Assembly (NCBI GenBank): GCA_023128895.1
Contig: JAGMDC010000011.1
Span: forward strand, 31,820 to 95,819
DNA from: Candidatus Parcubacteria bacterium
Lineage (GTDB): Bacteria > Patescibacteriota > Minisyncoccia > Minisyncoccales > JAGMDC01
Length of the DNA: 64,000 nt
Direction: 5' to 3'
Both the position numbers and the translations under genes were made by a program. Position 1 is the first letter of the stretch; each line of letters opens with the position of its first letter. The notes under the pieces were generated by a model, which was not told where the DNA came from, did not search any database, and saw nothing but the letters and a program-made list of their open reading frames with translations. This document shows, one piece after another, positions 1 to 64,000 of the stretch.

Positions 1-29
1 CGTAATAATGGCACTTCGGTGTCCTTTTT

Positions 30-1751
30 TTATCTATGAAATATATCAATCAATTCTTTTGGAACCCTGCTTTCTAATAATACCACATCTTCGGGATTGT
101 TAAAATTTTTCAATTTTTCAAAAATTTTTTTTGGATCTTCCATAAATAAAATTTTATCTTTATCCATTCCGCTTTCCATAGCGGAATTTTTCATAATCTC
201 ATAACACTCTTTTTTGGTAATAATCGCTAAATCACAATTCTCGTTAATTTTCGCGCCTATTCTCTGATGAACATCTTTTGACGCGCTCCCCAACTCAATC
301 AAACAAGGCATTACAATCGCTTTTTTGCCTTTCCATGTCTTCAAATAATCAAGATGCGCTAACACGCTGTCAGGATTGGCAGAATAAGCGGCGTCAATTA
401 TATTAAAACCCTGCCTCGACTCGCCGTCTTCGGCGAGGCGGGCTTGTTTGCTCTTTATTAATCGCCCGCTTCCAGGCATTGGCTTGATTTTTTCGCAAGC
501 GCGCGCGCTTTCCTTTAATTTCATTCCCAATTCCTTGGCGCAAGTCACAGCCCCCAAAACATTCAAAATGCTTTGCGCTCCCAACAATTCCACTCTAAAA
601 TTCGCGCTATCGCCGTGTTTCGCGCAAACCTTAAACCTAACATCCTCTTTCCCTACCTCAATATCCTCTGCCCACACATCGCATTTCTCCTTAATTGAAT
701 AAAATAAACGTGTCAAGACCCGAGATTGACCTGTTTTCATTATTTTCTCGCAGTCGGCGTTCAAAATCGCTGTTCCATCTTTCGGCAAACTCTCTATTAA
801 CTCAAACTTCGCCTTAATTATATTCTCCTGCGTTCCAAAAGTCGCCAGATGCTGTTCATTAATGCCTGTTAAAATTCCGATTTTCGGCTTTACGATGTCA
901 CAAAGCAATTTTATCCCTCCCCTATTGTAAGCGCCCATCTCGCAGATAAAAATTTGATGCTCTGGTTTCAAATCATTCAATATGCATTGCGAGATTCCTA
1001 TTTCTGAATTCTGATGTTCTCTTGTTTTGAGAACATTATATTTTTTTGACAAAATCGCGTACAAAAACTCTTTTGTTGATGTCTTGCCGTAACTGCCGGT
1101 AATGCCAATAACCAGCAAATCCTTAAATTCTTTACGCTTCAACGCGGCTTTCTTAATAACGCGATTTCTTATTAAAACAGTCATTGGCTGAAAAGCCAAA
1201 ACAATTAAAGAAATAATTATCGGAGATAGAATATCAATCAATAGAAGCCAAAAACAGAAAACATTTAAGTTCGGCGCGTCAAAAGTAAATTTGCTTTGTT
1301 GAATATAATTCCAGAAAAAAATAGGAATAAAGCCAAGAATTATAAAACAAAAAAATAAAATTATGCCCGTCTTTTTTGTCAAAACCGGAATTTTAATTTT
1401 TTTCTGGAAAAAATCTTTGGAAAATTTTATTGATATGGGGATATATATTGATATTGATATAGGGAGATACAAAGCAAATAGCAAAATGGGTAGAGATAAA
1501 GCATTAGAAAAAATTGGATGGAAAAATAGAATAATATTGGAAAAGAAAAAACCGAGCAGTAAAATGACTTTCAAAGCCAAAAGTTTGTTAACAACAAGCC
1601 GCCTGCCATCTTCAGTATGAAAATGCGCCAAGAACCTGCCAATGTGGTATTCTTTTAATTGCCAAAGATAAACCCAAAACAAAATTTGCTTCGCAATCAC
1701 AACAAACCATACAATAGATATTAAAAATAATATAGAATATATGATAAACAT
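30..1751 (-). CDS. Mur ligase family protein: MurF-like central and C-terminal domains fused to an N-terminal polytopic membrane region
   Basis: 573-aa ORF. The first ~195 aa are consecutive hydrophobic helices. They are followed by the Mur-ligase P-loop GITGSYGKTSTKEF and the MurF-like motifs IDAAYSANPDS and CLIELG. Confidence 0.7.
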   Translation of the reverse strand: MFIIYSILFLISIVWFVVIAKQILFWVYLWQLKEYHIGRFLAHFHTEDGRRLVVNKLLALKVILLLGFFFSNIILFFHPIFSNALSLPILLFALYLPISISIYIPISIKFSKDFFQKKIKIPVLTKKTGIILFFCFIILGFIPIFFWNYIQQSKFTFDAPNLNVFCFWLLLIDILSPIIISLIVLAFQPMTVLIRNRVIKKAALKRKEFKDLLVIGITGSYGKTSTKEFLYAILSKKYNVLKTREHQNSEIGISQCILNDLKPEHQIFICEMGAYNRGGIKLLCDIVKPKIGILTGINEQHLATFGTQENIIKAKFELIESLPKDGTAILNADCEKIMKTGQSRVLTRLFYSIKEKCDVWAEDIEVGKEDVRFKVCAKHGDSANFRVELLGAQSILNVLGAVTCAKELGMKLKESARACEKIKPMPGSGRLIKSKQARLAEDGESRQGFNIIDAAYSANPDSVLAHLDYLKTWKGKKAIVMPCLIELGSASKDVHQRIGAKINENCDLAIITKKECYEIMKNSAMESGMDKDKILFMEDPKKIFEKLKNFNNPEDVVLLESRVPKELIDIFHR

Positions 1752-1759
1752 AAATAGAA

Positions 1760-2503
1760 TTACGAATTACGAATTACGAATTTACGGATTTTTTGGGCTA
1801 AAATTTCTGGATTTTCCGTGTATGGAAAATGGCCAATGCCCGGCAAAATCTCCAACTTAGAATTTGGGATTTCCTTGTCCATCAAGTATGCGTCGGATAT
1901 TGGCGTCATATTATCTTTATCGCCCCAGATAATCAAACAGGGAATTTTAATTTTTGAAAAATATTTTCTTAAATCTTCTTTGATTATATTTCTAAATGTT
2001 TCTTTCAAATACAATGATTTTTCCGCCTGAATATAATCAGTTCTTCGTAAAATGTATTTGTAAAAACCCTTGCGAAACAGATTATACAAGGGAATGGACG
2101 AAAATATCTTTCCAAATTTTGCGATTTTGGAAACGCAAACCCGAACAAATTTTCTTTTCGGAATTATTCCGGCAGATGAAACCAAAATTAATCCTTTTAA
2201 TTTTTCAGGATTTCGCGCTGCGAACTTTATGGCAACCCGGCCCCCGAAAGAATGCCCCAATAAAAAAAACGGCTCATCAAAGTCCGAACAAAATTTCTCA
2301 AACCACCTCACATAATCGTTTAAATCCCATACGCGCGGCAATTCTGTTTCTTTTTTAAACCCCGGCACATCCATCACCTTTATTTTAATACTGCGAGAAC
2401 CGTTCTCGTAGTATTGATTGAGCAGGGATTTTACTGTCTGCCATTTTTCTTTTGAACTGCCCCATCCGTGGAGAATAATAATTGTATCTTGACAAATTGG
2501 CAT
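1760..2503 (-). CDS. alpha/beta-fold hydrolase
   Basis: 247-aa ORF with HGWGSS near the N-terminus, the nucleophile elbow GHSFGG and a C-terminal GIGHFP histidine motif. It contains an in-frame copy of the 29-bp palindrome (QYYENGSRSI). Confidence 0.75.
   Translation of the reverse strand: MPICQDTIIILHGWGSSKEKWQTVKSLLNQYYENGSRSIKIKVMDVPGFKKETELPRVWDLNDYVRWFEKFCSDFDEPFFLLGHSFGGRVAIKFAARNPEKLKGLILVSSAGIIPKRKFVRVCVSKIAKFGKIFSSIPLYNLFRKGFYKYILRRTDYIQAEKSLYLKETFRNIIKEDLRKYFSKIKIPCLIIWGDKDNMTPISDAYLMDKEIPNSKLEILPGIGHFPYTENPEILAQKIRKFVIRNS
2387..2415. repeat. 29-bp palindromic element, copy 1 (inside the hydrolase CDS)
   Basis: aatactgcgagaaccgttctcgtagtatt. One mismatch from a perfect 14+1+14 palindrome. 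Translated in-frame as YYENGSR. Confidence 0.85.
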
Positions 2504-2545
2504 AAAAAAGTTATTTTTAAAAAAAGTTCTTAGGAGGCAAAAAAA

Positions 2546-2818
2546 ATGGATTTATGGATAATAGGGGCCGCAAGCGCATTAGCAGGAATATTTGTATATC
2601 TTTTCGTTGGCTATTTAATCTGTTCGACGAGGCGATATATAGGAATAACGATAATGAGTTTTCTTTTTTCAGATACAGAATTCGACAGAATGAAGAAAAA
2701 AGACAAAAGAAAAATGATTTTTCTGAAATGCGTGTTCCGCGCTCCTGTGGAAGAATTGTTATTGCTAACGCCCAAAAATAAGAAAAAAGAAAAAAGAGTT
2801 GTTGCTCACCATCACTAA
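2546..2818 (+). CDS. small hypothetical membrane protein
   Basis: 90-aa ORF preceded by a strong AGGAGG 8 nt upstream of the ATG. It has an N-terminal hydrophobic helix and a Lys-rich tail. It fills the gap between two minus-strand genes. Confidence 0.4.
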   Translation: MDLWIIGAASALAGIFVYLFVGYLICSTRRYIGITIMSFLFSDTEFDRMKKKDKRKMIFLKCVFRAPVEELLLLTPKNKKKEKRVVAHHH

Positions 2819-4140
2819 GACAACTCATTTTTTTTATCTCTTTTCTCTATTTTGTTTATTCCAATATATTTTTGCAGGACTTTTGGGATTAAGACACTGC
2901 CGTCTTTCTGCTGATAATTTTCCAAAATAGCGATAAGGATTCTCGGAGAAGCAATCATTGTGTTATTTAGAGTATAAACAAATTTTTTCTCGTTATTTTT
3001 TATTCTGTATTTTATATTCATCCGCCGCGCCTGCCAATCAGTCAGCGCGGAATCAGAATGCGTCTCGCCGTAACTATCTCTGGAAGGCATCCAAGTTTCA
3101 ACATCTTGCATTTCATATTTTCCAGCGCCCATATCTCCCGTGCAAACCTGAACAACCCTGTACGGCAATTTCAATTCCTCTAAAATTTCTTTGGCACAGC
3201 CCCCTATTTCGTCAAACAATTTATGACTTTCCTCTAAATCAGCCCGGCAAAAAACAACCTGCTCAATTTTCATAAACTCGTGAAGGCGATACAAGCCCTT
3301 TGTATCTTTTCCGTAACTTCCCGCTTCTGAACGATAGCAAGAAGAAAATCCAGCCAATTTGATTGGCAATTTTTTTTCGTCTAAAATAGTGTCAGCGTAA
3401 TACGCTAATAACGCGGGCTCGGATGTTCCGCCTAAAAAAAATTTCTCTTTCACTTCCTCTCCGCTTGCTAATCTGCCTGGATTTGCGATTTGATATATTT
3501 CGGCTTTCGCTTCCGGAAAATGACCGCTGCCAATAAGAACATTCTCGCGCAAAATTGTTGGCGGAATCATTACAACAAATCCTTTCTTCCTTAATTTATC
3601 CAAAGCAAACTGCATTAAAGCGAATTGCAACAATACTGCTTCATTTTTGAGATAATAACCGCGAAATCCGCTTGTTTTAACTCCTCTCTCTATATCAATC
3701 AAATCCAAATCTTTTCCTATTTGAATATGGTCTTTTATTGGAAAATCAAATTTGGGAATTTTGCCTGATTTATAAACTTCTTTATTATAAGTATCGTCAA
3801 CGCCAATAGGAGTATCTTTTGAATAAACATTCGGAACCAAAAGCATTATCTCGTTATACTCCGCGTCAATTTTCTGGAATTGTTTTTTTGTTTTGTCGCT
3901 TTGCTTGTCAATCTTGCGCATTTCTGAAATAATTTTCTTTTTGCTTTTTTCGTCTTTTGCAGCGATAATATCCTTGTTCGCTTTATTCTTTTTCGCGCGA
4001 AACCCGTCTAAAGTGAGCATTATCTTCCGCCTCTGCCTGTCTATTTTCAAAAGTTTATCAATATCAACTTTCACCTGCTTATTCTCGCAGGACTTCTTAA
4101 CTCTATCCGCGTTCTCTCTAATAAATTTTATGTTTAACAT
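2815..4140 (-). CDS. serS: seryl-tRNA synthetase
   Basis: 441 aa. N-terminal coiled-coil arm followed by class II motifs (FLGGTSEPAL, CYRSEAGSYGKDTKGLYRLHEF, TLNNTMIASPRILIAILENYQ). Confidence 0.95.
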   Translation of the reverse strand: MLNIKFIRENADRVKKSCENKQVKVDIDKLLKIDRQRRKIMLTLDGFRAKKNKANKDIIAAKDEKSKKKIISEMRKIDKQSDKTKKQFQKIDAEYNEIMLLVPNVYSKDTPIGVDDTYNKEVYKSGKIPKFDFPIKDHIQIGKDLDLIDIERGVKTSGFRGYYLKNEAVLLQFALMQFALDKLRKKGFVVMIPPTILRENVLIGSGHFPEAKAEIYQIANPGRLASGEEVKEKFFLGGTSEPALLAYYADTILDEKKLPIKLAGFSSCYRSEAGSYGKDTKGLYRLHEFMKIEQVVFCRADLEESHKLFDEIGGCAKEILEELKLPYRVVQVCTGDMGAGKYEMQDVETWMPSRDSYGETHSDSALTDWQARRMNIKYRIKNNEKKFVYTLNNTMIASPRILIAILENYQQKDGSVLIPKVLQKYIGINKIEKRDKKNELS

Positions 4141-4158
4141 AATATTTTAATGAGCGAA

Positions 4159-5655
4159 TTATTTTTTATTCTTTTGTTTCATCATTGGAAACAGCATTGC
4201 TTCGCGTAATGCGTGAGAATTGCTTAAGACAGCAACTAATCTGTCAATTCCCATTCCAATTCCTGCCACAGGCGGCATGCCGTATTCAAGTGCCTCCAAA
4301 AAATCCTTGTCTATTCTTTGCGCTTCTTCAAATCCCTTCTTGCGCAATTTCTCCTGCTCCTCAAATCTCTTTCTTTGCTCCAAAGGGTCGTTAAGTTCGG
4401 AAAACCCCAAAGCCATTTCCCAGCCAGCGATAACCATTTGAAAATTCGCGAGTTTTCTTTCATTAGAAATCCCATTAACAATATGAGTTTTCTGGTCAAG
4501 TTCTTTTGCTAAAGGAAAACTGCCCAATGGATGATTAATAACAAAACAAGGGTTCCAGATTTTTGGGCGGCAGAGCTTCTTGTAAATCTCGTCGGCGATT
4601 TCCGGCTTGCCGGCTCCTTTTGGTATATCAATCCCTAATTTCTTGGCTTTTTGCGCCAAAGCTTTGTCGTTAATTTCTCTTAAATCTATTTTTGTGTGTT
4701 TCTTTACTAACGCGGAAAATTCAATTCTTTGCCAAGGGGTTTTAAAGTCAATTTTTCTGCCCTCATATTCTATTGTTGTCCTCTTAAACACATTCTTTAA
4801 AATACTCTTGAACATTTCCTCAACCATCTTCATCATATCTTTATAATCAGCGTAAGCCCAATAAAATTCCAAAGAAGTGTATTCCGGGTTGTGCGACTTG
4901 TCCATACCTTCATTTCTGAATAATCTTCCTATTTCAAAAACCTTGTCAAAACCGCCGATAACAAGCCGTTTCAAATAAAGTTCCGGCGCGATTCTTAAAT
5001 ACAAATCCATATTCAGCGCGTTAAGATGTGTCTTAAACGGCTTTGCTTTTGCCCCGCCGTATATTGGCTGTAAAATCGGGGTTTCTACTTCTAAAAATCC
5101 CTTTTTCTCCAAAAAATTACGGATTTCTTTTGTGGTTTTGGAACGCAAAATAAACTTTTCTTTCACATCCGGATTAAACAATAAATCCAAATATCTCTTT
5201 CTGTATCTCTCTTCAACATCCTGCAAGCCATGCCATTTTTCCGGCAAAGGCAAAAGCGATTTTGCCAGCATCTTATAATCCCCTGCTTCAATTGTTTTTT
5301 CGCCTCTTTTTGTTTTAAATAAAATCCCGCGAATTTCTATAAAATCGCCTATGTCAAAATTATCCAGAAAAAACTGATAGCTTTTTTCGCCCAAGCGATT
5401 TTTTTTAAAATACGCCTGAATTTGGTTAGTTCCGTCCTGAAAATGCAAAAAACAAGAGCCGCCGTGCTCGCGCAAAGACCTGATTCTGCCTGTTAAAATC
5501 ACCAGCGTCTCTGTTTTGCTTAACTTCGCAAAATCTTTAAGCGCCTCAGTTATAGTATGGGTTCTTTTCACTGTCCCGGGATAAGGATTTATGCCGGCGC
5601 GCTGTATTGCCTCTAATTTCTGTATTCGTATTTTCCTTAAATTCTGCTCCGCCAT
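4159..5655 (-). CDS. lysS: lysyl-tRNA synthetase, class II
   Basis: 498 aa. OB-fold N-terminal domain, then FRNEGMDKSHNPEYTSLEFY and GIGMGIDRLV class II motifs. Confidence 0.95.
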   Translation of the reverse strand: MAEQNLRKIRIQKLEAIQRAGINPYPGTVKRTHTITEALKDFAKLSKTETLVILTGRIRSLREHGGSCFLHFQDGTNQIQAYFKKNRLGEKSYQFFLDNFDIGDFIEIRGILFKTKRGEKTIEAGDYKMLAKSLLPLPEKWHGLQDVEERYRKRYLDLLFNPDVKEKFILRSKTTKEIRNFLEKKGFLEVETPILQPIYGGAKAKPFKTHLNALNMDLYLRIAPELYLKRLVIGGFDKVFEIGRLFRNEGMDKSHNPEYTSLEFYWAYADYKDMMKMVEEMFKSILKNVFKRTTIEYEGRKIDFKTPWQRIEFSALVKKHTKIDLREINDKALAQKAKKLGIDIPKGAGKPEIADEIYKKLCRPKIWNPCFVINHPLGSFPLAKELDQKTHIVNGISNERKLANFQMVIAGWEMALGFSELNDPLEQRKRFEEQEKLRKKGFEEAQRIDKDFLEALEYGMPPVAGIGMGIDRLVAVLSNSHALREAMLFPMMKQKNKK

Positions 5656-5751
5656 ATTATTATATCATTGTTCATATATTATTTTATGGTATCTCATTTT
5701 ATAATTTTAGTCAAAACAAAATAATCGCTGGAAAAAAATCCATTCAAAAAT

Positions 5752-5780
5752 TTGACAAATTAAATAGAATATAGTATCCT
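5752..5780 (+). promoter_or_regulatory. possible sigma70-type promoter for the HEAT-like repeat gene
   Basis: TTGACA, 17 nt, TATCCT. Lies about 18 nt upstream of the GGTGA-ATG start region. Confidence 0.3.
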
Positions 5781-5797
5781 TTTAACAGGTGATAGAA

Positions 5798-6508
5798 ATG
5801 GATATAAAAAACATAAAAGATATAGATAAGATTGAGAAAGAGAGGCTTGGATTGCTCGTAAAAACAAGCAGAACAGGAATATTGTCAGATGAAGAAATTG
5901 AAAAAGTTTTGGATTCCTTTTCTGACGAAACACTGGTATACGCGAAAAATCTCAGAAGCGACGTTGTCAGGCAGCCGGCACTCAAACTTGTGAAAAAGAG
6001 AATGGAAAAATGGACTGACGAAGAGATATTATCTACGGCAGAAAATGAAAGCTGGCAATTCCGGGAAGCGGCAGTAAATCTTCTGGAAAAGAGAATGGAA
6101 GAATGGACTAACGAAGCGTTAATACAGGCGGTAGAGAACAAAAGCGGCATTATCAGGCAAGCGGCACTCAATCTTCTGCAAAAGAAAATGGAAGGATGGA
6201 CTGACGAAGCGTTGATACAAGCGGTAAAGAGCGAAATCGTAGAAATCCACAAAACGGCCATTAAGGCTATGAAAGGCAGAAAAGGCGAAGCGACTAATAC
6301 TCTAGTTAAAGCGTTAAAAAGTGACAATCGGGAAATCGCGGAAGCAGCGGCGAAAGCATTAACGGGAAAAGGAACGAAAACAGTAATTAGCGCTCTGCTT
6401 GAAGTATCAAAAAAAAATGTTTTGGAAGTCTGGGAAGCAGCGATAAAAACGCTAGCCAGCACAGAAGAAGGAAAAGAAGCGCTCAAAAAAAAATTGGGGT
6501 TGGAATAA
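5798..6508 (+). CDS. HEAT-like helical repeat protein
   Basis: The ORF opens at GTG 5789. The ATG at 5798 has GGTGA 5 nt upstream. It contains four to five ~31-aa repeats (LxKRMEEWTDEALIQAVENxxxxIRQAAL). Confidence 0.6.
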   Translation: MDIKNIKDIDKIEKERLGLLVKTSRTGILSDEEIEKVLDSFSDETLVYAKNLRSDVVRQPALKLVKKRMEKWTDEEILSTAENESWQFREAAVNLLEKRMEEWTNEALIQAVENKSGIIRQAALNLLQKKMEGWTDEALIQAVKSEIVEIHKTAIKAMKGRKGEATNTLVKALKSDNREIAEAAAKALTGKGTKTVISALLEVSKKNVLEVWEAAIKTLASTEEGKEALKKKLGLE

Positions 6509-6593
6509 CCCCATTATGCCTGCAGAATCCAATGGATTATCCAAACGGATTTCTGAAGGCTTTTTTTATTACAGAAATTTTGTCTTTTTAGGG

Positions 6594-6622
6594 TTGACAA
6601 AAGTAATATTTTTTAGTATAAA
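6594..6622 (+). promoter_or_regulatory. sigma70-type promoter
   Basis: GGGTTGACAA, 17 nt, TATAAA, about 30 nt upstream of the ATG at 6656. The extended -35 context is the same as in the island promoters. Confidence 0.5.
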
Positions 6623-6655
6623 CAAGACAGAACTTACAAAACATGGAACGAAAAA

Positions 6656-7474
6656 ATGACAGAAATAGAAAAAGGATATGTGGAAAGATATTTAAAAATG
6701 GCAAAGGAATTGGAAGTGCTCGAACAGGCAAAAGAGGTACAAATACTTGCGTCTGGATTTAATGGAGTCCGAATAGCAGACCTTTATCCGCGAAAACACA
6801 AATTCCCAAAAACACAGATGGACAAAATTGCTCAAACATGGAAAAAAGCAGAAAAAGAACACAAAGGCGTCCTATGGAACGGCCCCCTGGCATCGGTTAT
6901 GAATTTTAAGATAGATGAATATAAAATCTTAGAATTCATATTAAGAAAAAGCGATTTTCGCTTATATCTGGGAACAAGAAGCAAACAACCGATTAGAACC
7001 GCGTTAAAGCCCTTAGACAAAGAGCGTTCTCTGCCTTTATCTTTTGGAGCAGTAACTATAACTTCAGATAATTTCATTGTTCTGGGGATAAGAGAAAAAA
7101 CAGAGGCCTACAAAGGGGAAGCGGATTTGAGGGCATCGGGATATTTTGATCCTGAACAAGACATAATAAAAACAGACATAGGAGCAGAATACAGCGTGGA
7201 GTTATTAATTCTAAGAGAATCATACGAAGAATTAGGAACGGAAATTTATATTGCCAAAAGATACCTTGCTTTAATTCAAGACGCCCAGCCATTGCTCTCG
7301 GTAGAAATAAAAATTCCTTTTTCTAAAGAACAAATAGGAAAAATTGCTAAAGGGAGCGATGAGCATTCAGAAAGCGTTTTTGTAGAAAACAACTTTGAGG
7401 CAATAAAAACAGCATTCCAAGAATACAAGTTCACGCCGCATACATTGAGCGCAATAATCTGCCATCTTTTATAA
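6656..7474 (+). CDS. hypothetical protein with a degenerate Nudix-like box
   Basis: 272 aa. GAEYSVELLILRESYEELGTEI resembles GX5E..REUXEEXGU but has a shortened spacer, so the functional call is weak. Confidence 0.35.
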   Translation: MTEIEKGYVERYLKMAKELEVLEQAKEVQILASGFNGVRIADLYPRKHKFPKTQMDKIAQTWKKAEKEHKGVLWNGPLASVMNFKIDEYKILEFILRKSDFRLYLGTRSKQPIRTALKPLDKERSLPLSFGAVTITSDNFIVLGIREKTEAYKGEADLRASGYFDPEQDIIKTDIGAEYSVELLILRESYEELGTEIYIAKRYLALIQDAQPLLSVEIKIPFSKEQIGKIAKGSDEHSESVFVENNFEAIKTAFQEYKFTPHTLSAIICHLL

Positions 7475-7546
7475 CGCCAAAGAAATAATCTTTGGTTTGT
7501 TTTTTTCTATTGCCAAATAAAAATTTTAGTGTTAAATTAAATAAAT

Positions 7547-8428
7547 ATGATAATGAATGTTAAAAAAGCGATTATTCCTATTGCCGGACTGGGGACAAGG
7601 TTTCTGCCTTTGTCCAAAGCCATGCCAAAAGAACTCCTGCCGTTAGTTGACAGGCCCGCAATCCAATATGTGATTGAGGAAATTTTGGCTGCGAAGATGA
7701 ACGAGATTATTTTTGTTAACCGCCCAAAAAGCAAGGAGGTTTTGGAATATTTCAAAAAATCGCCAAAATTGGAAAAAATTTTACAGCAAAGAAACAAAAA
7801 TAATCTTTTAGAAGAAGTAAAAGAATTAACCAGAATTTCGGAAAAAATTATTTTTTCTTCTGTTATTCAAAAAGAGCCGTTGGGCGACGGCCACGCGATT
7901 TTGCAGACAAAAAAACTTCTAGGCAATGAAGCGACAGCAGTTTTATTCCCTGACGACATTATTGATTCAGATGTCCCCTGTGTAGAACAGCTCTGCGAAA
8001 TTTTCAAAACTTGCCAGAAACCGGTTGTTGCTTTAATGAAAGTGCCGCGCGAACAAGTAACAAGATACGGAGTTGTGGCAGTGGAAAAAATAGCGAATCG
8101 CGTTTATAAAATTAAAAAAATTATAGAAAAACCCTCTCTAGAAGAAGCGCCGTCTGACTTGGTGATTATTGGAAGATATATTCACACTCCAGAGGTTTTT
8201 GATTATCTTAAAAAAGCAAAACCAAGCGAAAAAGGGGAAATTATACTTGCTGAAGTTATGAATAGAATGCTTGAAGACGGCAAAACGATTTACGGATATG
8301 AATTCAAGGGCGAACGGCTGGACTGCGGAGACAAAATCGGATGGCTGAAATCATCAATTCATTTTGCGCTTAAACATCCAGAATTTGGACAGGAGCTAAA
8401 ACAATCTCTTAAGGATGAAAAACTATAG
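7547..8428 (+). CDS. galU: UTP--glucose-1-phosphate uridylyltransferase
   Basis: 293 aa. N-terminal KAIIPIAGLGTRFLPLSKAMPKELLP, then PLGDGHAI and VIIGRYI motifs. Confidence 0.9.
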   Translation: MIMNVKKAIIPIAGLGTRFLPLSKAMPKELLPLVDRPAIQYVIEEILAAKMNEIIFVNRPKSKEVLEYFKKSPKLEKILQQRNKNNLLEEVKELTRISEKIIFSSVIQKEPLGDGHAILQTKKLLGNEATAVLFPDDIIDSDVPCVEQLCEIFKTCQKPVVALMKVPREQVTRYGVVAVEKIANRVYKIKKIIEKPSLEEAPSDLVIIGRYIHTPEVFDYLKKAKPSEKGEIILAEVMNRMLEDGKTIYGYEFKGERLDCGDKIGWLKSSIHFALKHPEFGQELKQSLKDEKL

Positions 8429-9662
8429 AATGAAAAAATCTAAGATTAAAAATATAAAAGCGCGTGAAATTTTGAATTCCAGAGGCGAACCTGCGATAGA
8501 AGCAGAAATTGAAACCAATGATGGAAATTTTTTCGCTTCTGTTCCGTCCGGCGCGTCCAAAGGAAAATATGAAGCGCGCGAACTGCGCGACAAAGACAAA
8601 AGATATCAGGGCAAAGGCGTTCTAAAAGCCATTAACAATATTGAAAAAATTATCGCTCCAAAATTAAAAGGAAAAAATCCCTGCGAGCAGAAAAAAATAG
8701 ACGAAATAATGCGCGAATTGGACGGAACAAACAATAAATCAAAACTCGGAGCAAACGCGATTTTGGCTGTTTCCATTGCTGTGTGCCGCGCGGGCGCGGG
8801 CGCGCAGAACATCGCCCTCTCGCGCCATATCGCTTATTTATCAAAATTAAAACAAACAAAACAATATCCCCTGCCCTGTTTGTTAATGATTGAAGGCGGT
8901 CTCCACGCTGGAAATAATCTGGATTTTCAAGAATTTATGCTCATTCCAGCGTACGCGAAAAATTCTTTTTCAAAAAATCTGGAAATGCAAACAGAAATTT
9001 ATCATGAGCTGGGAAAAATTATAGAGAAAAAATTCGGGAGAACGGCAATAAATGTCGGAATGGAAGGAGGATTTGCCCCTCCAATAAAATCATCTGAACA
9101 AGCCCTGGATTTGATTGCGCGGGCAGTCAAAAAATGCGGCTCTAATAATAAAGTAAAAATTATCATTGACGCCGCGGCGTCTGAATTTTACGAAAACAAA
9201 AAATATAAAATTAACGGAAAAATTTTTACCAACAGCGAACTTCTGAACTACTATAAAAAATTAGTCAAAAAATATCCCATTGCGGGAATTGAAGACCCAT
9301 TTGCTGAAAACGATTTACAAGGATGGCAAATGGCAAAAAAACTTCCATGCCAATTTATTATTGGAGACGATTTAACCGTCACAAATCTTGAAAAAATCAA
9401 AACAGCGAAACAAAACAATTTTATCAATGCCGTAATAATTAAGCCAAACCAAATCGGCACGGTGAGCGAAACAATTGATTCCAGTAAATTTGCCGCGGAC
9501 AGCAACATAAAAATTTTCGTGAAACACAGATCTGGCGAGACCAACGATGATTTTATCGCTGACCTGGCAATCGGCATTGGAGCTTACGGAATAATGGCCG
9601 GCGCGCCCTGTCGCGGGGAGCGAACAGCAAAATACAATCGGCTATTAAAATTGATACAATGA
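8415..9662 (+). CDS. eno: enolase
   Basis: 415 aa. AREILNSRGEPAIEAEI, IKPNQIGTVSET and HRSGETNDDFIADLA motifs. The start may instead be the ATG at 8430, just after the galU stop. Confidence 0.95.
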   Translation: MKNYRMKKSKIKNIKAREILNSRGEPAIEAEIETNDGNFFASVPSGASKGKYEARELRDKDKRYQGKGVLKAINNIEKIIAPKLKGKNPCEQKKIDEIMRELDGTNNKSKLGANAILAVSIAVCRAGAGAQNIALSRHIAYLSKLKQTKQYPLPCLLMIEGGLHAGNNLDFQEFMLIPAYAKNSFSKNLEMQTEIYHELGKIIEKKFGRTAINVGMEGGFAPPIKSSEQALDLIARAVKKCGSNNKVKIIIDAAASEFYENKKYKINGKIFTNSELLNYYKKLVKKYPIAGIEDPFAENDLQGWQMAKKLPCQFIIGDDLTVTNLEKIKTAKQNNFINAVIIKPNQIGTVSETIDSSKFAADSNIKIFVKHRSGETNDDFIADLAIGIGAYGIMAGAPCRGERTAKYNRLLKLIQ

Positions 9663-11263
9663 AAAAAACAATTAAAACAATTAAAAAAAGAACCGAATCA
9701 ATAAAACCAGTAAAGAAACCTGTTAAATCTGCGGTAAAGAAACAAATGAGAAAGAAACGACCTATGAAAGACAACACAAATATTAAGCAAACCAAGATTA
9801 AAGTTATCGGCGTTGGCGGAGGCGGATGTTCTATTGTTTCGGAGATTTCATCGTCTCTTAAAAAAATAGATTTTATCGCGGCGAACACTGATATTCAAGC
9901 GCTAAAAAAAATAAACAGAAACTGCAAAAAATTGCAGTTTGGCGAAAAACTTACTCATGGATTAGGATGCGGAATGAATTCTGAATTAGGAAAAAAATCA
10001 GCTGAAATTGAAAAAGAAAAAATCAAAAAAATAATTGAAGGCGCTGACTTTTGCGTGTTAATATCCTGTTTAGGCGGCGGCGCCGGGTCTGGCGCGACGC
10101 CTGTTTTCGCTGATATATGCAGAGAATTAAAAATTATTTCATTTGGCATATTCACGCTTCCTTTTAAATTTGAAGGCGAAAAAAAAGCAAAAATCGCGCA
10201 AAACGCGCTGGAAAAAATAAAACCCAACCTAAATGGCTTTGCTGTTATCCCAAATGAAAAAATATTCCAAATCATTGACAAAAACACTCCGTTGGAAAAA
10301 TCTCTTTACGCTCTAAATAAAATTTTGGGACAATGGCTGGAGGGCGTTGTAGAAATGATTTATCTTCCAGGGTTAATCAATATTGACTGGTCTGACTTAA
10401 AAACAATCTTAGAAGGAAAAGGGAAATTGTGTTTTCTTAATAGCGTTGAGGAGAAGAAAACAGGAAAATTAGAAGAAATAACAAGAAAAGTTCTTCATAG
10501 CCCGTTAAACACATATGATATAGAAGGCGCTGAAAAAATTTTATATAATATTGCTTCCAGTAAAGACATCACAATGAAAGAAGTCCAGCAAATCAGCGAA
10601 AATATCACTAATTTTAACACCAATGCAAAAATAATTTTTGGCGTATCGTTTCATCCTAAATACAAAGAAAAAATCAAAATAACTTTACTTGCTGTTGGGT
10701 GCGGGAAAGACCGGGAAAATCTAAAACCAAAACCCAAAATCCGCCCTACGAGCCGCCGGCCTGTAGAAAAAAAACTCGCGGAGTTGCAGTTATCGCTCAA
10801 AGAAAATAACAAAGAAGACAGCGCCGCAAAAGAATCAGAAGATCAAATCGTTGAACCTGCCCGCAACGCTTCGCTACGCTCGCGTAGCGAAGCGGGCGGG
10901 CCCGAGCAAAAACCCGAACAAAAACCCGAGCAAAAACCCGAGCCAGCCCGCAACGCTTCGCGTAGCGATGCGGGCGGGCAAAAACCCGAGCCAGCCCGCA
11001 ACGCTTCGCGTAGCGATGCTGGCGGGCAAAAAATACAAGAAATCCGCCAGCGCGTAGAAGACAAACCTAAAAAACCAAAACCTAAAAATCCGCCAGCGCG
11101 TAGAAAAAAAACCGGCAGCACTCTTTTACTGCCTCAAGATACTACCAAGAGGAAAAACGCTTTAGAACTAAAAAAAGAAGCGGAAAATATAGAAAAAAAA
11201 TTATTAGAAGAGGAAGAACAATGGGAAACGCCTGCTTTTTTGCGCAAAAAAAAATTACCTTGA
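9659..11263 (+). CDS. ftsZ: cell division protein FtsZ with a long repeat-containing C-terminal linker
   Basis: 534 aa. IKVIGVGGGGCSIV and LGGGAGSGATPVFA tubulin-signature motifs. The linker carries three in-frame GC-rich palindromes (PARNAS..RSDAGG) and QKPE repeats. The C-terminal peptide is TPAFLRKKK. Confidence 0.9.
   Translation: MKKTIKTIKKRTESIKPVKKPVKSAVKKQMRKKRPMKDNTNIKQTKIKVIGVGGGGCSIVSEISSSLKKIDFIAANTDIQALKKINRNCKKLQFGEKLTHGLGCGMNSELGKKSAEIEKEKIKKIIEGADFCVLISCLGGGAGSGATPVFADICRELKIISFGIFTLPFKFEGEKKAKIAQNALEKIKPNLNGFAVIPNEKIFQIIDKNTPLEKSLYALNKILGQWLEGVVEMIYLPGLINIDWSDLKTILEGKGKLCFLNSVEEKKTGKLEEITRKVLHSPLNTYDIEGAEKILYNIASSKDITMKEVQQISENITNFNTNAKIIFGVSFHPKYKEKIKITLLAVGCGKDRENLKPKPKIRPTSRRPVEKKLAELQLSLKENNKEDSAAKESEDQIVEPARNASLRSRSEAGGPEQKPEQKPEQKPEPARNASRSDAGGQKPEPARNASRSDAGGQKIQEIRQRVEDKPKKPKPKNPPARRKKTGSTLLLPQDTTKRKNALELKKEAENIEKKLLEEEEQWETPAFLRKKKLP
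10859..11027 (+). repeat. three GC-rich palindromic elements (10859-10901, 10946-10979, 10994-11027) inside ftsZ
   Basis: gcccgcaacgcttcgc..gcgaagcg/gtagcgatgcgggcgggc. Each is an imperfect hairpin in an otherwise AT-rich gene. All are read in the same frame as P-A-R-N-A-S..R-S-D/E-A-G-G. Confidence 0.85.
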
Positions 11264-11264
11264 A

Positions 11265-11720
11265 TTACGAAATTTTCAAAATTTTATACCGAATATCGCC
11301 TTGTGGCGCGGAAACTGTAATAATAGCCCCTTCTGGTTTGTCTAAAAACGCTCTGCCTATTGGAGATTCTATGGAAATTTTTCCTTCCAAGGGCGAGGCT
11401 TCTTCGGCTCCAACAATTTCAAATTTTTCTGTTGTCCCGTCTGTTTTAACTAAAACAACTGACCCAATCTGAACCCATCCATTTTGCGAATTTTTTAACA
11501 CAACTTTCGCGGTTTTAATCAAATTATCTAATTCTAAAATCCTGCCTTCCAAAAACGCCTGTTGTTCTTTTGCTTCGGCATAATCAGCGTTCTCGGACAA
11601 ATCGCCATAACTTATGGCTTTTTTTAATCTCTGCGCGATTTCTCTGCGCTTATCGGTTTTAAGTTCAAGAATCTCTTTTTTTAATTTTTCCAGACCGTCT
11701 GGAGTAAAATATTTTGACAT
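11265..11720 (-). CDS. greA: transcription elongation factor GreA
   Basis: 151 aa. Coiled-coil N-terminus with AISYGDLSENADYAEAKEQQ, plus a C-terminal FKBP-like domain. Confidence 0.9.
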   Translation of the reverse strand: MSKYFTPDGLEKLKKEILELKTDKRREIAQRLKKAISYGDLSENADYAEAKEQQAFLEGRILELDNLIKTAKVVLKNSQNGWVQIGSVVLVKTDGTTEKFEIVGAEEASPLEGKISIESPIGRAFLDKPEGAIITVSAPQGDIRYKILKIS

Positions 11721-11727
11721 ATCTTTT

Positions 11728-11888
11728 AAGGTTGCAGGACAATATCATTTCTACTGCGACTTCCAAAATTTGGTCAAATTTCCCCAAAATTTTCTCAACT
11801 TGTATTCCATACAGGTTTCAAAAATTATTTGAAAAATTTCCCTCAAATTTTGAAACTCTCGCTACGAAAGCATATTGTCCCACAACCT
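11728..11888. mobile_element. MITE family 1, copy 1 (161 bp)
   Basis: The terminal inverted repeats are aaggttgcaggacaatat and atattgtcccacaacctt. The interior is near-identical to copy 41080-41239. It sits 7 bp upstream of the greA start. Confidence 0.75.
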
Positions 11889-11956
11889 TACACCAACATA
11901 TTATGCCATAATATCAAAATAAAAATCCCTGTCAATATGTTAATAACACAGAGGAA

Positions 11957-12120
11957 AATGAGCGAAGCAACAAGCCCTCAATGGCAAACATCGGAGGCGC
12001 CTGAGCATGGTCCGAGCACTCAGTAATCTGAGTGCTCGGTCAGGCGCTGAGATATTAGACCCCAAAATCCCGCTGGGATTTTGAGGGTCGGTGCCTTGAG
12101 GGCTTCGTTGCCTCGCGAAT
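11957..12120. repeat. composite palindromic element (MITE-like) with nested hairpins
   Basis: The ~22-bp terminal inverted repeats are gagcgaagcaacaagccctcaa and ttgagggcttcgttgcctcgc. Inside are the hairpins ccgagcactcag-taat-ctgagtgctcgg, gcgcctga/tcaggcgc and ccaaaatccc-gct-gggattttgg. The ends recur at 56895 and 61747. Confidence 0.6.
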
Positions 12121-12127
12121 TGTATTT

Positions 12128-14047
12128 TTATTTATCATTGAAATACCATTCCAGAATTTGCTTTGCGACTGGGAGAACCACTACTTGATCGCCTTCCACA
12201 TATTCAATCATAATAACTAAAACAATTTCCGGATTTTCATAAGGGGCAAAAACTGTTACCCAGTTATGGTAATAGCCCTTTTTACCTGTCTGCGCTGTTC
12301 CTGTTTTCGCCCCGGCGTTAACCGGCAGAGTATTCAACAAAACTGCCGACGCCTGCGGGCTGTTCTTTCCTGTTACTGTCTGGCGCATCCCCTGCCTCAC
12401 AACTTCCAAATTTTCTTTATTAATAAAATCTTGCCTGATAATTTTTGGTTCTATTTTCTGTTCAACTCCATTAGCGTCAATAATTTCCTTAACTACGCGC
12501 GGCTCGTACAAAATTCCTTTATTGGCAATAGACGCGGAACTCATTGCTAATTGCAATGGAGTGGCCAAAACATACTCCTGCCCGATAGAAAGATAGTAAG
12601 TATTTCCCCTGCCCCATATTGTACTAACTCCTGTTCCGGCAAAATATTCTTTTTTCCACTCTGGACATGGAACCAAACCAGATTTTTCGCTCGGAATATC
12701 TATGTTTGTCTTTTCGCCCCAACCGAATAAATTCAAATATTTTTTAATTCTTTCAACCCCTAATCCCTTAAAATTCTTAGAACCGCCGCCAATAGTATAG
12801 AAAAACACATTGCAGGATTCAGCTATGGCTTTTCTTACATCTGTTAATCCATGAATGGACCAATCCCTGTATATCCAAAATTCCGGCTCCTGATCTGGCC
12901 AAAGTATATTTTCAATTTTTATTTCACCGGTGCAATGTATCTTTTTTTTGGGAAAAATAATTTTTTCTTCCAGGGCCGCGGAAGCGATCAACGGCTTAAT
13001 AGTGGAACCGGTTGGATAAGTCCCTGAAACCGCCCTGTTAAGCATAGGATATGTTGTATCCTGAGACAGTTCCTGCCATTGCTCAACAGACATTGTTTGC
13101 GAAAAAAGATTATTGTCATAATTAGGCAAACTCACCATAGCGAGCACTCCTCCTGTTTTTGGGTCAATCGCCACTCCAACGCCGGCTTTTGAGCCCACTT
13201 TTTTCATCCCTGTTCCAAGCGCTTCCTGAATTTTTTTCTGTAAGCTGGAATCAATATGAAGAATCAAACTATTTCCCGATTCCGGCAAAGAAACAATTTT
13301 TTTTGAAATAATATTTCCTTCGGCGTCTCTTTCCGAAAGAATTTCGCCTCCTTTCTGCCGCAACGCCTCATCATAAAAACTTTCCAGACCAGCTGCTCCG
13401 CCCACTTCTCTTTTATAGCCAATAATATGCGAAAAAACAGGCCCGTCTTTATATTCCCTTATTGTATTGTCCACAACTACAAATCCTGGAAACTCTTCTG
13501 CTCTTGCTTCTAATACGATTATTGCTGAATGCGGAAGATTTTCAAAAATTTTAATTGATGAGTCTGAAGAAGATTCTATTTGTTGTTTCACAATTTCGGG
13601 CTCTTTCTCAATAATACGCGCGACTTGAGATATTACTGCTTGTCTTTTCGCAAAATCTTGCGGGAGCTGTTTCTTTTCACAAAGCAAATCAAAAGCAGGC
13701 ACATTGAAAATTAACTGAACTTTGTCTTTGTCGTATATTATTCCTCTCTGCGCCTGGACAGAATAAATCTTAAACCTGTTTTCTTCAGACAAATCAAAAA
13801 ATGTTTTTCCTTCAATAATCTGAAAATGAAATGTTTTGGCAAAAAAAACAACGAGCATTAGCAGAAAACAAAAATAAAAAGCGCGCAAAATACTTTTCGA
13901 AAGAGGCACCTCAATTTTCTTTTCTGAAACACCTGCGCGCTCTTGCTGTTTTTGAGATAAAGAGTCCAAAAAAATCTCCTGCGGCTCCAGGTCCTGATTG
14001 AAAAATTTTTTAATTTTCTTGTTATTAGATCCAAACATATCTTTCAA
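12128..14047 (-). CDS. mrdA: penicillin-binding protein 2 (elongasome transpeptidase)
   Basis: 639 aa. N-terminal TM helix, then SxxK (GSTIKP), SxN (ESCNVF) and KTG (AKTGTA) motifs. Adjacent to mreD and mreC. Confidence 0.9.
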   Translation of the reverse strand: MKDMFGSNNKKIKKFFNQDLEPQEIFLDSLSQKQQERAGVSEKKIEVPLSKSILRAFYFCFLLMLVVFFAKTFHFQIIEGKTFFDLSEENRFKIYSVQAQRGIIYDKDKVQLIFNVPAFDLLCEKKQLPQDFAKRQAVISQVARIIEKEPEIVKQQIESSSDSSIKIFENLPHSAIIVLEARAEEFPGFVVVDNTIREYKDGPVFSHIIGYKREVGGAAGLESFYDEALRQKGGEILSERDAEGNIISKKIVSLPESGNSLILHIDSSLQKKIQEALGTGMKKVGSKAGVGVAIDPKTGGVLAMVSLPNYDNNLFSQTMSVEQWQELSQDTTYPMLNRAVSGTYPTGSTIKPLIASAALEEKIIFPKKKIHCTGEIKIENILWPDQEPEFWIYRDWSIHGLTDVRKAIAESCNVFFYTIGGGSKNFKGLGVERIKKYLNLFGWGEKTNIDIPSEKSGLVPCPEWKKEYFAGTGVSTIWGRGNTYYLSIGQEYVLATPLQLAMSSASIANKGILYEPRVVKEIIDANGVEQKIEPKIIRQDFINKENLEVVRQGMRQTVTGKNSPQASAVLLNTLPVNAGAKTGTAQTGKKGYYHNWVTVFAPYENPEIVLVIMIEYVEGDQVVVLPVAKQILEWYFNDK

Positions 14048-14345
14048 TAATAAATTTCATAAATCCCGCGATACACACCAAAACCAAAATTTCAAATCCA
14101 AACACGGCATTTGAATAAACAGATAAAAAAAATCCGGCGATAAAAGCAGAAATAATCCCCATATATCTGGCGCTCCTTTTGTCTTTTTCCGCGAACCAGC
14201 GCGGAGCAAAAAGACATATTAAAATCACTGACAATAAAACAAGATTTATCTGATATCCGCTTATATTAAAACGAGTTAAAAAACTTGTCTGAAACAATGT
14301 CAAAAAATAAAAAAATATAACAAGAATTGCGATTTTTTTAAACAT
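14025..14345 (-). CDS. mreD: small polytopic membrane protein, MreD-like by position
   Basis: 106 aa with 3-4 hydrophobic helices. It lies between mreC and mrdA with overlapping start and stop codons. Confidence 0.45.
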   Translation of the reverse strand: MFKKIAILVIFFYFLTLFQTSFLTRFNISGYQINLVLLSVILICLFAPRWFAEKDKRSARYMGIISAFIAGFFLSVYSNAVFGFEILVLVCIAGFMKFIIERYVWI

Positions 14346-15133
14346 TAATAATCAGTGATAATGAATAAACTTTCTAAATCATTAAGGTTAAAAAGCACGG
14401 ACAATTCTGCCTGCTGAAACGGTTCTGCGTCACTCCTTCTTATTTTTTTTATTTCACCTGCCAAAAGCCCTTTTGGAAAAATTCCTCCCAAAGAAGTAGT
14501 AACTACGATATCTCTTTCTTGAATTTCCTTGTCTTTTGAGACGCGCTCAAAATAAAGAGAACCGCTGCCTTTGCCTTTTATCAAGCCAGAAGCATTTTTT
14601 TCTTGAATCTCAGCGCCAAACGAACTTTCCTTATTTGTGAGCAGCATTACTTGTGAAAAATTTTTATAAACTTTGCTCACTTTTCCGCAAACAATTTTCT
14701 CTGCTGTCACAACAGGCATATCTTCTAAAATCCCATAGTCTGAACCTTTATCTACTAAAATAAAATCCCCTTGCTTTGCCGTAATATCGCACAAAACTAT
14801 TTTAAAATTTTCCGTTAATCCAATATCAAGAACCGTTCTCAAAATTTTATTTTCCTGCCGTATATTTTCAATACGAGCGATCTCTGCCAGCAGCCTTTGA
14901 TTTTCTTGCTTAAGATAATCATTTTCGCTTTTTAGATTTTTAGAGTTATAAATTGTTTCAAAAAGATTAGAAGCTCTGTTGCCCGCGTTCCAGAAAACTT
15001 TTTGTATCGGCGCGGAAAAAACATAAAAAGCGTTTTTTATATTATCAGAAAAACCGGTCAAATTAACAACCGCGAAAAAAACAATTAAGCAAGCCGCTGC
15101 GATTATAATTTTTTTTCTCAAATCTGTGTTCAT
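14345..15133 (-). CDS. mreC: rod shape-determining protein MreC
   Basis: 262 aa. N-terminal TM helix, coiled coil (ENDYLKQENQRLLAEIARIE), then a beta-rich domain with GGIFPKGLLAGEI. Confidence 0.75.
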   Translation of the reverse strand: MNTDLRKKIIIAAACLIVFFAVVNLTGFSDNIKNAFYVFSAPIQKVFWNAGNRASNLFETIYNSKNLKSENDYLKQENQRLLAEIARIENIRQENKILRTVLDIGLTENFKIVLCDITAKQGDFILVDKGSDYGILEDMPVVTAEKIVCGKVSKVYKNFSQVMLLTNKESSFGAEIQEKNASGLIKGKGSGSLYFERVSKDKEIQERDIVVTTSLGGIFPKGLLAGEIKKIRRSDAEPFQQAELSVLFNLNDLESLFIITDY

Positions 15134-15142
15134 AAAAAAATA

Positions 15143-15784
15143 TCATTTTTGTTCTTGGTCTTTACGAGAAATTTCTTTCAAAGAGAAACGCATGCCGTGG
15201 CCAAAAATACCCTTAATGTCATTTCTTAAAAATAAAAGCAAAATTACTCCTAATATTCCAAAAATTCCCACTGCGACAAACACTGGTACAAATCCAAAAT
15301 TAGTTGCTGCCCAGCCGCCAACAACTCCTGATATTCCAGCTCCAAAACCCAAAAAAGTGGCATCCAAACCCCATTCAGTCGCTTCTTTGCCTTTATCAAT
15401 ATGGCGGGTAAAGATTGCTGTCCATCCGGAAAGCGACATAGCCATTCCCGTTGCGTAAATCGCCTGAAACAAATAAATATGCCATGGAAGTTCACAAAAT
15501 ATAAATCCAAACGGAACCAAGGCCGCTATAAAAAGTCCTACTGTTAGAAATAAATAATCATCTTGTTCTCCTTTACAATTGTCTAAAAACATTCCAATAG
15601 GAACTCTTAACAACGATGTTAAAATACAATAAATCGCTGAAGCAATCCCCACTGTCAAAGCAGTTGCTCCCTGAATCTCGTCAACAATAAAAATAGCGAA
15701 AATAGGCGTAATCAAACCCCAGCCAGTCCAAAAGGCTATATCTGATAAAATTAGATATTTTACAATTTTATTAACTTTTAACAT
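15143..15784 (-). CDS. six-helix membrane protein, MFS-like half transporter
   Basis: 213 aa, about 6 predicted TM helices. The RVPIGMFLD loop resembles MFS motif A. Confidence 0.45.
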   Translation of the reverse strand: MLKVNKIVKYLILSDIAFWTGWGLITPIFAIFIVDEIQGATALTVGIASAIYCILTSLLRVPIGMFLDNCKGEQDDYLFLTVGLFIAALVPFGFIFCELPWHIYLFQAIYATGMAMSLSGWTAIFTRHIDKGKEATEWGLDATFLGFGAGISGVVGGWAATNFGFVPVFVAVGIFGILGVILLLFLRNDIKGIFGHGMRFSLKEISRKDQEQK

Positions 15785-15796
15785 TGATTATCTTTC

Positions 15797-15880
15797 ATTG
15801 TTGCGGCAGAGCCGCATAATTGTTCGCTCGGTCAAAATACAAAAACAAATTTTTGTGTTTTTTCCTCGCTCTCAATTATA
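15797..15880. repeat. 84-bp 5'-region repeat, copy A (paired with 45313-45396)
   Basis: attgttgcggcagagccgcataattgttcgctcgg..cctcgctctcaattata. High identity to copy B. It contains the gcggc-aga-gccgc hairpin next to the downstream start codon. Confidence 0.7.
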
Positions 15881-15906
15881 GCAAAAAATCGGCGGATTGG
15901 CGATTA

Positions 15907-16653
15907 TTATTTGCAGAATTTGATTAATGTTTTAGCGTTTGCAATGGCAAAACCGGAAGTATCGTTGTTGAAATACACATAAACGTCTAAATTCTGTTTA
16001 ATATATTCCGCGATTTTCCGAAACAAATCTTTTAATTCCTTGTCTGTGTATTTTGACGTAAAGAGAATTTCAGAGCCGTGCATTCTGATATAAACAAAAT
16101 CAGCTGTGATTGTTTGAGTTTTAGGAAAATTCGGTGAATCAGCAATCACAAACGCCGCATTATATTTCTTCAAAATTTTATAAACTTTTTCGCAAAACCA
16201 AGTTTGATGCCGAAACTCAAACGCATTCCTCAACCCATCAGTTTTTATTATTGGAAGGAAATTTAGTAATCTTTGAATATTTTCATCTGTGGCTTGAAAG
16301 TTCGGCGGAAACTGGAATAAGATTGGACCTAATTTTTTTTCTAATCCTTGAGCGCGCTCTAAAAAAGTTTTATACGCGCCTTCAACTTCTTTCAGCCGCT
16401 TGATATGCGTGATATATCTGCTTGCCTTCACGGCAAACACAAAATCATTGGGCGTTTCTTGGCGCCATTTCTGAAAGTTTTGTTTCGTAGGCAAACGATA
16501 AAATGAATAATTGATTTCAGTTGTTTTGAAATGTTGGGAAAAATATTTTAACTTGTCTTTGCCTGCTAAATCTTCAGGATAAAAAATTTTCTTCCAATGA
16601 GGATAAACCCAGCCAGAAGTTCCAATGAATAATTTTGTTTTTTGCTTTGCCAT
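15907..16653 (-). CDS. DUF72 family protein
   Basis: The ORF opens at 16734, but MAKQKTKLFIGTSGWVY (ATG at 16653) matches the usual DUF72 N-terminus. It has YSFYRLP and FQFPPNF motifs. Confidence 0.7.
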   Translation of the reverse strand: MAKQKTKLFIGTSGWVYPHWKKIFYPEDLAGKDKLKYFSQHFKTTEINYSFYRLPTKQNFQKWRQETPNDFVFAVKASRYITHIKRLKEVEGAYKTFLERAQGLEKKLGPILFQFPPNFQATDENIQRLLNFLPIIKTDGLRNAFEFRHQTWFCEKVYKILKKYNAAFVIADSPNFPKTQTITADFVYIRMHGSEILFTSKYTDKELKDLFRKIAEYIKQNLDVYVYFNNDTSGFAIANAKTLIKFCK

Positions 16654-16723
16654 TTGTGCATTATAACACATTTGTATAAAAAAAATTGGGTAACTGCCTT
16701 TCGGCGGCTGCCCTTTTTTATTT

Positions 16724-17803
16724 CTATTCATCATTGTATTCCAATCCTAATGGCTCAATCACGACTTTCTTGGCATTGCTTGCTTCTACGCGCCCTGCCT
16801 CTATCGCTGGAATTCCGTATCCGTCAGCAATATGGATAATATCCGGGGTATCTCTTGGTTCAACAATCACCGCAATTCCCGCGCCATTATTGAATGTCTG
16901 GTACATCTCCTCATCGCTGATATTTCCGTATTCCTGGAGAAACTTGAATACCTCTTGCGGTTTGGGAATTTTATTGATAATGTACGCCCATATCTCTTCG
17001 GCCCTCATTATCTTGCGCCAGCCCTGTCCGGTAATGTTGGAAGCATAATGAATTTTTATGCCTCTATCCAAACAATCTCTTATAACCCGCGCGTATATCA
17101 CTGTCGGCTCAAACAAAGCTATTCCAAAAATTTCTCCATTGTTCATCTCTGCAGAATATCCATTTGGAAGTTTGTCAGCAATATCCCGCGCCAAAGTTAG
17201 GCCATTGGCGTGTACCCCTGAACTTCCAAAAAGAACTATCTCGTCGCCTTCTTTGATGTTTTCGCTGGAAATCCTTCTCTTTTTTGGCTTGATAATCCCA
17301 ACTGCCGAACCATCTAAAACCGCGTGCGCAGGATGTATAATGTCTTTCAGGACCGAGGTTTCTACGCCGCCAAAAACGCATCCGGCGATACGGCACGCTC
17401 TGACCCAACCCTTAATCAAAAGAAAGTATCTCTCTTCGTTGTCAAACCAGGCAGAATCCCCTACTGCCAAATGCATATTCACATTGAGCGGTGTTGCTCC
17501 TGATGCTGCCATACTGTTCACTATCCTTGCGACAGCGTCTTGTCCCATATAGTCATAAAAACTCTTCCAAACCATATTCGTTGCGTCCGCTGCTGCGCTC
17601 TTTGTACCCAGCCCTTCCTTTATATGAGCAACATAACAATCTTCCATTTCTATAAGTTGAACGCTCTCTCTACGGGATTCTTCCACAAATCTCACGCCAA
17701 GTCCGTCTATGCTCTTATCTGTTATTTTTGCTGTGTTTTGGGCTAGCTCCTTGAACGCATCCAATTTGCCGTAATCTACTCTACTCTTCCTTTTTTCTTT
17801 CAT
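16724..17803 (-). CDS. AIR synthase-related (PurM-like) protein
   Basis: 359 aa. PurM-like motifs GLGTKS, GGVETS, FGSSGVHANGLTLARD and EMYQTFNNGAGIAVIV. Confidence 0.65.
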   Translation of the reverse strand: MKEKRKSRVDYGKLDAFKELAQNTAKITDKSIDGLGVRFVEESRRESVQLIEMEDCYVAHIKEGLGTKSAAADATNMVWKSFYDYMGQDAVARIVNSMAASGATPLNVNMHLAVGDSAWFDNEERYFLLIKGWVRACRIAGCVFGGVETSVLKDIIHPAHAVLDGSAVGIIKPKKRRISSENIKEGDEIVLFGSSGVHANGLTLARDIADKLPNGYSAEMNNGEIFGIALFEPTVIYARVIRDCLDRGIKIHYASNITGQGWRKIMRAEEIWAYIINKIPKPQEVFKFLQEYGNISDEEMYQTFNNGAGIAVIVEPRDTPDIIHIADGYGIPAIEAGRVEASNAKKVVIEPLGLEYNDE

Positions 17804-17936
17804 TTTTTTCCTTTTCCTCTTTTTTTTCCATCCTTAATATTTCGATATACTCATCTTTCCTTTTTATCAATGTTTCCAATTCTCTTATTTTTTTGCTTTG
17901 CTTTACTATTGTTTCCTTAAGCGCTTCTTCAACCAT
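17781..17936 (-). CDS. possible 51-aa coiled-coil micro-ORF
   Basis: I translated this by hand: MVEEALKETIVKQSKKIRELETLIKRKDEYIEILRMEKKEEKEKNERKKEE. It is below the ORF-track cutoff. It overlaps the start of the purM-like gene and has no homology signal. Confidence 0.2.
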   Translation of the reverse strand: MVEEALKETIVKQSKKIRELETLIKRKDEYIEILRMEKKEEKEKNERKKEE

Positions 17937-18014
17937 TTCTTTTTTTCTCCTATTTTTTTATTGACAATATTCTAAACAAACATTACCAAAAATCCGCGAA
18001 AAAATCAATACAAT

Positions 18015-18317
18015 TTAATCGTTTTCAATGTCTATGCCGCTTATTTTTTCCAAATAGCGGATTCTCCTGTCTAATTTCTTTTTTTCAGTGAAGGAACCTG
18101 CCCTAAATCTCTTATGACGCATTTCTAAAAGTTTTTTCTTAAATTCTCCCTTGCTGATTAATTCTCCGTATTTTTTGCCGAAAACCTGCTTTTCCAAATC
18201 AATCCGTTCTTCGCGGCTGAATCCTCTGCCTGAACCTGGAATTTTAGGCGATGCCTTTTCCAATTTTTTCCTAAATTCCTGCCTGTCAATATGTTTTTCT
18301 TTGCCAAAAATAGACAT
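18015..18317 (-). CDS. hypothetical basic protein
   Basis: 100-aa Lys/Arg/Glu-rich ORF with no recognisable motif. Its start lies 1 nt from the stop of the upstream gene. Confidence 0.4.
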   Translation of the reverse strand: MSIFGKEKHIDRQEFRKKLEKASPKIPGSGRGFSREERIDLEKQVFGKKYGELISKGEFKKKLLEMRHKRFRAGSFTEKKKLDRRIRYLEKISGIDIEND

Positions 18318-18318
18318 A

Positions 18319-19965
18319 TCATTTTGACCACTTACACTCTCCTTCTAAACACTTGCAATCATATCCAAGTTGTTTGGGAGTGGGCCTAAGCGGAACTATG
18401 CATATAGAAACCATTGTGTCTTCAGTTTTGCTCTGGCAAATTTCTCCATTACAGCCAGAAATTAAACAATCACCATCTGTTTCACAAAAGCCATTCGTGG
18501 AAAAACCGTAATATTCTTGATCTTCTTTTGTCGCTTGTTTTATGTGTTTCTCTAAAAAGGCCCTGGTGGATGGTCCAAAATAGCCGGTGCCCTTTTTCAA
18601 ACCTACCGGTTCTAATATCTCTTTAGCATACTTTTCCTGAAATCCAGCCAAAGCGCTCTTAGTAATTTTGCCAAAATAACCGGCTGCCTTAACATCCGGC
18701 ATTTGCCATACTTTCTCGGCAATTAAAATTTTCTGAAGTTCTTTTACGTCATCTCCTCTCATTCCCAAATATAGATTCTTGTTCCAAGGGCTTATTGTCT
18801 TGCTTTTTATCGCCAAAGAAATACTTTGCTGTAAAACCTCTCTGGTTTTCGCGCCAAAATATCCGGTTCCTTTTTCTAAATCAAAAGGTTTCAAAATTCT
18901 TAACTCATTCATTTCTTGAAATTTCACAAGCGCGTTCTTGGTAACTCTGCCAAAATATCCGGTTGCTTCGACTTTCGCGTCCCATAGTCCCTCGTTAATT
19001 AAAATCTTTTGAAGGGCTTTTACATCATCTCCAAAACTTCCTTTCCCTAAATTCCTCTGCCAAATCTGCGGATAAAAAATCAAATCTTTTGTAAATTGAT
19101 TTAAAGAGCCGTAATAATCAAAAGAAGTTACTTTCACTTTTGAATCAAATAAACCAGCAACATCTTCGCTGACTTCCTGCAATTCCTTTTGGCTGAACTC
19201 TACTGGATACCTGAAATAACCCTTTTGATAAGGACGCCAATATCTCTCATTTAAAATTTCATCTTCAGTAATCAAAAAAACTTGAATATTTGCTCTGCTC
19301 TCGCTAATCTCTGAAACTCCGCTTATTAAAATTGGGTAATAAAGATAATCAGAATCAAATTTGTAAATCAACGGCTTTATGCTTTCCTCCCCTTCTTTTG
19401 TGTCAATTACGTCAAAAACAAAATGTTTTATATCCCTTTTTAAATAATTAGAAATTCCATTCCTGAATTTCATTGAGATTTCTTTTACTTCTAATCCTTT
19501 GCCTTCAGCAAAATCTTTGGTCCAGTCCAAAAAATAATCTAAGTCGTTCACTTTTACGACAGTTACATCATGCGCGCCAATTTTTTCGTGAAAGACAATT
19601 TCTACTCCGGCGGCTCCTGTTTTATTATCACCCTCTCTCCCATAGCCAGGAGTCTGAATTTTTTCAATCTTTTCGTTTATAATCTCTGTTATTTTTTCAA
19701 ACGACTCAAAATCTCCTTCTTTTATATCAGAAGGATTGGAAGGCAATGGCACCATTCTCAAAGCAGTAACAGATTCATCGCTTTCTACGTCGTTAGACAA
19801 AATTATTATCTCCTCTTGCCCGTTCCAAGCCACAATAGCGTTTTGAGCGGACTGGTTCAGTTCAACCTTGGGAGGCCAAACCATCATCCCTCCGTCAGCA
19901 AAAACAAAACTTGGCAGAACCAGGGCAAAAAATAATAGAACGACTAAAAAATTTATTTTACTCAT
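18319..19965 (-). CDS. secreted protein with two peptidoglycan-binding repeats and a C-terminal Cys-rich knot
   Basis: 548 aa with a signal peptide. Two PG_binding_1-like repeats are present (GDDVKALQKILINEGLW..GYFGRVTKNALVKFQ and GDDVKELQKILIAEKVW..GYFGKITKSALAGFQ). The tail is CETDGDCLISGCNGEICQS..CKCLEGECKW. Confidence 0.6.
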   Translation of the reverse strand: MSKINFLVVLLFFALVLPSFVFADGGMMVWPPKVELNQSAQNAIVAWNGQEEIIILSNDVESDESVTALRMVPLPSNPSDIKEGDFESFEKITEIINEKIEKIQTPGYGREGDNKTGAAGVEIVFHEKIGAHDVTVVKVNDLDYFLDWTKDFAEGKGLEVKEISMKFRNGISNYLKRDIKHFVFDVIDTKEGEESIKPLIYKFDSDYLYYPILISGVSEISESRANIQVFLITEDEILNERYWRPYQKGYFRYPVEFSQKELQEVSEDVAGLFDSKVKVTSFDYYGSLNQFTKDLIFYPQIWQRNLGKGSFGDDVKALQKILINEGLWDAKVEATGYFGRVTKNALVKFQEMNELRILKPFDLEKGTGYFGAKTREVLQQSISLAIKSKTISPWNKNLYLGMRGDDVKELQKILIAEKVWQMPDVKAAGYFGKITKSALAGFQEKYAKEILEPVGLKKGTGYFGPSTRAFLEKHIKQATKEDQEYYGFSTNGFCETDGDCLISGCNGEICQSKTEDTMVSICIVPLRPTPKQLGYDCKCLEGECKWSK

Positions 19966-20034
19966 ATCTTATTTCTTGATTTAATATATTAAAGATAATA
20001 TTTTTCTTATCAATAATAAACTAAAATCAAGTTT

Positions 20035-21318
20035 TTAAAATAATATTTTTTGTCTGATAAAATTTTTCTTTTCAATTTTGGAAAAAAATCTCACTTTGCC
20101 GAACACGCCGTCATAGCCCGGTTCCACGTTAACTCTCCCCTGCCTTACTCTAACAATCCCTTCCGCAATTTCCGGGGTAGACGCTTTGGACATATCATTT
20201 TGCTTTGCGTTCAATAAAATATGAAATTCGCTTCCGACTTCTTTAATTAAATTATCGTATTGCGCGGCAACGCGTTTTGACGCGGGACCAACGCCAAGCG
20301 CCTCGCCGATTATTTCCAGCAATGGCACTAAACTCTTGAAAGGAATCGCGTTATCTGGCTTAAAGCCCTCTGGCTTGTCTGCCAACTGCTCTATTCTGTT
20401 CATTACTCCAATAGTCAATGGCCTGCCGCAGGAAGGGCAAAGGTTATTGTATTTCTTTGATTCTTCTGGCGACAAACTCACATCGCACTCGCGATGACCG
20501 TCATAATGATACTTGCCTTCCTGCGGATAAAATTCAATCGTATACCCCAACTTTAATTGGTCGGAGCTCGGGTCTCCGCCCGCTTTTATGGCGGATGTTA
20601 TTGCATTATAACTTATTTTGTCAGACCCTTCAAACACATTTGCTTCCCTGCCCAGTTTCCCAGGGCTGTGCGCGTCGCTGTTTGAGATTAAAGTTGTTCT
20701 CCTGCCGTCTGGCAAACGCCAGAGCATTGCCGGGTCAGCGGAGAGGCCTGTTTCCAAAGCATAAATATATTTCGTGTAATCCTCAAAACATTCTTCCAGA
20801 GAGTCAAACCCGGACTTTGACCCAAACACGCCGAACCATGGCGTCATACAATGCGCTGGGATAATCAAGCAATCTTCTGAAACATTAAGAACGATTTTAG
20901 CCAGCTCTTTGGCGTCTAAACCCAGAATAGGCCGTCCGTCGGCCTTGAGATTGCCGATTTTCGCGAGTTCAGAATTGATTTTTTCAACGATTTGTATTGA
21001 AGGCGCGAGAACCACAATGTGGACTTTCCTTACTTTGCCTGCTTTAGAATAGATACAACTGATTTCCGAGGTCAAAATAAACCTTGTTTCCTGATTAAGT
21101 GGTCGGAGACCCGAGGTCCGACCAAATCTATATAATCCGGGTTCTGCCGGTTCTAATTGGTCTTTTAATTCTTTGAGCCATTGCGGATGCGTAAAATCGC
21201 CTGTACCTAAAATATCTATGCCTTTAATTTTAGCGAATTCAGACAAATGCTCTAAATCCGTTTTAGGCGAAGTCGCGCGCGAGTATTTGGAATGTATGTG
21301 AAAATCAGCAATAAACAT
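20035..21318 (-). CDS. PHP-domain nuclease, endonuclease Q-like
   Basis: 427 aa. N-terminal FIADFHIHSKYSRATS PHP motif, further His/Asp metal ligands, and a CPSCGRPLTIGVMNR zinc-finger-like segment as in the EndoQ family. Confidence 0.6.
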   Translation of the reverse strand: MFIADFHIHSKYSRATSPKTDLEHLSEFAKIKGIDILGTGDFTHPQWLKELKDQLEPAEPGLYRFGRTSGLRPLNQETRFILTSEISCIYSKAGKVRKVHIVVLAPSIQIVEKINSELAKIGNLKADGRPILGLDAKELAKIVLNVSEDCLIIPAHCMTPWFGVFGSKSGFDSLEECFEDYTKYIYALETGLSADPAMLWRLPDGRRTTLISNSDAHSPGKLGREANVFEGSDKISYNAITSAIKAGGDPSSDQLKLGYTIEFYPQEGKYHYDGHRECDVSLSPEESKKYNNLCPSCGRPLTIGVMNRIEQLADKPEGFKPDNAIPFKSLVPLLEIIGEALGVGPASKRVAAQYDNLIKEVGSEFHILLNAKQNDMSKASTPEIAEGIVRVRQGRVNVEPGYDGVFGKVRFFSKIEKKNFIRQKILF

Positions 21319-21334
21319 TATTTAATTATAACAA
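21319..21334 (-). promoter_or_regulatory. extended -10 promoter abutting the EndoQ-like start (candidate leaderless mRNA)
   Basis: The minus-strand sequence reads TTGTTATAATTAAATA-ATG, i.e. TGnTATAAT ending 6 nt before the ATG. Confidence 0.35.
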
Positions 21335-21490
21335 ATTGGATGGGATAAGGAAAACAAAACCCATGCTGGTCTCAATTGGATTTTTTCAAAAATTAACCTT
21401 TTGTATAGCTTCATATTTATTAACTATGTGGTTAATAATTCTATACATAGAATATCCTATAATTTAATTTTCTAAAATTTTGCTTCTTGT

Positions 21491-21537
21491 AATCATTACT
21501 TAATCATTACCTTAAATCCTACCCAATCATTACCTTA
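21491..21537. repeat. three direct repeats AATCATTAC(C)TTA at the 3' end of the intact Fic gene
   Basis: Copies lie at 21491-21502, 21502-21514 and 21525-21537. The last one overlaps the Fic stop codon. Confidence 0.6.
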
Positions 21538-22597
21538 AAATATAATAAACGCTTCTGCCTTTTCCAGCTTTTTTAATCACCTTACTTTTAATTAAATCCT
21601 GCAATAACTTATAGGCTGTCTTGTTGCTTACTTTTAATAAATCCCTTATTTGTCTATTGGTTATTTTTCCTTGTTTCTGCAAAAATTCTACCACCTTAAT
21701 TTGCTTATAGTCCAACGCCACTTGCTCGGCTTTGCGGTCTTTTTTCCTGCCCTTTGTTAACATTATTATTTTGTCTTTTACTGCTTTAGCGCTTACTGCC
21801 ACGCCCTCGCAGAAATACTCAATCCACGCTGTTAAATCTAAAATTTTGGGGTCAACGGTTTTCAATGCTTCGTAATAGCGCGGTCTGTCAGAATTATAAA
21901 AATCATCTAATGCAAAAAATCTTTTTGTGTCAAATCCCTGTCTTAACAAAATTAAACTTGCTAATGCTCTGGCGGTTCTGCCATTGCCATCTACAAATGG
22001 GTGTATTCTTACAAATTCGTAGTGCGTAATCCCTGCTTCTAATACAGTGTCTACTTCTTTTGCCTCTTTGCTGTTTAGCCAAACTATAAATTTTTTCATT
22101 TCTGCAGCCACTTCTTTTGCTGGCGGCGGCATAAAAGTAATGCGTCTGGTGAATTGCCCTACTCGTTCGGCTACCACTACTCTCCCTCGCTTCTTCTCGT
22201 CTACTGGTGTGCGGTAATGTCCGCTATTTTTCGGATCGCCTAATACTCCTTTAGTGATAATCTTGTGTAGTTTTAAAATATCCTTTTGAGCAATTTCTTT
22301 TTCTTTCGCTAGGGTATCTAAATGTTTCAGGGCTTCAAAATAATTCAGCACCTCTTTTTTGTCTTTTGCGGCGGCTGTTATTTCTCGCCCTATCATCAAA
22401 TCGCTCACTTCTCCAAGCGATAATTTGTTGCCCTCAATACTTGTTGAGGCGTGAGCGCTTTTGATTAAAGCCTGACGCCTTAAATCAATTTCCCATTTTG
22501 GTACAAGCGGCGCGTTTAAGATAATAGTCCGAGCTTCGGCTATCTCTGACAAAAAACGAATTGTTTTATTTGTAATTGTAAAATTTGGTTTAAACAT
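21530..22597 (-). CDS. Fic family protein with a C-terminal winged-helix domain
   Basis: Fic motif HPFVDGNGRTARAL. The ORF opens at 22639, but MFKPNFTIT (ATG at 22597) matches the paralogue's N-terminus. The C-terminal wHTH is KITNRQIRDLLKVSNKTAYKLLQDL. Confidence 0.9.
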   Translation of the reverse strand: MFKPNFTITNKTIRFLSEIAEARTIILNAPLVPKWEIDLRRQALIKSAHASTSIEGNKLSLGEVSDLMIGREITAAAKDKKEVLNYFEALKHLDTLAKEKEIAQKDILKLHKIITKGVLGDPKNSGHYRTPVDEKKRGRVVVAERVGQFTRRITFMPPPAKEVAAEMKKFIVWLNSKEAKEVDTVLEAGITHYEFVRIHPFVDGNGRTARALASLILLRQGFDTKRFFALDDFYNSDRPRYYEALKTVDPKILDLTAWIEYFCEGVAVSAKAVKDKIIMLTKGRKKDRKAEQVALDYKQIKVVEFLQKQGKITNRQIRDLLKVSNKTAYKLLQDLIKSKVIKKAGKGRSVYYILR

Positions 22598-22674
22598 AAA
22601 TATAATTAGTGAATCTTGGATTGATAAATCATTATTCATTCTACCAAAAAATCGCCTTCAATAAAAGACGAATA

Positions 22675-22701
22675 AAAAATCCCGCCAAACGCGGGATTTT
22701 T
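22675..22701 (-). terminator. intrinsic terminator after the 751-aa LTD gene
   Basis: aaaaatcccgc-caaa-gcgggattttt. There is a U-run on the minus-strand transcript, and the structure would work in both directions. Confidence 0.65.
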
Positions 22702-22714
22702 AATTCGTGATTCA

Positions 22715-24970
22715 TTATTCATCTGGTGGCGGTTCAACTGGCGCTGGTGCGGGCACCTCAACTGGTTCTGGAGTAATAACTGGTTCGGGTTCAATAACTG
22801 GTTCGGCTCCCTCCTCTGTTTCTGAAGGAACTTGCGTAGGCAAGGGTTCAGGCTCGCCCGCCTGAATGCCCGAAAGGCTTTGCGTAGGTTCAATTGTCGG
22901 AGGTTCAACCTCCGATTGTTCTAACTCGGACTCAATTTTCGGAAGTCCGACTTCCGAAAATTCTGGTTCGGGTTCATCTATAGACAATCCTTCGACAGGC
23001 GCTTCAGCGTCTATTGGAACTTCCTCTGCGTTATCGTTATTGCCATCTCCAATCTCGTCAACAGCGCTCTCTGTATCCACGCTGCCTGTTGCGACAAAAG
23101 TATTGTTATTAATAATTAATGTGTCTAAAACTTCCTCATCTCCGCTGTCAACCTCATCATCATCATTTGTCGGAGGTTCAACCTCCGATTGTTCAGGCGC
23201 TTCATCGCTGGTCTCGTTCACAGGTGCTTCGGCGATAGATTCATCGCCAATGTCATCGCCCGCCCCGCCGTTGCCATCAAACTCAACAACAGCGTCCTCT
23301 ACACCAGGCGCGCTTATTCCGACAAAAGTATTGTTATTAATAATTAATGTGTCTGGCACTTCATTATCGTTAACGATTTCCTCAAAAGTTTCTTCGGGAG
23401 AAGTTTCTTCATCGTTCATTCCTTCAACAAGTATTTCTTCATCAGGTATTTCTTCAACGAGTATTTCTTCAACGAGTATTTCTTCAACGAGTATTTCTTC
23501 AACGAGTATTTCTTCAGACGATTCTATCGTCTCAAAAAGCAACATTTCTAATACTTCGGATTCAGTTAATAAAGGAGGACAAAAATCATTATCACTTTTA
23601 TCCCATGTCTGAACCATAAAATTCTCAGGCCCTTCTGCTGATATTTTTATTTTAATATCAGCGCCCACAAATCGGTGGTCGTAAGGAATTGTCCACTCGT
23701 ATTCTCCATCATTATAAGTATCATCAACAATTTTATAAAAACAATTATTACCGTGCTTATTGCAGAACCAGATATCTATTTTCAAATTTTCGTCAGAACC
23801 ATTATAATTGAAAGCTTCCCAACTTATAGGATAAATTCCAAACCAAAGATGAGCCAAATGAGGAGGAACAATGAACCACTGCTCTCCTCCATTAGGATAT
23901 AAAACAGTAACTTCGGGCAAACCAAGATATTCCCAATCAGAAACTTTGTCAGTGTCAAAACCTGTCGGCACCCTGCCCAGCACATTGCCTTTTGCCGCGC
24001 CGAGCACTCCAGGGTTCCATACATTTGAATTCCAATTTTGCCAACCATTGTTAGAATATCCCCAATTCATCTGGTCAATAATATTTCCGTGACTATCCTT
24101 CAAGATAAGCATATCAGCAACATTATCCAGCCAGCCGTTTGCTGGCGCTGTTCCTAAATTTATAGTTTCAACAAAATCAGGCACATCCCAATATTCAGTC
24201 CAAGTAGTATTGTCATGGGAAAGCAAAGCATATCCAAGGGTAGGAACATTTACTTGCTTGTCAATAACTTTACATTGGCTATTATTGCAAATTTCCCATT
24301 TCTCAATATTTATATCTTCGTCTGTGGGATTATAAAGTTCTATCCATTCATTTTTCTGCTCTGTGCCATGCTCTGAATCAACATTATAATACACTTTATT
24401 TATTACTAAATAGGGCTCAAATTGCGTGCTAATTATTGTATTTTCAATTTCTTCATAGTCGCTGAAACCAGCACAATCGCCAAGTTGAACGCCATCAAAA
24501 ATAAACTTAAAATTACAAATTTTGTTTTCAAATTCTGGATTATCATCTGGCAAACTCGCGATAAACTCCCAGTTCTCTGTCTCAAAAAATTTCCCTGCTT
24601 CAAAAATAAAATCTGTTAAATTCCCGATATATTCAGATTCTCCGTTGTCTAAATTAGCGTCTAATCGCAAAGCGTTGCAAAAATCCGTGTCACCGGAAAA
24701 CTCATCCGCGTAAACCGTATATTGAAAACCCAAACTGCCGTTGTTAATAACGCTAATAGCCCGTTTCGCGGGTTGCGTCAAGGATACTAATGGAAGAAAA
24801 TTTGCTAAAGAAGAAAGAGAGAAATCCAATGTGCTGATTTCTATCACATTGCTTCCAGAATTTTCAATATCGCGAAAATGCGCCAACTCTTCGTTCACAG
24901 CCAAAACCCCAGGTATATTCAAACCCAGAATCATTAACAACGCAATTATTTTGGTGATATATTTAAACAT
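22715..24970 (-). CDS. secreted protein: TasA/SipW-type N-terminus + lamin-tail domain + Ig-like domain + acidic low-complexity tail
   Basis: 751 aa. The signal region is followed by LAHFRDIENSGSNVIEISTLDF. The LTD motif is [37 protein letters not shown]. It has a PNGGEQW Ig-like module and EEILV, D/E-rich and PEP-rich tails. It is a paralogue of 36787-38790. Confidence 0.75.
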   Translation of the reverse strand: MFKYITKIIALLMILGLNIPGVLAVNEELAHFRDIENSGSNVIEISTLDFSLSSLANFLPLVSLTQPAKRAISVINNGSLGFQYTVYADEFSGDTDFCNALRLDANLDNGESEYIGNLTDFIFEAGKFFETENWEFIASLPDDNPEFENKICNFKFIFDGVQLGDCAGFSDYEEIENTIISTQFEPYLVINKVYYNVDSEHGTEQKNEWIELYNPTDEDINIEKWEICNNSQCKVIDKQVNVPTLGYALLSHDNTTWTEYWDVPDFVETINLGTAPANGWLDNVADMLILKDSHGNIIDQMNWGYSNNGWQNWNSNVWNPGVLGAAKGNVLGRVPTGFDTDKVSDWEYLGLPEVTVLYPNGGEQWFIVPPHLAHLWFGIYPISWEAFNYNGSDENLKIDIWFCNKHGNNCFYKIVDDTYNDGEYEWTIPYDHRFVGADIKIKISAEGPENFMVQTWDKSDNDFCPPLLTESEVLEMLLFETIESSEEILVEEILVEEILVEEILVEEIPDEEILVEGMNDEETSPEETFEEIVNDNEVPDTLIINNNTFVGISAPGVEDAVVEFDGNGGAGDDIGDESIAEAPVNETSDEAPEQSEVEPPTNDDDEVDSGDEEVLDTLIINNNTFVATGSVDTESAVDEIGDGNNDNAEEVPIDAEAPVEGLSIDEPEPEFSEVGLPKIESELEQSEVEPPTIEPTQSLSGIQAGEPEPLPTQVPSETEEGAEPVIEPEPVITPEPVEVPAPAPVEPPPDE
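23431..23520 (-). repeat. 15-bp tandem repeat (6 units) encoding (EEILV)n
   Basis: gtatttcttcaacga repeated head-to-tail, in frame inside the LTD protein. Confidence 0.9.
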
Positions 24971-24999
24971 TTGCCCTGTTAAAAATTAAACTCTTTACA

Positions 25000-25026
25000 G
25001 TCTCCCGCTAAATTTTAGCGGGAGAC
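25000..25026 (-). promoter_or_regulatory. intercistronic stem-loop between the TasA-like gene and the LTD gene
   Basis: gtctcccgctaaa-t-tttagcgggagac. The perfect ~13-bp arms lack a downstream U-run on the minus strand. Confidence 0.5.
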
Positions 25027-25052
25027 AAAAAACCTCAATTCAGGCATTTTTA

Positions 25053-26231
25053 TTAGATATCGGTATCGTCGTATGTAATCAAATTCATCTCAAACAAATA
25101 CTCTGAAGGATGCCAATCTGCCATACCAGGCTCAGTGTAATCGCTAGACAAAACTAACCAAATCTTAGCGCCAACTGGATAATTAGCGTCAGCAGAATCT
25201 GGTAAATCCATCCCTAAGTTAACAATCTGACCGGGATCATTTATACTGCCAATACCATCTGTAGTATGAGTGCCAATCAATTTACCCGGATGGTTTCCTG
25301 ACCATGGGTCAGCATAATAAATCAAATCATAACTTGTGGTTGGATTAAGCCCTGAAGCTGTAAAATCATAATCAAAAGTCGAACCTGAAGTATTGTAAGT
25401 CAAAGTTCCAGTAGCGCCGTTAGGTTCCCAAGTATCACCATCTTTCGCTTTTAGAGTAAGCAAACCGCTTCCTTCGCTTGTTGGAGCTGGAGCGCTAATT
25501 TGTCTTGCTTCTAATTCAATGTCAAATGTCATTTTATCGCCTTGCGCCCAGTTAGTGATTGTTTCAACTCCGGCGTCATCCCAAGCCATTAAATGGTAAC
25601 TTTGGCTAACTGCCAGAGGTTCGTCCACTTCTAATTCATTATCTAATTTAATCCAAATGCCATTAACATTGTCGATTCTTACCTGATTGGTTTCCGGAAT
25701 GATAACTATCCATTTGCCAGTAGTTAAATCCGGCGCGCTAGTGGCAGGATTAGCAGAATCAAGAACAGGACAATCGGAAGTATTTACTACACCATAACAA
25801 AAATACATGTCGTAAACTACATAAGCAGAAAGATTGTCTCGCTCTATGTAACCACCTACAACACAATTACCGCTTGCGTCAAATGTTCCGCCACCTTCTG
25901 TATATTCTGGTTCGGAAGAAGCTACACCACAAAAACTACTATCTCCGCCATCAGTCGCTACATTCATAATTCTTTTCCAAACATTAACTGGATTTGTGCC
26001 CACATTTTTGATGGTAAAATTCATGTAATTCGTCTGGCAAGGTTTGTCAAGCAACATTGGATAAGTTGTGTTCCATGGATTTTGACCAGCAACAGAAATA
26101 TCAATTGTTCCAATTGCCAATGTGTTTCCTATGCTTTTTTCAGTATCACTAAGAAAAGAAATAGTAACGCCAGTGGCAATTACGCCGACAACGGTAATAA
26201 GTGATAAACTAACTAATATTGTTTTGTTCAT
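25053..26231 (-). CDS. TasA/CalY (camelysin)-like secreted protein, paralogue C
   Basis: 392 aa. N-terminus MNKTILVSLSLITVVGVIATGVTISFLSDTEKSIGNTLAIGTIDISV, the SipW-cognate type. The proximal 5' region is identical to that of 26411-27280. Confidence 0.75.
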   Translation of the reverse strand: MNKTILVSLSLITVVGVIATGVTISFLSDTEKSIGNTLAIGTIDISVAGQNPWNTTYPMLLDKPCQTNYMNFTIKNVGTNPVNVWKRIMNVATDGGDSSFCGVASSEPEYTEGGGTFDASGNCVVGGYIERDNLSAYVVYDMYFCYGVVNTSDCPVLDSANPATSAPDLTTGKWIVIIPETNQVRIDNVNGIWIKLDNELEVDEPLAVSQSYHLMAWDDAGVETITNWAQGDKMTFDIELEARQISAPAPTSEGSGLLTLKAKDGDTWEPNGATGTLTYNTSGSTFDYDFTASGLNPTTSYDLIYYADPWSGNHPGKLIGTHTTDGIGSINDPGQIVNLGMDLPDSADANYPVGAKIWLVLSSDYTEPGMADWHPSEYLFEMNLITYDDTDI

Positions 26232-26410
26232 TTTAATTTTTATTAATGAATTATGAATTAAGAATTAAATTCAATAATTCATTAATTCGTTAATTGTTTA
26301 ATTTTTTAATTTGCTTTCGACCTTTTTCAGACTTATTTCAAAATAATTTTTCTGCTACAATCCACAAAATTGAGGCAACTGAAAAGGATTCAATTCAGAA
26401 ATTACTGTGT

Positions 26411-27280
26411 CTATATCCCACTAAACGGATCAGTCGGGTCATTATGCGTTGCCTGAACAACCTCAAAAATTGAATCACTAACATATGAGTCGCTCTGAAT
26501 AATATTGCCTGCGCTTGAACCATCACAGGTTAAATCTCCTGTGGCAACATTTGGCATAGTTCCTACGCACCAAGCAACGCCAATGTAATAAGTCTTATTT
26601 TCTCCGAATGGAATGTATATGCCAGTTGTTGGATCTTTGAGTTCTACCCAATCTCCCGCTGAATCATTGCCAGTGCCATAAACTAAGGTGCCAAGCTCCA
26701 CACCATTTAAAATATTATCTCCTTCTTCTAGATCATCTAGTTGTCCATATCCCCACTGGCTGCCCATATCAAACCAAATCGCAAAATCCATATTCGCGCC
26801 TAACTCGCCAGACACATCACTTCCTGGGTTGCCACAAGTTGTACCTGTACAAGTTTGTGTTGCAGGGTTCCATGTTCCTCCCTCAACAACACATTCTGGA
26901 ACATTACAACCATTGTCATAATTTTCTATATTATCTATTTTAAACCGCACATAAGCGTCATCGCCGGTTACATGCATACTAATAGTCGCTTCACCAAAAT
27001 CGCCTGACTTAAGACCTATAAAATTAAAGAATTTCTCGTCTATTAAATCTCTAGCGTCCCACTTGCAAGCGCAAGCTATACCTGTATCATCCCATGTGCC
27101 TCCAGTGCAATCCATACCATTGAAATGGCAATCGCTGTCTATCTTAAGATCTAAAATCCCCATAGCGAAAGTGCCGCTTTCACTCTTTTCAAAATCGCTC
27201 TGAAACGCTATAGTACCGCCAACGGCAATTACGCCAACAGCGGCAATAATCGATAAACTAATTAGTATTGTTTTGTTCAT
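26411..27280 (-). CDS. TasA/CalY (camelysin)-like secreted protein, paralogue B
   Basis: 289 aa. MNKTILISLSIIAAVGVIAVGGTIAFQSDFEKSESGTFAMGILDLKI. The mature part is Cys-rich. Confidence 0.75.
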   Translation of the reverse strand: MNKTILISLSIIAAVGVIAVGGTIAFQSDFEKSESGTFAMGILDLKIDSDCHFNGMDCTGGTWDDTGIACACKWDARDLIDEKFFNFIGLKSGDFGEATISMHVTGDDAYVRFKIDNIENYDNGCNVPECVVEGGTWNPATQTCTGTTCGNPGSDVSGELGANMDFAIWFDMGSQWGYGQLDDLEEGDNILNGVELGTLVYGTGNDSAGDWVELKDPTTGIYIPFGENKTYYIGVAWCVGTMPNVATGDLTCDGSSAGNIIQSDSYVSDSIFEVVQATHNDPTDPFSGI

Positions 27281-27403
27281 TTTAATTTTTATTAATGAAT
27301 TATGAATTAAGAATTAAATTCAATAATTCATTAATTCGTTAATTGATTAATCGTTTTTAGTATTTTCGACCTTTTAATTTTTTATATTTCAAAATTCAAA
27401 AAT

Positions 27404-27437
27404 TAAAAAAACTCCTTGCTTTTGCTAAGAAGTTTTT
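27404..27437 (-). terminator. terminator-like hairpin inside the 5' leader of the TasA-like operon (candidate attenuator)
   Basis: Minus-strand RNA reads aaaaacuucuu-agcaaaagc-aaggaguuuuuuuaauuuuu. The block is conserved at 39914-39947. It lies downstream of the promoter at 27542-27569. Confidence 0.5.
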
Positions 27438-27541
27438 GTAATATGAAAATTTTGTTGAAAATTGTATTTCCACAAATTGACATATCTAGCCCTCCAACTA
27501 AATAAATTATGTGTCAAAAAATTATGTCCTCTGTATTGTAA

Positions 27542-27569
27542 AGTTTACTCATTCCAAAAACCTTGTCAA
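27542..27569 (-). promoter_or_regulatory. island promoter block, copy 1
   Basis: The minus strand reads GGGTTGACAAGGTTTTTGGAATGAGTAAACT (TTGACA, 16 nt, TAAACT). It is near-identical at 40015-40042 and related at 34821-34848 and 33015-33043. Confidence 0.6.
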
Positions 27570-27578
27570 CCCAGTCAC

Positions 27579-27652
27579 AACTATCGAGGTTGAACCTCGA
27601 TAGTTATTCGATAGTTATTTGCCATAATTATCGAGGTTGAACCTCGATAGTT
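27579..27652. promoter_or_regulatory. two 27-bp perfect palindromes immediately upstream of the promoter -35
   Basis: AACTATCGAGGTT-G-AACCTCGATAGTT lies at 27579-27605. AATTATCGAGGTT-G-AACCTCGATAGTT lies at 27626-27652. CGATAGTT-like half-sites sit between and after them. Confidence 0.6.
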
Positions 27653-27699
27653 TTCAAACCTCCATAGTTTTCAATGATTTTCCTTTTTTCCGGCATAAA

Positions 27700-28539
27700 T
27701 TACTTATCTTTTAACTTTTTTTGTTCTTGAACCAATTTAAAATTATACTTGCTTATCGCTCGCTTGCCCGTCTTAGCTTCAATTTGTTTGCGAGCGTTGC
27801 CGGCAATACCGCCGCCATCTCGCGCTACTCGCCGATTTTCTGGAAGATTTTTCGGTTCGCGCTTATGCGATATTTCAGTGGTTGCGGTTTCGGCAAGCAT
27901 ATTAAGCACTAATTCCAAATTTGTCATATTGTCACGCAGACTTTCTTTTTTAAGTCTTTTGAAATTTTTATACTCGCGCGTGCCCATACCCGCCCAAGCT
28001 AAAGTAATGTCGTCAGTCAAAATAGCAAATTCGTCGCCTTGCTTAACACCACGCTTTTCCCATTCATCGGTTAATGCCTTTCTTATTTCAATGCTTTTCA
28101 AACGTTGATTTATCCAATTGTCGCTATACCCCTTCTTGCGATAGGTGTTTAATGCGCGGTTAATAGCCAACTCTGGATCATGCATTTCTTCTATGCGTTC
28201 ATAGCCCACGCGAGCAAGCCAAAGCTTAAATGGCTCGGCATTAGGCGATGGTATAGATTGAATTAAACGAAGCATAATTTCAGTGTCAGCAACATCTGTA
28301 AGCCGCATTTTTCCGTCTGCGGCTAACATTTTGAAACCGTGACATTTTGTCACGGTTTCATTCCCTCCCTCTTTTTTTAATCTTTCTTTAAGTTTTCTCC
28401 AATATTCCTGAGGGCTAACACTTTCAGAAAGTGCTGCCACCACATCAACCACGGAAAAATACCACTTTTCTTGTTTTTCATTCCAGTGGCGTCTTATTTT
28501 TTTACCCTTAAAAATTGCGATGCGTTTTTCTTTTTTCAT
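27700..28539 (-). CDS. BRO-N domain / DinD-like protein
   Basis: 279 aa. N-terminal FKGKKIRRHWNEKQEKWYFSVVDVVAAL, typical of Bro-N/DNA-damage-inducible protein D family proteins. It forms its own transcription unit between two terminators. Confidence 0.6.
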   Translation of the reverse strand: MKKEKRIAIFKGKKIRRHWNEKQEKWYFSVVDVVAALSESVSPQEYWRKLKERLKKEGGNETVTKCHGFKMLAADGKMRLTDVADTEIMLRLIQSIPSPNAEPFKLWLARVGYERIEEMHDPELAINRALNTYRKKGYSDNWINQRLKSIEIRKALTDEWEKRGVKQGDEFAILTDDITLAWAGMGTREYKNFKRLKKESLRDNMTNLELVLNMLAETATTEISHKREPKNLPENRRVARDGGGIAGNARKQIEAKTGKRAISKYNFKLVQEQKKLKDK

Positions 28540-28611
28540 AATTCTTCATTTTATCATAGCACAAAACGCCATAAAATGAATACCTGTAGAAAAACAAAAA
28601 ATCGGAAGCCC

Positions 28612-28666
28612 AAACAAAAAATCGGAAGCCCAGCTTCCGATTTTTTCTGCAGGGGTCAGACCCCTG
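28612..28666 (-). terminator. tandem hairpin terminator after the vWA gene
   Basis: caggggt-cag-acccctg (28650-28666) is followed on the minus strand by aaaaaatcggaagc-uggg-cuuccgauuuuuuguuu (28615-28646). Confidence 0.65.
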
Positions 28667-28679
28667 TAAGTTTTAAAAT

Positions 28680-31600
28680 TTATTCTCTCCTGCCAATCAA
28701 AGCTTTAGTCAAGCGCAGAATCATTAATCCTAATATAATGCCAAACAGGAATGTAAGCGCTAATTTCCAGCCATGTAAATTGCTGAAAAATGTTCCGATT
28801 CCGGCTAAAAATTTTGCTTCGCCAGCCATAGCATCGGCGGAGGCGGGATCGTCTTTTGATTGGTCATGTATAACTGATGACTGATCATTTTCGTCCGCGG
28901 GTAATAATGATAACTGACCATTGTCTTCAATCTTCGCAAGTTCGACTTCCGAAAATTCTGATTGATCATTATTCGCATAAGCGAAAGATGACATATCTGC
29001 TTTCGGTGAAATTTTTGCCACTTCATGTCTTATTGTTGCTACCTTGCTGTTTATTTCACTTATTTTTTCCGCTATTTCTTCTAAGGAAATTTCCGCTTCT
29101 TCCTGCTCTTCCTGCTCCTGCTCTTGTTCTTGCTCCTGTTCTTGTTCTTCTTGCTCTTCATCTTGAGCAGAGGTTTCAGAAACATCGTCATCCTCCAAAC
29201 TTGCTAAAGTTGTAAATGTGAATTCCTGACTGAAAATAGAAGGAGACGCACGAGAAATAGTCCTGTAATAATATGTTTGCTCAGGGCTTAATTCAGGGAT
29301 TACTACTGTATGAAAAGTAACTTTTGGATTAGTGTCTTGCTCAGGAGTCATATGCGCGTATCCATACATAGGCGGATTATTAGAATCAAAATTATGTATT
29401 TCGCCTTCAACTGAATAAATCACCTGGCTGCTGGCGAAAAAACTGGTTCGCCAGGTAATAGTCACGCTGTCTGCAACAATGTCTGTTGGTCTTACATCTA
29501 AAATTGAATGTGGAATTATTGCCACCCCGCCGCCACTAGGAGGAGTTGCGGCTGGCTCTGGGTCAGCAACAGGACAATTTGAATCATCGTGTTGACACTC
29601 ACCGTCAACGCAGGTATCTATTGTGCATTCAATATCGTCATCGCAAATTATAGGAGTGTATACACATTCTCCGTTAACGCAGGCGTCAGTTGTGCAAAGA
29701 TCTTCGTCATCGCAAACTATAGAAGTATATACACATTCTCCGTCAACGCAGGCGTCAGTTGTACAAGGGTCTCCGTCATCACAAACTATTGGCGTTCCCG
29801 CGCACTTGCCCCCTGAACAAATATCATTTTCTGTGCAATCAATGCCGTCATCGCATGGGTTAGTGTTGTCAATAGATTCACAAGTGTATGCTAAATTACA
29901 TATATTATTTGTGCAAGGATTACTATCGTCACAATCAGCGTCTTCATCACATTTGCAAGTAGAAGTATCGTGCTGGCAATTGCCATTAACGCAACTATCC
30001 TTTGTGCATTTAATGCCGTCATCACAATCCATTGGAGTCCCGGAGCAATCCCCGTCTAAACATACATCATCAATCGTGCAAGCGTCTTCATCGCTGCACA
30101 AAGTTCCATCTTGTTCGTTCCCTGTTATACCTGTATCAACCCATTGAAAATGTGTTGTGGTAGACTGACAATCTAAAATTATGTCGCAAAAGTAATCTAT
30201 AAATCCTTGTTCTTTCTGTTCTTTTTCTATACAAGAGCCACAATTTATCCATTTAGTATTTCCAGTATCAACCCATTCATCTTCTGAACAATTTGCGTCA
30301 TTTCGTGTGTTTACGCATTGGTCAATTTCTTCATCACAGGTATCATCTGTGCAATTAATTCCATCACCACAATCTGGCGGAGTGCCTGGTTGGCACTCAT
30401 ATGTCTCTAAATTAAATGTTTCTATCCCATTACACCATAATCCATCATCACAAGGATAATAATTACCAAAATGTTTATCAATAATATTTTCCAAACCAGC
30501 AGTTATAGTTTCTGTATATGTACTTGGTTCAAGTGTCACTGGGTCAAAAGGATAAGTTTGCTGCCAGCCGTTCTGCAAAGTTTCGCTAATAATATAATCG
30601 CCTGCTACTAAACCGGCAAATTTATAACAACCTTGCTTATCATCAATTAATTGGCTAGTTAATTGGCTTAGGTTGACTAATTGTCCTTCTGTTGTTGTGC
30701 CAGTTAAAGTAATTTCCCAGCCAGGCAAGCCAGTCAAAGGTTCTTCATCTGTAATATCGCCGTCAGCGTCAGCGTCCAAGTATTTACACCCGGAAATTGA
30801 ACCATACTGGCAAATTTCGCTGGCAATTGCCTCATAGATAGCGGCTAAATCCGAACCAGTAGGCGCGTAGTGATATTGAGCGTTAGTAGTACTAGCAATG
30901 CTTTGAAGCATTGGCTCATCTATTTTATTTTTATCACCTAATCCAATTGTAAAAATTTTATAACCCTTTGCCACGGCTTCTGCTGTTGCTATTTCAACAG
31001 CTCCAGTATTTAAATCCTTGCCGTCAGTTAAGAGAATTGCCGCTTTAATTGCCTGTGGATTGCCATTCGTCGTTAATTCAGCATTAGCCGCGTTAATCGC
31101 GCCAGCGATATCAGTCCCAGTCCCTGCCTGTGGAGTTAAGGTATCAATAGCTACATTAGTTGCGGAATGATTATTTGACAAAATCGGGTCCAAACTTGCT
31201 GTATCATTAAAAGAAACCAAAGAAGATTGGTCATCAGTTCCTAAATTATCAACAAACGCCTTTGCCGCTGTTTTTGCTAACTCAATTTTGTTTGAAACAG
31301 GAGGCGTATATTCAGGAGGAAAATTGCAGGGTGCAGCGCTGCCCTGGGTCTGTTCCAAACACCATTCTTCTGTAACATCTTCTTCGGTATAAAGAACGCA
31401 AAAGGGCACTTCATATTTTTTCCATTCACATTTGCTTAGAACTGCGCCTCCGTCCATACTACCAGTAGTATCCATTACTAAAACCACATCAAGGGCAGAA
31501 GGACAAAGTGAAAGTTCATCTGCTTGAATAAAAGGGATTAAAAACGCTGTGGCGCAAATAATCAAAGCAACAGCGCTAATCCCAGCAGCAACCTTGATTA

Positions 31601-32024
31601 TTTTTTCCTTACTTTGAATTACAAAATGTCTGACTTTTGTCATTCTGAGGGCGACTGCCTGAAGAATTTCTTGCGAACGCAAAGAATTTTGGAATAGACC
31701 CTTCACTTCGTTCAGGGTGACAATCCGAGAATTGTCAATACGCCAAAAATTCTTCTTTCCTTCTATTTTTCTTTTTGGTTTATCTTGCCAGGAAAAAGAA
31801 AGTTGGTTTTCTTTTCCAATCTTTTCTAATGAAATACTCTCTGGGTCTGCCTGCAGAACTTGCAAAGCAAGGCGGAATAATCTTAATCTCTGCTCAACTC
31901 GCTCTTTAGTATTATAAAAAACAGAAACAAGAGCAGAATATTTCTGTTTAATCTTTGAGGTTTGGATAACAAAAGAAATTCCTACTTCCCCATTTTCTGT
32001 TTTTATTCTCTTAATCTCCAACAT
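28680..32024 (-). CDS. 1114-aa double-anchored surface protein: vWA + CnaB/SdrD-B-like + ~10 Cys-rich CTxDxC repeats + Fn3-like module + acidic spacer + C-terminal TM
   Basis: The domain order is as follows. An N-terminal ~140-aa cytoplasmic segment and a TM helix (AAGISAVALIICATAFLIPFI) come first. Next is a vWA domain with MIDAS-like VLVMDTTGSMDG. A CnaB-like module follows (GCKYLDADADGDITDEE..GCYKFAGLVAGDYIISE). Then come repeats such as CDDGIDCTENDICSGGKC and CDDGDPCTTDACVDGEC. The protein ends with VTITWRTSFFASSQVIYS..YYYRTIS, an (EQ)n spacer and the C-terminal TM LALTFLFGIILGLMIL. Confidence 0.8.
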   Translation of the reverse strand: MLEIKRIKTENGEVGISFVIQTSKIKQKYSALVSVFYNTKERVEQRLRLFRLALQVLQADPESISLEKIGKENQLSFSWQDKPKRKIEGKKNFWRIDNSRIVTLNEVKGLFQNSLRSQEILQAVALRMTKVRHFVIQSKEKIIKVAAGISAVALIICATAFLIPFIQADELSLCPSALDVVLVMDTTGSMDGGAVLSKCEWKKYEVPFCVLYTEEDVTEEWCLEQTQGSAAPCNFPPEYTPPVSNKIELAKTAAKAFVDNLGTDDQSSLVSFNDTASLDPILSNNHSATNVAIDTLTPQAGTGTDIAGAINAANAELTTNGNPQAIKAAILLTDGKDLNTGAVEIATAEAVAKGYKIFTIGLGDKNKIDEPMLQSIASTTNAQYHYAPTGSDLAAIYEAIASEICQYGSISGCKYLDADADGDITDEEPLTGLPGWEITLTGTTTEGQLVNLSQLTSQLIDDKQGCYKFAGLVAGDYIISETLQNGWQQTYPFDPVTLEPSTYTETITAGLENIIDKHFGNYYPCDDGLWCNGIETFNLETYECQPGTPPDCGDGINCTDDTCDEEIDQCVNTRNDANCSEDEWVDTGNTKWINCGSCIEKEQKEQGFIDYFCDIILDCQSTTTHFQWVDTGITGNEQDGTLCSDEDACTIDDVCLDGDCSGTPMDCDDGIKCTKDSCVNGNCQHDTSTCKCDEDADCDDSNPCTNNICNLAYTCESIDNTNPCDDGIDCTENDICSGGKCAGTPIVCDDGDPCTTDACVDGECVYTSIVCDDEDLCTTDACVNGECVYTPIICDDDIECTIDTCVDGECQHDDSNCPVADPEPAATPPSGGGVAIIPHSILDVRPTDIVADSVTITWRTSFFASSQVIYSVEGEIHNFDSNNPPMYGYAHMTPEQDTNPKVTFHTVVIPELSPEQTYYYRTISRASPSIFSQEFTFTTLASLEDDDVSETSAQDEEQEEQEQEQEQEQEQEEQEEAEISLEEIAEKISEINSKVATIRHEVAKISPKADMSSFAYANNDQSEFSEVELAKIEDNGQLSLLPADENDQSSVIHDQSKDDPASADAMAGEAKFLAGIGTFFSNLHGWKLALTFLFGIILGLMILRLTKALIGRRE

Positions 32025-32034
32025 AAAAATTTAA

Positions 32035-33006
32035 TTAAAAGATAGTTTTAATTTTTTTTATTCCTATTTTCAAAAATTTGGGCTTTTTATAGAAAACAGT
32101 TAAAATGCCTGCTATGATTGCTAAAATTCCGCCAATAATAAACCATGCAAGGGTTAAATTTCCACCGCCAATAATAGCGATAGAGGCGAATAACTTACTC
32201 CAATCAAATCCAACCTGAAAGCGAAAATCGGTTTCCTTGATAACTTCGTTATTGAGCAAAACTTTAAGTTCCGCAAGATATCTGCCATTGTCCTTGCCAT
32301 CTGTAGGCCATTCAATTAAATTTTCAAAAACTTTTCTTTCAAACGGCCTTACTGGATTTTCATTTTCAGGATAGGGATAGATAACAGTACTTTGAACAAC
32401 TTTGCCAGTGTTGATTTGAGTAATCTTTAATTGGATATCCGGCTTAATTGAAACATTGCCTTGATTATTATAAATAACTTTAATTTTCAGGGGCTCATTT
32501 TTACCAACCCCATATTTTAAAGGAATGATAAAAGTATTAAAATCAAGAATCTCCTCATCGGTAACTATAATTGAAACTTCTCTGCCAATCCTTTGACCTA
32601 CAGTAATGCTCATTTCGCCTGTGTCTTTATTTTTTGTAGGCGTAGTAAAAATATACACTTTGCCGGAATATTCACCATTAGGCGCATCGCTTGGAACAGT
32701 AAATTTGACTATTGCTTTAACATAAGATTCAGCAGGAACTTGAATTTCAGTAATGGAATTTTCCAAATTTATATCATCAATCTTATAAAAACTTACCCAA
32801 TCAGCAATTTCGCCTTCTGTTTTTAATCCATAAAAAATTTCCTCATTTTCTGAATTAAATAAATCAAGAATTTTTGTTACTTGGCTGTCTCTTAAAATGT
32901 TTTCAATAATAATTGGCTTTGTCACTTGTCCAATTGCTAAAGCACTCAAAGGCAAAGCAAATGATAACACAAAAATTATTAGAATTAAATTATTTATTTT
33001 TCTCAT
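32035..33006 (-). CDS. surface protein with signal peptide, Ig-like beta-rich ectodomain and C-terminal TM anchor
   Basis: The ORF opens at GTG 33024. The ATG at 33006 gives MRKINNLILIIFVLSFALPLSALA. The C-terminal helix is WFIIGGILAIIAGILTVF followed by a basic tail. Confidence 0.6.
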   Translation of the reverse strand: MRKINNLILIIFVLSFALPLSALAIGQVTKPIIIENILRDSQVTKILDLFNSENEEIFYGLKTEGEIADWVSFYKIDDINLENSITEIQVPAESYVKAIVKFTVPSDAPNGEYSGKVYIFTTPTKNKDTGEMSITVGQRIGREVSIIVTDEEILDFNTFIIPLKYGVGKNEPLKIKVIYNNQGNVSIKPDIQLKITQINTGKVVQSTVIYPYPENENPVRPFERKVFENLIEWPTDGKDNGRYLAELKVLLNNEVIKETDFRFQVGFDWSKLFASIAIIGGGNLTLAWFIIGGILAIIAGILTVFYKKPKFLKIGIKKIKTIF

Positions 33007-33014
33007 AATGCTTC

Positions 33015-33043
33015 TTATTAACACATTCCCAAAACCTTGTCAA
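33015..33043 (-). promoter_or_regulatory. island promoter block, copy 3 (near-leaderless)
   Basis: The minus strand reads GGGGTTGACAAGGTTTTGGGAATGTGTTAATAA. The -10 ends about 8 nt before the ATG at 33006. Confidence 0.45.
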
Positions 33044-33087
33044 CCCCTTACTGCTTCGTATGTCTGAAGTAATAAGGTGGGGGCCTG

Positions 33088-33127
33088 CCCCCACACCTAA
33101 TCTGGTAATCCAGGTTAGGTGTGGGGG
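33088..33127. repeat. 40-nt GC-rich hairpin, copy 1
   Basis: cccccacacctaatctgg-taat-ccaggttaggtgtggggg. It lies downstream of the 435-aa gene. A near-identical copy is at 40043-40082. Confidence 0.75.
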
Positions 33128-33171
33128 CGCCACAAGGAACGCCCTAAAGAACTCATTTCAGCGATTAACCA

Positions 33172-34479
33172 CTAATCACTACACAAACTTGTATTAAAAA
33201 CTGCAAAATCAGCGTCTAACCATATCGTACCTGTGTAAGCACTCTGATCAATACCATGCTCCCATTTGTGCACCAAAATAACGAAATCCATTTTTTCAGT
33301 TTCTGAAAGGTCAAGAATTTCGTCTAAGATAGCGTAGTGTGAACCTATTGGGTCACCGAGATCGTCCTTATACTTGAAAGGGTCATAAAGACCGTGCCAA
33401 TCACCTGCAAGGGTGCCTACTCTGGCATCATACTGAACATTCCAGACACTGCTGCTCTGACCAAAATCCATATCGTCTTGGGCAACCTTGACGTTTAATC
33501 TGGTGTTGCCAAGATTTCTTACGGTTGGTTTACCGTCCCCAGCATGGCAAGCACTGTCATACCAATAACAGCCAGCACCTGAACATGCGGTTTCGTCCGC
33601 AAAGCCAGGACAACTATCTGGTGTGTAACCAAAATTTCTATCACCTGGAACTTGATTGCGGATATCCTTTGTTACATTTTTGTAAGTAATGTAATCAAAA
33701 TCTACTTCAAAACCGGTAAATCCCACATATTCAAAGTGATTGTCCAAAATCTCACCGGGACCATACGCATCATGAGCAGTAATCTCAACTAAGTAATCAC
33801 CAGCTGGGTGTTCCCAACTTATGGATTTGTCATCGCAGTAGACATATGCCAGTTCCTGTACTAACTGTCCGGTTGAAGGATCACAAACATCCTGGTAAAA
33901 ATCTGCGAGGTCAGTAAACATACCATTTACAGTCTCGATTACCGGTAAATCGTAGTTGCCATTTTTAATGCTGTCGCAGACCAACTGAATACCCTCATCC
34001 TTGCTTAACTGAATAAGAGTGTTTTCCTCAATGAAAGCGCCGCAGCCTCCGCTGGGATTATCTATCTCGTTAGGATCCATTGATACGTGCATAGGACTTA
34101 ATTCTGGATAATAGATGTCAGCGTAAACACCGTCAATGTCAGCAACACCGTTAAGGTCGCTGGCAATAGCGCAGACAGTATAGTTCATATCAGCATCCCA
34201 AGTACCGGGAGCATTAAACTGAGATCCAGGAGCATCGCTATCATCCTGTCCTTCTCCTCCTGATAATGCTGAACAAGCGTTATAAGTAATGCCATCTGCA
34301 TCAAAGCAGGGTCCTTTCATTTCCCATTTAGCTTTAACAAAAGGACGGTCACCACCGGCTGTGCCAATAGTTAAACCTGTCCCAACAGTAGGGTCAATAG
34401 TGCCAGCCGTACTCAAGGCTGGACCTACGGTCATGACAGCCATTGCTGCCATTAAAGTAATTGCAATTATTTTTTTCAT
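33172..34479 (-). CDS. secreted hypothetical protein (standard Sec signal)
   Basis: 435 aa. MKKIIAITLMAAMAVMTVGPALSTAG. The mature part is Asp/Gly-rich with several Cys. It has its own promoter block and a long structured leader. Confidence 0.6.
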   Translation of the reverse strand: MKKIIAITLMAAMAVMTVGPALSTAGTIDPTVGTGLTIGTAGGDRPFVKAKWEMKGPCFDADGITYNACSALSGGEGQDDSDAPGSQFNAPGTWDADMNYTVCAIASDLNGVADIDGVYADIYYPELSPMHVSMDPNEIDNPSGGCGAFIEENTLIQLSKDEGIQLVCDSIKNGNYDLPVIETVNGMFTDLADFYQDVCDPSTGQLVQELAYVYCDDKSISWEHPAGDYLVEITAHDAYGPGEILDNHFEYVGFTGFEVDFDYITYKNVTKDIRNQVPGDRNFGYTPDSCPGFADETACSGAGCYWYDSACHAGDGKPTVRNLGNTRLNVKVAQDDMDFGQSSSVWNVQYDARVGTLAGDWHGLYDPFKYKDDLGDPIGSHYAILDEILDLSETEKMDFVILVHKWEHGIDQSAYTGTIWLDADFAVFNTSLCSD

Positions 34480-34648
34480 CGTTTTTTACCTATTAATATC
34501 CACTAAGCCAATAAGCCAAGCTCAAGCTTACTGAACTTAATAAATAATAGGTATTAATTGATTTTCAAGCAGGTTTTTTTCCTGCTTCCTGGGCCGACCT
34601 TTTTTTGCTCCCTGCCCCCCACACCTTTTTCAAAAGGTGTGCGGGCAA

Positions 34649-34707
34649 TAAAAAAATGGAGCCCAAGCCAAGCGCATAACAAGTTATATGCTTGGTTCAA
34701 ACTCCAT
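34649..34707 (-). terminator. terminator-like hairpin within the ~340-nt leader of 33172-34479 (candidate attenuator)
   Basis: Minus-strand RNA reads auggaguuugaaccaagc..gcuuggcuugggcuccau followed by uuuuuuu. Two further hairpins follow at about 34560-34640. Confidence 0.45.
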
Positions 34708-34820
34708 TGATATTTTTGGACTAAATTTGTTTTCTGAATTCTATTTACATTTATCACTAATCTATTATCTAGTCCTCCTCTAGATAAATAAACTTTCTAT
34801 TTTTTATTTTAGTATTTTTT

Positions 34821-34848
34821 AGTTTATACAATCATAAAACCTTGTCAA
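34821..34848 (-). promoter_or_regulatory. island promoter block, copy 2
   Basis: The minus strand reads GGACTTGACAAGGTTTTATGATTGTATAAACT (TTGACA, 16 nt, TAAACT). The -35 overlaps the SipW stop codon. Confidence 0.5.
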
Positions 34849-35363
34849 GTCCTATCGCCGATTTCCTTTCCTTTCCTAACTTCTTTAACAATCTTATAAA
34901 TTTCATCGCCAATAATCGCTGCTGCCGGGATGCCGATTATCAATAAAAATCCCAATGGTTTGCGGGCAAAATCTACAGCAAGGCCCAGATACGGAACATC
35001 AAACAATACCTTTCCAACAATATCTTTTTCCGTAATTTCCCGCGCGTCAGGCGCGTTGTTAGTATCCCCTTTTGTGATATAAACAGGTTTGCCTTCAACC
35101 ACTTTCATCTCGTGAATTCTATGCGTTATGGGTGGGACATCCTTGTTTGCTGACTCAAAAGTAATTATATCCCCTATTCTATATTGGCTAACCGGCTTTA
35201 CAACAACAATGCTTCCTATCTTGATTTCCGGGTCCATTGACCCGGACAGCACGGTCAAAACCTTAAAATTTCCTGAAATCGGCAGAACAGACACAATCAG
35301 CAAGAGCGCAATCAAACCCAGAAACCCGACGACAACATAGTAAATTATTTTCAAAATCTTCAT
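34845..35363 (-). CDS. sipW: signal peptidase I, archaeal/ER (SipW) type
   Basis: 172 aa. N-terminal TM helix, LSGSMDPEIKIGS (catalytic Ser box), ITHRIHE (His box), KGDTNNAPD, and a C-terminal TM helix. Its start overlaps the upstream ORF by 4 nt. Confidence 0.85.
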   Translation of the reverse strand: MKILKIIYYVVVGFLGLIALLLIVSVLPISGNFKVLTVLSGSMDPEIKIGSIVVVKPVSQYRIGDIITFESANKDVPPITHRIHEMKVVEGKPVYITKGDTNNAPDAREITEKDIVGKVLFDVPYLGLAVDFARKPLGFLLIIGIPAAAIIGDEIYKIVKEVRKGKEIGDRT

Positions 35364-36769
35364 ACTGTTTCTTTTTTAAATTTTCTTTTGGTAATCTCTC
35401 TGTCAATCCAATAGGCCAAAAGAGTTGCTAAGGCCAAAACAATAAAAATCCAGAACGGAACGCAAAAACATTCAAGTAAGAACATTAAAATTGCCAAAAT
35501 TATTGGAATTAAACAACAAATAAGCCAAATAATTCCTTGCTTTCGGAAATGTTTTTTCAATAATACATTATATTCTTTTTTGCTTTTTTGCAAAAAGGTT
35601 ATTCCCTCTATTAAAGGATAAATGGCAAAGAGCAAAATTAACCACCAAGGCAGACAAGAGGGAAACTTTAGCGCGGCTAATAAACTAGCTAAGAAAGGAG
35701 TTGGAGAGGGTTCTTCAACTATTTCTTCCTCAACTATTTCATCTTTCATTGGTTCTTCTTCCTTTTTTTCAGGTTCTTTTGGTTCTTCAGGCGCTGCCTC
35801 TACCGGCGCTATGAATATTTTTTCATCAATTTTTTCCTCCTTTTCCTTCTCCTCTTCCTTCTTTTCTTTTGCTTCTTCCTTTTTCTCTTCCTCTTCTTCT
35901 TCCTCTCCTATTACACAAAGGGTAGTAAACTCATATTCCGGGCTTATATTCAATGAATATGGGCTAATTCGGTAAGAAACAACACGATAATAATAATCAG
36001 TGCAAGGCTCAATGTCAGGAAGAATAATCGTATGGAAAGTTTTTACTGCGGAATCCTCTGGCACAGGATAAATATGAGCATAGCCGTAATAAGGCGAGTC
36101 ATCAGGATTAAAATCACGGCTTTCGTGTTCAGCTGAATAAATCACCTGGCTTGTGGCGAAAAGAGTGGTCTGCCAGGTAATAGTTGCTGTATTTTCAGTG
36201 ATATCTATTGATTTTACATTAAAAATTTTAAGAGTAATCGGAACTCCGCCGCCGGTGCCTGTCTGAACGCCTAATGTTGTGACTGTGGTATCTTCATCTT
36301 CTTCTTCTTCTTCTGATGAAATATCTCCGATGACCAAATCAAATTGAAGGGTTTCTCCCTGATATTCATTACCTGCCAAAAGAGCAAAGGTAATATCAAG
36401 GTCGTATTGGGTTTGCGCGCCATTAGCAAGAACGGAAAGGTCAATACTGGTTTGAGAAAATAAATGGGAAAGAGTATTGCTGTAAAGAGTGCTGGCTCCT
36501 TCTTTAATTTCTAAATTAAGAACATCGCCTAAATGGGCAGGGTCAGTAACATTATCCGTGTAAATAGATATTGTTCGAGGTTCCGCGCCATTATTTTCAA
36601 CTTTTATCCAGCCGTCAGAACTGTCTCCGGGTAAAAAATTTGTTTCTGTAAATAATGGGTCTTGCTCAAACTGCATTTCTAATCCATTCTGCGCGCAAAC
36701 TGAAAACCCTGTGAAGCTAAAGCCAAGGATAAGTGATAAAAATATTAAATTGGCGCTGTGTTTGGTCAT
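35360..36769 (-). CDS. membrane-anchored protein: TasA-like beta-sandwich segment + Fn3-like module + acidic spacer + multi-TM C-terminus
   Basis: 469 aa with a signal peptide. FLPGDSSDGWIKVENNGAEPRTISIY resembles the TasA-family PGD..N.G strand pair. ATITWQTTLFATSQVIYS..YYYRVVS is shared with the vWA protein. E/K-rich tracts follow, then about 4 C-terminal TM helices. Confidence 0.6.
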   Translation of the reverse strand: MTKHSANLIFLSLILGFSFTGFSVCAQNGLEMQFEQDPLFTETNFLPGDSSDGWIKVENNGAEPRTISIYTDNVTDPAHLGDVLNLEIKEGASTLYSNTLSHLFSQTSIDLSVLANGAQTQYDLDITFALLAGNEYQGETLQFDLVIGDISSEEEEEDEDTTVTTLGVQTGTGGGVPITLKIFNVKSIDITENTATITWQTTLFATSQVIYSAEHESRDFNPDDSPYYGYAHIYPVPEDSAVKTFHTIILPDIEPCTDYYYRVVSYRISPYSLNISPEYEFTTLCVIGEEEEEEEKKEEAKEKKEEEKEKEEKIDEKIFIAPVEAAPEEPKEPEKKEEEPMKDEIVEEEIVEEPSPTPFLASLLAALKFPSCLPWWLILLFAIYPLIEGITFLQKSKKEYNVLLKKHFRKQGIIWLICCLIPIILAILMFLLECFCVPFWIFIVLALATLLAYWIDREITKRKFKKETV

Positions 36770-36786
36770 TGAATTTAATATAAGGG

Positions 36787-38790
36787 TTATTCTGCTGGGG
36801 CGGGCGCTGGTTCGGGCGCTGGCACAGGTTCAAGCGCTGGCGCAGGTTCGGGCGCAGGTTCGGGCGCTGGCGCAGGTTCGGGCGCTGGTTCAGGCGCTGG
36901 CGCTGGTTCAGGCGCTGGCGCTGGTTCAGGCGCAGGTTCAGGAGCTGGTTCTGGCGCTGGCGCTGGAGCAGGTTCAGGCGCTGGAGCTGGTTCGGGCGCT
37001 GGTTCAGGCGCTGGCGCTGGTTCAGGCGCAGGTTCAGAGGCTGGTTCGGGCGCTGGCGCTGGTTCAGGTGCTGGAGCTGGTTCGGGCGCTGGCGCTGGTT
37101 CGGGCGCTGGCGCTGGTTCGGGCGCTGGCGCTGGTTCAGGCGCTGGCGCAGGTTCTGGCGCTGGCGCTGGTTCGGACATTGGTTCTGGTTGTCCTACCCC
37201 ATTGTCCACAGGATTTTCAACTGGCAAGAGTTCTGGCGGAGCTGGCGGTTCAACTGGCTCAACTGGTTCAACTGGCTCAATAGGTTCTGTCGGTTCTACT
37301 GGCTCAACTGGCTCAACTGGCTCAATCGGTTCTGTCGGTTCTACTGGTGCAACCGCGCCAACTGATCCAAGGGGTTCGTCTGGTTCTGGCGGTTCAAAAA
37401 CTCGAGGACCTGTAGCAGAATCTTGAACCATAAAGTTCTCCGGACCGTAAGCAATTACTTTTACCCAAACATAACCATAATAGCAATAAGAGCCCCGTAT
37501 ATAAAGACGATAACTTCCTGAATTTGCTATATGATCAGCCACAAGATAAGTTCTGTCTCCGCTGCTAATTCTTCCATTTCTATCATTATCAGTAATATAA
37601 ACAATATCAATCAATAACTCATTATCATCGCCATTAGGATTTGTTGCTGACCAGTTAATTGTATAAGTCCGTCCACAATACCAATAGCCGCTGTGATAAT
37701 AAGAAACAGATACAATAGGCGGCGCTAAATCTTGAAAATCAGACGGTTGGTCAGTATCATACCCGTCCGGGACCCTTCCGAGCATATGTCCTTCGTCAAC
37801 ATCAGGACAGCCCATTGGAGTCCAAACTCCTAAATTATAATTCAACCAATTAATATCAGGAATTCCCCAATTCATTTGGTCAATAATATTGTTATGATTA
37901 TCTCTTAAAACGAGCATATCAGCGGTATTATCCAAGCCATTGCCAATAGTCCCGTCAGATAAAACAATTTTCACAACATCCGCGGGAATCTCCCAATAAT
38001 TCCAAGTGCTTGCGTTTCCTGTAATCAACGCGTAACCATAAGATGGAATAATAATACTTGAAGCAGATAACACATCTAACCCGGCATCGTCTTCAATGCT
38101 CCAGTTCATAATATCTATTGACTCATCGCTGTCATTGTAAAGTTCTATCCATTCATTTGCCGGCTCTGTCCCATGGTCTGAATCAACATCGTAATAAACC
38201 TTGTTAATAACAAGTTTTGGCAATTCAGGAGCACAAATTCCTGAAGTGATAGTATTTTCAATTTCCTCTTCGTCGTGAAATCCGCCTCCTTCTAAATCCA
38301 CTTGCCAGCCGGAATACAAAAACTTAAAAGAGCAAACTGATTCTTCCGGAAATCCGTCAATTAAAGTAGCGGTAAAATGCCATTGATGAGGAACAATGCC
38401 ATTAGGTTCTGCAAATAGAAATTCCTCACAATTAAAACCAATTAAATTGCCTTGGCATTCTGATACTCCTCCATCTAAATTCGCCTCTAAAATAATGTAA
38501 CTACAGAGGTCTCCAGAAAAATCAGTTGTCTCAATTTTATAACGAAAAGGATTGCCATTATTCAACAGGTCAATAGTTCTCTCAGCCGTTAAACAAGTCA
38601 TTTCCGGCATGAAATCCTGGGGCGAGGATAAATAGAAATCCAAGGCCCCGGCAATCAGGGAACTGTCAGTAGAACTTTCAGGGTCGTCAAAATAAGCAAA
38701 AACCTGTTTTGTTTCTAAAGCAAAAGCCGCCATCCAAATTACTGCTAAGACAGCGCAAAAAATACCTATTTTGAACGCTCTAAAATTCAT
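36787..38790 (-). CDS. secreted protein: TasA/SipW-type N-terminus + lamin-tail domain + Ig-like domain + (PAPE)n tail
   Basis: 667 aa. [27 protein letters not shown]. The LTD motif is [37 protein letters not shown]. The C-terminus carries ~140 aa of PEPAPA and PVEPTEPIE repeats. Confidence 0.75.
36790..37345 (-). repeat. GC-rich hexa/dodecanucleotide tandem repeats encoding PAPE and PVEP tracts
   Basis: ggcgctggttcaggc-type units, in frame within the 667-aa ORF. This is the most G+C-rich stretch in the window. Confidence 0.9.
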
Positions 38791-38941
38791 AGTTTGGTTT
38801 GAGGTTTTTTATCTTAAACCCCCTTTATCTTAGGATAAAAGCACGACATTAAGAAAAATCTACGGATTTTTTCAATGCCTGAGTTCCAGAATATGTTATG
38901 TCCTACGGACGAACAAATTTATAAGACTAACATCTTGTGTC

Positions 38942-39715
38942 CTAGGGACAAGTAGGCCCTCCGAGTGCACTTTGGTTATTTTGAGTTTGGACAACCATAA
39001 AGCTGACATCCATTGTCATACTATCTGTTTGAGCTTCATTGCCAATGCTTAGGCCGTTACAAGTGTAATTAGGACCCTCAAAAACACCAAAACACCACTT
39101 AATACCCACATAATAGTTACTGCAAGGAACGAAAGGATCAATAACGCAGCAAGGACCTCCATCAAGCCGCCATATCTCGCAGGCATCTAAAATTTCTCCA
39201 TCGTGCATTATTCGCTCTCCAGCTTCATATATATTGTCTCCATCATCCATCCAGATAAGAAAGTGCATATTCTCATATAATTCTCCTTCATTTACTCCAG
39301 GGTCGCCGCAACTAGTATCTACTTTTCCTTCCGGTTCATTACAACCATTTTCGTTATCCACTACATTGCCAATCTTTAACCAAGCCCAAGCAGGATTATC
39401 ATAAAGATGCAAACTAATGGTGTCTTCTCCCCAGGCGCCTGGTTTAATATCGCCAAAATAAAAAAACTTATGGACTCCGTCTTGTAAATCCGTAAGCGCC
39501 CAATTAGCTTTCATGCCGCCAACTCCTTCCCAAGGACAATTATTAATCCCGCCATTCCAACTGCATTGGTTGTCAATCTCCAAATTAATTTCTCCGGCAG
39601 TGAAAGTGTTGCCAGTACTGGTTTCCGTGTCGCTGAAATACGCGACAGTGCCGCCAACAGCAATTACGCCAACTGCGGCAATAATTGATAAACTAATTAA
39701 TATTGCTTTATTCAT
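38942..39715 (-). CDS. TasA/CalY (camelysin)-like secreted protein, paralogue A
   Basis: 257 aa. MNKAILISLSIIAAVGVIAVGGTVAYFSDTETSTGNTFTAGEINLEI closely matches the CalY/TasA N-terminal consensus. The mature part is Cys-rich. Confidence 0.8.
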   Translation of the reverse strand: MNKAILISLSIIAAVGVIAVGGTVAYFSDTETSTGNTFTAGEINLEIDNQCSWNGGINNCPWEGVGGMKANWALTDLQDGVHKFFYFGDIKPGAWGEDTISLHLYDNPAWAWLKIGNVVDNENGCNEPEGKVDTSCGDPGVNEGELYENMHFLIWMDDGDNIYEAGERIMHDGEILDACEIWRLDGGPCCVIDPFVPCSNYYVGIKWCFGVFEGPNYTCNGLSIGNEAQTDSMTMDVSFMVVQTQNNQSALGGPTCP

Positions 39716-39913
39716 TTTATTTTAATCAACGAAATATAAATCGGGAATTACAAATTTTATTATTCGTAATTCTTAATTCTTTATTCGTGATTCTATCTAT
39801 TATTTTCGACCTTTATATGCGAATTCTTTCCTCCTTAGAATTCAAACCTTAACTCGCTGTTATTATCTGAAACGACCTAAGGTTTGAATTTACCAGATGA
39901 AAATTCAATAATT

Positions 39914-39947
39914 AAAAAAACTCCCTTGCTTTTGCTAAGAAGTTTTT
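39914..39947 (-). terminator. terminator-like leader hairpin, second copy (candidate attenuator)
   Basis: Same block as 27404-27437 (aaaaaaactcccttgcttttgctaagaagttttt), located between the promoter at 40015-40042 and the ATG at 39715. Confidence 0.5.
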
Positions 39948-40014
39948 GTAATACGAAAATTTTTTGTTGAAAATTTTGTTTTCATATGTCAAAAATTATC
40001 TGTCTGTATTGTGA

Positions 40015-40042
40015 AGTTTACTCATTCCAAAAACCTTGTCAA
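40015..40042 (-). promoter_or_regulatory. island promoter block, copy 4
   Basis: The minus strand reads GGGTTGACAAGGTTTTTGGAATGAGTAAACT, identical in core to copy 1. Confidence 0.6.
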
Positions 40043-40082
40043 CCCCCACACCTAATCTGGTAATCCAGATTAGGTGTGGGGG
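40043..40082. repeat. 40-nt GC-rich hairpin, copy 2
   Basis: cccccacacctaatctgg-taat-ccagattaggtgtggggg, directly abutting the -35 of the promoter block. Confidence 0.75.
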
Positions 40083-40307
40083 TCAAGGGTTGGCGCATAG
40101 GACGATGTCTGGGGGCCAGGAATAGGGAGGAAAAAGTCCTGCGCAAAAGCGCAAAACAAATCATCTATTCAAGGCGCCCAGATATTGTCCTTTTTGTCCG
40201 ACCCTGTCCTAATGAACCCAGACTTTTGTAAGGTATCAAACCCTACACGAAGATTTATATGTTTACCCCGCCGCTTAATAGTGGGGTATTAAAAAGTCTG
40301 GGGTACA

Positions 40308-40362
40308 TTTTCGCGTTCGCTCGGAAGTCCAAGCGAGCTTGCTCGCTTGAACTTCCCTCGCT
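40308..40362. repeat. flank-hairpin-flank element, copy C
   Basis: gcgttcgctcgg-aagtccaagcgagcttgctcgcttgaactt-ccctcgcttcac. The flank pattern is shared with copies at 42156, 15797 and 45313. Confidence 0.45.
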
Positions 40363-40395
40363 TCACTTGAAAATAAAAAGAACATAATTTTCAAT

Positions 40396-40554
40396 GAGAG
40401 GGTGGGACAATATCTTTCGTAGCGAGAGTTTCAAAATTTGAGGCAAATTTTTCAAACAATTTTTGAAACTTAATATTGTTAAGTTGAAAAAATTTTTGGG
40501 AAATTTGACCGAATTTTGGAAATCGCAGCAGAAAGAATATTGTTCTACACTCTC
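40396..40554. mobile_element. MITE family 1, copy 2 (inverted relative to copy 4)
   Basis: gagagggtgggacaatat..atattgttctacactctc. The interior matches the reverse complement of 49972-50130, including the central cttaacaatattaagtt loop. Confidence 0.8.
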
Positions 40555-40639
40555 ACAATGTCCTAATATTAAAAATAAACAAAATTTTGTCAATACCTTT
40601 TATGTCCTAATGTCCCACATCGCCTTTACGGACAATAAA

Positions 40640-40686
40640 ACAAAACCCGTCTTTGTTCAACTGTACAAAGACGGGCTTTGTTTTCT
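40640..40686. terminator. bidirectional intrinsic terminator
   Basis: aaaacccgtctttgt-tcaactgt-acaaagacgggctttgtttt, with T-runs on both strands. Confidence 0.65.
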
Positions 40687-40691
40687 AAAAT

Positions 40692-40818
40692 AATCCCGCA
40701 ATTATCCCGCAATTTATCCCGCAAGCAAACGGCTCAAATGCGGCTCAAAATGCGGATCAAAATGCGGATCAAAATGAAAAAGTTTAACGGACAAATAACG
40801 GACATTTTAACGGACACT
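40692..40818. repeat. iteron-like cluster of three different short direct repeats
   Basis: Three copies of ATCCCGCAA, four of TCAAA(A)TGCGG and three of TAACGGACA occur in 127 bp. The last unit overlaps the stop of the wHTH ORF. Confidence 0.7.
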
Positions 40819-41047
40819 AGATATTAAGTTGGTAGTACGCGTCTTTCTTAGTCCCCACTTTAGCTAATAATTTTACTTTAACTAAATCAGATAAATACCT
40901 TCTGGCGCTTCTTTGAGTAATATCTAAAATATCCTGAACATCGCTACTGGTTATTTTGCCCATTGTCATCATGAAATCAATTATTTTAATCTGGTTTTTG
41001 TCAAGATATACCTGTCCGCCAATTTTCTTTTTCATTTTAATATCCAA
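40817..41047 (-). pseudogene. C-terminal winged-helix fragment of a MITE-split Fic gene
   Basis: The 76-aa ORF (TTG start) aligns with the C-terminus of the intact Fic paralogue (KNQIKIIDFMMTMGKITSSDVQDIL vs YKQIKVVEFLQKQGKITNRQIRDLL). The frame stays open up to the MITE at 41079. Confidence 0.8.
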
Positions 41048-41079
41048 ACTTAAAGGAATAATAGCATCTTTGGTATATT

Positions 41080-41239
41080 GAGAGTGTAGAACAATATCAT
41101 TTCTACTGCGACTTCCAAAATTTGGTCAAATTTCCCAAAAATTTCCTCAACTTGTATTCTATACAGGTTTCAAAAATTATTTGAAAAATTTGTCTCAAAT
41201 TTTGAAATTCTCGCTACGAAAAATATTGTCCTACACTCT
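41080..41239. mobile_element. MITE family 1, copy 3, inserted in a Fic gene
   Basis: 160 bp, gagagtgtagaacaatat..atattgtcctacactctc, flanked by ATATT/ATTTT. Removing the MITE plus one 5-bp flank restores one continuous Fic ORF. Confidence 0.85.
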
Positions 41240-42059
41240 CATTTTTCATTTCAGAATTAAATCCCTGGATAAAATATTCCAGCCAATTAGTCATATCGCC
41301 CTTCATCCGTTCTTCATAATTGTCGCCCAGATGAATTGCCTTATAATACGCGGGACGATTTTTATTGTAATAACTTTCTAAAGCGAATAATCTGCGGAAG
41401 TCATAGCCCCTTTGATAAAGAATAAGGGTCGCTAACAAGCGCGCGGTTCTGCCGTTGCCGTCAGCAAAAGGATGAATAGCCGCAATTTCAGAATGCGCGA
41501 CTCCAGCTACAATGATTGGACAAATATGATTTTTCTTAGTTTGGTTCATATAATTGACTAAATTTTTAGCCAATTGCGGGACTTGTTTCGGGTCTGGGCC
41601 GGTATAAGATATTTTAATAATTTTATTGCCTCTGCGGCTCACGACATAAACTTTGCGCTTTCTAAAACTGCCGCAGTTGTCTTGAGCAATAGTATTTTTT
41701 GTTACTAATTCGTGAATTTTCAAAATGGTCTTAATGGTAATTTTTTGCTTTTTCTGCGCAAATTCGGAAATAAAATACAGCGCGTCGCGGTAATTTTTGA
41801 CTTCAAAAATATCCCGTTCAGGAGCATCAACCTTTTCATTGGATAAAACTTTTTCCACTTCATAACGATTCAATATATTTCCCTCAATGCTGGTAGAGGA
41901 ATGAATCATTCTTATCATTGCTTGCCGCCTTAGTTTCAATTCTTGTTTGGGAAGAATCGGCGTATGTAAAATCAATGATTTGATTTCAGCGATCTCCATT
42001 AAATCATTAAGGATTTGATGCGTGATTGTATATTTTGGAGTAAAGATATTTATTTTCAT
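41214..42059 (-). pseudogene. N-terminal Fic-domain fragment of the MITE-split Fic gene
   Basis: 281 aa with the Fic motif HPFADGNGRTARLL. The last 8 codons (ESVGQYFS-stop) are read from MITE sequence. Confidence 0.8.
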
Positions 42060-42155
42060 TGTTTTATTATTTCATTATAGCGTAAAAATTAGCGAATATC
42101 AATTCGCTATACCACATTTACCTGCAAACGAAGTGCCCCCTTTGGTGTATTTTTT

Positions 42156-42218
42156 GCGTTCGTTCGGAAATACAAACAAACTCGCTTCGCTCGCTTGTTT
42201 GCACTTCTCTCACTTCAC
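42156..42218. repeat. flank-hairpin-flank element, copy D
   Basis: gcgttcgttcgg-aaatacaaacaa..ttgtttgcactt-ctctcacttcac. It overlaps the permease stop codon. Confidence 0.4.
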
Positions 42219-43391
42219 CAAAAAATAAAAAATCTCCAAAGCGATGCCGAGAATGAAAAAGACAGGCAGGATATACAACAAAGGGTTCATCTTGCGGGAA
42301 AACTTTTTCTTCAAAAACGCTTTGTAAAGCAAGATAACTATTACGCCCTCCAGACCTATGGATAAAGCGCCTGTAAATCCAACAATTTCTATAAATTCTT
42401 TAAACCCTAATAAATAAAAAAACAAGGGCAGAAAACAAACAATAAACCAGGAAAGATTTTTAGGCAAGCCAAAATCATACCATAAGGTTTTTTTGAAAAC
42501 CAAACCCAAAGTAATAAAAGAGGTAAAGCAGGCAATCAAACCAAATATAAAGCCCAAGCTGATAACGCTGTTGCCCAGGGTCTGGCTAAAACCGGACATC
42601 GCGTCTTTTGAAGTATCGCCTCCGCAGACCCCTAAAATAATAAAAATAAAAAACAGATAAGCAAGCGCGGCAATTAAAATCCCGTAAATAATCACCTTGT
42701 TCACTCTTTTTTTGTTTGTTTTTATGTCAATTTTTCCGCTCAAAAAATCGCGGCATATTATTTCTTTTAACGCGGGAACCACGGACAAGCCCCACAAAGA
42801 AAACAAAATAACCCCATAAGGCATGGCAAGGAACCTCCAATCCAATACAGAGGTTTGCAGATTTTCTATAGTAATAAAGGGCAGGGCTCTGGCAAAAAAT
42901 ATCAATAAAATAACAAAGAGAACCAATAAAAGCAAAAGTTCAAAAATGGAAATAGACCTGATGCCCCGAAAAATAAAATAAGCGCCAAGGCAAAAAAAGA
43001 GCAAACCATAAACAACAGCGCTCCCTCCAAAATAAGGGGAAAAAAGAAATTTAAGAAACTCGCCCCCAACAATCAGATAAGCCAAAGACGCGCCGGTTAT
43101 GCCTAATCCTGTTATTAAAACCGTAATTTTTCCCCAAGGTTTTCCAAAATATTCGTTGACATAGCCGGGCAAGCGATGGATATTTTTTGTGCCTAAACAA
43201 ACCTTGGCAAAAAGAAGATGAACAATCGTAACAATTACGGTTATAAGCAGGAAAAATAAAAACACAACAAAAAAACTTGCCTTAGAAGCAATATAAGGCA
43301 AGCCGAAAATCCCTACTCCAATTATTGTGCCGGTAAAAATCGCCAGCGCTTTTAAAGAATTTAGCATTTTATCAATGAGACTGCGGGACAA
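42210..43391 (-). CDS. amino acid permease-like polytopic membrane protein
   Basis: 393 aa, about 11 TM helices. The N-terminal GTIIGVGIFGLPYIASKAS resembles aromatic/hydroxy amino-acid permease family motifs. Confidence 0.6.
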   Translation of the reverse strand: MSRSLIDKMLNSLKALAIFTGTIIGVGIFGLPYIASKASFFVVFLFFLLITVIVTIVHLLFAKVCLGTKNIHRLPGYVNEYFGKPWGKITVLITGLGITGASLAYLIVGGEFLKFLFSPYFGGSAVVYGLLFFCLGAYFIFRGIRSISIFELLLLLVLFVILLIFFARALPFITIENLQTSVLDWRFLAMPYGVILFSLWGLSVVPALKEIICRDFLSGKIDIKTNKKRVNKVIIYGILIAALAYLFFIFIILGVCGGDTSKDAMSGFSQTLGNSVISLGFIFGLIACFTSFITLGLVFKKTLWYDFGLPKNLSWFIVCFLPLFFYLLGFKEFIEIVGFTGALSIGLEGVIVILLYKAFLKKKFSRKMNPLLYILPVFFILGIALEIFYFLVK

Positions 43392-43395
43392 TATC

Positions 43396-43776
43396 TCATA
43401 CTGTTTTAATTAATCTGATGCCTAAGCCAGCGAGGTGGCTGGCGCCGAAAATCGCGATGCCGGCAAAAATTGACCAGGCGATAAGATTAAACAGAGTTGA
43501 CAAAAACGCGGTAGGGAAAATCGCTTTTATCTGCTCCGCCACCATCTTGTTCATAATCTCCTGCTGAATTTCAGGGCTCATGCCATGGGTTCCTTTTGAC
43601 AAATCAGGCAAAACAGGAATTGTTTCCTGATTTTTTTCTATGTCCGCTATATTAAAAACTTCCGGCATCTCCGCCTTGGCTGTAAAAATATTGTAAGAAA
43701 AATAAAGGGTTGCGCAGATGATAATAACACCCGCGAATAATAATACCCAACCGCAAAAAATTTTAAAAGTTATCAT
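43396..43776 (-). CDS. hypothetical membrane protein
   Basis: 126 aa with an N-terminal and two C-terminal hydrophobic helices. It has no prepilin (G/FTLxE) motif. Confidence 0.45.
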   Translation of the reverse strand: MITFKIFCGWVLLFAGVIIICATLYFSYNIFTAKAEMPEVFNIADIEKNQETIPVLPDLSKGTHGMSPEIQQEIMNKMVAEQIKAIFPTAFLSTLFNLIAWSIFAGIAIFGASHLAGLGIRLIKTV

Positions 43777-43785
43777 ATATAGTTA

Positions 43786-44985
43786 TTAATCGTTTGGAGT
43801 AACGCGAATCACTTCTTCAAGCGTTGTCGCGCCCACTCCTGCTTGTCTTATCGCTTCCTCTCTTAATGTATGCATGCCGTTTAGTTTAGCCGCTTCTTCA
43901 ATGTCAGTGAAAGGCGCGCCGCTTATAACCAACTGCTGGATATTCTTATTAATAAACATAAATTCAAATATGCCTTTTCTGCCAGAATATCCGCTTCCTT
44001 CACAATGGCCGCATCCCATCCCCTTAAAAAATCTTGTTTGTTTGTCTTTGGGAACTTTACTTAATTCAAGCACCTTAGCAGAGGGTTTGTCTTCTGCTAT
44101 GCAATAAGGACAAATCACTCTCACCAATCTTTGCGCGATAATAAGAGATAAAGAAGAAGCGATAAAAGAAGGGGGCAAATCAAACTCTAAAAGCCGCACA
44201 ATTGTTCCAACTGAATTAGAAGTATGCATAGTTGAAAGAAAAAGCGAACCTAACAACGACGCTCTAATAGACGCTTCAGCCGTCTTGTCGTCTCTTATTT
44301 CTCCAATCATAATCACATCTGGATTCTGCCTAAGAATTGATTTTAATCCGTCAACAAAATCAAAACCGATTTCCGGGCGAACTTGCGACTGCCGTAGCCC
44401 TTCTACATAATATTCTACCGGGTCTTCTAAAGTGACAATATTCTTTTGCTGGGAACGCAAGTTGTGCAATATAGTGTAAAGCGTTGTTGTCTTTCCCGTT
44501 CCACCCGGACCAGTGGACAGAATCATTCCTGAAGAACGCTGAAGAACATCTTTTAATTTTTCAGCGTCGTCGGCGTGCACGCCAAGTTTCTCAAAATCCG
44601 TAAAAAAAATATTTTTGCCGCCCAAAATCCTTATCACAACCGCTTCATTGATAACTAAAGGAAATACCGAAACCCGCAAATCAATGGACTCAAGCGTGCC
44701 TCCTGAACTAAAAAGTATATGGCCGTCTTGAGGTATGCGATGTTCGGTAATGTCAAGATTTGCCATAATTTTCAAACAGGAAATCACTCTTGGAAAAAAA
44801 TCAATTAACTGTGAATCTATTTTATGCAGTATTCCGTCAACGCGGAAGCGAACTATAAATTCGTTTCTGTAAGGGTCAATATGAATATCTGACGCGCCAG
44901 AGTTAATCCCTCTTGAAATTATATTATTCACCCATTCAGTCGCCTTTGTCTGTTTTAATTTTTGTTTAATGGGACTCTTAAACAT
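43786..44985 (-). CDS. type II secretion / type IV pilus assembly ATPase (GspE/PilB family), short form
   Basis: 399 aa. ASDIHIDP, Walker A GPGGTGKTTTLY, Walker B IMIGEIRD, His box TMHTS, and a tetracysteine CPYC..CGHC. Confidence 0.8.
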   Translation of the reverse strand: MFKSPIKQKLKQTKATEWVNNIISRGINSGASDIHIDPYRNEFIVRFRVDGILHKIDSQLIDFFPRVISCLKIMANLDITEHRIPQDGHILFSSGGTLESIDLRVSVFPLVINEAVVIRILGGKNIFFTDFEKLGVHADDAEKLKDVLQRSSGMILSTGPGGTGKTTTLYTILHNLRSQQKNIVTLEDPVEYYVEGLRQSQVRPEIGFDFVDGLKSILRQNPDVIMIGEIRDDKTAEASIRASLLGSLFLSTMHTSNSVGTIVRLLEFDLPPSFIASSLSLIIAQRLVRVICPYCIAEDKPSAKVLELSKVPKDKQTRFFKGMGCGHCEGSGYSGRKGIFEFMFINKNIQQLVISGAPFTDIEEAAKLNGMHTLREEAIRQAGVGATTLEEVIRVTPND

Positions 44986-44998
44986 GGTTAATTGCCTA

Positions 44999-45307
44999 TT
45001 ATTTCACGGGGTAAAGCGATGACTTTTTTAAAATAATTTTATAGATATTTTCAATAATATCCCCGCCAGCGTATCCGAATACAAAACCCAAAGCCGGTGT
45101 CATCGCGCCCACATTAAAAAAACTCAAACCCAGTTCATAAACAGACATCGCGCAAATCACTCCGACAATTCCTGAAATAAACATCATTGCGCAAAAATAG
45201 GGCAGATGAAACCCGACATTTTTGTAAGCGTATTGGTGCTTTGTGTATCCTATTAATCCCCTCACTGCGCCCCCGCCAAACCCGGCAATAAGAATTTCTA
45301 AATACAT
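44999..45307 (-). CDS. small Gly-rich membrane protein
   Basis: 102 aa with 3 hydrophobic helices. It is preceded by the 84-bp repeat, copy B. Confidence 0.45.
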   Translation of the reverse strand: MYLEILIAGFGGGAVRGLIGYTKHQYAYKNVGFHLPYFCAMMFISGIVGVICAMSVYELGLSFFNVGAMTPALGFVFGYAGGDIIENIYKIILKKSSLYPVK

Positions 45308-45312
45308 ATTAT

Positions 45313-45396
45313 ATTATTGCGGCAAAGCCGCATAATTGTTCGCTCGCTTGAAATACAAAAACAAGTTTTCGTATTTCTCCCTCACTCTCAATTATA
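45313..45396. repeat. 84-bp 5'-region repeat, copy B
   Basis: attattgcggcaaagccgcataattgttcgctcgc..ccctcactctcaattata, matching 15797-15880. Confidence 0.7.
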
Positions 45397-45427
45397 TCAA
45401 TTTTTCAATAAATATAGAAGTGGAAAA

Positions 45428-48400
45428 TTACAATTTGCGGAATTCGCAAATGTTTCTGAAATCGCAATACTTGCAATGGAACGGATTCGGGGTCGGCTGA
45501 AAATCGCTCTGCTTAATTTTCTCAACCATATTCTTTATCTTTTCCTCAATCTCTTGTTTGCCTTTCTCTATTCCAATAAAAGAAACAATACTCCCGTCGT
45601 TCAAATAATAATAACTTAATTTTTCCACGCGCAATCCAAATACTTTTTCCGCGGCAATCTGGTAAATCAATAATTGTTCTTTCTCCTCCGGCTTTAACTT
45701 TGTTTTTGATTTTCCTGTTTTATAATCAATAATCTCCACACTTTTGCCTGTATCGTCTATTCTGTCTATTTTCCCGACAAAAGTACTCCCTCCTATTTTC
45801 AGTTTGAAACTTTTTTCCAAGACAGGGATGCCCTGAATTGTTTTGATTTTTGGATTTGTTTTTATAAAATTATCGTAAAAAATTTTAAGCGAATCCTTGC
45901 CCAACTTGTAATACTTCTGTTTCTCTTCTTCATTTTCAAACCATTCGTCTTTCCAATTATTTTTATAAATCTCCATCAGCTCCTCAAATCCAATAGTACG
46001 AGAACCGTTCTCGTAGTATTGATTTTGGTTTGATTGGGCAGGGGCAAACAATTGATTTTGGGAACTATTTTCGCTTTTCATAACCCTGTTTATAAAATCA
46101 TATAGAGTATTATGCATTGTTGTGCCGTAAGTAAATACTGCTTTGCCTTTCACCGGAATTTTCAAAATATGCGCGAATTTATACTGCAAAGGACATTTTT
46201 CAAAATTCGCCAACTGGCTGTAAGAAAAATGGTCTGGAATCTGCCCTCCCGCATCGCTACGCTTCGCTGGCGAAGCGTTGCGGGCGGGGATTTGGGATAT
46301 TTTTAGGATACTTGCCATTGGAACCTGGGATTTATCTATTATCCCTGCTTCCATCAAAAACCGCGAAGGCTTTTTGAGCCGCGCCTGGCCGTAATCTTTC
46401 GCAGAAGTAAAAAACAATCCTTTTTTCGCGCGAGTCATCGCGACATAAAACAACCGCCTTTCCTCCTGTAAGTGAATGTCCCCTTCCGGCGCCACCTCCT
46501 TAACCAATGGCTCTGGAATTTCAATGGGCTCTTTTCTTTCAATCGTTGGAAATCTCTTATCAACCAAATTAACCAAAAAAACATACTTAAATTCCAAGCC
46601 CTTTGCGGAATGGATTGTCATAATTTTTACTGTTTCTTCGCCCAATTCTGGATTAAATTTCAACGAGCCCTCTTCGCCGGACTCCAATTCCATATCTATC
46701 TGCTGAATAAATAAGTTTAATTTAGGGTCTGTTTGCTCATCCTCAAACCGCTTAATTCTGTCATAAAATTGATTTATTAAGTCCAAATTTTCTTTCATTT
46801 TTTCCGGTTTCTTTTCTTTTGTTAAATGCTCCAAATATCCTGAATCCTGCAAAAATTCCACAAAAATCTCGCTGATATTTTTCTTTTGCGCCGCGGCGCT
46901 GTGCTTTTTGAGCAAACCTAAAATACTGCTGATTTTCTGCTGTCCCTGTTGGGAAATGCCTTGAATTAAAGGCAATTCCTCCATTGCTTCATACATAGAA
47001 CGAGCTTTGCGACGGCTGTATTGATTTATTCTTACTATATCGTCATAAGCAACCTTAAAACAAGGAATATTCAAAACCCTGTAAACAGCGGAACTTTCAA
47101 AATAATTGTCCAGCAATTTAAGATACGAAATAATGTCTAAAACAATTGGCTTGGAATACAGGCCTTTTGAAGACAAAAATTGATAAGGTATGTTCGCGCG
47201 CTCCATCGCGCGGGAAAACATATTTGCCGCCTCATTGGTTCTGCAAAGAATAGCAAAATCATTAAACGCAATATCTTGAGATTTGCTTTTGAGCTCTAAA
47301 ATTTTATTGACAACGCCGTCAAATTCCAGTTCTTTGGTGTCAAAAAATAAATGTTCAATCACTGCTTTGTCTGTTTTCGCGGCTTTTAATCTTTTGTCAA
47401 TTTTTTTAAATTCTGTCAAATCAACTCCTTTTTCGCGCGCACTTTGGGAAATTTCCTTTACTTTGTTGAGCTGGTATTCCAAGCGATTGGGATTATTAAA
47501 TTGGATGAATTTATAAGATAAGTCCAAAATGTTCTGACAGGAGCGATAATTTTCCGTAAGCACTATTTCCTTTGCTTTTGGAAAATCTTTTCTGAATTGC
47601 AAAACATTATTAAAAGAAGCGCCTCTCCACCTATACACACTTTGGTCGTCGTCTCCGCAAACCATAATATTGTTCTTTGGCTCAGCAATTTGTTTTACCA
47701 ATTCATACTGCGCCCAATTAGTGTCCTGAAATTCGTCCACTAAAATATACTTAAATTGTTTTCTGAATTTCTCTAAAATAAGAGGCCTCTGCTGGAATAA
47801 TTTCAAGCAGTAATTGATTAAATCAGCGAAATCCAGACAATTATTTTCCAACAATAAGCGCTGGTATGTATGATAAGCGTTTGCTATTTCTTTAATTCTG
47901 TCACGCTCGTCCTGCAGGCAGGCGAGTTCGCTTTTGTCTTTTGATTTTATTGCCTTGCTCCCAACTGGCGCGTCGTTTGTATTAAACTGCAAATCCTCGC
48001 TGTATTTCAAATATTGTTCCGGCGCGATTCCCTCGTCTTTGCACCGGGAAAAATGATTAAGCAAACTCTGTATAAACTTTGTTGGATTGCCCAACGGCTT
48101 ATAATAATCCAAATCAAACTTGTCTAAATTCTGGCGTATCAAAAGCCAGGACCCTACTTGGTCCAATAACCGAAAATTAGTTGAAAGCCCGATGTCCAAC
48201 CCGTAATTTTTCAAAACCCGCTCGCAAAAAGAATGAAAAGTGGAAATCCAAAATTCTGAATAATTATCCGGGAATATCTCCTCTACCCTATCCGCCATTT
48301 CTTCCGCGGCTTTTTCCGTAAAAGTTAAACCTAAAATTTCTTCTGGCTTTGCTTTTTTGGTTTTAATAAGTTCAGCGATTCTTTCCGTAATTACGGTTGT

Positions 48401-48502
48401 TTTTCCAGTCCCGGCGCCGGCAACAATTAAAAGAGGGCCGTCACACCACGTCGCGGCCATCTTCTGCTCTTTATTCAATTTTCTCTTTTTTACTTCTGCC
48501 AT
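45428..48502 (-). CDS. UvrD/PcrA-type SF1 helicase fused to a C-terminal Cas4/AddB-type PD-(D/E)XK nuclease
   Basis: 1024 aa. Helicase motifs are GAGTGKTTV, VDEFQDTN, TIHSAKGLEF and YVAMTRAK. Nuclease motifs are GKIDRID..IIDYKTGK with Cys ligands C..CKYCDFRNIC. It carries one GC-rich palindrome and one 29-bp palindrome in frame. Confidence 0.85.
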   Translation of the reverse strand: MAEVKKRKLNKEQKMAATWCDGPLLIVAGAGTGKTTVITERIAELIKTKKAKPEEILGLTFTEKAAEEMADRVEEIFPDNYSEFWISTFHSFCERVLKNYGLDIGLSTNFRLLDQVGSWLLIRQNLDKFDLDYYKPLGNPTKFIQSLLNHFSRCKDEGIAPEQYLKYSEDLQFNTNDAPVGSKAIKSKDKSELACLQDERDRIKEIANAYHTYQRLLLENNCLDFADLINYCLKLFQQRPLILEKFRKQFKYILVDEFQDTNWAQYELVKQIAEPKNNIMVCGDDDQSVYRWRGASFNNVLQFRKDFPKAKEIVLTENYRSCQNILDLSYKFIQFNNPNRLEYQLNKVKEISQSAREKGVDLTEFKKIDKRLKAAKTDKAVIEHLFFDTKELEFDGVVNKILELKSKSQDIAFNDFAILCRTNEAANMFSRAMERANIPYQFLSSKGLYSKPIVLDIISYLKLLDNYFESSAVYRVLNIPCFKVAYDDIVRINQYSRRKARSMYEAMEELPLIQGISQQGQQKISSILGLLKKHSAAAQKKNISEIFVEFLQDSGYLEHLTKEKKPEKMKENLDLINQFYDRIKRFEDEQTDPKLNLFIQQIDMELESGEEGSLKFNPELGEETVKIMTIHSAKGLEFKYVFLVNLVDKRFPTIERKEPIEIPEPLVKEVAPEGDIHLQEERRLFYVAMTRAKKGLFFTSAKDYGQARLKKPSRFLMEAGIIDKSQVPMASILKISQIPARNASPAKRSDAGGQIPDHFSYSQLANFEKCPLQYKFAHILKIPVKGKAVFTYGTTMHNTLYDFINRVMKSENSSQNQLFAPAQSNQNQYYENGSRTIGFEELMEIYKNNWKDEWFENEEEKQKYYKLGKDSLKIFYDNFIKTNPKIKTIQGIPVLEKSFKLKIGGSTFVGKIDRIDDTGKSVEIIDYKTGKSKTKLKPEEKEQLLIYQIAAEKVFGLRVEKLSYYYLNDGSIVSFIGIEKGKQEIEEKIKNMVEKIKQSDFQPTPNPFHCKYCDFRNICEFRKL
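45992..46020. repeat. 29-bp palindromic element, copy 2 (inside the helicase CDS)
   Basis: aatagtacgagaaccgttctcgtagtatt, translated as QYYENGSRTI. Confidence 0.85.
46244..46289 (-). repeat. GC-rich palindromic element, copy 4 (inside the helicase CDS)
   Basis: The minus strand reads ccccgcccgcaacgcttcgccagcgaagcgtagcgatgcgggaggg, translated as PARNASPAKRSDAGG. Frame and orientation are the same as in ftsZ. Confidence 0.85.
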
Positions 48503-48555
48503 AGTTTCTTCTTAGTTCCAATCTACTATCTTTGCCGCTTTCGGTCAAACAAAAC

Positions 48556-48584
48556 AATACTACGAGAACCGTTCTCGTAACATT
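48556..48584. repeat. 29-bp palindromic element, copy 3 (intergenic)
   Basis: aatactacgagaaccgttctcgtaacatt. Confidence 0.8.
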
Positions 48585-48694
48585 GGAGATTTGAAGATTT
48601 TATTGAATCAGGTTATAATATAAAATGATTAAAGGTCGGTAAATTGGACAAATCAAAATATAATATAATATAATTTATATCAAATCAAAAAAAT

Positions 48695-49936
48695 ATGACA
48701 AAAATAAAAATTACTTTAGGAATTTTAGTCGTTGGAGTTTTAATTGTTTCAGGGGCAATGTTGGCTTCGGCAGGCAATCATGCGGCAGACCAAAGGGTTT
48801 ATGTTTTGACAGATAATTCAACGGTAAAAACAATACTGGGAGTTAGACACGAATTTCCAGGCGCATTTTCCGCTGAAGTTTCTCCGCGATTGAAAGCATT
48901 AAACTCTTTAGGATTGATAAAAACTGAACCGGTTCAGATTTATCAAATTACTGGAAAACCGGTTTGCGGCAATGGGATAATTGAGGGCGGCGAGAAATGC
49001 GAGAAAAATGAATCGGGTGAATGGCAGGGATGTCCAGAAGGGCAAACCTGTAAAAATTGTAAATGTATTGAAGAAAGCGCGCCGCCAGAAAGAGCTTGTT
49101 ATCCAGCTAACCAAACTCCTTGGGGCATTGTAAAAGTAAATGGGGGTTCTGGCGGAGCAGGAATAAAAGTGGCGGTTCTGGATACAGGTGTGTATAAAGA
49201 CCATTTAGATTTAAAAGCCAATGTTGTAGATTGCAAAGACACTACAAAAAGAGGGATTAAGAATGGTTGCCGGGATGGTAATGGCCATGGTACTCATGTT
49301 GCCGGAACAATTTTAGCCAATGGTGGAGATGATGGTAAAGGGATTTATGGAGTAGCGCCAGAAGCAAAATTGATGGCGATAAAAGTTTGCGGACCAACTG
49401 GTTGTTGGGGTGACGATATTGCGGCTGCTATTAGATATGCATCAAACAATGGCGCTAATATTATCTCAATGAGCCTTGGCGGAGATAGCCAGAGTTCTAT
49501 TATTAAAGATGCGATAGATTACGCGGTTGGCAAAGGTGTTTTGGTAATAGCTGCGGCCGGCAATGACGGACCCGCAGATGGTAGTATAGATTATCCAGGA
49601 GCAAATGCGAAAGTAATAGCAGTAGGCGCAATTGATTCAGGGAAAAATGTGCCAAGTTGGTCATCTCGGGGCATAACTGCTGGTGATTACATAATTGAAG
49701 AAAGAGAGGTAGAGTTTGGAGCACCGGGTGTGAGCGTGGAATCGACATGGAAAGACAGCTGTTATAACACAATTTCTGGAACATCTATGGCAACACCACA
49801 TGTTGCGGGACTGGCAGCTAAATTATGGCAAGGCAATGCTTCTGCTACCAGAACTTACTTGCAAAGTGTAGCCACGGATATTTGGGACGCCGGAGATGAC
49901 ACAGCAACTGGTTTTGGGCTTCCAATAGCTCCATAA
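48695..49936 (+). CDS. secreted subtilisin-like serine protease (S8) with a Cys-rich insert
   Basis: 413 aa with a signal peptide. The insert is CGNGIIEGGEKCE..CKNCKC. The catalytic triad motifs are VAVLDTGV, HGTHVAGT and GTSMATPHVAG. Confidence 0.9.
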   Translation: MTKIKITLGILVVGVLIVSGAMLASAGNHAADQRVYVLTDNSTVKTILGVRHEFPGAFSAEVSPRLKALNSLGLIKTEPVQIYQITGKPVCGNGIIEGGEKCEKNESGEWQGCPEGQTCKNCKCIEESAPPERACYPANQTPWGIVKVNGGSGGAGIKVAVLDTGVYKDHLDLKANVVDCKDTTKRGIKNGCRDGNGHGTHVAGTILANGGDDGKGIYGVAPEAKLMAIKVCGPTGCWGDDIAAAIRYASNNGANIISMSLGGDSQSSIIKDAIDYAVGKGVLVIAAAGNDGPADGSIDYPGANAKVIAVGAIDSGKNVPSWSSRGITAGDYIIEEREVEFGAPGVSVESTWKDSCYNTISGTSMATPHVAGLAAKLWQGNASATRTYLQSVATDIWDAGDDTATGFGLPIAP

Positions 49937-49971
49937 CTTCAAGGCGGAAAATAATTAAAATTTAATAGTTT

Positions 49972-50130
49972 GAGAGTGTAGAGCAATATCCTTTCTACTG
50001 CGATTTCCAAAATTCGGTCAAATTTCCCAAAAATTTTCTCAACTTAACAATATTAAGTTTCAAAAATTGTTTGAAAAATTTACCTCAAATTTTGAAAACC
50101 TCGTTACGAAAAATATTGTTCTACACTCTC
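49972..50130. mobile_element. MITE family 1, copy 4
   Basis: gagagtgtagagcaatat..atattgttctacactctc, 159 bp, flanked by a perfect AGTTT/AGTTT direct repeat. Confidence 0.85.
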
Positions 50131-50144
50131 AGTTTTTGTAAAAT

Positions 50145-51746
50145 ATGACAAAAATAAAAATTGGAATTACTCTATTAACTTCAGTGATACTTGGTGGTTT
50201 AGTTTTGGGCGCGGCAGTATTTGCCAATCCTTATTCTGACAAAAATGAAAAATCTAACAACGGCAGAGCTGAATATGTCCAGAATGAAATTCTCGTAAAG
50301 TTTCAGGGAGATGACAAGCCTTTCAGAGTGGTTAAAGTCCCCCGCGGAAAAGTTGAAGAAAAAGTAAAAGAATACAAAGGCAAGGCAAATGTAGTTTACG
50401 CTGAACCAAATTATATTCTTTACGCCTTTGACGCGCCTGCTGACCCACTTTACGCAGATTGGCAATGGGCATTAAATAACACAGGACAAGACTTAGAAGG
50501 AAGAATTAATGGAACTCCAGGGGCTGACATTAACTGGGAGCAAGCGTGGACAGAGTTTAACACTTATGATTGGGCAAACGATGATAGCAATAGCACTATT
50601 ATCGCAATCCTTGATAGTGGTATTGACGCAAGCCATCCTGATTTAGAAAATAAATTAGTTCTTGGAAAAAATTTTACAGATGATGGCGGCGAGAATGAAA
50701 CTCAAGATGTCTATGGGCACGGTACTCATGTTGCTGGAATTGCCGGGGCAGAAACAAATAATTCAGTAGAAACTACTGGAGGAATTGCTGGAGTTGCTTT
50801 CCCTGCTAATATCAAAATTATGTCTGTGAAAGTTCTTGGTAATAATGGCTGCAGTGACAGTGGAAGCGTTGCTGATGGAATTTATTACGCGGCAGACCCA
50901 ACCCGCGGAGGAGCTAAAGTAATAAACCTTAGTTTAGGCGGACGCGGTTCTGAAACAATGAAAACCGCGATAAATTATGCTTATGGTAAAGGAGTTTTAA
51001 TAGCTGCCGCGGCTGGCAATGACGGCGCGGGCAGAAAGCGCTATCCAGCAAGTTATCCTAATGTAATGTCAGTAGCTGGCACTGATTATAATGACAACAA
51101 TTATTCTTGGTCTAATTTCAATGACGAAATAGATATTTCAGCCCCGGCGGTTAAGGTTTTGTCCACTATCATGTACCACGCTAATCCTGATAAGGACCAA
51201 GAATACGGCCTTGGTACCGGCACTTCAATGGCATGTCCTCATGTTGCCGGATTAGCAGGATTGCTTTTTGCCCAAGACAACACCAGAACTAATACTGATG
51301 TAAGGGCCATTATTGAACAAAGCGCTGACGACTTGGGCGATACTGGCTGGGATAAACATTTCGGACATGGAAGAATCAATGTTCACGCGGCGTTAACTTA
51401 TTCCGCTTGCGAAACAAATAATGACTGCGAATCAGGAAAAATTTGCTGCTTGGGAAAATGTATTGTGTCAATCTGTACAACAGGAGGCAACGAATGTGAT
51501 GATGGAGAAATCTGCACAACAGATACTTGTATCAATCCAGGAACCTGCGAAGCTTCTTGCACAAATACATGGTTTGCTTGCGGGATTGCAGATGGATGCT
51601 GCGGTCCAGAATGCACCAGTGAGACAGATATAGACTGTTCGCCATCGGAATGCGTGAAAAATGGAAGGTATTGCAACTGTAATGGCAAATGCGATAAATT
51701 TGAGAGTTTTGAAAGTTGCCCCTCGGATTGCCCTAAAGCGATATAA
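50145..51746 (+). CDS. secreted subtilisin-like serine protease (S8) with a C-terminal Cys-rich domain
   Basis: 533 aa with a signal peptide and propeptide. The triad motifs are IAILDSGI, HGTHVAGI and GTSMACPHVAG. The ~110-aa tail has more than 25 Cys, including CDDGEICTTDTCINPGTC. Confidence 0.9.
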   Translation: MTKIKIGITLLTSVILGGLVLGAAVFANPYSDKNEKSNNGRAEYVQNEILVKFQGDDKPFRVVKVPRGKVEEKVKEYKGKANVVYAEPNYILYAFDAPADPLYADWQWALNNTGQDLEGRINGTPGADINWEQAWTEFNTYDWANDDSNSTIIAILDSGIDASHPDLENKLVLGKNFTDDGGENETQDVYGHGTHVAGIAGAETNNSVETTGGIAGVAFPANIKIMSVKVLGNNGCSDSGSVADGIYYAADPTRGGAKVINLSLGGRGSETMKTAINYAYGKGVLIAAAAGNDGAGRKRYPASYPNVMSVAGTDYNDNNYSWSNFNDEIDISAPAVKVLSTIMYHANPDKDQEYGLGTGTSMACPHVAGLAGLLFAQDNTRTNTDVRAIIEQSADDLGDTGWDKHFGHGRINVHAALTYSACETNNDCESGKICCLGKCIVSICTTGGNECDDGEICTTDTCINPGTCEASCTNTWFACGIADGCCGPECTSETDIDCSPSECVKNGRYCNCNGKCDKFESFESCPSDCPKAI

Positions 51747-51774
51747 TAAAATTCATATTGCAGATATTTCAAAA

Positions 51775-51808
51775 ACAAAATCCGACAATTGTCGGATTTT
51801 GTTTTTGG
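51775..51808. terminator. bidirectional intrinsic terminator between the convergent S8 and acyP genes
   Basis: aaaatccgacaattgtcggatttt flanked by A-run and T-run. Confidence 0.75.
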
Positions 51809-51813
51809 TTTTT

Positions 51814-51842
51814 AATACTACGAGAACGGTTCTCGTAGTATT
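51814..51842. repeat. 29-bp palindromic element, copy 4 (intergenic, opposite orientation)
   Basis: aatactacgagaacggttctcgtagtatt. The arms are perfect and the central base is flipped (g instead of c). Confidence 0.85.
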
Positions 51843-51844
51843 AA

Positions 51845-52147
51845 TTAATTTATGAATTTTTCAAGTTCGGGATATTTGATTTGAAAATCCTTAAATTCGC
51901 CTGTGTATTCCTGGGGTTCAATATCTATATTGTCAACTCTCGCGAACATCGGGCCTTTTTTCGTCCATTTCACGATTTTTTCCACTTTTTCTTTTTCGCC
52001 TTCAAACATTGCTTCCACTCTGTTGTCCGACAAATTCTGGACCCAGCCGAAAACCCCTAACTTTCGCGCGCGCTTCATAACGCTGTCCCTAAAAAAAACG
52101 CCCTGCACCTTTCCTAAAACAAAGATATGAACCCTAACTTTTTCCAT
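51845..52147 (-). CDS. acyP: acylphosphatase
   Basis: 100 aa. GKVQGVFFRDSVMKRARKLGVFGWVQNLSDNRVE matches the acylphosphatase signatures. Confidence 0.85.
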   Translation of the reverse strand: MEKVRVHIFVLGKVQGVFFRDSVMKRARKLGVFGWVQNLSDNRVEAMFEGEKEKVEKIVKWTKKGPMFARVDNIDIEPQEYTGEFKDFQIKYPELEKFIN

Positions 52148-52150
52148 CTT

Positions 52151-52495
52151 CTAAATTTTAACCAATGAAGTAAATTTAGTGAACATTAATAATGTTCTAA
52201 AAATTTTCTTAAACTCCTCTATATTTTTATCTTTTTTTATGTAAAACTGCGCCAGAACATCCCTAAATCTTAATAACTCGTTCAATCCATTGCGCCAGCG
52301 AGGGTCATTTATTGTTAAGTCCAATAATTCAAACGCTCTATTCAAACAATCCAAAACCTGTTTCTTGTCGCCATTTGCCATCCAATTTTTCGCGCGCGAA
52401 AATTCCGCGACAATATTCAAAATCTGGTCTTCTTTTGAAAATCCCTGCCATTTTTCCGCGCTCAAATTTTTATGATACTTATTTTCCATAGTCAA
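52151..52495 (-). CDS. hypothetical protein
   Basis: 114-aa helical ORF, tightly packed with its neighbours. No motif recognised. Confidence 0.45.
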   Translation of the reverse strand: MTMENKYHKNLSAEKWQGFSKEDQILNIVAEFSRAKNWMANGDKKQVLDCLNRAFELLDLTINDPRWRNGLNELLRFRDVLAQFYIKKDKNIEEFKKIFRTLLMFTKFTSLVKI

Positions 52496-52844
52496 CTAAT
52501 TTCTCAATAATTTGGTCAATCTTTATTATAATATTCTTATCTTCAATATCCATTGAAAAACTATTTTCTGTTGGCTTGATATTTATTAACGAAATATATT
52601 CAATTCTTTTTTCTCCATCACCTTTTAACGGATATAAATTGCCGCCCCATAAATTTCTATTATCCGACCCTTCTTCCACGAGTTTTTCCGCGGCGTCGGA
52701 ATGAAGTTCCCCGCCAAAAGCGATGATTTGTTTTTCTGTATCAACAACAAATTTAATCATTTCATGAAACGGATTGTCTAAAAATTTTTTCAAATACTCC
52801 TTATCTATTTTCTCTTTAATAATATCTATTGGATATTCCATCAT
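52479..52844 (-). CDS. hypothetical protein
   Basis: 121-aa ORF. Its start abuts the pgk stop. No motif recognised. Confidence 0.45.
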   Translation of the reverse strand: MMEYPIDIIKEKIDKEYLKKFLDNPFHEMIKFVVDTEKQIIAFGGELHSDAAEKLVEEGSDNRNLWGGNLYPLKGDGEKRIEYISLINIKPTENSFSMDIEDKNIIIKIDQIIEKLVDYGK

Positions 52845-53890
52845 TATTTTATTGCTTCTATGCCGGGTAGGGGTTTGCCGCAGAGGAACAAAAGCATTGC
52901 GCCGCCACCAGTTGACACAAAATTAAATTTATCGCGCAAACCCTGCTTGCCTAAAAACAAAACAGTGTCTCCCCCGCCAACAATGGAATACGCGCCAGAC
53001 GCAATTATTGCCTTGGCTATTGCCAAAGAACCCTGGATAAATCTCTTATCGTCTGTCAAACCCAATGGCCCGTTCCAGAAAATTGTTTTTGCCGTGAAAA
53101 TTTTCTGCTCAAACAAATCAATTGTTTTGGGTCCTATGTCCAAATCCTTATCATCAAGCCGTAGAGAATCTACCGGCTCCACAATTTTTTGCGAATTCTT
53201 TATCTCAAAATCCTGTTCTTTTATTTCCTGTTGAATCAAATGGCCGATTAAAATCTCATCAGCGATTTCTGAAATTTTGTCAAGCGCTTTTATTTTTGTT
53301 TTTGCTTTTACGCCGCCTATGAGCACCTTTAATGGTTTTTGCGGCGTTTCTCGCAATTCTTTCAAAATTTTAATTTCCTGTTCTGCTAAAAGTCCTATGC
53401 CAGAAGGCAAAAATTTTGGGATTCCTATTATTGAAGAATGCTCGCGGTGGCACACGCTAAAAGCGTCCTGAACAAAAATATCTCCTAATTTTGCCAGTTT
53501 TTCGGCAAACTCTAAATTATTTTCTGTTTCTTCTTTATAAAACCGCAAATTTTCCAGTAAAATCACATCCCCCTGTTTCATATTTGCTATTTCTTGCTCC
53601 ACTTTCTCGCCGACGCAATCATCTAAAAATTTTACTGGTCTGTTTAACAACTCGCTCAATCTCAAAGCAATAAATTTCAAACTATATTTATTATCCCGCG
53701 TTTCAGGGCGTCCAAGATGGCTTATTAAAACAACTTTCGCTCCTTTCTCAATTAAGTATTTAATTGTTGGCAAACTCTTTTCAAGCCGAAAATTATCTAA
53801 AATACCCCCTTGCTCGTTTAAGGGAACATTAAATCCAACTCTCACTAAAACTCGTTTGTTATTAACATCAAAATCCTTTATTGTTTTCAT
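52844..53890 (-). CDS. pgk: phosphoglycerate kinase (short form)
   Basis: 348 aa. RVGFNVPL, ISHLGRP, FWNGPLG and STGGGA motifs. It is shorter than typical bacterial PGK. Confidence 0.9.
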   Translation of the reverse strand: MKTIKDFDVNNKRVLVRVGFNVPLNEQGGILDNFRLEKSLPTIKYLIEKGAKVVLISHLGRPETRDNKYSLKFIALRLSELLNRPVKFLDDCVGEKVEQEIANMKQGDVILLENLRFYKEETENNLEFAEKLAKLGDIFVQDAFSVCHREHSSIIGIPKFLPSGIGLLAEQEIKILKELRETPQKPLKVLIGGVKAKTKIKALDKISEIADEILIGHLIQQEIKEQDFEIKNSQKIVEPVDSLRLDDKDLDIGPKTIDLFEQKIFTAKTIFWNGPLGLTDDKRFIQGSLAIAKAIIASGAYSIVGGGDTVLFLGKQGLRDKFNFVSTGGGAMLLFLCGKPLPGIEAIK

Positions 53891-55506
53891 TCTTCATCTT
53901 CATTTGTTTCGTCTAAAATTTTTTTTAACCCGTCAATATCAACTTCTTTTCTCTCTTTAGGCCTCTTGCCAATATCTTTTTTAGAAGGATTGAAATCTGT
54001 TGTTTCTTTTTCCAAAATAGCGTCTCTTAAAGAAGTAAAACTGGATTTTTCTTTTACGGGCGCCACTGGCGCTCCGATTTTCTCTTTGCAGGATTTGCAG
54101 TAAACAGGCCTATTTGGGTCTGGCTTAAAGGGAACTTTGATAATTTTTCCGCAAGTAGAGCATTGCGCGTCATACAGCGTCATTGTTGGCGCTGTTCGCC
54201 TTGCCTGACCTGTCTGCAACGCTGGACCAGCGCTGATTGTTTCCGCCCATTCAATTATTTTTTCCTCCACTTTTGCCCGCGGAGTGCTGTACTTCTCCCT
54301 TGACCAATTAATAATTTTATCCATATTAGAATCTTTCAACTTCTCAAAAGGAGGCAAAGTATCTGCTGAAAAGGGCCTGCCGGCCAGTCCGTCAATCATT
54401 AACTTCAAATAGATATTATATTTCGCCAAATTGACCATATCGCTGGCAATAAATTCCGGCATAAATTCTTTTTCTATAAATTCCGCGTCTTCCGCGCCTA
54501 CTCTAAAAGAGATTAATGTCCCGATGTTGCCGAAAACAGCGTCCCTCACTGTTTCTTCCATTTGATTGATATATTGATGCCCTAAAATCAAAGCCAAACG
54601 ATATTTTCTGGCTTCTGACAAGATATTAACAAAACTCTCTGTGGCGAAATTCTGGAACTCGTCCACATAAAGGTAAAAATCCTTTCTCTCGGCTTCGGGC
54701 ATATCAACACGGGACATTGCCGCAAGTTGAAGTTTGGTAATTAAAAGCGCGCCCAGCAAACGCGAAGCGTCCTCCCCTACCTTTCCCTTGGACAAATTCA
54801 TTATAAAAATCTTCTGGTTATCCATTATTTCTCTCATATTAATAGAAGAATTGACCTGCCCTATTATATTTCTTATTAAAGGCGCTGAAGTAAATTGCCC
54901 AATTTTATTTTGAATTGCCGCTGTTGCTTCTGACGCGTATCTCTGGTCATATCCGGCAAATTCCTGAGTCCAATACGCTTTTATCACGGGGTCTGTAACT
55001 TTTTCAATCACTTGCTGCCTGTATCCTGGATCTGCCAGCATCCTGTTCACCCCTAAAAGAGTGGCGCCCGGATATTCCAATAAAGCCAAAATACAATTAT
55101 TCAAAATATATTCCATTCTCGCTGACCAGACATCCGGCCAAATTTTCTTAAACACGCCCATTAAACCGCCTGAAACCAAATGCCGCTTTTCAATATCAAC
55201 CTGCTCCATGATATTAAAAGCAATAGGATAGTTAATGTCAGCCGGATTGAAATAAACAACATCTTTAATTCTTGATTCCGGAACAAAATTCAATAAGTCC
55301 TCCGCTACTTCTCCGTGAGGGTCAACAAAAGCCAATCCTTTTCCGTCTTGAATATCCTGAATAGCCATATTTTGCAGCATAGCGCTTTTTCCCATACCGG
55401 TTTTCCCAACAACATAAACATGCCGACGCCTGTCATCGGTCTTTATTCCAAATTTTTTCCTTATATTGCGAAAATTTGTTTCCGCAAAAAAATTTATTTC
55501 TGACAT
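53887..55506 (-). CDS. VirD4/TraD/FtsK-HerA-like P-loop ATPase with a C-terminal CxxC..CxxC zinc ribbon
   Basis: 539 aa. Walker A VVGKTGMGKSAM, FVDPHGE, Walker B FYLYVDEFQNF, and the C-terminal CSTCGKIIKVPFKPDPNRPVYCKSCKEK. Confidence 0.6.
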   Translation of the reverse strand: MSEINFFAETNFRNIRKKFGIKTDDRRRHVYVVGKTGMGKSAMLQNMAIQDIQDGKGLAFVDPHGEVAEDLLNFVPESRIKDVVYFNPADINYPIAFNIMEQVDIEKRHLVSGGLMGVFKKIWPDVWSARMEYILNNCILALLEYPGATLLGVNRMLADPGYRQQVIEKVTDPVIKAYWTQEFAGYDQRYASEATAAIQNKIGQFTSAPLIRNIIGQVNSSINMREIMDNQKIFIMNLSKGKVGEDASRLLGALLITKLQLAAMSRVDMPEAERKDFYLYVDEFQNFATESFVNILSEARKYRLALILGHQYINQMEETVRDAVFGNIGTLISFRVGAEDAEFIEKEFMPEFIASDMVNLAKYNIYLKLMIDGLAGRPFSADTLPPFEKLKDSNMDKIINWSREKYSTPRAKVEEKIIEWAETISAGPALQTGQARRTAPTMTLYDAQCSTCGKIIKVPFKPDPNRPVYCKSCKEKIGAPVAPVKEKSSFTSLRDAILEKETTDFNPSKKDIGKRPKERKEVDIDGLKKILDETNEDEE

Positions 55507-55525
55507 AGAATTAATAATTTATTGT

Positions 55526-56887
55526 TTACTCTTCTATTGGCAGTTCTGCCGGCGCTTCGCCTCTCTTTGCTTCCACGCGGAAAATAGAAGGCGCGCCTGT
55601 CACCATTCTGCCCGGAAAATGATACAAAGAAGCCAACTCCTCAATATTCAAAATAAAGCTTGATGGCCCGGCGTTTCTTGGAAACAAAGGACTGATTCTA
55701 CCCACATAATTCCTAAACATATTTCTCTTTCTTACATAAGTCCTTCTTTTATCCAAAAACCACAGCCAAAAAGTGTATTTTTTTGTAATGGTGTTGGACC
55801 AGGGCTTAAATCCATTAAAATTAGTTGTAGAAAACTGGTCAAAAAATCCCATAGGAATTGTTTTTCTGCCGCCAAAATAATCCTCTTTTTTACCTAAATG
55901 CACAAATCTGATATTGCACTTAAAAGCGTATTTGCTTACTTTTTTTTCAATTACTGAAACAACCTCTCTTTCTCCGGGGCTGAGCGTCAGTTCCGGAGGA
56001 ATAAGTTGCGCTTCTTTTTTCTCTTCCTCTGTGGGCGCCTTGTTCATTAACGAACCAATAAAAACCCCTATTGCTTCCTGAACTATTGGCTTGCCTGCCG
56101 GCTTGAGACCGGGCCTGTCCAATAACTTATCAACTTCTTTTTTACCGCGTTTCGGATAATCGTCTTCCACATTTGCCGCTACCGGCGTTGCTATTATCTG
56201 AACCCATAACTGCTCTTTTGGCTTAAATTTCGCCATACCTTCCAAAAGCGCGGATATAGGGTCTATTCTTTTTTCTTCTTTCGCTACTTCTGGCTTTTCT
56301 TCAAAAAATTGCGAATAGGTTCTTATTGGATAAACATCGTCTTTTAATAGAACATAATCGCAGCCCCATAGATCCCAATTTTTATTAGGAATATCCTGGG
56401 GAACAAATTTTGTGTAATCCTCAACTTCTTCAATCTCCACATCAGGATACTGGGAATAGATGCTTGACTCTACTCTGTCGCGCGTCGCGGCTGGAATTCT
56501 GATATAAAAATGCGGTTTGCCCCCCAAGGAAGCTATTTCAAGAGACATAGCCAGCTGCTGCTTTCCGTCCAGCCATTTTTCTCTCGGATTGGGCGGGTCG
56601 TATAAATGCCATAATCCGGAAAACACTAGTTCCATTGCTTTTACCGGCGTAAGCACTTCTTTGGGCGGCTTAATTTCCAATAAAATCATTCTCACATTTT
56701 TCGCGCACCATTTGTCTCCGAGCCACCAAAGCCAAAGATATTTGAACGGCTTTATTAAAATAAAAGGAATCGGCAGCCACCACCAATCCTTTATCATCTG
56801 CCATATAATTTGAAAAAAAGGTGTTAAAACCTTTTGCGCGGTGCCGAATTCCTGACTAACTGCTTCTAAAAAAACTAGGTCAATCAT
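55526..56887 (-). CDS. hypothetical membrane protein, upstream partner of the ATPase
   Basis: 453 aa. Two N-terminal Trp-rich TM helices (WWWLPIPFILIKPFKYLWLWWLG) followed by a large soluble domain. Confidence 0.5.
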   Translation of the reverse strand: MIDLVFLEAVSQEFGTAQKVLTPFFQIIWQMIKDWWWLPIPFILIKPFKYLWLWWLGDKWCAKNVRMILLEIKPPKEVLTPVKAMELVFSGLWHLYDPPNPREKWLDGKQQLAMSLEIASLGGKPHFYIRIPAATRDRVESSIYSQYPDVEIEEVEDYTKFVPQDIPNKNWDLWGCDYVLLKDDVYPIRTYSQFFEEKPEVAKEEKRIDPISALLEGMAKFKPKEQLWVQIIATPVAANVEDDYPKRGKKEVDKLLDRPGLKPAGKPIVQEAIGVFIGSLMNKAPTEEEKKEAQLIPPELTLSPGEREVVSVIEKKVSKYAFKCNIRFVHLGKKEDYFGGRKTIPMGFFDQFSTTNFNGFKPWSNTITKKYTFWLWFLDKRRTYVRKRNMFRNYVGRISPLFPRNAGPSSFILNIEELASLYHFPGRMVTGAPSIFRVEAKRGEAPAELPIEE

Positions 56888-56894
56888 AAATATA

Positions 56895-56925
56895 AATGAG
56901 CGGGCTTCGTTGCCGAGCGAATATT
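56895..56925. repeat. collapsed copy of the 11957-12120 element (both ends, no interior)
   Basis: aatgagcgggcttcgttgccgagcgaatatt combines the left-end aatgagcg with the right-end ggcttcgttgcc..gcgaat. Confidence 0.5.
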
Positions 56926-56927
56926 AC

Positions 56928-57935
56928 TTAGGTTTCGCGAACAAAATATCTCCCTTTATTATCCTGTTGGAAATATTCCCGGTTGTTGAGATTCAATAAG
57001 ACAGTGTTTTCTTTTACAAATCTTTGTTTGAGAACATAATCCACGATTTTTTGTTTTGGCAATGGCTTGTGCGATTTTTTAAGAACATTGAAAATCACAT
57101 CCTTTATATGCCCAGTTTCATATCCCCATTCCTGCAAAGCGTAAAGTCCTCTGCCCACTAAAACAAATCTATTGTCTTTAATCAATTCGTTGTGAACTGT
57201 CTTGAATAAATACGGCTTTTTAATTTTTTCCTGCGTCTGAATAATATCAGCCACTTGTGTAAAGTGCATTGGCTTATTTTCTTTTTTCAGCGTCAAAAAC
57301 GCTTTGTCTTTAATCCCTCTTGGATTTATTTCAGGCCAATTGGAAAAACCGTACAAATTGTCCTGGTTTTTTAAAATATGCTTGGAAAGCTCAATGGAAG
57401 AAAGCAAAACATTGGCATTGGAAGGGTTTGCATTATAAACCCGAAAATCTTCAAACACAAGAGGTCTGTCTTTTTTCTTTAATTCCTTGAAAAACGATTC
57501 TGTGATTTTCTGAGCGCGTTTAATAGAATTTGATTCCATTGTCCAGAAAGGGAAAAAATCGTCTGTTTCAGGAAATCTTTTGAATGGCTCTCTAATGCTC
57601 AATAAAAATAAAATATAGGGTCTTGAATTTAAGCCGCCTAATTTTTCCAAAAGCAAATTTTCTCTTTTCAAACCCCCGAAATTTTTTATTTCGCGCGCGA
57701 AATATTGAAATGGCTTTTGTGAAATATTTTGCGCTTTTTCTCGCGCGATTTTAAGCCCTATATTCTCAATCTGGCGAACTCTTTCGCGCGTTATTTTGTA
57801 ATCGTTCCCAACGAATTCCAATGTTTCTTTCTCACCTGTTCCAAACCCAAAACGCCTGCTTATAATATCTTGTGTTCTTTTCGGCAGGTCTTGCAAAAGA
57901 TTTTCGCAAATTTTCTTATAATTAAATTTAGACAT
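56928..57935 (-). CDS. DNA-binding protein with a sigma-70 region-4-like HTH and a C-terminal HARE-HTH-like domain
   Basis: The ORF opens at 58055. The probable start is MSKFNYKKICENL (57935). TLEFVGNDYKITRERVRQIENIGLKIAR resembles region 4. MHFTQVADII..VLVGRGLYALQEWGY resembles HARE-HTH. Confidence 0.5.
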   Translation of the reverse strand: MSKFNYKKICENLLQDLPKRTQDIISRRFGFGTGEKETLEFVGNDYKITRERVRQIENIGLKIAREKAQNISQKPFQYFAREIKNFGGLKRENLLLEKLGGLNSRPYILFLLSIREPFKRFPETDDFFPFWTMESNSIKRAQKITESFFKELKKKDRPLVFEDFRVYNANPSNANVLLSSIELSKHILKNQDNLYGFSNWPEINPRGIKDKAFLTLKKENKPMHFTQVADIIQTQEKIKKPYLFKTVHNELIKDNRFVLVGRGLYALQEWGYETGHIKDVIFNVLKKSHKPLPKQKIVDYVLKQRFVKENTVLLNLNNREYFQQDNKGRYFVRET

Positions 57936-58064
57936 ATTCTCTATATATTTTCTTTTTATATCACATTGCATACATAATGTCAAATCCTTTTCTGTGGATA
58001 AAAAAAAGGGAGATAAGCTCCCCAATGTTGCGCAGGATAAAAAATTATTTCTCACGCAAAACTT

Positions 58065-58763
58065 TTATAATTCTTGCAGCAGACTTTCAGCTTTTTGTCG
58101 CAGCTTTTCGCTAAGGAAACTTGGCAAGTCGACATCTCTAATCATCGCTATGAACCATTCTGGAACTGCGTCAATTGATACTGTTGGTAATAAAACCTCT
58201 GATAAAACCTCTGATATCCGCTTCTCAAGTAACGCTTCCAGTTCTGACTCAGAACTGATTTTGTGCCAGCAAAACATCAGTATTTCCATATCGCTGATTG
58301 TTGGTAAAAGCTCTGGTAAAACCTCTGCCACCCGCTTCTCGACTAACTCTCTCACTTCTGACTCAAGATCAATTTTGTCCCAATAAGACATCAGTGTTTT
58401 CATATCATCGGCTGCTGATAAAACCTCTGTCATCCGTTTCTCGGTTAACGCTTCCAGTTCTGACCCAGAATCAGTTTTGCCATAAAAAGACATCAGTATT
58501 TCCATATCGTTGACTGCTGGTAAAACCTCTGCTATCCGCTTCTCAATTAACGTACTCGGTTGTGACCCAAAACCAATGCTATCCCAATAAAACATCAGTG
58601 TTTCCATGTTATTGACTGTTGAAAAATCTAAATCCACGTTCGTTGGCGTACTCTCTCCCAAAAAAGATGATTCTAAAAAAGCTGATAACAAAATTTTCAA
58701 TTCATTTTTTTCCATTTCCTTACTTTCACCTCCTAAAAGCCCTTTCTCTGTCATCAGCCGCAT
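58065..58763 (-). CDS. helical repeat protein (four ~38-aa repeats)
   Basis: The repeats are DMEILMSFYGKTDSGSELEALTEKRMTEVL, DMKTLMSYWDKIDLESEVRELVEKRVAEVL and similar. The probable start is the internal ATG at 58715, which follows GGAGGTGA. Confidence 0.5.
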   Translation of the reverse strand: MRLMTEKGLLGGESKEMEKNELKILLSAFLESSFLGESTPTNVDLDFSTVNNMETLMFYWDSIGFGSQPSTLIEKRIAEVLPAVNDMEILMSFYGKTDSGSELEALTEKRMTEVLSAADDMKTLMSYWDKIDLESEVRELVEKRVAEVLPELLPTISDMEILMFCWHKISSESELEALLEKRISEVLSEVLLPTVSIDAVPEWFIAMIRDVDLPSFLSEKLRQKAESLLQEL

Positions 58764-58823
58764 TTGCAGTCTTGAACCGCCTGGCGCAACCTCTATTAAA
58801 AGAACTGCCTAAATCATAGCAGT

Positions 58824-59390
58824 TTATTTGATTCTGTCAACAGTTGGAATCTCGTATAATCTTATATATGGATAATCTGGAAGAGATTTAATGAAAGGGA
58901 TATTATCAAAAGTGAAAGCCAAAGAAACAATCCTTGTTCCCGGTTTTAATTCAGATAAAAATTTTCTTTCCAGTAAAACCATAGTCGGCTGAAAAAGATA
59001 AATTAAAATAACATCGGCGTCGGAAAAATCTTTTTTGAAAAAATTGCCTTGATGAATTTTAATTTTATTTTGCAATCCTAATTTTTCAATCCTGCGCGTA
59101 GACATCCGAACTAATACCGGATTAATCTCAATCCCATTGCATTTTACATTATATTTTCTCGCGGCTTCAATAAGGATTTTCGCGTCTCCTGAACCAAGGT
59201 CGTAAAGAATTTCACCCTGCTTTGGACTTGCCAACTCGAGCATCTTTCTAACTTTTTCTATCGGCGCGGGGACAAACGGAGCGCCAAAAATAATAAACAA
59301 AGAAAAAAATAGTTTAATCAAAAGAAAACCCGTGAAAACAAGCAAACATATTAAAAATAATAAATCTAGAAATAAAATAGCAGAAATCAT
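58824..59390 (-). CDS. class I SAM-dependent methyltransferase with an N-terminal TM helix
   Basis: 188 aa. ILYDLGSGDAKILIEAA (motif I), NGIEINP, DADVILIY. Confidence 0.6.
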   Translation of the reverse strand: MISAILFLDLLFLICLLVFTGFLLIKLFFSLFIIFGAPFVPAPIEKVRKMLELASPKQGEILYDLGSGDAKILIEAARKYNVKCNGIEINPVLVRMSTRRIEKLGLQNKIKIHQGNFFKKDFSDADVILIYLFQPTMVLLERKFLSELKPGTRIVSLAFTFDNIPFIKSLPDYPYIRLYEIPTVDRIK

Positions 59391-59393
59391 TTT

Positions 59394-60287
59394 TTACTCG
59401 CGGAATTTTTTGTAATTAAGCCAGGCAAGAAGAATCGGACTGGCTAAAAAGATTGAGGAATATGTTCCGGCAACAACCCCAATAATAAGGGCAAGGGCAA
59501 AGTATTGCAAAGTCGCGCCGCCAAAAAAGAAAATGGCAAGCAGAACAAACAAAGTGGTTAAAGAAGTGTTAATTGAACGGGATAATGTGTCATTTAATGA
59601 TTTATTGACAATATCTTCCAAAGAACCGCTGTGTATTCTTATTAAATTTTCCCTGACTCTGTCAAACACAACTACTGTGTCATTGACCGAATAGCCCAAC
59701 ACCGTGAGCAAACCCACAACAACCGGAATAGAAATTTCTATCCCCTGATACCTGCCTAAAACAGCGAATACTCCAATAGGTATTAAAACATCATGCCCCA
59801 GCGCGAACAATGTCGCAATGCCGTACTGCCAGCTCTTGATAGAACTTTTGACTTTCCTGAAAGCAAAGGTTACATACGCGATTATCGCAGATAAGGACAA
59901 AATAATAATCAAAATAGTTTTTTGTTTTAATTCTTCGCCAATCACCGGCCCGATGGATTCAAATCTCATTTCTTCCAGTTCATGGGTTTCTTTCAACTTA
60001 CTGAGAATTTCCTGGTGTTTTTCTTCGCTAATATCTTTGATTCGTAAAATCATTGCGCTCTCCCCGCTCGGCTGGACCATTATATCGCCCAACTCTAATT
60101 CCGACAAAGCCCCCTTAATCTCATCATTAGACGGCCTCGCGTCTTTATATTCTACTTCCATAATACTGCCGCCGGTAAATTCAATGTTTGGATTCAGGCC
60201 AAACATTGCCAAACAGCACAAACTCCCGAGGATTAAAACCCCGGAAAAAATGAAATAAAACTTTGAATATTTAATGAAATTAAACAT
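59394..60287 (-). CDS. secF: protein translocase subunit SecF
   Basis: The ORF opens at 60305, but the ATG at 60287 (MFNFIKYSKFYF) avoids overlap with secD. It has six TM helices and follows secD. Confidence 0.85.
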   Translation of the reverse strand: MFNFIKYSKFYFIFSGVLILGSLCCLAMFGLNPNIEFTGGSIMEVEYKDARPSNDEIKGALSELELGDIMVQPSGESAMILRIKDISEEKHQEILSKLKETHELEEMRFESIGPVIGEELKQKTILIIILSLSAIIAYVTFAFRKVKSSIKSWQYGIATLFALGHDVLIPIGVFAVLGRYQGIEISIPVVVGLLTVLGYSVNDTVVVFDRVRENLIRIHSGSLEDIVNKSLNDTLSRSINTSLTTLFVLLAIFFFGGATLQYFALALIIGVVAGTYSSIFLASPILLAWLNYKKFRE

Positions 60288-60289
60288 AA

Positions 60290-61705
60290 TTATTTCCACA
60301 ACCATTTATATCGTTCCCATCTGGTGCTTTCAAATAATCTGAGCAAAGTTCGCGTAATAAAAATCGCGGAAAACATACTGATTAAAATTCCCAACCCAAG
60401 CGTAAAAGCAAATCCTTTCACAAAACTTACGCCAAAAACAAATAAAATCAAAGCCACGAGCAAAGTAGTTAAATTGCCGTCTCTAATAGAAGGCCATGCC
60501 CTTTCAAAACCCTGTTCCACGCTCTGGGTAAAACTTTTTCCGTCTCTTAATTCTTCCCTGAACCGGGAAAAAATCAAAACATTGGCGTCAACAGCCATTC
60601 CAATTGACAAAATAAATCCGCCAATCCCCGCCAAAGTCAAAGTAACCGGAATCAATTTGAAAAGCGAAAGGATGATTGCTGCATAGACCAATAAAGAGAA
60701 ACAAGCCAAAATTCCTGGAACTCTGTAAAAGAAAATTAAAAACAAAAGGACTGCTAAAAAACCAAACATACCTGCCTGCAAAGATTTTTCCAATGATCTC
60801 GCGCCCAATGTGGGACCAACTGTTTGCTGGGAAATCAATGTTATCGGCACGGGCAAAGCACCGGCGCTAAGATTTCTTGCCAATTCTTTTGCTTCATCAA
60901 TAGTGAACTTGCCTGTGATTTGCGCCTTGCCTCCGGAAATTCTTTGCTGGACCGTGGGCGCAGAAATTACCATTCCGTCAATATAGATAGCCAATGGCTT
61001 GCCAATATTTCTCTCTGTCAATTCTTCAAACAATTTTGAGCCCTCGTCGTCAAATTGAAGCATAATCAATGGTTCATACATTGTCTGGTCAAAGCCCATT
61101 TCAGCGTTTTTCATATATTTTCCGGTTAAACCGGTTTCTTGAAAAATATCTTGAAGCCCTAATTCCCAATTTTCAATTTCCTGAATTTCCTCCATTGTCT
61201 TGCCTTCCAATTCTTTTCTTTTGTCTAAAATCTTTTTCATCTCTTCCTCGCTCTTCTGCTCTTTAAATTCTAAAAACGGGGTCTTGCCAATCATTTGTAT
61301 CGCTGCTGCCGTGTCTTTTACGCCTGCTAATTCAACAATCAAGCGATGATGCCCCTTGGTTTCCTGGGTTTGCACCACCGGCTCCTGAACTCCAAACATA
61401 TTAACCCTTCGCTCAATCACATCTCTTAACCCCTGCAAAGACGAATCATGGTCTTCCTCGTCAATCTGGGACATATCTGCTTCGTATATTAAATGTGTCC
61501 CGCCCTGAAGGTCCAATCCCAGCTTAAACGGGTCTGATGGCAATTGCAGAATGTTGGTTAATCGCTCAATATATTTTATTTCATTCTTTTTAGCGTTAAT
61601 AATATCCGCGGAATTATTCCAGTATTTTGGTTCGCAAAAATTCCCGGCAAGAAAAGCCAGGAAGAAAATAGAAATTGTGATTAGATATAATTTTCGCTTT
61701 GACAT
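60290..61705 (-). CDS. secD: protein translocase subunit SecD
   Basis: 471 aa. N-terminal TM helix, periplasmic domain (LGLDLQGGTHLIYE) and a C-terminal 5-TM bundle. Confidence 0.85.
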   Translation of the reverse strand: MSKRKLYLITISIFFLAFLAGNFCEPKYWNNSADIINAKKNEIKYIERLTNILQLPSDPFKLGLDLQGGTHLIYEADMSQIDEEDHDSSLQGLRDVIERRVNMFGVQEPVVQTQETKGHHRLIVELAGVKDTAAAIQMIGKTPFLEFKEQKSEEEMKKILDKRKELEGKTMEEIQEIENWELGLQDIFQETGLTGKYMKNAEMGFDQTMYEPLIMLQFDDEGSKLFEELTERNIGKPLAIYIDGMVISAPTVQQRISGGKAQITGKFTIDEAKELARNLSAGALPVPITLISQQTVGPTLGARSLEKSLQAGMFGFLAVLLFLIFFYRVPGILACFSLLVYAAIILSLFKLIPVTLTLAGIGGFILSIGMAVDANVLIFSRFREELRDGKSFTQSVEQGFERAWPSIRDGNLTTLLVALILFVFGVSFVKGFAFTLGLGILISMFSAIFITRTLLRLFESTRWERYKWLWK

Positions 61706-61746
61706 TATCTTTATATTATAATTTAATTGTGGAATGTCAATTGCTT

Positions 61747-61771
61747 ATGAGCGAGGCAACAAGCCCTCAAT
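61747..61771. repeat. solo left-end copy of the 11957-12120 element
   Basis: atgagcgaggcaacaagccctcaat lies between the secA stop and the secD start. Confidence 0.5.
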
Positions 61772-64000
61772 TATCCAAATTTAGGATAGCAACATTTTTT
61801 ATATTTTATTGGTTTGCCAGTTTTAGGATCTTTTTTTCCGCACGGACAGGGGTCGTTTCTGCCCGGTTTTGGAGCGCGCGTGGTGTTTTGAGACGCGGAA
61901 GATGGGGCTGGAGCGGAAGACGAGGGCTGGCTAAAAGACGGCACGGGCGCGTTAATCTGCGTTCCGGAATTCGCAAGATTATCCGGCTTTTTCACTAAAC
62001 TCACTTGGAAAATCGTATTCACGATGTCTATTTCTATCGCGGACAACAACGCCTTAAACATTTTATGACCCTCGTTTTTATATTCCACTAAAGGATCTTT
62101 TTGGCCGTAAGCCCTTAAACGAACAGAATCCCTAAGATATTCCATATTTTCCAAATGATCCATCCAAAGGAAATCCAATGTCCGTAAAGCAACAATTTTT
62201 TCTACTTTTCTCATATTCTCCTCGCCAACTTCTTTTTCCTTTTTCTCATAGTCCTCTATTGAATGCTTGGACTTTTCAAGTATTTCTAAAATATATTCTC
62301 TAAGTTTGGAATTCTCGGCTTTCTCCAAAATCTCTCTTCTTCTCTTATAAATTATGTCCCTATGTTTGTTCAAAACATCGTCATAATCCAGCAAATGCTT
62401 TCTTAAATCAAAATTCATCCCTTCAATTTTCCCTTGCGCGCCTTCTATCACTCCGGAAAGCATTTTCGCTTCAATTGCTTGGTCATCCGGAATATTTAAT
62501 TTTTCCATCATTCCTTTAATCTTGTCGCCGCCAAAAATCCGCAAAAGGTCGTCTTCCAATGAAACAAAAAATTGCGAAGACCCGGGATCGCCCTGTCTTC
62601 CGCCTCTTCCTCTTAATTGGTCGTCTATACGCCGCGCTTCGTGACGCTGGGTTCCAATTATATGAAGCCCCCCGGCGCCAACCACTTTTTTGAATTTTTC
62701 TTGGTTTTGCGGATTTCCGCCAAGCATAATATCCACTCCCCTTCCAGCCATATTCGTGGCAATAGTCACCTGCCCTAATTTGCCGGCTTGCGCGATAATC
62801 TCGCCTTCTTTTTCATGCTGTTTGGCGTTCAAAAGCTGATAAGGGATTCCCTCAAGAGACAATAATTTTCCTAAATATTCGTTTTTATCAATAGAAGTTG
62901 TTCCAACAAGGACCGGCTGTCCGGATTCGTGCTTTTGTTTAATCTCCTGGATAACTGCCTTAAATTTGCCCTGTTCTGTTTTGTAAATTCTGTCAGGCAA
63001 ATCCTCGCGCGCCATTGGCTTGTTTGTCGGAATTATTACAACTTCTAATTTATAGACCTTGTCAAGCTCTTCCGCGGATGTTGCGGCAGTTCCTGTCATC
63101 CCGGCCAACTTATTATAAAGCCGAAAATAATTCTGAAATGTTACAGACGCGAGTGTTTTTGATTCCGGCTGGACATTAACGCCTTCTTTTGCTTCCAATG
63201 CCTGATGAAGCCCGCCTGAAAACCTGCGCCCGGGCATCATCCGCCCGGTAAATTCATCCACAATAATCACTTCTCCGTTCTTCACGACATATTCTTTGTC
63301 TTTTTTGAAAAGCGTCTGCGCGCGCAGTGCCTGCTCCATATTATGCAAATATTTTATCCCTTTTTCCTCGTAAATATTTTCCATCCCCAATATCTTTTCA
63401 ATCCTGTTAATCCCTTTCTCCGTAAGCGTAACTGCTTTCATTTTTTCGTCAATTTCATAATCAGTGTCCTGGTCCAATTTTGGGATAATTTTGGCAAACT
63501 CTCCGTACATCGCGGTTGCGTCAACATCCGGCGCTGAAATAATCAACGGCGTGCGCGCTTCGTCAATCAAAATAGAATCAACCTCGTCAACAATAGCGAA
63601 ATTAAAATCCCTCTGTGATTTCATATTCAAATCATAGACCATGTTATCCCTTAAATAATCAAATCCGAATTCATTATTAGTGCCATAAGTAATGTCCGCG
63701 CCATATACATCCTTGCGCAGGGCAGGTCTCAAATATGTTTCAACAACTTTGAACCCTCCCAAAGTATCCCTTTCTTCATCTTTCCGCTCCTCATCCTGTG
63801 TTTCTTTCAAATTCGCGTCGTAAATATACCCTGTATCGTGAACAATACATCCGGTGGACAAGCCCAATAAATCATATATCTGTCCCATCCAAACAGTATC
63901 TCTTTTCGCTAAATAATCGTTAACTGTGACTACATGAACTCCCTTGCCTTCTATGGCATTTAAATATATCGCCAAAGTTGCTGCCAGGGTTTTTCCCTCG
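61771..64000 (-). CDS. secA: preprotein translocase ATPase SecA (5' end outside the window)
   Basis: The frame is open to the window edge (..EGKTLAATLAIYLNA). It has DEVDSILIDEARTPLIIS and TNMAGRGVDI motifs and the C-terminal zinc motif CPCGKKDPKTGKPIKYKKCC. Confidence 0.95.
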   Translation of the reverse strand, partial: EGKTLAATLAIYLNAIEGKGVHVVTVNDYLAKRDTVWMGQIYDLLGLSTGCIVHDTGYIYDANLKETQDEERKDEERDTLGGFKVVETYLRPALRKDVYGADITYGTNNEFGFDYLRDNMVYDLNMKSQRDFNFAIVDEVDSILIDEARTPLIISAPDVDATAMYGEFAKIIPKLDQDTDYEIDEKMKAVTLTEKGINRIEKILGMENIYEEKGIKYLHNMEQALRAQTLFKKDKEYVVKNGEVIIVDEFTGRMMPGRRFSGGLHQALEAKEGVNVQPESKTLASVTFQNYFRLYNKLAGMTGTAATSAEELDKVYKLEVVIIPTNKPMAREDLPDRIYKTEQGKFKAVIQEIKQKHESGQPVLVGTTSIDKNEYLGKLLSLEGIPYQLLNAKQHEKEGEIIAQAGKLGQVTIATNMAGRGVDIMLGGNPQNQEKFKKVVGAGGLHIIGTQRHEARRIDDQLRGRGGRQGDPGSSQFFVSLEDDLLRIFGGDKIKGMMEKLNIPDDQAIEAKMLSGVIEGAQGKIEGMNFDLRKHLLDYDDVLNKHRDIIYKRRREILEKAENSKLREYILEILEKSKHSIEDYEKKEKEVGEENMRKVEKIVALRTLDFLWMDHLENMEYLRDSVRLRAYGQKDPLVEYKNEGHKMFKALLSAIEIDIVNTIFQVSLVKKPDNLANSGTQINAPVPSFSQPSSSAPAPSSASQNTTRAPKPGRNDPCPCGKKDPKTGKPIKYKKCCYPKFG

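Follow-up and report, generated by a model that had tools for sequence, protein, structure and literature searches.

A palindrome shared by genes and intergenic regions of a Parcubacteria genome is very probably a REP-type repeat partnered with a RAYT transposase

REP repeats and the transposases associated with them (REPtrons) are known from E. coli, Pseudomonas, and Stenotrophomonas (PMC3733652, PMC3479197, PMC5581495). A classical REP is a short dispersed palindrome that forms an imperfect hairpin with an unpaired 5' GTAG tail; it often occurs in doublets (REPINs or BIMEs), and its copies number in the hundreds. The genome also encodes a Y1/HUH transposase homologue, the REP-associated tyrosine transposase or RAYT, which is flanked by the genome's own variant of the repeat, and if a genome has two transposase genes, then each has a separate repeat variant. 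REPs are enriched between genes and are frequently adjacent to stop codons. GTAG-type REPs, REPtrons, and occasional in-frame copies within genes, including genes of the UvrD/RecB type, have been described (PMC3733652). The E. coli RAYT acts as a monomer and binds single-stranded DNA in which the repeat is folded into its hairpin form (PMC3479197).

Two other systems are similar in part. The RPEs of Rickettsia are palindromic repeats that lie in-frame within unrelated protein genes, at surface or linker positions, but they are about 100–150 bp long, they are CGTC-tagged (PMC3733652), and they have no known dedicated transposase. In the IS200/IS605 elements (such as IS608 and ISDra2), hairpins flank the gene for a transposase with the Y1/HUH fold, which presumably acts on single-stranded DNA; there, the transposase gene and its two different end hairpins move together, as a unit with multiple copies. 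In a literature search, we found no report that ties REP/RAYT systems to the repeats of CPR bacteria or Patescibacteria (K07491 is listed for an archaeon in one preprint).

We analyzed a 64,000-nt (64 kb) stretch of DNA from a Parcubacteria bacterium, hereafter the window, that contains several copies of a 29-bp palindrome. This palindrome is very probably a REP-type repeat of a Patescibacteria genome whose partner is a RAYT, a Y1/HUH nuclease-ligase for single-stranded DNA. A sequence-only reading of the window had pointed to the RPEs as the precedent. [quoted passage not shown] The window element is also just 29 bp long, and its end carries GTAG instead of CGTC.

The consensus of the element is AATACTACGAGAACSGTTCTCGTAGTATT. 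The window has copies at 2387..2415, 45992..46020, 48556..48584, and 51814..51842 (none assigned to a strand), exactly where the sequence-only reading had placed them. That reading spoke of a perfect palindrome at four sites, which is overstated. Only the copy at 51814..51842 is a perfect 29-bp palindrome and an exact match to the consensus, and the other three have one or two substitutions each: A>G at position 7 of the consensus in the copy at 2387 (AATACTGCGAGAACCGTTCTCGTAGTATT), C>G at position 5 in the copy at 45992 (AATAGTACGAGAACCGTTCTCGTAGTATT), and GT>AC at positions 25–26, in the right outer arm, in the copy at 48556. All four contain the 15-bp core (CGAGAACSGTTCTCG) without a mismatch. 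The repeats are indeed beyond chance, with four matches against 0.00 expected and no comparable match in 100 dinucleotide-preserving shuffles. A relaxed scan of the window found no additional convincing copy and one weak core-like site near 14827. Altogether, at least 10 copies are present in about 80 kb of DNA from the window organism.

We considered several other kinds of elements. A longer mobile unit (a MITE or an RPE-like element) was rejected because there was no conservation past the 29-mer when we aligned the 80-bp flanks of the four copies; the sole feature that any of the flanks share is a GATT beside both of the genic copies. The repeat does not belong to a CRISPR, as there are no arrays, and the only close pairs are doublets, 23–42 bp apart, in other genomes. 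Scanning the window with Rfam (at the gathering thresholds) and with ARAGORN gave no match to a known RNA family or a tRNA-linked element.

Two of the copies in the window are within unrelated genes and are translated in-frame. The first is in a gene for an alpha/beta hydrolase (1760..2503, minus strand; 247 amino acids; identical to NCBI MCK4355372.1), where the minus-strand reading of the repeat is QYYENGSRSI, preceded by an asparagine (NQYYENGSRSI). The second is in a gene for a UvrD-type helicase that is fused to a PD-(D/E)XK nuclease (45428..48502, minus strand; 1024 amino acids), where the minus-strand reading is QYYENGSRTI (NQYYENGSRTI with the preceding residue). It had been pointed out that the two copies share an orientation and a reading frame. 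This is true, but it is not significant, since about one case in four would agree by chance: whichever way round the element lies, its third frame is closed by a TAG, which leaves just two open frames, and the orientation is set by the central base alone. In the AF2 model of the hydrolase, the peptide spans the end of a helix (19–33), a loop (34–37), and the start of a strand (38–44). In the helicase-nuclease, it is part of a linker in the PD-(D/E)XK domain that is hypervariable.

An alternative is that the shared peptide is not a repeat element but ancestral coding sequence or a resemblance by chance. Part of the hydrolase family does have the peptide at the same site. Nevertheless, this explanation is refuted, and we assign it practically no weight: the intergenic copies carry the same DNA, the frame in which it is translated varies from gene to gene, and many orthologues are empty. 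Specifically, none of the 59 closest orthologues of the helicase has the insert, which is therefore lineage-specific and not ancestral, and the insert in the hydrolase is found in one clade and is missing from the outgroup orthologues. Both results agree with what the sequence-only reading had expected of an insertion. The copy in the hydrolase is an old one that is common to one clade and that three or four sublineages have lost, a pattern that hints at seamless excision. We also compared filled and empty orthologues to find a fixed insert size or a target site and obtained neither: the net differences ranged from -2 to +9 codons with no fixed size, so that these alignments do not show a simple cut-and-paste of the 29-bp unit. 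Some of the seemingly empty sites are old copies, and the divergence (45–75% identity) is too high for such a comparison. The repeat explains why two unrelated proteins have an odd peptide in common. It also indicates that many "insertions" in CPR proteins that read YENxSR or TRTVLV are derived from the repeat, which matters for annotation, alignment, and structure prediction.

To see how widespread the repeat is, we scanned 185,579 species genomes for an exact 19-mer and found 46 loci. All but two of these are from metagenome-assembled genomes (MAGs) of Nealsonbacteria, Portnoybacteria, Minisyncoccales, or other Patescibacteria. About 20 Patescibacteria genomes have the core TACGAGAACNGTTCTCGTA in common, over a length of 15–19 bp. 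The outer arms are genome-specific, and so is the central base pair, which is C/G in every copy from the window genome (10/10), JACPGX (5/5), and PFOG (8/8), and A/T in every copy from CAZOVC (9/9), JBARPC (10/10), and CAYNAT (6/6).

These repeats differ from classical REPs in several ways. [quoted passage not shown] In other genomes, GTAT, GTAA, GTCA, or GGCA takes its place. Most of the copies in Patescibacteria are singlets rather than doublets, and there are tens of copies per genome of about 1 Mb instead of hundreds (a whole-genome scan for the exact core finds about 5–10 in each of the better-sampled genomes).

A REP/RAYT system is indicated by the association of the repeat with a gene for a HUH/Y1 transposase of about 240 amino acids. 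The nine loci (L004, L008, L035, L042, L044, L052/L053, L057, L058, and L059) all have the genome's own repeat beside this gene. Typically, there is one copy 30–60 bp upstream of the ATG, another inside the open reading frame, and a third at or after the stop codon. L004, L008, L035, and L044 have three copies each, bracketing and inside a reading frame of 232–238 amino acids. L057, L058, and L059 have their own variants upstream of the gene, at or inside it, and downstream (the flanking copies in L059 are imperfect), and L042 has one copy, just upstream of the reading frame.

The window itself has no RAYT gene by tblastn; the partner gene is encoded outside of it. The window and L052/L053 derive from the same ZHAN22-2 samples. 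On either side of the RAYT gene in these loci (P0170) lies the exact consensus of the window (AATACTACGAGAACCGTTCTCGTAGTATT); one of these copies (at 2941 in L052) is upstream of the gene, just after a -10 box (TGGTATAAT). The NCBI accession of P0170, MCK4354861.1, differs from that of the window's hydrolase by only 511. Given the shared samples, the identical repeat sequence, and the proximity of the accessions, P0170 and the window are probably from the same MAG.

Among our hits, there is one RAYT locus per genome except in JACPGX, and the neighboring genes are housekeeping genes. JACPGX has two divergent RAYT paralogues, each of which is flanked by its own arm variant, as in the REPtrons. 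In contrast to the IS200/IS605 elements, it is the hairpin alone that appears to be dispersed, with the transposase gene present once or twice per genome in these hits. Another feature of these systems, which sets them apart from the described REPtrons, is that a copy is conserved inside the RAYT reading frame itself. This internal copy is present in nearly all of 32 aligned homologues and is read in either frame, so what is conserved is the DNA and not the peptide.

The transposase matches PF01797 (Y1_Tnp; E = 7e-12). Among the NCBIfam families it scores highest against NF047646 (REP-associated tyrosine transposase), with 53.3 bits versus 17 bits for IS200; this falls short of the curated (equivalog) cut-off of 80 bits, so it is a divergent relative and not an equivalog of the curated set. 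It is also longer than the RAYT of E. coli (about 240 versus 165 amino acids), with a conserved C-terminal extension. The HUH motif (H92 and H94, in NHVHLL) and the tyrosine (Tyr152, in YIHTNP) are invariant in the 32 homologues. A Foldseek search with an AF2 model (pLDDT of 66, or 75–89 in the core) gave 4ER8_A, the RAYT of E. coli in complex with a REP hairpin, as the top hit, followed by the TnpA proteins of ISDra2 and IS608, with equal E-values for 4ER8 and ISDra2 TnpA. Searches of PDB by sequence, with either a single sequence or a profile, did not reach 4ER8 and gave a weak match to ISDra2 (E = 0.018). Public data contains about 2,600 homologues from this clade of RAYTs. These results extend REP/RAYT systems to the Patescibacteria, whose streamlined genomes (about 1 Mb) are usually thought to be repeat-poor.

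In Neisseria and the Pasteurellaceae, DNA uptake sequences are abundant, occur in-frame within genes, and form inverted pairs at terminators. Because of this parallel, and because the core is common to related genomes, the palindrome could be an uptake signal that these bacteria, which scavenge DNA, use in their competence machinery. We think that this is extremely improbable: the copies are few, their arms are genome-specific, and uptake leaves it unexplained why the repeat systematically brackets a gene for a Y1 transposase.

To see where the repeats lie relative to genes, we classified 71 copies from the loci of about 20 related genomes. Only 28 of the 71 copies (39%) are within genes, as compared to 88% of the DNA being coding, so the repeats are strongly depleted from coding sequence (binomial P ~5e-22). 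Conversely, 42 of the 71 copies are in the non-coding DNA (about 12% of the total), and many of these are directly after stop codons. Other phyla were already known to have REPs within genes, but the intragenic share is unusually large here and is far above that of the classical REP families. The intragenic copies use the two stop-free frames, which encode (Y)YEN[GSCR]SR or (T)TRTVLV, and they are found in the hydrolase, the helicase, enolase, Pth, tRNA-synthetase-like proteins, and other reading frames.

This distribution bears on another proposal of the sequence-only reading, that the palindrome is the binding site of a dimeric protein. As an operator, it would be recognized in double-stranded DNA by a dimeric transcription factor that controls a regulon, which would fit with its perfect dyad symmetry, with the conservation of its core across genomes, and with the copies that lie in promoter or 5' regions (such as the copy at 48556 or the one at 2941 in L052). 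However, such a site would not be expected within coding sequence or directly after so many stop codons, and its host genes have no common function. Furthermore, 29 bp is long for an operator, tandem doublets exist, and the arm variants track the genome's own transposase, differing even between the two RAYT paralogues of one genome. We therefore consider an operator to be very unlikely. By analogy to E. coli, the protein that binds the palindrome is likely to be the RAYT.

In the REP/RAYT reading, which we favor, the copies in the window are very probably two in-frame copies that are tolerated and two ordinary intergenic copies. Following the paradigm of E. coli TnpA-REP and IS200/IS605, either strand of the palindrome would fold into a hairpin of 13–14 bp when the DNA is single-stranded, for instance on the lagging strand. 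The RAYT would then bind, cleave, and rejoin the hairpin, and the element would be copied, excised, or rewritten. Judging from the GTAG/CT pairing in E. coli, the cut may fall at the CT of AATAC|TACGAG. Copies that destroy genes would be purged, and the genic copies that survive would be those in surface loops or linkers and in the frames that give the two peptides above. With its high intragenic fraction, the copy in the transposase's own reading frame, and the genome-specific variants, this is a compact natural system that could serve for studying the co-evolution of RAYTs and hairpins, or selfish versus domesticated repeats.

The repeats might also have a function for the host, as a terminator, an mRNA stabilizer, a processing site, or a landing pad for a protein. 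The hairpins would be kept at fixed positions by selection, with the RAYT as their maintenance enzyme, so this would be an addition to the REP/RAYT system and not an alternative that excludes it. Copies do occur at orthologous positions in different genomes (in Pth in L020/L028/L033, in L011/L038, in L014/L019, in the hydrolase clade, and inside the RAYT). Within the element, 91 of 103 third codon positions (88%) are identical, versus about 60% elsewhere in these genes, and an old copy in L007 has kept its dyad symmetry via compensatory changes in the arms. On the other hand, if the RAYT repeatedly rewrote these sites or re-inserted the current variant, this would give the same pattern. Also, the hydrolase copy was lost from several lineages without visible consequence, and the copy in the helicase occurs in a single lineage. 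On balance, we think that a host function is possible but rather unlikely.

More tentatively still, the RAYT may maintain or rewrite the copies in place, at fixed orthologous positions that include essential genes and its own reading frame. The palindrome would then be a signal at the level of DNA or RNA that over-rides the choice of codons and even the reading frame. This is suggested by the identity at synonymous sites, the frame switch of the copy within RAYT, the compensatory arms, the variable insert sizes, and the genome-specific arms, which are seen at orthologous sites as well.

As had been noted from the sequence, the other two copies in the window are intergenic. Both of them score as terminator-like, which fits with a function for the host. 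The copy at 48556 is between divergent genes, 54 bp upstream of the ATG of the helicase-nuclease (at 48502, on the minus strand) and before the ATG of a subtilase (at 48695). The copy at 51814 is between convergent genes and is just 2 nt from the stop codon of an acylphosphatase; its central base is G, in keeping with the flipped base that had been noted. When folded computationally as single-stranded DNA, this 29-mer forms a hairpin with a free energy of -10.9 kcal/mol (z = -7.6). Directly upstream of it (51769..51808, plus strand) is another terminator-like hairpin, an 18-bp stem followed by a run of Ts, which is part of the context of this copy and lies outside the repeat family.

We scanned the window with the consensus AATACTACGAGAACSGTTCTCGTAGTATT and found exactly four sites with up to three mismatches, at 2387, 45992, 48556, and 51814. 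None of 100 dinucleotide-preserving shuffles of the window gave a match, so the sequence-only reading was right that the repeat is not expected by chance. It had described all four sites as perfect palindromes; the sites are real, but only 51814-51842 is perfect, and the other three have 1, 1, and 2 substitutions. All four copies share the exact 15-bp core CGAGAACSGTTCTCG, and because the flanks are not conserved, we consider the unit to be the 29-mer. As single-stranded DNA, the consensus is predicted to form a hairpin with a 13-bp stem (-10.9 kcal/mol, z = -7.6).

Two of the copies lie within minus-strand genes: 2387 in an alpha/beta hydrolase gene (1760-2503, read as NQYYENGSRSI) and 45992 in a gene for a UvrD helicase-PD-(D/E)XK nuclease fusion (45428-48502, read as NQYYENGSRTI). 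These copies do share frame and orientation, as had been remarked, but the chance of this is about 1 in 4, because TAG closes the third frame both ways and orientation depends on the central base only. The other two are intergenic: 48556 is between the divergent helicase and subtilase genes, and 51814 is between convergent genes, directly after a very strong terminator-like hairpin (51769-51808, 18-bp stem plus T-run, 5 bp before the copy). This copy scores as terminator-like too. A relaxed scan of the window found no further copy except for one doubtful core-like site near 14827. The degenerate core-like sequence at 14820-14848 (TCAAGAACCGTTCTCAA, within the minus-strand ORF 14345-15133) is possibly a decayed copy; chance alone would give about 0.25 such sites.

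Among 185,579 genomes (one per species), TACGAGAACNGTTCTCGTA was found exactly at 46 loci, all but two of them in Patescibacteria MAGs (Nealsonbacteria, Portnoybacteria, Minisyncoccales, and MAGs labelled Saccharibacteria). Two contigs labelled Anaerolineales and Chloroflexi also contain the exact 19-bp core (L024 119-147 and L029 1625-1653), with near-identical flanks and inside an ORF, where it reads STRTVLV; this could reflect chance, mis-binning, or transfer. The outer arms vary from genome to genome yet remain complementary (for example, AAACATACGAGAAC... in JACPGX, AACACTACGAGAAC... in JBARPC, AAAATTACGAGAAC... in PFOG, and TATGCCGAGAAC... in a Pacebacteria contig). At the centre, genomes have either a C/G or an A/T base pair, and this is near-constant within one genome. 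At L043 5197-5255 and L045 432-502, standard copies adjoin hairpins that share the GAGAACNGTTCTC core but whose GC-rich outer stems differ and run into T-runs (cggtCGAGAACAGTTCTCGaccg, gtgcCGAGAACAGTTCTCGgcac); these may represent related sub-families, or else terminators that incorporate the core. Head-to-head doublets, 23-33 bp apart and sharing or abutting their outer arms, are reminiscent of REPIN/BIME doublets (L027 7039-7092, L030 2944-2997, L013 3864-3925, and L023 447-498; none in the window).

At four loci, three copies with recurring spacings of ~200 and ~540 bp surround an ORF of 232-238 amino acids that starts with MPIKRP. The copies are 10-30 bp before the ATG, near codon 60, and at the stop codon. 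The ORF belongs to Pfam Y1_Tnp (IS200-like), and its best NCBIfam family is REP-associated tyrosine transposase (RAYT; 53 bits, versus 17 bits for IS200). As this is below the curated equivalog cut-off of 80, the protein, taken as a RAYT, is a divergent relative. Across 32 homologues, neither the HUH motif (NHVHLL) nor the YIHTNP tyrosine varies. The best PDB match of the AlphaFold model (pLDDT 66, core 75-89) is 4ER8, the E. coli RAYT bound to a REP hairpin, followed by the ISDra2 and IS608 transposases. At E < 1e-10, the family numbers about 2,600 proteins, and the named source organisms are always from Patescibacteria lineages or unclassified "bacterium".

Three RAYT loci that were fetched independently (L057, L058, and L059) have copies of their own variant both upstream and downstream of the gene (imperfect in L059), and L057 and L058 have one inside the ORF as well. 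Overall, 9 of 9 RAYT loci have associated copies. The Nealsonbacteria genome JACPGX has two paralogues (JACPGX010000002.1 139-855, locus L008, and JACPGX010000001.1 10001-10726, locus L058), one with AAACATACGAGAAC-type and the other with AAACTGACGAGAAC-type flanking copies. Repeat-specific pairing of this kind has been described for REPtrons (PMC3733652), and the paralogues are a natural specificity pair.

There is no RAYT gene inside the window. The window's hydrolase (MCK4355372.1, from a 403,582-bp contig of "Candidatus Parcubacteria bacterium") is present in the ZHAN22-2 metagenome series. A RAYT homologue from the same samples, P0170 (MCK4354861.1), is listed under that organism name too; the two accessions are 511 apart. 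P0170 is bracketed by the exact window consensus on L052, with copies at 2941 (just after a -10-like box, TGGTATAAT, and 60 bp before the ATG), at 3164 (within the ORF), at 3736 (10 bp after the stop), and after the following gene. Of the 32 aligned homologues, nearly all have the internal copy (L052 3164-3192; columns ~100-125 of the RAYT alignment), which can be read in one of two frames, as YENxSR or as xRTVLV. Therefore, it is the DNA and not the peptide that is conserved or repeatedly renewed, and the frame has switched repeatedly while the DNA was kept.

Are the in-frame copies insertions or universal ancestral sequence? In the helicase, the peptide is present in 0 of the 59 closest orthologues (at most 66% identity), and the copy, which lies in a linker of the nuclease domain that is hypervariable, brings a net gain of 5 residues relative to the nearest relative; it is lineage-specific. 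Among 37 hydrolase orthologues, a large clade has an intact or decayed element at the same site (QYYENTSRSI, QYYEKTSRSI, KHHENDSRGV, KHYEDSPRSV, and others), while outgroup hydrolases read ...EKQGLK... and have no insert. Three or four sublineages inside the clade have lost the copy and are back to the outgroup's length, and the orthologue P0023 has a shorter, perfectly palindromic variant at the DNA level in the same place (ATCGAGAACAGTTCTCGAT). The hydrolase copy is old and inherited, and its site still acts as an indel hotspot: in the orthologue P0004, the segment encoded by the element carries a secondary insertion (EAPAFANATAGK; columns 66-89 of the hydrolase alignment). In the hydrolase's AlphaFold model (pLDDT 83), the peptide forms the C-terminal end of helix 19-33, a loop, and the start of strand 38-44, a predicted surface connection. 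The refuting condition named in the sequence-only reading, the same peptide in all distant orthologues, therefore did not arise: the element is not universal ancestral sequence.

We took a census of 71 copies from the window organism and other genomes' loci: 28 lie well within long ORFs, and 42 between genes. Because 88% of this DNA is coding, copies are strongly purged from genes (binomial P ~5e-22), although the intragenic share (39%) is far above that of classical REP families. Genic copies use two open frames, (Y)YEN[GSCR]SR and (T)TRTVLV, and only a variant without TAG uses the third. Host genes include enolase, Mur-ligase-type enzymes, and peptidyl-tRNA hydrolase, which has a copy at the same site in three genomes. 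Between orthologous copies, third codon positions of conserved residues are identical in 91 of 103 cases, versus ~60% elsewhere in the same genes. Just beyond the window's left end, in adjoining DNA, a gene of the PMT_2 glycosyltransferase family holds a further decayed copy (L047 19538, HHENGSRTI).

These data show a dispersed hairpin-forming repeat, a dedicated Y1/HUH gene that has the genome's own variant on both sides, and genic copies that were inserted relative to outgroups, with purifying selection against most. By analogy with E. coli TnpA-REP and IS200/IS605 (PMC3479197), the RAYT would bind the hairpin on single-stranded DNA, and its tyrosine would cleave; rejoining of the strands would mobilise or rewrite copies. 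In E. coli, the cleavage site contains a CT with which the AG of GTAG pairs. In our element, GTAG is already stem-paired with CTAC, which suggests, speculatively, cleavage at CT of the left arm. Filled and empty orthologues differ by -2, 0, +1, +5, +6, and +9 codons, not by ~10, and one site that looks empty (L007) holds an old copy whose arms have changed in a compensatory way. These sizes do not demonstrate that a constant 29-bp unit inserts cleanly; copies may have been replaced in place, or inserted with the loop length readjusted afterwards.

The element matches the known features of REPs and REPtrons, save for the GTAG tag, which is ambiguous. Rickettsia palindromic elements (RPEs) had been named as the known precedent for in-frame palindromes, but our element differs in length, in tag, and in having a transposase, and is not an RPE. 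The suggestion of a binding site for a dimeric protein, as an operator, does not fit the location of the copies. Overall, the element is real, well explained, and of the already known REP/RAYT kind. In-frame intragenic REPs are known in other phyla, including in UvrD/RecB-type repair genes (PMC3733652). The literature that we searched contains no description of a REP/RAYT repeat family in CPR/Patescibacteria. Three features stand out as unusual and deserve attention: the large intragenic share, the copy conserved within the transposase gene, and the conservation of nucleotides where intragenic sites are orthologous.

Elsewhere in the window, a 1.5-kb stretch (39716-41213) has no ORF of at least 80 amino acids and no Rfam match; its neighbours are a gene with a Fic domain (41214-42059, HPFADGNGR motif) and a small ORF (40817-41047) that looks HTH-like by eye. 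In the DNA adjoining the window's left end, L047 15626-17858 holds a tandem duplication of a 108-amino-acid ORF plus an NYN-domain gene pair.
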